Virus record (IMG/VR): IMGVR_UViG_3300005404_000032
Location: 1-24,565 of that record
Length of the DNA: 24,565 bases
From: a virus
Taxonomy: Duplodnaviria > Caudoviricetes
Reading direction: 5' to 3' (one strand)
In this document: positions 1-24,565 of the stretch, piece by piece
How the letters are laid out: every line of letters begins with the position of its first letter
Position numbering within the stretch: position 1 is the first letter of the stretch
The notes under the pieces: generated by a model
What the model saw: only the letters and a program-made list of their open reading frames with translations
Database searches by the model: none
What the model was told of the DNA's origin: nothing
Position numbers and translations under genes: made by a program

Positions 1-1
1 T

Positions 2-841
2 ATAACAGAGGAGTTGAAACGTGACAGAATCAAGGAACTCGATGAAAAGATCGGAGAGATCGAAACGGCTTTTCAAGATATCGATAAGCGTCTTACTGAA
101 GTTGTTTCACCGTTAGAAAAATTACGTGAACTGAGTGGTGAGATATCTAAGCAGATACAAATCACACATACACAGAACGGTACCATAAAAGCATTAACTG
201 CACAACAGAAAGATCTGGAAGCTAGTGGCTCTTCTATAGACGTAGAAGCTACCAAACTGCTTGAAATGCAAGAGGATTTAAGGTCTGTCACTTTGTCACT
301 TGTAGAATCCAAAAAGAGTTTGGATGTACATATGACAGCTAGTCTGCTGTTGAGAGACTCAGGTATTAAAACAAGAATCATTAAGAAGTACTTACCTGTG
401 ATGAATAAACTCATCAACCAGTACTTAAATAAGTTACAATTCTACTGTAACTTCACATTAGATGAAGAGTTTAAGGAAGTATTGAAGTCTAGATACATTG
501 ATGAGTTCTCATATGAAAATTTTTCAGAGGGTGAGAAAGCACGTATTGATATCAGTTTGTTGCTAACTTGGCGATCCATTGCTAAACTAAAGAACAGCGT
601 TGACACCAACCTCCTTATCCTTGACGAGATCTTTGATGGATCACTTGACACAGTAGGGTCAGATGAGTTATCATTCATCCTCAGAACGTTTAACGATAAG
701 TCAAACGTGTTTGTTATCTCGCACCGTGATAACTTGACAGACAAATTTATGCGGGTACTACAGTTCTCCAAACCACAAAACTTCTCACATCTTGAGATCA
801 AGGAATCTGGTGGTCCCGACTCACTTATAACAGAGTCCTAA
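2..841 (+). CDS. gp46: Recombination endonuclease ATPase subunit (T4 gp46 / SbcC-Rad50-like), 5'-truncated by the window
   Basis: Coiled coil followed by the ABC signature FSEGEKARID, Walker B LLILDE, D-loop GSLD and H-switch ISH. The frame is open from position 2, so the start lies upstream. Confidence 0.95.
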   Translation: MTEELKRDRIKELDEKIGEIETAFQDIDKRLTEVVSPLEKLRELSGEISKQIQITHTQNGTIKALTAQQKDLEASGSSIDVEATKLLEMQEDLRSVTLSLVESKKSLDVHMTASLLLRDSGIKTRIIKKYLPVMNKLINQYLNKLQFYCNFTLDEEFKEVLKSRYIDEFSYENFSEGEKARIDISLLLTWRSIAKLKNSVDTNLLILDEIFDGSLDTVGSDELSFILRTFNDKSNVFVISHRDNLTDKFMRVLQFSKPQNFSHLEIKESGGPDSLITES

Positions 842-1047
842 TGCAGAAACAAATTTCAGAACAGGTTAAATCAGAACTAGCAGAAGCACAGAAGCATTTG
901 CGAGAAGCACTTGCCTTTGCTGCTAGAACCGAAAGTCCATTCCTCATCAAGCACGTTAGCGAGATGGTGTTCAACATTGAGCATATACAGGAACTGGATG
1001 ACATTCTATTTTCAATTAAGTCGGAGGATCTAATTAATGACCGTTAA
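841..1047 (+). CDS. Hypothetical protein (68 aa)
   Basis: ATG overlaps the gp46 stop (TAATG); helical-looking sequence. Confidence 0.75.
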   Translation: MQKQISEQVKSELAEAQKHLREALAFAARTESPFLIKHVSEMVFNIEHIQELDDILFSIKSEDLINDR

Positions 1048-1192
1048 ATCATTCACTAAGATAGATAAGAAAGGTCGAGAAGAAACGTGGAGTTGGGAAG
1101 AGACTCCCGAAGTACTAGCCGCACTGGAGGCACTCAATGAAAGTTCCAAACTGGCAGCATCATTCAAAGAAAGAAAAGAAACGCCACCTTAA
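1037..1192 (+). CDS. Small hypothetical protein (51 aa, MTVKSFTKIDKKGREETWSWEETPEVLAALEALNESSKLAASFKERKETPP), absent from the ORF track
   Basis: Translated by hand. GGAGGA RBS at 1023-1028, ATG 1037, TAA 1190-1192. Confidence 0.65.
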   Translation: MTVKSFTKIDKKGREETWSWEETPEVLAALEALNESSKLAASFKERKETPP

Positions 1193-1307
1193 ACCACAGG
1201 CACTGCGTCAAGCGAGAGCAAGACGTAGACAGTTGATAAAGTGTCTACTTAACCCTCCCAAGCGGAGGGTTTCTTCGTATAATAAGGACATAAGAAACAA
1301 ACACCCA
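1137..1307 (+). CDS. Highly basic 57-codon leader ORF (MKVPNWQHHSKKEKKRHLKPQALRQARARRRQ...), in frame with the VWA gene with no intervening stop
   Basis: GGAGG RBS at 1126-1130, ATG 1137. K/R-rich. The frame runs through a hairpin and a promoter into ATG 1308. Confidence 0.55.
1225..1283 (+). promoter_or_regulatory. Early-type promoter cassette, copy 1: palindrome GTAGACAGTT-GATA-AAGTGTCTAC, hairpin, TATAAT
   Basis: Inverted repeat 1225-1248 (9/10 match) and TATAAT at 1278-1283. Same spacing and downstream sequence as the copy at 3465-3523. Confidence 0.75.
1251..1276 (+). terminator. Intrinsic terminator-like hairpin AACCCTCC-CAAGC-GGAGGGTT followed by TCTTC
   Basis: Perfect 8-bp GC-rich stem and a pyrimidine-rich but imperfect U tail. 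Confidence 0.55.
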
Positions 1308-3476
1308 ATGCCAGATTCATCACATTACGAAGTTAAAGGTAACCTTGCTAGACTACTAGCTACTGAAAACCTTATTGTCCAACACAAGACTGTGGACACA
1401 GCATCGTTCGATGTGCAGAAGAGAATCTTGACACTTCCTATCTGGAAAGGACTAACAAATACAATCTATGATCTTCTTGTAGGACACGAAGTAGGACACG
1501 CATTATACACACCTAATGTAGACCTTAGTTCAACTGGTGTACCACAAGGATACTTAAACATCACAGAGGACGTACGTATTGAGAAGTTAATGAAGCGTAA
1601 GTTTCCTGGTTTACGTAAGTCTTTCTTTGAAGGTTATAAGCAATTAAATGATCAAGACTTCTTTAGTGTTTGGGAGAAAGATCTTGAAGAGTTTACTATG
1701 GCAGATAGAGTGAATCTTCATTTCAAGATTGGAAACTATGTTGACATTCCTTTCAATGAAGTTGAGCAAGCAATCGTAGATCAGATAGCACAAGTAGAAA
1801 CTTTTGAGGATGCTATAGAGGCAGCAAGAGTGCTCTGGAACTACAGAAAGGATGTAGAGCAACAAGCAGAGACCCAACAGATGCCACAAGCGAACACAGA
1901 CGGTGTTAGTGATAGTTCTCAACCTGGTAGTGACTGGGGTGAAGGAGATGATGGTGAAGAGAGTGATGAAGAAGGAGATGATGGTTTTAAAACTAGGTCT
2001 GAGGATGGTGAAGGTAGTGGTGATGATACTGATGGTGGTACAGGATTTGATGAGGGTGATGGAGACGCACCTAAGGATCTCAGCACTGTTGAATCACTAG
2101 AGTCTAAGTTGAGAGATCTAACTTCAACTAACACTTATGAGGAACTTGATGTTATTGAAATCAAACCAAGTAAGTATGAGAAGATTGTTGTTTCTAACAA
2201 AGTCTTTATGGACAGATGTGCAGAGCATTATGCTTCTCTGACTGAGAAAAACGAGGAGTATGGATTTGATCCTGTAGGGGTTGCCGACCAAGAGTTCGAC
2301 AAGTATCGTAAGGAAGCAGCAAGAGAAGTTAGCTACCTTGTTAAAGAGTTTGAGTGTAAGAAATCTGCTGCTGCTTATGCACGTGCATCTACTGCAAAGA
2401 CTGGTGTTTTGAACACTTCTATGCTACATACTTACAAGTACAATGAAGATCTATTCAAGAGAGTAACAATTATACCTGATGGTAAGAACCACGGTCTAAT
2501 TGCACTTGTTGACTGGTCAGGATCTATTGGTGAAGTATGCTTTAATATGGTAAAGCAACTTCTAAATATTGCGTGGTTCTGTAAGAAAGCACAGATTCCA
2601 TTCAATGCATACCTATTCACTACCGAGTGGCCATCCGATGAAAGACCCGACAGATCCACCCCTTACAAATATTCCTTTGGAGATCACTTTAATCTTATTA
2701 ATGTGCTTACCACCGACACTACTGGCAATGAGTTTGAACAACAGTTAAAGTATATGTTCCGTTTGGGTGCATACTACTCTAGCTACTGCCACGGTGAAGT
2801 GTTCCAATACTCACGTTGTCTTAGTTATCCAATTGGTTTATACTTAGGTGGTACACCACTTTCGGATGCTATCGTATCAATGCATACTGTCATCCCTTAC
2901 TTCAAGAAGAAGTATGGTGTTGAAAAATTAAATGTTATCGTATTATCTGATGGAGAATCCCACGCAGGAGTCTACACGACTGACAAAGAACATTACAGGG
3001 ATGAAGAACTTCTTACACGAACAGTGGAGCATCGTACTGCTCTTAGGAATAATCGTACGGGGCGTGTTTTTAGTCGTTTTTCAAATAATTATATGGAGAA
3101 TCTTGGTATCCTTGTACGAGATCTTAAAGAGTCGTTTCCTGAATCCAACTTTGTTAGTTTCAGACTTATCGAATCTAGGGATGTTGCTTACTGGCTTCGT
3201 AATGCATCTTACTTATGCACCGACTGGATGGAGCGTGGAATTTCCAGAGATGAAATTAAAGCAAAACTTAGAAGAGACAAGTCCTTAATCGTTAAGAAGT
3301 CTCTTGGCTATGATGAGTTGTACCTAATGCCAAACAAAAACTTAGGACTCAATACTGAGTTTGAAGTTGATGAAGGAGCATCTAAAGCAAAGATCAAAGC
3401 TGCTTTCAAGAAGTCTCTTGGTAACAAGAGTGTCAACAAAAAGATCCTATCATCTTTTGTAGATATGGTCAGTTGA
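1308..3476 (+). CDS. HExxH metallopeptidase-like + VWA (MIDAS) protein, CobT-like partner of the MoxR ATPase
   Basis: HEVGH near the N-terminus, D/E/G-rich linker, MIDAS elements DWSGS, GGTPL and LSDGES. The probable start is ATG 1308, just downstream of TATAAT 1278. Confidence 0.85.
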   Translation: MPDSSHYEVKGNLARLLATENLIVQHKTVDTASFDVQKRILTLPIWKGLTNTIYDLLVGHEVGHALYTPNVDLSSTGVPQGYLNITEDVRIEKLMKRKFPGLRKSFFEGYKQLNDQDFFSVWEKDLEEFTMADRVNLHFKIGNYVDIPFNEVEQAIVDQIAQVETFEDAIEAARVLWNYRKDVEQQAETQQMPQANTDGVSDSSQPGSDWGEGDDGEESDEEGDDGFKTRSEDGEGSGDDTDGGTGFDEGDGDAPKDLSTVESLESKLRDLTSTNTYEELDVIEIKPSKYEKIVVSNKVFMDRCAEHYASLTEKNEEYGFDPVGVADQEFDKYRKEAAREVSYLVKEFECKKSAAAYARASTAKTGVLNTSMLHTYKYNEDLFKRVTIIPDGKNHGLIALVDWSGSIGEVCFNMVKQLLNIAWFCKKAQIPFNAYLFTTEWPSDERPDRSTPYKYSFGDHFNLINVLTTDTTGNEFEQQLKYMFRLGAYYSSYCHGEVFQYSRCLSYPIGLYLGGTPLSDAIVSMHTVIPYFKKKYGVEKLNVIVLSDGESHAGVYTTDKEHYRDEELLTRTVEHRTALRNNRTGRVFSRFSNNYMENLGILVRDLKESFPESNFVSFRLIESRDVAYWLRNASYLCTDWMERGISRDEIKAKLRRDKSLIVKKSLGYDELYLMPNKNLGLNTEFEVDEGASKAKIKAAFKKSLGNKSVNKKILSSFVDMVS

Positions 3477-3523
3477 CAAACTGGTACACTGGGGGTTCCC
3501 ACCCCCAATTCTTGTACTATAAT
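3465..3523 (+). promoter_or_regulatory. Early-type promoter cassette, copy 2: CAGTT-GACA-AACTG palindrome, TGGGGG/CCCCCA hairpin, TATAAT
   Basis: Palindrome 3470-3483, hairpin 3490-3507, TATAAT 3518-3523. CAGTT-to-TATAAT offset is 48 nt, as in copy 1. Confidence 0.75.
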
Positions 3524-3558
3524 AAGTACATACAAAACAATTAATCCTCTTAAATCTA

Positions 3559-4644
3559 ATGACCGTAGTTTCCGATCTCCGTGACCAGTATGGTAATCAA
3601 ATTACCGCTACTGAAGTTAAAAAATATGCTAGAAAGATTGGACTTGGTTATCGTGCAATCACTAACAGACTAAGTGCTTACAAAGTAAAGCGTGGTACTT
3701 GGGATCTAACAGTGAAGGAAGCACTAGAGAAGACCTACAGCAAACCAGCAGCAGCACCTGCTGTAGAGCAGAACTTAGTTCCAGATGTAGATGCTAACTT
3801 TGTCCCTTTCGGCAATTTCAATCGTCTTAAGAAGATCCTTAAATCTGGTATCTTCTATCCCACATTCATCACTGGTCTATCAGGTAATGGTAAGACCTTC
3901 GGTGTAGAACAAGCAGCAGCACAACTCAAGCGTGACTTGATTAGAGTTAACATTACGATAGAGACAGATGAAGACGATCTTATTGGTGGGTTTCGCCTTG
4001 TTAATGGCGAAACGGTATGGCACAACGGTCCAGTCATCGAAGCACTCGAAAAAGGAGCAGTCCTACTTTTGGATGAAGTGGACCTTGCATCTAATAAGAT
4101 ACTTTGCCTTCAGTCCATCCTCGAAGGGAAGGGAGTCTTCCTCAAGAAGATAGGTAAGTACATTCAACCTGCTGATGGATTCACAGTTATAGCTACTGCT
4201 AACACTAAGGGTAAAGGATCTGAGGATGGTAGATTCATTGGTACTAACGTATTGAATGAAGCATTCCTTGAGAGATTCGCTTTGACCTTTGAGCAAGAGT
4301 ATCCTTCAGTTCAGATAGAGCAGAAGATCCTTAACAAGGTATGTAAGGATGCTGACTACTGTAAGAAACTTGCTGACTGGGCAGACATCATTCGTAAGAC
4401 ATTCTACGATGGTGGTATCGATGAGGTGATCAGTACACGTAGACTTGTACACATCACTAAGGCATTCTCTATCTTTGGTGATCGTCTAGAAGCAGTACAA
4501 CTTTGCTTGAACCGTTTCGATGATGAGACCAAGCAAGCATTCTTAGACCTTTACAGTAAGGTTGATGACAAGGTTGACCTTCCTGTAGACGAGGGAGAAT
4601 CACCTGTGGAAGTACATTCAGACAAAGTGGTTGCAATTAGGTAA
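3559..4644 (+). CDS. cobS: MoxR-family AAA+ ATPase (cyanophage 'CobS')
   Basis: Walker A GLSGNGKT, Walker B LLLDE, sensor ATAN, NEAFLERF and STRRL. Lies directly after the VWA gene. Confidence 0.9.
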   Translation: MTVVSDLRDQYGNQITATEVKKYARKIGLGYRAITNRLSAYKVKRGTWDLTVKEALEKTYSKPAAAPAVEQNLVPDVDANFVPFGNFNRLKKILKSGIFYPTFITGLSGNGKTFGVEQAAAQLKRDLIRVNITIETDEDDLIGGFRLVNGETVWHNGPVIEALEKGAVLLLDEVDLASNKILCLQSILEGKGVFLKKIGKYIQPADGFTVIATANTKGKGSEDGRFIGTNVLNEAFLERFALTFEQEYPSVQIEQKILNKVCKDADYCKKLADWADIIRKTFYDGGIDEVISTRRLVHITKAFSIFGDRLEAVQLCLNRFDDETKQAFLDLYSKVDDKVDLPVDEGESPVEVHSDKVVAIR

Positions 4645-4659
4645 CCACTCTGTTATACT
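4631..4659 (+). promoter_or_regulatory. Sigma70-like (middle-type) promoter TTGCAA-N17-TATACT with extended -10 TG
   Basis: -35 at 4631-4636, TG at 4651-4652, -10 at 4654-4659. Overlapped by inverted repeat AGTGGTTGC/GTAACCACT (4626-4649). Confidence 0.7.
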
Positions 4660-4679
4660 GGTAGAAAACTACCACGTAT

Positions 4680-4991
4680 ATGAACAAGTACAATGAAGAT
4701 GCACTTCTAGAAGAAGTCAAGTCTTACATTCACAACACGTACCGAGGTCATTACAGTCCAGGTGGGGTTCAGACGTTGGATCTCATCGATTCGGTAGGTG
4801 ACGCTGAGGCATTCTGTAGGAGTAACATCCTAAAGTATGCCTCTCGCTACGATCGAAAGGGTTCAGCACGTAAGGACATCATTAAGATTGCCCACTATGC
4901 TATACTCTTACTCCATTTCAATGATAAGACCGCCCGTGCGATGTCTATCAATGATGGAACTACATCATTCTCAGTTGATTACGACAAATGA
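4680..4991 (+). CDS. DUF3310-like protein (T7 gp1.7 nucleotide-kinase-like family)
   Basis: Pattern HY...QTLDLI...FCRSNILKYASRYDRKG...DIIKIAHY. Confidence 0.7.
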   Translation: MNKYNEDALLEEVKSYIHNTYRGHYSPGGVQTLDLIDSVGDAEAFCRSNILKYASRYDRKGSARKDIIKIAHYAILLLHFNDKTARAMSINDGTTSFSVDYDK

Positions 4992-5659
4992 CCGCAGTCA
5001 CATTATCAAAGACTACATTAGCCATTCTTAAAAACTTTGCTACGATCAATACAAGTATCGTAGTAAAGACTGGAAATGTTCTTAAGACTATCAGCAATGC
5101 AGAAAACATTCTGGCATCTGCTAAGGTAGAGGAGACATTCCCAATCGACTTTGCCATCTATGACTTGAACCAGTTTATTGCTGGTCTCCTGTTGTTTGAT
5201 GATCCTGTATTACACTTTGATAATCCTAACTACGTTACGATTAAAGATCAAGGTCAGGGACGTAGAGTCAAATACTACTTCAGTGATCCTGAAATCACTA
5301 TGAAGGCAGCACCTGATCGTGAGATCAAATTTCCTGGTGGCAACATTGAATTCAATGTGACCGAGGAACAGATCGGTGCACTCAGCAAAGCTGCTGCTGT
5401 GTATGGTCTACCAGACTTCACTGTGTCAGGTGAAGAGCAAACCGTTATTCTAAAGGTACGTGACAAAGAAGACGACACCTCCAACTCTTATGATCAAGTT
5501 GTACAAGGATCAACAGACGGTGATTACTCGCTCGATTTTAAAGTTGAAAACCTTAGACTCTTCCAAGGAGACTACGGAGTAAGTGTGTCAAGTAAGTTGA
5601 TTTCTAAATGGAATCACAGCAACATCGACTTGACCTACTACATCGCCTTAGAACCTTGA
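4988..5659 (+). CDS. gp45: Sliding clamp, DNA polymerase accessory protein
   Basis: LSKTTLAILKNFATIN N-terminus, FAIYDLNQF, C-terminal YYIALEP; 223 aa; adjacent to gp44. Confidence 0.96.
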   Translation: MTAVTLSKTTLAILKNFATINTSIVVKTGNVLKTISNAENILASAKVEETFPIDFAIYDLNQFIAGLLLFDDPVLHFDNPNYVTIKDQGQGRRVKYYFSDPEITMKAAPDREIKFPGGNIEFNVTEEQIGALSKAAAVYGLPDFTVSGEEQTVILKVRDKEDDTSNSYDQVVQGSTDGDYSLDFKVENLRLFQGDYGVSVSSKLISKWNHSNIDLTYYIALEP

Positions 5660-6594
5660 GAAAATTCTTATGGGTTGAGGAGTATCGACCCACCAAAATT
5701 AATGACTGTATACTTCCACAGTATCTTAAAACTACATTCCAAGAGTTTGTAGATGCTGGTGAATTCCCTAACCTCCTTCTATCAGGATCTTCTGGTGTAG
5801 GTAAGACTACAGTAGCTAGAGCATTATGTGATGAGTTAGGTGTTAGTACTATTGTTATTAATGGTTCTGATGAAGGTCGTTACCTTGATACTGTCAGGAC
5901 TAAGGTTAAGAATTTTGCTAGTACTATTAGTCTCTCAGGTAGTAAGCACAAATGCGTCATCATAGATGAAGCAGACAATATGACTGCTGACGTTCAGTCA
6001 CAGTTACGTGCTGCTATAGAGGACTATCAGAACAACTGTAGATTTGTCTTTACTTGTAACTACAAGAACAAGATCATTCAACCGTTGCAGTCTAGGTGTT
6101 CTGTCTTTGACTTTGTTATTAAGAAGGAGGACAAGTTAGATCTTCAAGGTCAGTTTTTCCTGAGGATCAAACAGATTCTTAAAGAGAACAAGGTTACGGG
6201 AGAGGACAAGGTACTAGTAAAGTTAGTACAGAAACATTATCCCGATTGGAGGAGAACATTAAATGAATTACAGAGACACAGTGTACGAGGGTCTATTGAT
6301 AGTGGTATTCTGGTTGATATATCAGAACTGGACATTTCGACGCTGGTAAAAGCACTAGCTAGAAAAGAGTTTAGTACTGTCCGTAACTGGGTTGTAGAGA
6401 ACCTTGACAACGATCCTAATATGATCTTCCGTAAGATCTATGAGGGATTGACTGAGAATCTATCACCAAGGAGTGTACCTCAGTTGGTTCTTATACTTGC
6501 AGACTATCAGTATAAATCTGCTTTTGTTGCAGATCAAGAGATTAATCTTTTGGCTTGTATGACACAGATTATGTTGGAGTGTGAGTTTAAATGA
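5656..6594 (+). CDS. gp44: Clamp loader large subunit (AAA+)
   Basis: FLWVEEYRP, Walker A GSSGVGKT, DEAD, SRC motif. Likely TTG start at 5656 overlapping the gp45 stop (TTGA). Confidence 0.95.
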   Translation: MRKFLWVEEYRPTKINDCILPQYLKTTFQEFVDAGEFPNLLLSGSSGVGKTTVARALCDELGVSTIVINGSDEGRYLDTVRTKVKNFASTISLSGSKHKCVIIDEADNMTADVQSQLRAAIEDYQNNCRFVFTCNYKNKIIQPLQSRCSVFDFVIKKEDKLDLQGQFFLRIKQILKENKVTGEDKVLVKLVQKHYPDWRRTLNELQRHSVRGSIDSGILVDISELDISTLVKALARKEFSTVRNWVVENLDNDPNMIFRKIYEGLTENLSPRSVPQLVLILADYQYKSAFVADQEINLLACMTQIMLECEFK

Positions 6595-6677
6595 ATTACA
6601 AAGAGGAAAAAATTCGAGAGGCAGAGAAACGTATTGCTGAATTGAAACGTTGGATTGAAACGTGGAAAAAGCAATGA
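6591..6677 (+). CDS. Micro-ORF, 28 aa amphipathic helix MNYKEEKIREAEKRIAELKRWIETWKKQ (absent from the ORF track)
   Basis: ATGA overlap with the gp44 stop and a second ATGA overlap with the next ORF; fills the gap exactly. Confidence 0.7.
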   Translation: MNYKEEKIREAEKRIAELKRWIETWKKQ

Positions 6678-6871
6678 ATACATTCACCTTCACGGATGAA
6701 GAACTTCTGTGCTTACAAGTGTGTTTACAAAATGCACCGTGTCCATATGACATAGGCAAGAAGAAATTAGTATCTGAAATTGAGGATAAGATAGGTCAAC
6801 CACCTAAAGTAGAGGTTGAACCATTGTTGTTGCCCAAGTATGATTTGACTAAGTATGGTATCACTGATTAA
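6674..6871 (+). CDS. Hypothetical protein (65 aa, MNTFTFTDEELLCLQVCLQNAPCP...)
   Basis: ATG 6674 is coupled to the micro-ORF stop; the ORF track starts it at GTG 6662. Confidence 0.7.
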   Translation: MNTFTFTDEELLCLQVCLQNAPCPYDIGKKKLVSEIEDKIGQPPKVEVEPLLLPKYDLTKYGITD

Positions 6872-7025
6872 ACTATGGAGGATATGGAAGTATGCATTGG
6901 GTAGTTTCGCTGACGAAAAGACTAAACGCTACGACAACCACGTTGTTATCGTACGTAGTATTATTTTCTTTTCTTATCTCATCACTAACTGTTTTATTAT
7001 TGGTGGGGTCATAAGACATTGGTAA
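6855..7025 (+). CDS. Small membrane protein (56 aa, MVSLIKLWRIWKYALGSFADEKTKRYDNHVVIVRSIIFFSYLITNCFIIGGVIRHW), absent from the ORF track
   Basis: Translated by hand. One hydrophobic segment. The WRIW..ALG and ITNCFI..GVIRHW pattern recalls a conserved cyanophage ORF. Confidence 0.75.
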   Translation: MVSLIKLWRIWKYALGSFADEKTKRYDNHVVIVRSIIFFSYLITNCFIIGGVIRHW

Positions 7026-7585
7026 ACTTTACCATAGATCTTGATTTTGATACTCTCCTTATGGAGACTCAACAAGTATATAAGATTTGGCAGATGGCCA
7101 TTAAACCAATGGCACCTGCTGGCTACGATCCTACCTTATCTAAGAATGCGTACAACCTCATTCTATTCAGTTCTTTCCTACCAACATACTACAATTTGTG
7201 GCAGCAAGTTCTTTCCAACATTAAAGGTGAGATAGGTAGTCCAACATATGTTCACGCTTGGTTGAACGTCCATAGATCTGAAGATCTGTGTGATGAAAAT
7301 GAATCACTTAATTGGCACAATCATTCCTATGCTGACTACCACGGATTCGTACACATCAGTAATAAAAATACTGATACTGTCTTTAAGGATGGTCAAGTGA
7401 TACCAAACAAGCAAGGTCAGATGTGTATGTTTGAAGCAGCACGTGAACATCGTGTAGAGAATAGACAATTCTCTGGTATCCGTGCTAGTATAGGGTTTGA
7501 TATACTACACAACCCTAATCCTGGTGTCTTCGTACAACAGGTAATTGATTCTGGAGCACTCCCCCAATTGGTTCCTATATTATGA
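7019..7585 (+). CDS. Putative Fe(II)/2-oxoglutarate oxygenase-fold protein (HxH...H), paralog A
   Basis: AWLN...WHNH...H-RV...R-x-SIGFD double-stranded beta-helix pattern. Clearly similar to 16972-17754. TTG start is uncertain. Confidence 0.6.
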   Translation: MVNFTIDLDFDTLLMETQQVYKIWQMAIKPMAPAGYDPTLSKNAYNLILFSSFLPTYYNLWQQVLSNIKGEIGSPTYVHAWLNVHRSEDLCDENESLNWHNHSYADYHGFVHISNKNTDTVFKDGQVIPNKQGQMCMFEAAREHRVENRQFSGIRASIGFDILHNPNPGVFVQQVIDSGALPQLVPIL

Positions 7586-8442
7586 AAAAGTTTAAAACAC
7601 CCCTAAGATATCCTGGTGGTAAATCACGTGCTACTAAGATTCTTCTAGAGTACATACCAAATAACTTCGACTACTATGTCGAACCTTTTATTGGTGGTGG
7701 ATCTATGGCTATTGCTCTAACAAAGCAACGTCCAGATCTTAAGGTTGTTATCAATGATCTATACTATCCAGTCTTTGCTTTCTGGACTGCTCTTAGAGAC
7801 GCAGGTCCACAGATGCAATCACATCTTCATAACGTTAAGACATATCTGTCTAAGCACGAGGATAAAGAAGATGTATTGAAGGCACATAGAGAAGCATTCA
7901 ATAAGGCAAAGGATAAACTGAAAGAACACAAGGACATCTATGAGACAGCAGTTAATTTTTACATTTGCAACAAGTGTAGTTTCTCTGGTCTTAGCGAAAA
8001 CTCTTCTTTTTCTGCTCAGGCAAGTCAATCTAACTTTTCATTTAATGGCATAAATAGTCTACTGTGGTACCACCAAGCGATTAGATCTTGGAACATTACG
8101 AACCAAGATTACTCTCAGGTAATGAACCCCAGTGCATTCAATTTCTTAGATCCTCCTTACAGCATCAAAGACAACCTCTATGGTAGTAAGGGATCTTTAC
8201 ATAAGAACTTTGGACACCAGAAACTTGCAGATCTCTGTAATGTATTCTCTGGTAATATAATGCTCACTTACAATGCATCTAAGGATATTGAAAAATTATA
8301 TCCTGAGTACTCTAAGCTGAAGTGGGATCTCACATATACTATGAGATCAACACAGTCATATGGTGCTGACCAAGATAAGCGTAAAGAACTTCTTCTGGTC
8401 AATTATACGATCAACAACAGTACAGGTAACTGGTACAAGTAA
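7582..8442 (+). CDS. dam: DNA N6-adenine methyltransferase (Dam / D12 class)
   Basis: PLRYPGGKS, motif I EPFIGGGS, catalytic DPPY. Confidence 0.93.
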   Translation: MKKFKTPLRYPGGKSRATKILLEYIPNNFDYYVEPFIGGGSMAIALTKQRPDLKVVINDLYYPVFAFWTALRDAGPQMQSHLHNVKTYLSKHEDKEDVLKAHREAFNKAKDKLKEHKDIYETAVNFYICNKCSFSGLSENSSFSAQASQSNFSFNGINSLLWYHQAIRSWNITNQDYSQVMNPSAFNFLDPPYSIKDNLYGSKGSLHKNFGHQKLADLCNVFSGNIMLTYNASKDIEKLYPEYSKLKWDLTYTMRSTQSYGADQDKRKELLLVNYTINNSTGNWYK

Positions 8443-8648
8443 TGGGAAACCTAATTGCAAGGGCACGTGGTGGACGTGCACAACTAATTGACACTAAGAT
8501 GGGCGTAGTCCAAACTTTTGGTGTTGACGTAGCTAGTGCTATGGTCCAAGGAGATGAAGTAGTAGTGAATCTTACCTCAGGTAAGACACAGATCTACAGA
8601 TTCAATGCTTCTGGTCGTACCGTATTCGGACCTGTAAGAACCTATTAA
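8442..8648 (+). CDS. Hypothetical beta-rich protein (68 aa)
   Basis: TAATG coupling at both ends. Confidence 0.75.
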   Translation: MGNLIARARGGRAQLIDTKMGVVQTFGVDVASAMVQGDEVVVNLTSGKTQIYRFNASGRTVFGPVRTY

Positions 8649-8944
8649 TGACTGAAAAGATCGACACTCAGGGAATGAGTGGACCTACAACACAAGGTTG
8701 TAAGGATAATGTGTTTCCTAAAGATGAGAACGGTAATCCAATTTACCCACCAATGGATGTTACACCATTGACATTACTGGAACCACAACTTAGAATTGAA
8801 TTGAAGGATCTCATTAATGAGGTTCTAGATGAGAGAGAGTATAACAGGAAGATGAACGGACCATATGATATGCCAGAAGAAGATCAACCACCCACCTACA
8901 CTGAGTACAAACATCCTTGGTATGAGCACCTTGAAACTAAATGA
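8648..8944 (+). CDS. Hypothetical protein (98 aa)
   Basis: TAATG-coupled start; ELKDLINEVLDERE helix. Confidence 0.75.
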   Translation: MTEKIDTQGMSGPTTQGCKDNVFPKDENGNPIYPPMDVTPLTLLEPQLRIELKDLINEVLDEREYNRKMNGPYDMPEEDQPPTYTEYKHPWYEHLETK

Positions 8945-9305
8945 TTACCTCTATTCTATTAATCAATCCAAGAAGGATATATGGAATGAGGAAGACAAAA
9001 AGAACTATGTCCCCTATGTGATCAACAAGTGTCTTGCTGGTCAATTAGATTCTGTACTGCACGCAAATGAAATGAATGCTTCTGCTCATTTAGATAAGCG
9101 TTTACAGTATGATTATTACATAAATACCCTCAGACCTAGGAAGAGATTCTCTCCTTGGCTGAAGAAGTCTGCACTTGATGATCTTGACGCAGTAAAAACA
9201 TACTATGGATATAGTAATGAAAAAGCACGACAAGCATTAAAGGTATTGACTACATCACAGTTGAAAGAGATCCGATCCCTTATTGATACTGGTGGCAGTA
9301 AATGA
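8922..9305 (+). CDS. gp62: Clamp loader small subunit
   Basis: LNDYLYSINQSK, ANEMN, LQYDY, RKRFSPW, YYGYSNEKA. Probable start ATG 8922 rather than 8865. Confidence 0.93.
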   Translation: MSTLKLNDYLYSINQSKKDIWNEEDKKNYVPYVINKCLAGQLDSVLHANEMNASAHLDKRLQYDYYINTLRPRKRFSPWLKKSALDDLDAVKTYYGYSNEKARQALKVLTTSQLKEIRSLIDTGGSK

Positions 9306-9721
9306 CTGAAGAATTTGTAGAATGGAATGAGCAATCAATGATTGAGGTTGCTCTAAAGGAACCAGATGACTTCCTTAAGGTGAGAGAAACATTAACAAGG
9401 ATAGGTGTAGCTTCTCGTAAAGAAAAGAAGATCTATCAATCTTGTCACATCCTCCACAAACGTGGTAAATATTACATCGTTCACTTCAAGGAACTCTTCG
9501 CACTTGACGGTAAACAAACTAATCTAAGCATCAACGACGTACAACGTCGTAACAGAATTGCATCCCTCTTGTCAGATTGGGGATTATTGAGTATAATATC
9601 ATCTGAGAAGATCGATACTATAGCTCCCTTGAACCAGATCAAGGTTCTATCCTTTAAGGAGAAGGGAGAATGGATTCTAGAATCTAAGTATAATATCGGT
9701 AAGAAGAAAACAGAAACGTAA
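9302..9721 (+). CDS. regA: Translational repressor RegA
   Basis: PDDFLKVRETLTRIGVAS, QSCHILHKRGKYYIVHFKELFALDG. Confidence 0.97.
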   Translation: MTEEFVEWNEQSMIEVALKEPDDFLKVRETLTRIGVASRKEKKIYQSCHILHKRGKYYIVHFKELFALDGKQTNLSINDVQRRNRIASLLSDWGLLSIISSEKIDTIAPLNQIKVLSFKEKGEWILESKYNIGKKKTET

Positions 9722-10557
9722 TGGGATTAACATTTGAAGACTTTAAGGGTCGTATCATTCGACCCGATGAGATGAAATCGTTATTTGAAATCAATCCAAA
9801 CCGTAAGGAGTACACAGTAAAACTTCCTGATCCTTGGGAGCATAGGTATCTCGTGGTAGAGGATGTTCTTGTCAATCCTTATGATGTAAAGGATTTTCTT
9901 ATTCACTCATCTTATATTGCTGGTACTAATGATCTAATACCAGATAAGACTGGTGCACCAGGTATGCAACAACCTGTGGCTAACGAGTGGGTTAAATCTT
10001 TTATACTATATCTTAGACAACTTTTATACGATCTTAAGATTACACATAGAGACATAACGTGGTACGATTTTAATTGTTATTGTAATATGTTCTGGAAGAA
10101 TATGATTGCTATTGACAGTAACTACCGTCCACACGTGGATCCTGGTGATTTTGCATTCAATCTATTTCTATCAGATGATCTTCACGAAGATGAAGGTACT
10201 GCTGTGTTTGCTATTAATATGCCTGACGGACAGAAGTGGATTGATATTAGAGATATGGAAAGGAAATCTGGGATACATCCTAGATTGATTAGTCAGAGAA
10301 TGGATCAAGGTAGAGTAGGTGAAGGTCAGTTAGACAAGTGGAAATACTTTCAAGGTGATGACGTATATGAATATGTTACTACAGTACCAGCTGGATTTAA
10401 TTGTCTTTCTGGATATAGAGGATCTCTATTCCACACTGCTGTATATGATCCAAAGAATTATTCTGATGATCACGTACGGTATTCTTTCGTATCTATGTTA
10501 GCGTTAACCGCACCTTCTAAAAACAAATCATCTTTCATTACCCAAAAACCCGAATAA
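9721..10557 (+). CDS. Putative 2OG-Fe(II) oxygenase (HxD...H, DUF6445-like)
   Basis: RPHVD...GTAVF...LFHTA...VRYSF gives an HxD/H/R arrangement. Confidence 0.6.
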   Translation: MGLTFEDFKGRIIRPDEMKSLFEINPNRKEYTVKLPDPWEHRYLVVEDVLVNPYDVKDFLIHSSYIAGTNDLIPDKTGAPGMQQPVANEWVKSFILYLRQLLYDLKITHRDITWYDFNCYCNMFWKNMIAIDSNYRPHVDPGDFAFNLFLSDDLHEDEGTAVFAINMPDGQKWIDIRDMERKSGIHPRLISQRMDQGRVGEGQLDKWKYFQGDDVYEYVTTVPAGFNCLSGYRGSLFHTAVYDPKNYSDDHVRYSFVSMLALTAPSKNKSSFITQKPE

Positions 10558-10598
10558 ATTTGAGGGTTCTCACCACTACCACTTCTAGCTTCTTGTGG

Positions 10599-10605
10599 TT
10601 AAATA
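10599..10605 (+). promoter_or_regulatory. T4-type late promoter (TTAAATA) for hsp20
   Basis: Intergenic TAAATA core immediately before a structured 5' UTR. Confidence 0.65.
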
Positions 10606-10608
10606 GTA

Positions 10609-10653
10609 GTGTTGCCGAAAGGGACACAACTTAAACCTCGCTTAACTAAGGAG
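10609..10653 (+). ncRNA. Structured hsp20 5' UTR: GAAA-tetraloop hairpin plus an SD-sequestering hairpin (ROSE-like RNA thermometer candidate)
   Basis: GTGTTGCC-GAAA-GGGACAC (10609-10627) and CTC[G]CTT-AACT-AAGGAG (10637-10653), where UCGCU lies opposite the SD. Confidence 0.65.
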
Positions 10654-10660
10654 CAAACAA

Positions 10661-11092
10661 ATGAACATTCAAAGATATCGTGCTGCCGATCTTCCAGAAC
10701 TAATGGATCGGATCACAAGAAACAGCATTGGGATGGATGATTACCTTGATAAGTTTTTTAATCTACACGAAACTACAAGTAACTATCCTCCTTACAACCT
10801 TGTTCAGGTTAACAACGTAGAGTCTAGACTAGAGATTGCACTAGCTGGATTTAAGAAGGAAGAAGTACTAGTATATTCTGAGTATGGTAAACTCTTTGTG
10901 GAGGGTCAGAAGGAAGATAAAGAAACCGAACTTACATACCAACACAAAGGACTAGCTCAGAGATCCTTCAAGCGTGTCTGGACACTCTCTGATGAAACAG
11001 AAATCAGAGATGTAAAGTTTGAAGATGGTCTGTTGACTATCGAGTTAGGTAAGATCGTCCCTGAACACCACTCTCGTAAAGATTACCTTTAA
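10661..11092 (+). CDS. hsp20: Small heat shock protein (Hsp20/IbpA-like)
   Basis: NYPPYNL, LEIALAGF, HKGLAQRSFKR, FEDGLLTIEL; AAGGAG RBS. Confidence 0.96.
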   Translation: MNIQRYRAADLPELMDRITRNSIGMDDYLDKFFNLHETTSNYPPYNLVQVNNVESRLEIALAGFKKEEVLVYSEYGKLFVEGQKEDKETELTYQHKGLAQRSFKRVWTLSDETEIRDVKFEDGLLTIELGKIVPEHHSRKDYL

Positions 11093-11099
11093 CCATCTA

Positions 11100-11128
11100 A
11101 CCCCTTGACAAATGTCAGGGGGTCTTTT
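11100..11128 (+). terminator. Intrinsic terminator after hsp20
   Basis: ACCCCTTGAC-AAAT-GTCAGGGGGT stem (one G-U pair) followed by CTTTT. Confidence 0.75.
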
Positions 11129-11133
11129 ATAAT
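11105..11133 (+). promoter_or_regulatory. Perfect consensus sigma70 promoter TTGACA-N17-TATAAT driving the DNA polymerase operon
   Basis: -35 at 11105-11110, -10 at 11128-11133; embedded in the hsp20 terminator. Confidence 0.88.
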
Positions 11134-11151
11134 ATATAAAAATATTCTATA

Positions 11152-11508
11152 ATGTCTATCCAACTCCTGTTGATGAAAAGCGGTGAAGAAGTCATCGCTG
11201 ATGTTTATGAGATCAGAGACAAAGAAGGTATGCCTCAGGGGTTTGTCCTTAGAGAACCTCAGATCTGTAAGCTACTACCTAATGTAGAAGAACCTGATAA
11301 AGGACCAAATGTTCAGTTCCATAACTGGGCACCTCTATCACAACAAAGGAAATTCCTCGTTAAAGAACACGCATTTATTACAATGTGTGACCCCCTAGAT
11401 CCCCTTATTGAACATTTCAGAGAACGTTTTGGAGAAAGTGATGAAGAACTGTCAAGTGCTGGTGCTCAAGAACAACCAGATACTAGTGAGCCAACTGGAA
11501 CCGACTGA
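11152..11508 (+). CDS. Conserved cyanophage hypothetical protein, possible Sm-like fold
   Basis: IQLLLMKSGEEVIADV N-terminus; first gene after the promoter. Confidence 0.75.
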   Translation: MSIQLLLMKSGEEVIADVYEIRDKEGMPQGFVLREPQICKLLPNVEEPDKGPNVQFHNWAPLSQQRKFLVKEHAFITMCDPLDPLIEHFRERFGESDEELSSAGAQEQPDTSEPTGTD

Positions 11509-11716
11509 GGCAGAACTGCCAGGTGAACCAGATGTCAAGTTAATTGATCCCTGTGTGTTGAATACAGAAGGAGAAGAGAAAGGATCATTGACAAAATGGC
11601 TAGAAGGGATTACAATACAGAACGAGATGATGATCCATTCGGATCAGATTCTTACAATTGTCGAACCTGTTACTGTTCTTACTCAAGATTACAATGAAAT
11701 TCTACAAGAACGTTGA
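11441..11716 (+). CDS. Conserved cyanophage hypothetical protein, distant paralog of the upstream gene
   Basis: GGAGA at 11431 then ATG 11441 (MKNCQVLVLKNNQILVSQL); GEPDVKLIDP. Confidence 0.75.
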   Translation: MKNCQVLVLKNNQILVSQLEPTEAELPGEPDVKLIDPCVLNTEGEEKGSLTKWLEGITIQNEMMIHSDQILTIVEPVTVLTQDYNEILQER

Positions 11717-14177
11717 CCAAGTTGGTGATCGAATTCTTGTTAGAGGATGTGATGGGTATAAAGAAGTTCGTTTTCGTGACGAGTTTCGACCTACTCTCTA
11801 TGTAAACAGTAAGAAAGAGTCAAAGTTTTCCACCCTGTATGGAGAACCAGTTCGACCTATTCAACCAGGTACCATCCGAGACTGTAAGCAGTTCTGCCAA
11901 CAGTATGAGGAGGTAGATGGTTTTGATATATCTGGTAATCAGATGTATCTCTATCAATGGATCAGTGACAACTTCCCTGGTGAGGTTGACTATGATCCAA
12001 GTAAGATCCGTGTGTTCACGATCGATATTGAAACCGCAGCAGAGAACGGATTCCCCGACATCGAATCTGCTGATCAGGAAATCTTACTTATCTCAGTTAA
12101 GGACAGTTTCACTGGCTTGTATCACGTATGGGGTTCTAAACCTTTTACGAACAAGCACGCTGACGTATCGTACACACTCTGTGCTGACGAGCAGGAACTA
12201 CTACGGAAGTACCTCGCTTGGTGGATCGAGAATTATCCTGATGTTATTACAGGTTGGAATGTTCAACTGTTCGACGTTCCTTATATCTGTAATCGTTTGG
12301 ATCGTATCCTTGGAACCAAGGAAACCAAACTCTTTTCACCTTGGAAACTTTTAAGTTCCCGTGAAATTTATATACAGGGCAGAAAAAACATCTGTTATGA
12401 TGTATCGGGGATTACGGTGCTGGACTATCTTGATTTGTATAGGAAATTTACTTATACAAATCAGGAGTCTTACCGCTTGGATCACATAGCGTTAGTTGAG
12501 TTGGGATCTAAGAAGTTAGACCACTCAGAGTTCGACACCTTCAAGGAGTTCTATACCCAAGACTGGCAGAAATTTGTAGAGTATAACATCCACGACGTAC
12601 GTCTGGTTGATCAACTCGAAGACAAGATGAAGCTTATGGACTTGGCGTTTACGCTTGCGTATGATGCTAAGGTCAACCTTGAAGATGTCTTTTCACAGGT
12701 TAGGATGTGGGACAGTATAATCTATAATTATTTGCGTAAGAGGGATATCGTTATCCCTCCCAAGCATAGAAATCAAAAGTCTGACAAATACGCAGGTGCT
12801 TATGTCAAGGAACCGAAACCAGGACGCTATGACTGGGTTGTTAATTTTGACCTCAATAGCCTGTATCCTCATCTTATTATGCAATATAATATCTCCCCAG
12901 AAACCCTCAGGGAGACTAGACATCCCAGTGCGAGCGTTGAAGGGATCTTAAATGGAGAGGTGCAGATTGATGGGGATGATTGTGTTTGTGCTAACGGTGC
13001 TCAGTATCGTAAGGATGTACGGGGTTTTCTACCAGAATTGATGCAGAAGATTTACGATGAACGTAAGATCTATAAAGGTAATATGATTGAGGCTAAGAAG
13101 AAGTATGAGAAAGAACCTACCCTCACTCTAGAGAAACAGATCTCGAAGTTTAACAACTTCCAGATGGCACGTAAGATCCAATTGAACAGTGCTTATGGTG
13201 CTATTGGTAATGAGTACTTCAGGTATTATAAACTAGCAAACGCAGAGGCAATCACGTTGTCTGGACAGGTCTCTATCAGGTGGATAGAGAACAAGATGAA
13301 TGATTACCTAAATAAACTACTACAAACAAATAGTAAGGATTATGTTATTGCATCCGACACGGATTCAATATATCTTAATCTCGGACCTCTTGTTGATAAA
13401 TTTTTTAGTAATCGGGTTAGTGATAAGAGCAAGGTTGTTTCGCTACTCGATAAGATCTGTAAAGAGAAGATTGAACCGTACATTGATTCTAGCTACGAGG
13501 AACTTGCGACGTACGTTCAAGCATATGAACAGAAGATGATAATGAAGCGTGAGAACATAGCGGATCGTGGTATATGGACAGCAAAGAAACGCTACATTCT
13601 CAACGTATGGGATTCCGAGGGAGTAAGGTATAAAGAACCAAAGATGAAAATTATGGGATTGGAGACTGCGAGGTCTTCTGTTCCTCAGTACTTCAGAGAT
13701 CGTCTTAAGAAGGCGTTCAGACTTATTATGTCTGCTGATAATGAGACAGTTATTGAGTTCATCGATAACTGTAAGAAGGAGACTCGTGAGGCAGTAGTCT
13801 CTGACATTGCATTCCCACGTGGATGTAATGGTGTCACCAAGTACAATCATCCGTATGAGATTTACCAGAAAGGTACTCCCATACACGTACGTGGTGCGTT
13901 ACTGTACAATCACTACATCAAGGATAAGAAGATTCAACACAAGAATGCTTTTATTCAAGAGGGTGAGAAGATTAAGTTTGTCTATCTCAAGACACCTAAT
14001 CCTATTCAAGAGAACGTGATCTCATTCTTTCAGGACTTACCATCCGAGTTTAACCTGACCAAGTACATAGATCACGATAAACAATTTGAGAAAGCATTTT
14101 ACGAACCCTTGCGTAATGTGCTAGAATGTATTGGATGGAAGCCAGAACGTTCTGGTAGTCTTATGGAATTTTTCTAA
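11694..14177 (+). CDS. gp43: Family B DNA polymerase
   Basis: Exonuclease [25 protein letters not shown] and a C-terminal clamp-binding SLMEFF. Probable start ATG 11694 (MKFYKNV). No intein or intron evident. Confidence 0.98.
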
Positions 14178-15193
14178 TGAGTTTTTTAAATTCAGTCATC
14201 AAAGAGATTGGTAATGAGTATGCAGCAGTCGCAGACCAAGGTATCGCTGCTGGTGATACTGCTAACTGGGTTGATACTGGCAGTTATATCTTTAACGCTT
14301 TGGTATCTGGTTCAGTCTACGGTGGAATACCATCAAATAAAGTCACAGCTCTTGCAGGCGAGTCAAGCACTGGCAAGACTTTCTTTGCCCTCAGCGTCTG
14401 TCGTCATTTTCTAGAGCAGAACCCTAAGGGTAATGTTCTATACTTTGAGTCAGAGTCTGCTATCTCCAAGGAGATGATGGCAGAGAGAGGACTTGATGTG
14501 TCACGTGTGGGTGTAGTACCTGTTGTCACTGTACAAGAGTTTCGTACACAGGCTATGAAGATAGTGTCTGAGTATGAGAAACTTAACAAAGATGATAGAC
14601 CACCACTGCTTATGGTACTAGATAGTTTAGGTAACTTATCTACTTCTAAAGAAATTGAAGATTCCGCAGCAGGAAAAGATACCAGAGATATGACACGAGC
14701 ACAAGTGATCAAGTCTATCTTTAGGGTCTTGACACTTAATCTTGGTCGAGCGAATATACCACTGCTAGTTACTAACCATACCTACGAAGTCGTGGGTAGC
14801 TATGTCCCAATGAAGGAGATGAGTGGTGGAACAGGACTTAAGTACGCTGCTTCTAACATTATTTTCTTATCGAAGGCTAAGGAGAAAGACGGTACCGAGG
14901 TTGTTGGCAATCTCATTACTGCCACAAATCGTAAATCCCGCTTTACAAAAGAGAATTCTAAGGTTAAAGTAAGGTTGTTCTTCGATGAGAGAGGTCTTGA
15001 CAAGTATTACGGACTATTGGAACTGGGTGAGAAGCACGGAATCTTTAACCGTGTGGGCAATAGGATTAAGTTTGGTGAAACTTCTGTTTATCCAAAGAGC
15101 ATTCTTGCTGATCCTGAGAAGTACTTCACTCCAGAAATAATGCAAGCACTAGACGAAGCAGCATCCAAGGAATTTAAGTACGGTAATGAATGA
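14177..15193 (+). CDS. uvsX: RecA-like recombinase
   Basis: Walker [34 protein letters not shown]. Confidence 0.96.
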
Positions 15194-16562
15194 ACGCATT
15201 GAGAGGACTATCCTACGTAGTCTCTTCAGATCTGAAGATTACTATCGTAAGGTACTTCCCTTTATAAAATCCGAGTACTATGAAGAACTACACGAAAAGG
15301 TCATTTACGAAGAGATCCAAAAGTTCGCTTCTAAGTATGACCGTCTCCCGACCACGGAGGTTATACTCATTGAAGTCGAAGGAAGGCAAGATGTTTCTGA
15401 TGAGACTTATAGTCAAGTCAGAAGTGTCTGTGACTCTTTCCAAGATGTAGAGGATCCGACACAGGATTGGTTGTTTGATGCCACTGAGAAGTGGTGTAAA
15501 GATCGTGCTATCTACATAGCTTTGATGGAGTCTATCAAGCTAGCAGATGGCAAAGACGAGAAGAAGAGTAGGGATGCAATTCCTGACATTCTCAAAGAAG
15601 CTTTATCGGTCTCTTTTGATGATCATATTGGTCACGACTACTTGGTTGACTATCAAGAACGCTTTGATTTCTACACTACTGACGAGGAGAAAACTCCGTT
15701 TGATCTGGAATACTTCAATAAGATTACCAAGGGTGGTATCCCAAACAAAACACTCAATGTTGCTCTCGCAGGAACAGGAGTAGGTAAGTCACTCTTTATG
15801 TGTCACGTTGCAGCATCTTGTTTGTCGCAAGGAAAGAATGTGCTGTATATTACCCTTGAGATGGCAGAAGAAAAGATAGCAGAACGTATTGATGCTAACC
15901 TTCTCAACGTTAATATAAAGGACATACCAGATCTACCTAGGATGATCTTTGAATCTAAGGTAGCAGACCTGTCACGTAAGACACAGGGTAAACTTATCAT
16001 TAAAGAGTATCCTACTGCATCTGCACATTCAGGTCACTTCAGGGCATTGATGAATGAACTATCCTTGAAGAAGTCATTTGCACCTGACATTATATTCATC
16101 GACTACCTTAACATCTGTGCTAGTTCCAGATACAAAGGTGCTATTGTTAATTCCTACACTTATGTTAAAGCGATTGCAGAAGAACTTCGTGGTCTCGCCG
16201 TCGAGTTCGATCTCCCGATTATCTCAGCGACACAGACCACTCGTTCTGGCTTTGGTTCTACTGACGTTGATCTTACTGACACTTCTGAATCCTTCGGGTT
16301 ACCCGCTACTGCTGACTTTATGTTTGCTCTTATATCTTCTGAAGAACTTGAAGCCCAGAATCAGATAATGGTCAAGCAGTTAAAGAACAGGTACAATGAT
16401 CCTACAATGTATAGAAGATTTGTTGTAGGTATTGACAGAGCGAAGATGAAGCTGTATGATGTTGAACAAGGTAAGGATGCTGAAGCAGAGGCTAAAGACA
16501 TCGACTTCACCCCTGACTTTGATAAAAAATCTTCATCTAAATTTGCAGACTTTGTAGTATGA
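15186..16562 (+). CDS. gp41: Replicative DNA helicase (DnaB-like)
   Basis: [49 protein letters not shown]. Confidence 0.97.
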
Positions 16563-16972
16563 CCCAAACTAAAGTAGACATCAATCAGTATATGGAATTT
16601 GTGGATGGTACCACAAGTCAACCATCTAAGAACAATCAGGAGTTCATTCATAGAATTCAGGAGCTAGACAAAGAGGGTGTAGATATTGCACGTCTCTTGA
16701 CTGCTGCTATTGGTCTTAGTGCTGAAGGTGGTGAGTTCGCAGAGATTGTAAAGAAGGTTACTTTCCAAGGAAAGGTATTAACTGGTGACACTAAAACACA
16801 TTTGCTTCGTGAACTAGGTGATGTGTTCTGGTACTACAGTCAAGCTTGTATGGCATTAGGATTTGATTTTGATAAAGTTGTAGCACAGAATATGGCTAAG
16901 TTACTTGCTAGATATCCTACTGGATCTTTTGAAGTAACTAGATCTGAAAATAGGCAAGCAGGGGATCTATAA
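16559..16972 (+). CDS. mazG: MazG-like nucleotide pyrophosphohydrolase
   Basis: GLSAEGGEFAEIVKK...ELGDVFWY...N..KL..RYP. Confidence 0.93.
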   Translation: MTQTKVDINQYMEFVDGTTSQPSKNNQEFIHRIQELDKEGVDIARLLTAAIGLSAEGGEFAEIVKKVTFQGKVLTGDTKTHLLRELGDVFWYYSQACMALGFDFDKVVAQNMAKLLARYPTGSFEVTRSENRQAGDL

Positions 16973-17754
16973 TGTCTCAGGTCATTTCATATGACTGTGA
17001 TAATTTACTAGATCTGGTAAAGATCTATGATGTTGATGTGCTTTGGAAAGAGATACTGACTGAAGCACGGACTTGTTACGGACTCTGGAAGTCGGTTATT
17101 GAACCATTAGCAGAGTCCTCTATGTCTGGTAGTAGGGATGAATGGGATATGTCTATGAGCAAGAACGCTTATAACATCATCACACTCTCATCCACTATGC
17201 CAGAATTTTTTTATTTGTGGAACCAAGTATTTAAAAATATTAGATCCTATCCAGGATTAGAAACTAAACCATTGTGGATACACGCTTGGATGAATGCACA
17301 TAGGTATGATGAGTTAGGTAAGATGTCGTTAGGGTGGCATAACCATAGCTACTGTAAGTATCACGGTTTCATTCACTTGAGTGATAAACCTACAGAAACT
17401 GTGTTTGCTAATGATATTCCAAAAGATTTTAAGGAGAGAGATAAACAGACTTTGGCATACCTTGATCTAGAAGATCGTACTAAACATCCACTAGATGCTG
17501 ATGAGTATCCATATGTCATCCCTAACAAGCAAGGACTACAGTATATTGGTCCAGGTCCGTTAATGCACGCTGTAAAACCTTTGCCATATGAGGGAATTCG
17601 TGTTAGTATAGGCTACGATATTATTGATGATCTCAACTGGTTGCCCTTAGAGCAATGTCATACTGAGAAGGGTTTATGTCAATTCTATCCAGTGTTCGAG
17701 AGATCAAAAGATTTCTTTAACACTAAGTTAGTTCCTATCCCTGTATACAAATGA
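16972..17754 (+). CDS. Putative Fe(II) oxygenase-fold protein (HxH...H), paralog B
   Basis: Shares SKNAYN, HAW(L/M)N, WHNHSY..YHGF.H.S.K.T.TVF, VIPNKQG, GIR.SIG.DI and LVPI with 7019-7585. Confidence 0.6.
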   Translation: MSQVISYDCDNLLDLVKIYDVDVLWKEILTEARTCYGLWKSVIEPLAESSMSGSRDEWDMSMSKNAYNIITLSSTMPEFFYLWNQVFKNIRSYPGLETKPLWIHAWMNAHRYDELGKMSLGWHNHSYCKYHGFIHLSDKPTETVFANDIPKDFKERDKQTLAYLDLEDRTKHPLDADEYPYVIPNKQGLQYIGPGPLMHAVKPLPYEGIRVSIGYDIIDDLNWLPLEQCHTEKGLCQFYPVFERSKDFFNTKLVPIPVYK

Positions 17755-17957
17755 AACTAAGACCTAAGGAGGAAGATCTTCCAAGACCTGAAGAAGAAAT
17801 CGCAGACAGTTTTAATGCAGTAGACAAAGGAGAACTCATTGCTGAGATCTTATGTATTGCTGCTGAACTAGGTGGTACTGTTGAGAGAGTGGACACTTCA
17901 AATAGTGTCGGAAGAAAAAGCAAAAAGATAGTTATCGAGTATGATATAGAAGAATAA
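17751..17957 (+). CDS. Hypothetical protein (68 aa)
   Basis: ATGA-coupled start; C-terminal GRKSKKIVIEYD. Confidence 0.75.
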   Translation: MKLRPKEEDLPRPEEEIADSFNAVDKGELIAEILCIAAELGGTVERVDTSNSVGRKSKKIVIEYDIEE

Positions 17958-17961
17958 TACT

Positions 17962-17968
17962 CTAAATA
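17962..17968 (+). promoter_or_regulatory. T4-type late promoter CTAAATA
   Basis: Located in a 16-nt intergenic gap, 5 nt before ATG 17974. Confidence 0.75.
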
Positions 17969-17973
17969 CTGGT

Positions 17974-19161
17974 ATGGCATACAATGTAATACCAAAAACA
18001 TTTGAAGAAGCAGGTAAAGCAGTGAAGCATATGGATACAGTCCGTGCTGCTGAAGCCCTTAGGTTGTTTAATGTATTAACAGAGAAGTATGGAAACATAC
18101 TGCCAGATCCTATTGCATTTGATCCAAGTAATAAAAGTGTATGTAAGATTAGCAGACAGCTAGTAGGAACTTTTACGATCAGAGAAATTAAAAATCAGTT
18201 GAAGATCAAAAATTTACAACCTGACTTTGGTAATGGTAGTAGAGGAAATAGAGGAGCAGCAAACCAAGGTGGTCTCTTTGAAAGAGAGATGGAGAACTTG
18301 CTTAATGATTGGATTGAGAATCCAGATGATCTAAAGAATAATAAGTATAGAAATTTTATCTTTGGTCTTGTAGATCATTATGGTCTAGAGAAGTGTACAG
18401 CATTGAGAGTAGTACCTGAAGGTGCTGAGAACAAGAAAAGACCAATGAAAATTGTTAATGGTCATTGGCAGATAGGTGGTGCTTCACCAACTAAAGGATA
18501 TAATATTGGTGCAACTGTTACTGACGTAACACTGGTGACAAAGTGTAAGGGGGAGCAAGAAAGGAAAACATATCTGTCACTAAAGACAAGTGGTACCACA
18601 AACCTATCTAACCTAGGTCTTAAGACCAACGTGTTCCCTGTAGATCAAGTTAAAGCAGGTAGTATCACCACTGAAGCAGGTCTAGCATTGATTGATACAT
18701 TTGGTTTAAAGCAAGATTTACTCTGCGAAACTTTTAATGCTTTTCAATCTGGCAGTCGTGAGTTCCACGAGATTGATACTGCTCCTAGCTATGACCGTAA
18801 CTTACTTAAGGAATTGATTAAAGGATCTCTTGGTTGGGGATATCATTATGTCCATCTACACGGTGGACACATACATCATCTAGAAATTGATGAGAGATTT
18901 TTAAATGCTGCCTCCGTTGCGTCAAATGTCAAAGTGGCATACGGTGGTAACACAGGAGGGGCAAAACGTGTTAATATAAACTTAAAGACACCTCTATTGG
19001 ATATGGCTTTTAACATCAGAAACACATCTGACAAGGGAAGTAAAGCAGATCCAGATCGTGTGTATCCAGACAAGCTACAATCAGGATACAAGATGAAAGG
19101 TGAAAGCATTATGACCAAATTCCCAGGTGATTCGGAGGAGGACGCACACGATAATGGCTAA
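17974..19161 (+). CDS. Hypothetical protein, putative PD-(D/E)xK nuclease fold
   Basis: GGLFE helix, TVTDVTL and YLSLKT spaced like an E...D...S-x-K restriction-endonuclease-type active site. Confidence 0.55.
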   Translation: MAYNVIPKTFEEAGKAVKHMDTVRAAEALRLFNVLTEKYGNILPDPIAFDPSNKSVCKISRQLVGTFTIREIKNQLKIKNLQPDFGNGSRGNRGAANQGGLFEREMENLLNDWIENPDDLKNNKYRNFIFGLVDHYGLEKCTALRVVPEGAENKKRPMKIVNGHWQIGGASPTKGYNIGATVTDVTLVTKCKGEQERKTYLSLKTSGTTNLSNLGLKTNVFPVDQVKAGSITTEAGLALIDTFGLKQDLLCETFNAFQSGSREFHEIDTAPSYDRNLLKELIKGSLGWGYHYVHLHGGHIHHLEIDERFLNAASVASNVKVAYGGNTGGAKRVNINLKTPLLDMAFNIRNTSDKGSKADPDRVYPDKLQSGYKMKGESIMTKFPGDSEEDAHDNG

Positions 19162-20362
19162 TGTAAAGCAACTCAAACACCTTGAACACTTAGAAGATGA
19201 AATGTTGAACTATGGTTCTGATGGTTGTGCTGCGTCTGTTGCTTTCCTGAAAGAATTATATAAGATGCTTGGTAAGACTGCTGATGCGAAAGGATTCTTA
19301 CAAACCAAGTGGGATGGTGCACCATCTGTAGTATGTGGTACTGATCCTAACAGTGGTATGTTCTTTGTGGGTACTAAGTCTGTCTTTGCTAAGACTGCAC
19401 CTAAGGTTTGCTACACAGAGGAGGATGTTGATGTATATTATGAGGGAGATTTAGCAGAGAAGTTAAAGTATTCTCTACGTTACTTCAGTAAGTTGAACAT
19501 TAGAGGAGTTGTACAAGGAGATTTACTATACACAGACAGTACTCTAAAGACTGAGACTGTAGATGGTGAGAAATTATATACGTTTAGACCCAATACTATT
19601 ACGTACGGAATACCTCAGGAACACGACATAGGTAAAGAGGTCAAGCAATCAAAGATTGGTGTAGTATTCCATACGCATTACAGTGGCACTACTTTTGGAG
19701 AGATGCAAGCAATGGCTGGTGCTCCTATCAAGACATTCTCACGTGCTAGTGAAGTAGCAGTCATATCTAACGACACTCCTATCAACGAAGTGACCCTTAC
19801 GGCTCAAGAATGTACCACTTTCGAGCAATATATTCAAAGGATAGATCACCTCTGTGGAAACTGTGGGGAATTCCTCGATAATATTGTGGAAAACGTGGGG
19901 ACAACTGGTGATTCTAAGTGGCACGTTGCTAGTTACCTCAAGCAGTTCTTTAATAGTCAGGTACGTCAAGGTATGGCCATAGGTAATCCACGTCAAGCAC
20001 TTGATAACTTGATAGAGTTCTATCACGAGAAGATGAAGAAGGAACTTGCTAAGATCAAGACTCCTAAGACACTTGCAGTTAAGCGTAAGTTAGTATTTGA
20101 TAGTGAAGTGTACCTAGACAAGAATGAAATTAACTTTACACAGTTGTTGAAACTCTATAAAGAGATCCAAGATGTCAAACAATTTATCATAGACAAGCTA
20201 GATCACCTAGAGAGATTCAGAACTTACGTAGAAACTGAGAAGGGATACAAGGTTACTACACCTGAGGGTTATGTACTACACCAAGATGGTGATATGATCA
20301 AACTGGTCAACCGTCTTGAGTTTGCATACAACAACTTTACTATTCAGAAGCAATGGCGTTAG
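19154..20362 (+). CDS. Conserved T4-like phage protein (DUF6267-like) with ATP-dependent ligase / covalent nucleotidyltransferase motifs
   Basis: KHLEHLED N-terminus, motif I TKWDG, III VQGDLL, IV EGYV, V IKLV. GGAGGA RBS before ATG 19154. Confidence 0.65.
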   Translation: MANVKQLKHLEHLEDEMLNYGSDGCAASVAFLKELYKMLGKTADAKGFLQTKWDGAPSVVCGTDPNSGMFFVGTKSVFAKTAPKVCYTEEDVDVYYEGDLAEKLKYSLRYFSKLNIRGVVQGDLLYTDSTLKTETVDGEKLYTFRPNTITYGIPQEHDIGKEVKQSKIGVVFHTHYSGTTFGEMQAMAGAPIKTFSRASEVAVISNDTPINEVTLTAQECTTFEQYIQRIDHLCGNCGEFLDNIVENVGTTGDSKWHVASYLKQFFNSQVRQGMAIGNPRQALDNLIEFYHEKMKKELAKIKTPKTLAVKRKLVFDSEVYLDKNEINFTQLLKLYKEIQDVKQFIIDKLDHLERFRTYVETEKGYKVTTPEGYVLHQDGDMIKLVNRLEFAYNNFTIQKQWR

Positions 20363-20922
20363 AAAAATTATATGATTGTTGCTTCTTTACCTTTGGTAGG
20401 TTCCAACCACCCACCATAGGACACGAAGAGAACATAAAAGGGGTCAAAATAGCAGCTTCTAAATGTGACTGGAGGATCTATACATCAAAGTCGCAAGATA
20501 AAAGTGGTAAAAATCCACTAATACCAGCAAATAAAGTCAAGTGGATGAAGAAAATGTTCCCTAGCTATGCTAAGAACATCGTCGGTGCACAAAAATCTGT
20601 GATCGAATGCTTACAGGACATACAAGAAGCAGGTTATGAGGATGCAACACTAGTTGTTGGGTCGGATCGTGTTGCTGCATTTGCGTGGATTCATAAATAT
20701 AATGGCAAGGACTATTACTTCAGAAAACTCGACATTGTTTCTTCTGGTAATCGTGATGCAGACGGTGATACGTTTGCAATCTCTGGTACTAAGATGAGAC
20801 GTGCAGCATTTGCTGAAGACTTTGCAGCATTTCGTCAAGGAATTCCCAGAGCATTAAGCGATGGTGAATGTAAGAAACTGATGAATGAGATTAAGAGCAA
20901 CTTACCCTCTAATTTTAAATGA
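20353..20922 (+). CDS. HIGH-family nucleotidyltransferase ('cytidyltransferase')
   Basis: FGRFQPPTIGH, VVGSDR, ISGTKMR. Confidence 0.88.
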   Translation: MALEKLYDCCFFTFGRFQPPTIGHEENIKGVKIAASKCDWRIYTSKSQDKSGKNPLIPANKVKWMKKMFPSYAKNIVGAQKSVIECLQDIQEAGYEDATLVVGSDRVAAFAWIHKYNGKDYYFRKLDIVSSGNRDADGDTFAISGTKMRRAAFAEDFAAFRQGIPRALSDGECKKLMNEIKSNLPSNFK

Positions 20923-21278
20923 AGAAACTTTCTGAATTTAAGTGCCCTCCAGCTAAGAAGAAGACTGGTGAAAAATACTGTCGTCTTTGTGAGAAGAGGG
21001 AGAAGCGTGGCACGTGTGGCTACGGTGGAAAGATGTGGGATCGCTACACAGTAGATGATGTATCACAGGAAGAAAAAGAAGCAAGGATGACTGAGTTTCA
21101 GGGTAGTAACTCTGATGCCAGTGAAGAATTTGTGTTCAATCTAAGTGACAATCTCTCTGAGATTGTTGAAACAGATCCGTTGGTTAATAATCCAACATCT
21201 AACTATAGATATGATGACACACCTCCTCCTGCAAAGAAAAAATTAATGAACATTAAAAAAAGAGCGAAGAAAAAATGA
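20919..21278 (+). CDS. Hypothetical protein with a Cys cluster (C...YCRLC...C), possible zinc finger
   Basis: YCRLCEKREKRGTCGYG, basic C-terminal tail, ATGA-coupled. Confidence 0.7.
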   Translation: MKKLSEFKCPPAKKKTGEKYCRLCEKREKRGTCGYGGKMWDRYTVDDVSQEEKEARMTEFQGSNSDASEEFVFNLSDNLSEIVETDPLVNNPTSNYRYDDTPPPAKKKLMNIKKRAKKK

Positions 21279-21487
21279 AAAATTTACCAATCCCATTGCT
21301 CACATTCTTAGCAGCACAAGTAGGTGCAGCAGTTTGGTGGGGTGCACAAATAGATGCTAAGGTATCACTTGTAGAAGAGAATAGGAGATACATCCAAGAG
21401 GTTGTAATTCCTTCCTATGAGATTAGTGACAACTGGGACAACCCTCACTACAACAACTGGCTAAAAGCTGGTGGTTGGAAAGACTAA
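21275..21487 (+). CDS. Small protein with an N-terminal membrane anchor
   Basis: LPIPLLTFLAAQVGAAVWWGA hydrophobic segment. Confidence 0.75.
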   Translation: MKNLPIPLLTFLAAQVGAAVWWGAQIDAKVSLVEENRRYIQEVVIPSYEISDNWDNPHYNNWLKAGGWKD

Positions 21488-21720
21488 TGACCTTACCAAG
21501 AATTCATTATGATCCTTGGTTCCACGATAACCCCTTGGACCTTATGCCTATAGCAACAGACAAACCGATCGAAGAATGGGAAGACGATGGTCTAGACTAT
21601 GAAGATCAAATAAACGAAACCGTTCACGAGAAAATGTACAAGATAGCTACTAGCAAGTACAATCCATTTTCTGTGGGTGGGTCAGAAAATATACACGACT
21701 TCGATAAAAAGAAGAAATGA
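21487..21720 (+). CDS. Hypothetical acidic protein (77 aa)
   Basis: TAATG-coupled ATG 21487 (MTLPRIHYDPWF). Confidence 0.7.
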   Translation: MTLPRIHYDPWFHDNPLDLMPIATDKPIEEWEDDGLDYEDQINETVHEKMYKIATSKYNPFSVGGSENIHDFDKKKK

Positions 21721-21950
21721 AATCCTTTAAACAGTTCCGTACCAATATAACAGAGAGATTTGAGCGTGAAGTTCAAGAAGACTTCCGTCACGATCAGGTC
21801 TTTTGTGAAGGAGACTGGGTGAAGAACACTACCAATGGTAAGTATGGTAAGGTGATTCGCCGTGGACCTAACTATATAATAGCACTAGCGGAAGACAACA
21901 AAATTTTTAGATCTTGGGTAAAAGATCTGGAGGAGTACTCAGTCCTATGA
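21717..21950 (+). CDS. Small SH3/KOW-like protein with an internal-protein-like N-terminus
   Basis: MKSFKQFRTNITE then GDWVK...GKVIRRGPNYII...FRSWVKDL. Confidence 0.7.
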   Translation: MKSFKQFRTNITERFEREVQEDFRHDQVFCEGDWVKNTTNGKYGKVIRRGPNYIIALAEDNKIFRSWVKDLEEYSVL

Positions 21951-22111
21951 AAACATTCTATCAACTAAGAGCAGAACTTCCTGAGGACACCTCAGAGGTA
22001 GAGATTATGCCTGAGATTAATTCCGACACGGATGATCCGAAGGAGTTAATGAAGAAGAAGGCGAAGAAACGTTTACTTCCCAAGAAAAAAGAAGTACAAG
22101 AGCCTAAATAA
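21947..22111 (+). CDS. Small bipolar acidic/basic protein (54 aa), putative internal head protein
   Basis: GGAGGAG RBS, ATG 21947, MKTFYQLRAE N-terminus, lysine-rich tail. Confidence 0.7.
   Translation: MKTFYQLRAELPEDTSEVEIMPEINSDTDDPKELMKKKAKKRLLPKKKEVQEPK
22104..22110 (+). promoter_or_regulatory. T4-type late promoter CTAAATA
   Basis: Overlaps the upstream stop, 21 nt before ATG 22132. Confidence 0.65.
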
Positions 22112-22131
22112 ATCTAACTTCAATACTTGAA

Positions 22132-22320
22132 ATGATTAATTTTTTAATGCCTATCGCTATCAGCATTATTAACAAAGCGGTAGATAAGATTCCAGAGGAT
22201 CTTGATTCAGTGATCAAAGACTTCCTGATCAAGTTGCTGAAGAAAGCAGCAGCTAAGACAGAGAACAAAGTTGATGATGAACTCGTGGCAGCAGTAGCTA
22301 AAGCACTACTTGAGTCATAA
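22132..22320 (+). CDS. Conserved small helical protein (62 aa)
   Basis: LLKKAAAKTENKVDDELV...ALL pattern. Confidence 0.8.
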   Translation: MINFLMPIAISIINKAVDKIPEDLDSVIKDFLIKLLKKAAAKTENKVDDELVAAVAKALLES

Positions 22321-22329
22321 TAAAACTTT

Positions 22330-22337
22330 TATAAATA
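22330..22337 (+). promoter_or_regulatory. Canonical T4 late promoter TATAAATA
   Basis: Exact gp55 consensus, intergenic. Confidence 0.85.
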
Positions 22338-22364
22338 GCCACAGACAATAGTTTGTGTATTGCA

Positions 22365-22928
22365 ATGGCAGAAGATCGTAACGATTGGGTACCTAAGTTT
22401 GACCTGAAAAAGGATGGACACTCAATTACCCAAGTGCCTCAATCTGATGGTACCATAAAATACTTCCAAGGGAACTATGACGAGAAGGGTGAAATCGATC
22501 GAGTCAGAATTAATTCTCCTGGAAAGTATCTAAAGACTCCTACAGCCCAAATCAAGGACAGTAATGGAGATAATGTGGATCATAGAGGGGCTATATTCCA
22601 AGTAACTCTTGACAAGTACGGAGGAGTATATCAAATACTCATTCCTATTGGAGGAGCAGGTGCTGGATTCGATGATGAATCTAAAGAAGAACTTAAGTTA
22701 GAACTTACTACAGCAACTGCATCTGATACTATTGAAAAGGCTGACGTTGATGTCATTCTTAAGACAGGACAGTGGTTAGATGTTGATGCATCTGAAGCAG
22801 ATCGTGTTAATAAACTAGTAACTGATGAAGTAAGAGAGCACAGTGCAGCAACCAAACGAGGATTGCGTAACCAACTACTATCTGTAGCTAACGCTTCAGG
22901 TGAAGTTGAAGGTTATAATATTAGATAA
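22365..22928 (+). CDS. Probable virion-associated protein
   Basis: Late promoter upstream. VRINSPGKY..TP...GAIF.V....GGV..I.I..GGAG resembles beta-repeats of cyanophage structural proteins. Probable start ATG 22365. Confidence 0.65.
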   Translation: MAEDRNDWVPKFDLKKDGHSITQVPQSDGTIKYFQGNYDEKGEIDRVRINSPGKYLKTPTAQIKDSNGDNVDHRGAIFQVTLDKYGGVYQILIPIGGAGAGFDDESKEELKLELTTATASDTIEKADVDVILKTGQWLDVDASEADRVNKLVTDEVREHSAATKRGLRNQLLSVANASGEVEGYNIR

Positions 22929-22931
22929 ATA
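22925..22931 (+). promoter_or_regulatory. T4-type late promoter ATAAATA
   Basis: Overlaps the upstream TAA, 23 nt before ATG 22955. Confidence 0.75.
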
Positions 22932-22954
22932 CTAACAAACAGGTAATCAGAACA

Positions 22955-23596
22955 ATGTCACTTTACGGAGATACTGACAGTAACGCCAATAAGACTAAGG
23001 TTGAAACTACCGTCGTAGCAGACGCTAGTGGTTCTACTGTGGTCTTCGTTGACGAGACAGAAGCAGCACTTAGTGAGAACCAAGAGCGTGGACTCACTGG
23101 ACCAGGTTGGTGGAACTACATCACCTATACCGATACTGCTGGTAATACACGCTATAAATCAGAACTTCTTGTTCCTCTAACAGATCCAGAAGCAAACGCA
23201 GACGAGACACAGAGTGATGATAGTGTAGTAGCTGACGCAGCAACTGCTATCACATTCAGTCAAGATCTAGTAGCACTAACAGGTCTTAGTGACCCCGTTA
23301 CTACTAGTGCACTTACAGTTACTGCTGCATCAAGTGACTCATCAGCACTTAGCACACAGTGGCAACGTAAGACTGCAACAGGACTTCGTTGGGTTAACAT
23401 CACATCTTCACTAGACGGTGGAGTATATGGTAACACTGGAGTAGCAGCTAGTGTAACTTCAGGAGCAGCAACAGCACTCACAATTACCGCAGGTACTAAA
23501 GCAGCACTTGACGGATATGAGTATCGTGTTAAAATAACATCTGCTGGTGGTGCTGAAGAAGTAACTTCTGCGGCTAAGTCAATTACATTCGCATAA
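22955..23596 (+). CDS. Virion structural protein with a C-terminal Ig-like domain (head decoration/fibre-like)
   Basis: MSLYG N-terminus, PGWWNY.TYTD..GNTR.K.E.LV, A/T/S-rich. Ig-like TQWQRK...W...LTI...DGYEYRVKIT. Confidence 0.75.
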   Translation: MSLYGDTDSNANKTKVETTVVADASGSTVVFVDETEAALSENQERGLTGPGWWNYITYTDTAGNTRYKSELLVPLTDPEANADETQSDDSVVADAATAITFSQDLVALTGLSDPVTTSALTVTAASSDSSALSTQWQRKTATGLRWVNITSSLDGGVYGNTGVAASVTSGAATALTITAGTKAALDGYEYRVKITSAGGAEEVTSAAKSITFA

Positions 23597-23609
23597 TTTT
23601 GACCGAGGG

Positions 23610-23969
23610 ATGAAATTTGAATTTCTAAATGATGACAACTTCCTTCTATTCGCTTCTAAAAACTACGAAAATCCTCAAGGAATAACTTACGACGACTTCC
23701 TTGAGGATTTGAAGCGTTTTAAATATATAAAACGTTTGTTGAAGAGATATGAGAAGTCAGGAGAGTTAAAGACTCACCTAATTCTTAACCATATTATAGT
23801 GTTACAGAATGTATTTGGTGAAGCATCCACTCCAATGCTCTTTCATAAGATTGACGCAAAGTATTGGAGTATGTTAAAGTCGTTCTTAAAGTATCTCAAT
23901 TACCTCCCTGAGGAACTTGACGATCCTTACTTAGATACATATACCTTAGAAGAACTCATACTGCTATGA
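23610..23969 (+). CDS. Conserved T4-like phage hypothetical protein (119 aa)
   Basis: NFLLFA.KNY.NP...DLKRFKYIKRLL...LILNHII.L.NVFG pattern; GAGGGA upstream. Confidence 0.85.
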   Translation: MKFEFLNDDNFLLFASKNYENPQGITYDDFLEDLKRFKYIKRLLKRYEKSGELKTHLILNHIIVLQNVFGEASTPMLFHKIDAKYWSMLKSFLKYLNYLPEELDDPYLDTYTLEELILL

Positions 23970-24565
23970 ATGAGGACGCACCAATCAATTCAGCTGGAGA
24001 CGGTAGCCAGATTGCTCTGCCACCTGCTCATATTATAGTTGGAAAAAAGAACCGTTCTAAATATAAGAAGAACAATGGGGCAAAATATGACGGTCGTACA
24101 AAGGCTGGTCGTAAATTAGTCTCCCGTATTATGTCAGGTCGCAACAAAAAAATGTCTGAAGAATCTAAAAAAATTACTGAAGCAGCAACTGAGACTGAAA
24201 GAGCTCAGAAGCAAATCGCTCAACAAAAGAAGTTGAGTAGACAAAAGGGTCTACAGAAAAAGCGTGACGAAGCTAAGAGTAAGATGCAGTCCAAGACTAA
24301 GGAAATGGATACTCTTATGAAGGCACGTCTCTCTGACTTTAAGAAGAAGGCATCCGATCAAACAAAGAAATTAAAGAAAGAGTCTGTTGAAGTCGATGTA
24401 CTTGACACAGCAGTAGCTCTAGTGGATAAGAAGGTTGGTGATAACCAAGGTTTTGCTGACATCGCAGTAGGTGACAAGACAATGAAGCTTGATACTTATT
24501 CTGCTAAGAGAGTAACAGATGTATATGGTAACCTTGATCCTGCTAATCAGATCAAGTTCCGTCAG
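23966..24565 (+). CDS. Basic coiled-coil protein, putative internal/prohead-associated, 3'-truncated (absent from the ORF track)
   Basis: ATGA-coupled and open for 200 codons to the window end: MNEDAPINSAGDG...YDGRTKAGRKLV...KKITEAATE... Confidence 0.85.
   Translation, partial: MNEDAPINSAGDGSQIALPPAHIIVGKKNRSKYKKNNGAKYDGRTKAGRKLVSRIMSGRNKKMSEESKKITEAATETERAQKQIAQQKKLSRQKGLQKKRDEAKSKMQSKTKEMDTLMKARLSDFKKKASDQTKKLKKESVEVDVLDTAVALVDKKVGDNQGFADIAVGDKTMKLDTYSAKRVTDVYGNLDPANQIKFRQ

Follow-up and report, generated by a model that had tools for sequence, protein, structure and literature searches.

A reading frame that opens at ATG 1137 of this T4-like cyanophage, which is close to MED4-213 and P-HM1, meets no stop codon as it crosses a hairpin and a promoter-type element and enters the following gene. 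Is this frame a gene in its own right, and what would become of a peptide whose message may end ahead of any stop? Positions are those of the window, the whole 24,565-nucleotide stretch analysed here, and the features described lie on its plus strand. A preliminary description had noted a ribosome-binding site (GGAGG, 1126-1130) and ATG 1137 opening a basic frame without a stop, and had suggested a non-stop peptide or an alternative N-terminus of the downstream vWA protein. All of its coordinates were correct on re-check, and the frame stays open until 3476. An assembly error was rejected as the source of the open frame, which recurs in four further contigs (L009, L010, L012 and L011; 171-174 of 174 nt identical).

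The frame at 1137 is a real gene with a conserved core. By profile search it belongs to PHROG 3309 itself, a family with a basic core of ~38 aa (E = 6.1e-12; peptide residues 1-37 on profile positions 1-38 of 42) that corresponds to T4-like GC 527/587 in P-HM1/P-HM2 and is entered in the database as of unknown function; all 25 distant members scanned also match it. The Shine-Dalgarno-like GGAGG lies 6 nt upstream of the start, within an overlapping upstream ORF (1037-1192), and is found in P-HM1, P-HM2 and MED4-213 and missing from many other relatives. The core (1137-1250) comprises 38 codons with 13 K/R and 1 D/E, and carries a PNWQHHSKK motif in an extended N-terminal half followed by a predicted helix at residues 20-37 (AlphaFold2 pLDDT 84); the model of the free peptide has no strand and leaves residues 1-19 extended. 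Among relatives, divergence over codons 13-38 is biased to third positions, and divergence of the protein type stops at codon 38. The core is strongly conserved, including at loci without a hairpin. Position 37 is His in 61 and Leu in 127 of 205 sequences, and in a few members (Syn9 gp5, L202, L524 and L548) a signal-peptide-like stretch is joined to the peptide. Searches of Pfam, NCBIfam and PDB sequences and with Foldseek returned no significant match, and the ESM Atlas gave unnamed clusters only. Likenesses to the ribosomal proteins eL29, bL32 and bS21/bS22, to ArfB/SmpB tails and to twin-arginine signals are not used here; their single trace in the libraries was bS21 at E = 0.39 for one of 30 members.

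A conserved hairpin lies in frame at the end of this core, and the next gene has a promoter-type element of its own. The hairpin (1251-1271) has 8 bp, two A-T pairs included, and a 5-nt loop, and is followed by a T-rich pyrimidine tail at 1270-1277. With its G+C-rich stem, short loop, U-tract and covariation (70 both-side changes in 42 distinct relatives; shuffles reached at most 28), it is a predicted intrinsic terminator, situated where the peptidase promoter would have its -35 box. A simple consensus scan passed over both the hairpin, whose tail has 5 T in 8, as a terminator and 1278, which lacks a -35 box, as a promoter; most copies of the tail have only 4-6 T in 8. None of 200 shuffles folded as well as region 1220-1290, which forms two hairpins (-24.1 kcal/mol; z = -4.5). 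The upstream one, an imperfect palindrome at 1225-1248 that the preliminary description had missed, encodes the end of the helix and doubles as the upstream part of the promoter-type element; similar palindromes stand upstream of hairpin and -10 elements at window position 3470 and in four phage genomes. We think that transcription probably terminates at about 1276-1278, upstream of any stop; a transcript ending there holds 46-47 codons, in keeping with the ~46-aa product proposed earlier. Immediately beyond, the -10 box TATAAT (1278-1283), whose TA..T is nearly invariant in 30 aligned loci, is likely the early promoter of the peptidase-vWA gene, and ATG 1308 follows in frame with ATG 1137. 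In P-HM2 in the light, the peptidase gene (PHM2_135) is early and both gp46 and the peptide gene are middle, which supports the suggested internal promoter and its short form; in the dark, PHM2_135 shifts from early to middle. Doron et al. are said to have reported in 2016 a novel element that controls the early genes of Syn9. Assembled contigs from 4 of 24 listed RNA runs cover the peptide gene and one relative's RNA contig spans the hairpin, although such contigs show neither 3' ends nor level.

How general is a frame that crosses its own predicted terminator? We chose loci solely by the N-terminal motif, which gave 316 distinct loci (209 + 107). At the sequence level the stop-less layout is conserved in about two-thirds of copies: at 218 loci (150/209 and 68/107; L117, L524 and L548 are doubtful, and three more, L525, L631 and L633, have no stop in the available DNA) the hairpin and T-tract are crossed in frame and the first stop comes at least +8 after the stem, the smallest distance, +8, being the edge of a terminated transcript. 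Only four loci (L228, L236, L581 and L599) stop within the hairpin or tail, so the non-stop layout withstands the comparison of hairpin-bearing homologues that had been proposed as its test. Three further loci run into a tRNA gene (tRNA-Leu in L119 and L138, tRNA-Ile in L315); 12 of 209 loci lie at or within tRNA genes. The devices vary and the outcome is the same: hairpins begin at nt ~101 before a late promoter and ~115 before the peptidase promoter, and L212 has a separate hairpin type. The predicted truncated length, 44-47 aa, matches the 38-46 aa of forms that carry a stop. An ordinary stop without a hairpin is seen in about a quarter of homologues (~85/316), which span more distinct gene contexts (over 10) than the stop-less loci. 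Most of the latter descend from one ancestral position behind gp46 and before the peptidase (120/209 loci), and their counts are therefore not independent. The tails after the core can be of any length and any sequence. The gene end overlaps NtcA-box-like sites without a hairpin at 9 loci, so the tail is tolerant, and downstream starts are overlapped too. A literature search found neither the stop-less layout of this phage family, nor a description of PHROG 3309, nor a cyanophage rescue factor.

Several controls bear on whether such a layout is ordinary. Of 135 distinct regions, 42 have a stop over the same span in one of the other two frames and 41 in the other (the frame-0 count is zero by definition of the class). 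Near called gene ends in four phage genomes, with the three loci of this family set aside, 41 hairpins follow the stop, 2 overlap it and none precedes it by 8-130 nt. Uncalled short genes with a ribosome-binding site in the same genomes also stop at or inside the hairpin; the exception is one 43-codon ORF without such a site that crosses one. The window holds its own control in a second palindrome, hairpin, T-tract and TATAAT element (3470-3523), overlooked earlier, where the stop codon of the gene upstream comes 14 nt ahead of the hairpin. No tmRNA gene was found in the four phage genomes.

Small basic proteins with a terminator inside the ORF are known in ArfA and BrfA (PMC6881298, PMC8012679). 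ArfA is made from a non-stop mRNA through stem-loop termination or RNase III cleavage, according to PMC8012679. At sequence level a stem-loop inside the ORF with the stop behind it is found in the window and at the 218 loci, and not at the ~85. BrfA (YqkK) of Bacillus subtilis, as described in PMC6881298, is likewise small and basic, with an intrinsic terminator in its coding region, the stop beyond it and a variable, dispensable tail. It differs in having ~62 aa, N-terminal helices, an RF2 strand and a Lys-His tail, whereas the cyanophage peptide is ~38 aa, phage-encoded, known here from its sequence, extended in its N-half and helical towards the C-terminus, with an ordinary stop in a quarter of homologues. 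The same source describes a conserved Lys-His in the basic C-terminal tail of ArfA/BrfA-type factors that contacts 16S U534; an invariant C-terminal Lys-His is absent from 205 cyanophage sequences. That the peptide resembles neither protein in sequence, as first noted, is borne out by the Pfam, NCBIfam and PDB-sequence searches: ArfA PF03889 (E up to 1-10; 30 + 25 members and the window), an ArfA PDB chain (E up to 10) and BrfA (NCBIfam, Pfam and PDB sequence) gave no match. The Lys/Gly-rich linker of one sub-branch resembles a Lys-Gly run in two ArfA sequences, but the run is placed elsewhere and the main branch lacks it; ArfT, which works with RF1 and RF2, is of similar size (about 40 aa). 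As a class, ArfA/BrfA-type factors are SsrA-tagged, accumulate without trans-translation, carry a short strand that extends the RF2 sheet and recruit release factors. Among cyanobacteria, smpB is present in 161/162, ssrA in 155/162 and arfA in 0/162 (PMC11633108 Table 1). The hosts' existing rescue includes ArfB-sized factors in ~28/41 genomes and RqcH in 161/162.

A likely cellular relative offers a second point of comparison. Ssr70935 (SGL_RS19390), on the plasmid pSYSA in Synechocystis sp. PCC 6803, is described as a validated, translated, very basic, CRISPR-adjacent small protein (10.64898/2025.12.20.695498). It has 46 aa, and its start, Trp-Gln and C-terminal helix lie in the same register as in the phage peptide. 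In contrast to the phage peptide it is cellular, the first gene of an operon behind CRISPR3, with an ordinary stop and no T-tract, and it lacks His8 and Ser10, both invariant in the phage family. The phage-only profile found candidate cellular relatives at E = 4.6e-4 and 5.6e-4 per genome (301 genomes), hhalign of the phage family against Ssr70935 gave 94%, and shuffles did as well in 0 of 3000 cases for L431 and in 4 and 73 of 3000 for L640. Ssr70935 is likely a distant homologue of the cyanophage peptide. A wider profile found relatives only on plasmids or islands, in 3 of 401 cyanobacterial genomes, and the likely ones precede genes for a PNK-like kinase (AAA_33), AlkB, HD and ARPP-1. A chromosomal host homologue was rejected: the 29 weak loci read from a profile A2 search of the 401 genomes were noise apart from one phage contig within a single-cell genome. 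Seven GTDB matches were likewise rejected as host copies (five phage-like contigs and two spurious frames).

Based on these data we tentatively propose, as the best reading, that the gene encodes a tmRNA-gated, ribosome-binding peptide of the rescue type. A stand-alone gene would yield a ~38-residue basic peptide from a frame without a stop through the hairpin predicted to end its mRNA, and most of what is made would be tagged by host tmRNA-SmpB and degraded. Since the frame crosses a predicted terminator before its stop, tmRNA would likely keep the peptide scarce, as with ArfA and BrfA. It might then accumulate solely in infections that overload the ribosome rescue of the host, and bind ribosomes as a back-up factor. 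Read-through would add a variable tail of 10-45 residues in most phages and the whole peptidase in the window strain, and in lineages with an ordinary stop the same peptide would be produced ungated. Selection for tmRNA gating seems to us about evenly balanced; a ribosome-rescue-type activity is conceivable but doubtful. Speaking for the proposal are the avoidance of stops, the frame and gene controls, covariation, several devices, the length match, the ArfA/BrfA build, the near-universal smpB/ssrA and absent arfA of cyanobacteria, the tRNA-gene loci and the cellular relatives' neighbours. Against it stand the ~85/316 ordinary stops, the non-independent counts, the tolerant tail and the weak T-tracts; the lack of ArfA, BrfA or solved-structure similarity, of Lys-His and of a predicted strand; the hosts' ArfB-sized factors and RqcH; the ordinary stop of Ssr70935, the few signal-peptide-like fusions and the 43-codon control ORF. 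The hairpin also has a second reason to be conserved, as an upstream-operon terminator overlapping the peptidase early promoter, and terminators inside ORFs can be suppressed by ribosomes, according to PMC7858274.

This gene occurs widely in a major group of aquatic viruses (157 phage records, at one place in each; an estimated 2,400 IMG/VR stretches over three patterns) yet is often unannotated, as in MED4-213, P-RSM6, S-RSM4 and P-SSM4. A real gate would mean that a phage reads its host's ribosome-rescue load and answers with its own factor, in a phylum without a known ArfA. A bolder and fairly unlikely extension is that T4-like cyanophages have their own family of rescue factors, unrelated to ArfA, BrfA or ArfT and switched on by saturation of trans-translation via a non-stop mRNA (from a terminator or tRNA processing), and that cyanobacterial defence plasmids retain the relative Ssr70935 next to type III CRISPR and genes of the RNA-repair type to do likewise. 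With Ssr70935 a likely relative that is validated and already tagged is available in a genetically tractable cyanobacterium, and the stop-less and stop-bearing alleles found in nature can serve as controls.

The overlap could instead be neutral, with an ordinary constitutive nucleic-acid- or ribosome-binding protein using the next available stop behind a free C-terminal tail and the hairpin serving the promoter/terminator junction and being leaky or overridden by ribosomes. The ordinary stops in many contexts, tails of every length and sequence, gene ends over NtcA-like boxes and downstream starts, weak T-tracts and one shared ancestral position are all consistent with this, and element 3470-3523 works without the peptide. 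We consider it somewhat unlikely: other hairpin-overlapping genes stop inside the transcript, the other frames often hold stops over this span, several hairpin types and two tRNA run-ins converge on the same outcome, and the hairpins resemble these genomes' other terminators. A real gate might also release, once trans-translation is saturated, a factor that binds RNA or DNA and acts in phage-host conflict or RNA repair rather than in rescue, as its likely relative Ssr70935 may. The likely homology to CRISPR-adjacent Ssr70935, the AAA_33 kinase genes that follow the cellular relatives and the missing ArfA/BrfA hallmarks point this way; but Ssr70935 has no known activity and lacks His8/Ser10, relatives occur in so few genomes, and gating by tmRNA is most easily understood for a factor restoring translation, so that we hold this decidedly unlikely. 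Highly improbable is a translation-coupled attenuator in which the hairpin is opened by ribosomes translating the basic ORF, the middle transcript enters the downstream genes and the peptide is minor. The hairpin does lie 100-115 nt into the ORF, where coupling begins to lower termination in the account of PMC7858274, and PHM2_135 becomes middle in the dark; against this, the protein core is conserved even without the hairpin, and the downstream gene is variable and has its own promoter.

The alternative N-terminus, in which read-through would give a functional peptidase-vWA protein of 779 aa that carries a basic extension, is barely credible, and its non-conservation largely refutes it at the level of sequence. 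The metallopeptidase-vWA gene (1308-3476; 722 aa; PHROG 459) is here in frame with ATG 1137, as in the four near-identical contigs, and another lineage has an in-frame fusion (P0173). However, where the peptidase lies downstream (171 loci), the frames agree at only 14 and no fusion is intact, the sole read-through being the frameshift-damaged L631; we therefore rejected the N-terminally extended vWA protein as a conserved product. MED4-213, P-HM1 and P-HM2, whose peptides are 84-100% identical, stop at codons 48, 50 and 66, and the annotation of P-HM1/P-HM2 starts the peptidase at the ATG equivalent to 1308. The in-frame fusion is likely a strain-specific, chance feature. As context, the next gene (3559-4644) encodes a CobS/MoxR-type AAA+ ATPase (PHROG 249; Pfam AAA_5), the partner of the vWA gene in a pair described in PMC7824862.

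The window, 24.6 kb long, comes from a T4-like cyanophage. Over its first 44 codons, the basic peptide ORF carried there shows 100% identity to Prochlorococcus phage MED4-213 and 98% to P-HM1. On re-reading the sequence, we found all coordinates of the preliminary description to be correct. gp46 ends at 841 and is followed by two small ORFs (841-1047 and 1037-1192), the second of which (PHROG 558/13910) shares 56 nt with the peptide gene. From ATG 1137 the peptide frame is open to 3476, through the peptidase-vWA gene (PHROG 459; 1308-3476, ATG 1308), after which comes a CobS/MoxR-type ATPase gene (3559-4644). The same open frame is found in four further contigs and is therefore a real genotype. 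The GGAGG of the peptide gene is supplied by the small ORF at 1037-1192, and the genes 5' of the peptide gene are highly variable among relatives. The gene at 3559-4644 bears the label cobS/porphyrin biosynthesis; its product is a MoxR-type AAA+ protein paired with the peptidase-vWA protein.

The peptide ORF is a genuine, stand-alone gene with a match to PHROG 3309. With the peptide as query, tblastn finds a single place in each of 157 phage records, nearly all named cyanophages, a count that includes GenBank/RefSeq duplicates and many S-RIM2 strains. A profile search recovered 167 representatives of the family, with lengths of 33-212 aa among the 150 listed. At positions not covered by the selection motif, K15, R16, L18, K19, P20, Q21 and R24 are each retained in 190-201 of the 205 sequences compared. 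The three codon positions differ pairwise by 0.34/0.23/0.60 in codons 13-30, 0.27/0.26/0.48 in codons 31-38 and 0.51/0.45/0.55 in codons 39-46; protein-level selection therefore stops at about residue 38. An AlphaFold2 model has residues 1-19 extended and a helix at 20-37, and the peptide has no match in Pfam, NCBIfam, PDB sequences or by Foldseek.

The preliminary description saw a stop-less ORF crossing a terminator, which would give a non-stop mRNA. The observation is confirmed, and sequence comparison supports the non-stop layout and indicates that this layout is conserved. To avoid bias toward loci matching through the hairpin, we drew the IMG/VR loci solely by their N-terminal motif. Hairpins were scored at <= -7 kcal/mol with at least 4 T in 8 and a start at nt 84-134 only, so terminators after ordinary stops were left uncounted. 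The first sample held 240 loci among the matches listed, or 209 after removal of 13 short and 18 duplicate loci. Of these listed loci, 150/209 have an in-frame hairpin and a first stop no earlier than +8, 2 stop inside the hairpin or its tail, 3 continue into a tRNA gene (tRNA-Leu in two, tRNA-Ile in one), 9 end shortly ahead of a tRNA, and 45 have no hairpin by script, including 4 near misses by eye. In a second sample from another branch (120 loci among the matches listed, less 7 short and 6 duplicates), 68/107 are stop-less across the hairpin, 2 overlap it and 37 lack one. Combined, among the matches listed, 218/316 cross the hairpin without a stop by script (215 minus three doubtful rows), 4 stop within it and about 85 have ordinary stops.

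Two controls address this pattern. Between 9 nt 5' of the hairpin and +7, the other two frames contain stops in 42/135 and 41/135 distinct regions; frame 0 is free of stops in all 135 by class definition, for which only 2 hairpin loci of the sample were excluded. For genes in general, we used four phage records and our own gene caller, which yields 211 genes versus 241 annotated features in P-HM1. These records contain 98 terminator-like hairpins on both strands: 43 lie within 100 nt after a called stop (40-41 once two family loci with an uncalled gene and one hairpin inside a gene whose start was set wrongly are put aside), 2 overlap a called stop, none has a stop 8-130 nt behind it, 12 are deep within genes, and for 41 no gene was called nearby on the same strand. 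At 14 places examined for uncalled short ORFs, plausible genes end 0-15 nt into the hairpin, and one ORF of 43 codons that lacks a ribosome-binding site runs across it.

Two hairpins are predicted within 1220-1290 of the window, at 1225-1248 and 1251-1271 (fold z -4.5); a consensus scan of the window picked up neither the hairpin at 1251 nor the promoter at 1278. We compared 42 distinct hairpins that have the same register as that of the window and are related sequences selected for having a hairpin: 96% of cells are paired and 70 have changes on both sides, versus at most 77% and 28 in shuffles and at most 65% and 4 in slid registers. A second palindrome, hairpin, T-tract and TATAAT element lies at 3470-3523, without a -35 box, and there the upstream gene stops 14 nt ahead of the hairpin. 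The element, with a G+C hairpin and a -10 but no -35 box, recurs in other cyanophage genomes: G001 at 37141(-), G002 at 136264, G003 at 47375, 49958 and 127338, and G004 at 74686 and 166706. Its probable role is that of an early-gene element in T4-like cyanophages. In many other terminators of these genomes TTGACA lies in the loop, that is, a promoter is superimposed on the terminator.

An N-terminally extended vWA protein, the proposed read-through product, is rejected as a conserved product by comparison of loci. Among 171 distinct loci with a peptidase start downstream, that start is in-frame in 14 and in the two other frames in 117 and 40; there is no intact fusion, and only one frameshift-damaged copy reads through. 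The three cultured closest relatives end the peptide ORF at codons 48, 50 and 66. Further fusions, P0173 in another lineage and the deletion-fusion L117, are what chance would give, and fusion to the peptidase is likely incidental. A separate promoter for the peptidase, also suggested earlier, fits the timing in P-HM2 as tabulated in supplementary Table S2 of PMC5082946, where the peptidase and cobS are early in light and middle in dark, the orthologue PHM2_134 is a middle gene in both, and gp46 is middle/late. Annotated PHM2_134 overlaps the 5' end of the peptidase gene, which may blur its profile. Early expression of the MoxR/peptidase-vWA pair fits oddly with the virion-assembly role proposed in PMC7824862.

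Among the matches listed, 120/209 loci adjoin the peptidase, upstream of it, and 20 precede a single other gene, which has a late promoter. Most loci in either group follow gp46; their hairpins start at nt ~115 and ~101-108, respectively, and may have a common origin. Locus L212 has its own promoter and internal terminator, and the run-ins to tRNA genes are a further separate case. Loci with ordinary stops are spread over more than 10 gene contexts and predominate in a Lys/Gly-linker sub-branch (among the matches listed); the non-stop arrangement, if real, is therefore optional for the family. In the run-ins (L119, L138, L315) the ORF enters a tRNA gene and stops inside, and tRNA 5' processing would yield a non-stop mRNA without a terminator. 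In S-RSM4 (L006:1201-1411) the stop codon is the three bases directly 5' of tRNA-Leu, and processing would leave an mRNA ending exactly at its stop. In nine loci (L151, L154, L163, L181, L240, L248, L283, L313 and L319) the ORF ends inside what we take to be an NtcA-box-like site, 3' of which is a small conserved gene with paired cysteines.

As described in PMC6881298, the hallmarks of BrfA are an internal terminator, SsrA-dependent repression and RF2 recruitment via a short strand, and its Lys-His tail is common to ArfA; of these, the feature seen in the peptide gene is a predicted internal terminator, at the level of sequence. According to PMC8012679, either termination or RNase III shortens ArfA mRNA, ArfT has a length of about 40 aa, and additional small rescue factors, unrelated in sequence, are expected. 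Among 162 cyanobacterial genomes (PMC11633108 Table 1), smpB is found in 161, ssrA in 155, arfB in 90, arfA in 0 and rqcH in 161; as tabulated there, a host system for tagging a non-stop product is therefore present, and the host is not short of back-ups. A phage-borne rescue role has been proposed for jumbo-phage peptidyl-tRNA hydrolases, in a passage of PMC7824862 that mentions neither ArfA nor tmRNA.

We propose that transcripts of the middle phase, coming from the gp47-gp46 side, extend to the hairpin and likely terminate close to 1276-1278, and that ribosomes from ATG 1137 would stall after 46-47 codons. tmRNA-SmpB would rescue them and the tagged peptide would be degraded; were trans-translation swamped by truncated mRNAs, untagged peptide would be released. 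Because it is a basic extended motif plus a helix, the free peptide would likely bind rRNA, and by analogy it might recruit a release factor. The peptidase would be produced separately, from the promoter at 1278.

A cellular relative is probable. Profile A5, built from phage sequences only, matches a 44-codon ORF in 2/301 cyanobacterial genomes, and eight plasmid records from Synechocystis carry the ORF, among them pSYSA of PCC 6803. There (L637:4501-4641) it has the CRISPR3 array on one side and a DUF6717 gene on the other, with AAA_33 kinase and AlkB genes beyond the latter; its position, its length (46 aa) and its content of 9 Lys and 8 Gln identify it as Ssr70935. Translation of Ssr70935 was demonstrated by Ribo-seq and western blot in a report that describes its homologues as CRISPR-adjacent (10.64898/2025.12.20.695498). 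Other copies are located after WYL and HD genes, and a more distant one upstream of ARPP-1 and AAA_33 genes. hhalign of the phage family against the Ssr70935-like proteins gives 94%, 0/3000 composition-preserving shuffles score as well (L431), and the top Atlas clusters of the two have the same sizes. We hold homology to be probable and no firmer, because per-genome E-values are modest and the Ssr70935-like relatives lack His8 and Ser10. Their stops are ordinary. The profiles used here recovered no chromosomal homologue of wide occurrence.

Ssr70935-like genes (L637, L431, L432, L640) precede AAA_33 kinase operons with DUF6717, AlkB, HD, WYL or ARPP-1 neighbours, which suggests an RNA/nucleotide-repair island. 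In some phage loci, namely L007:1201-1533 (Syn9 gp5), L202, L524 and L548, as also in the S-RIM2 and S-RIM8 tblastn matches, a hydrophobic segment resembling a signal peptide and a longer ORF (110-120 aa) are joined to the basic core; some records annotate such forms as cAMP phosphodiesterase precursor. A Prochlorococcus single-cell genome that serves as a GTDB species representative includes a 189-kb cyanophage-like contig (L209, G006 contig 3) carrying gp46, the peptide gene and the peptidase.
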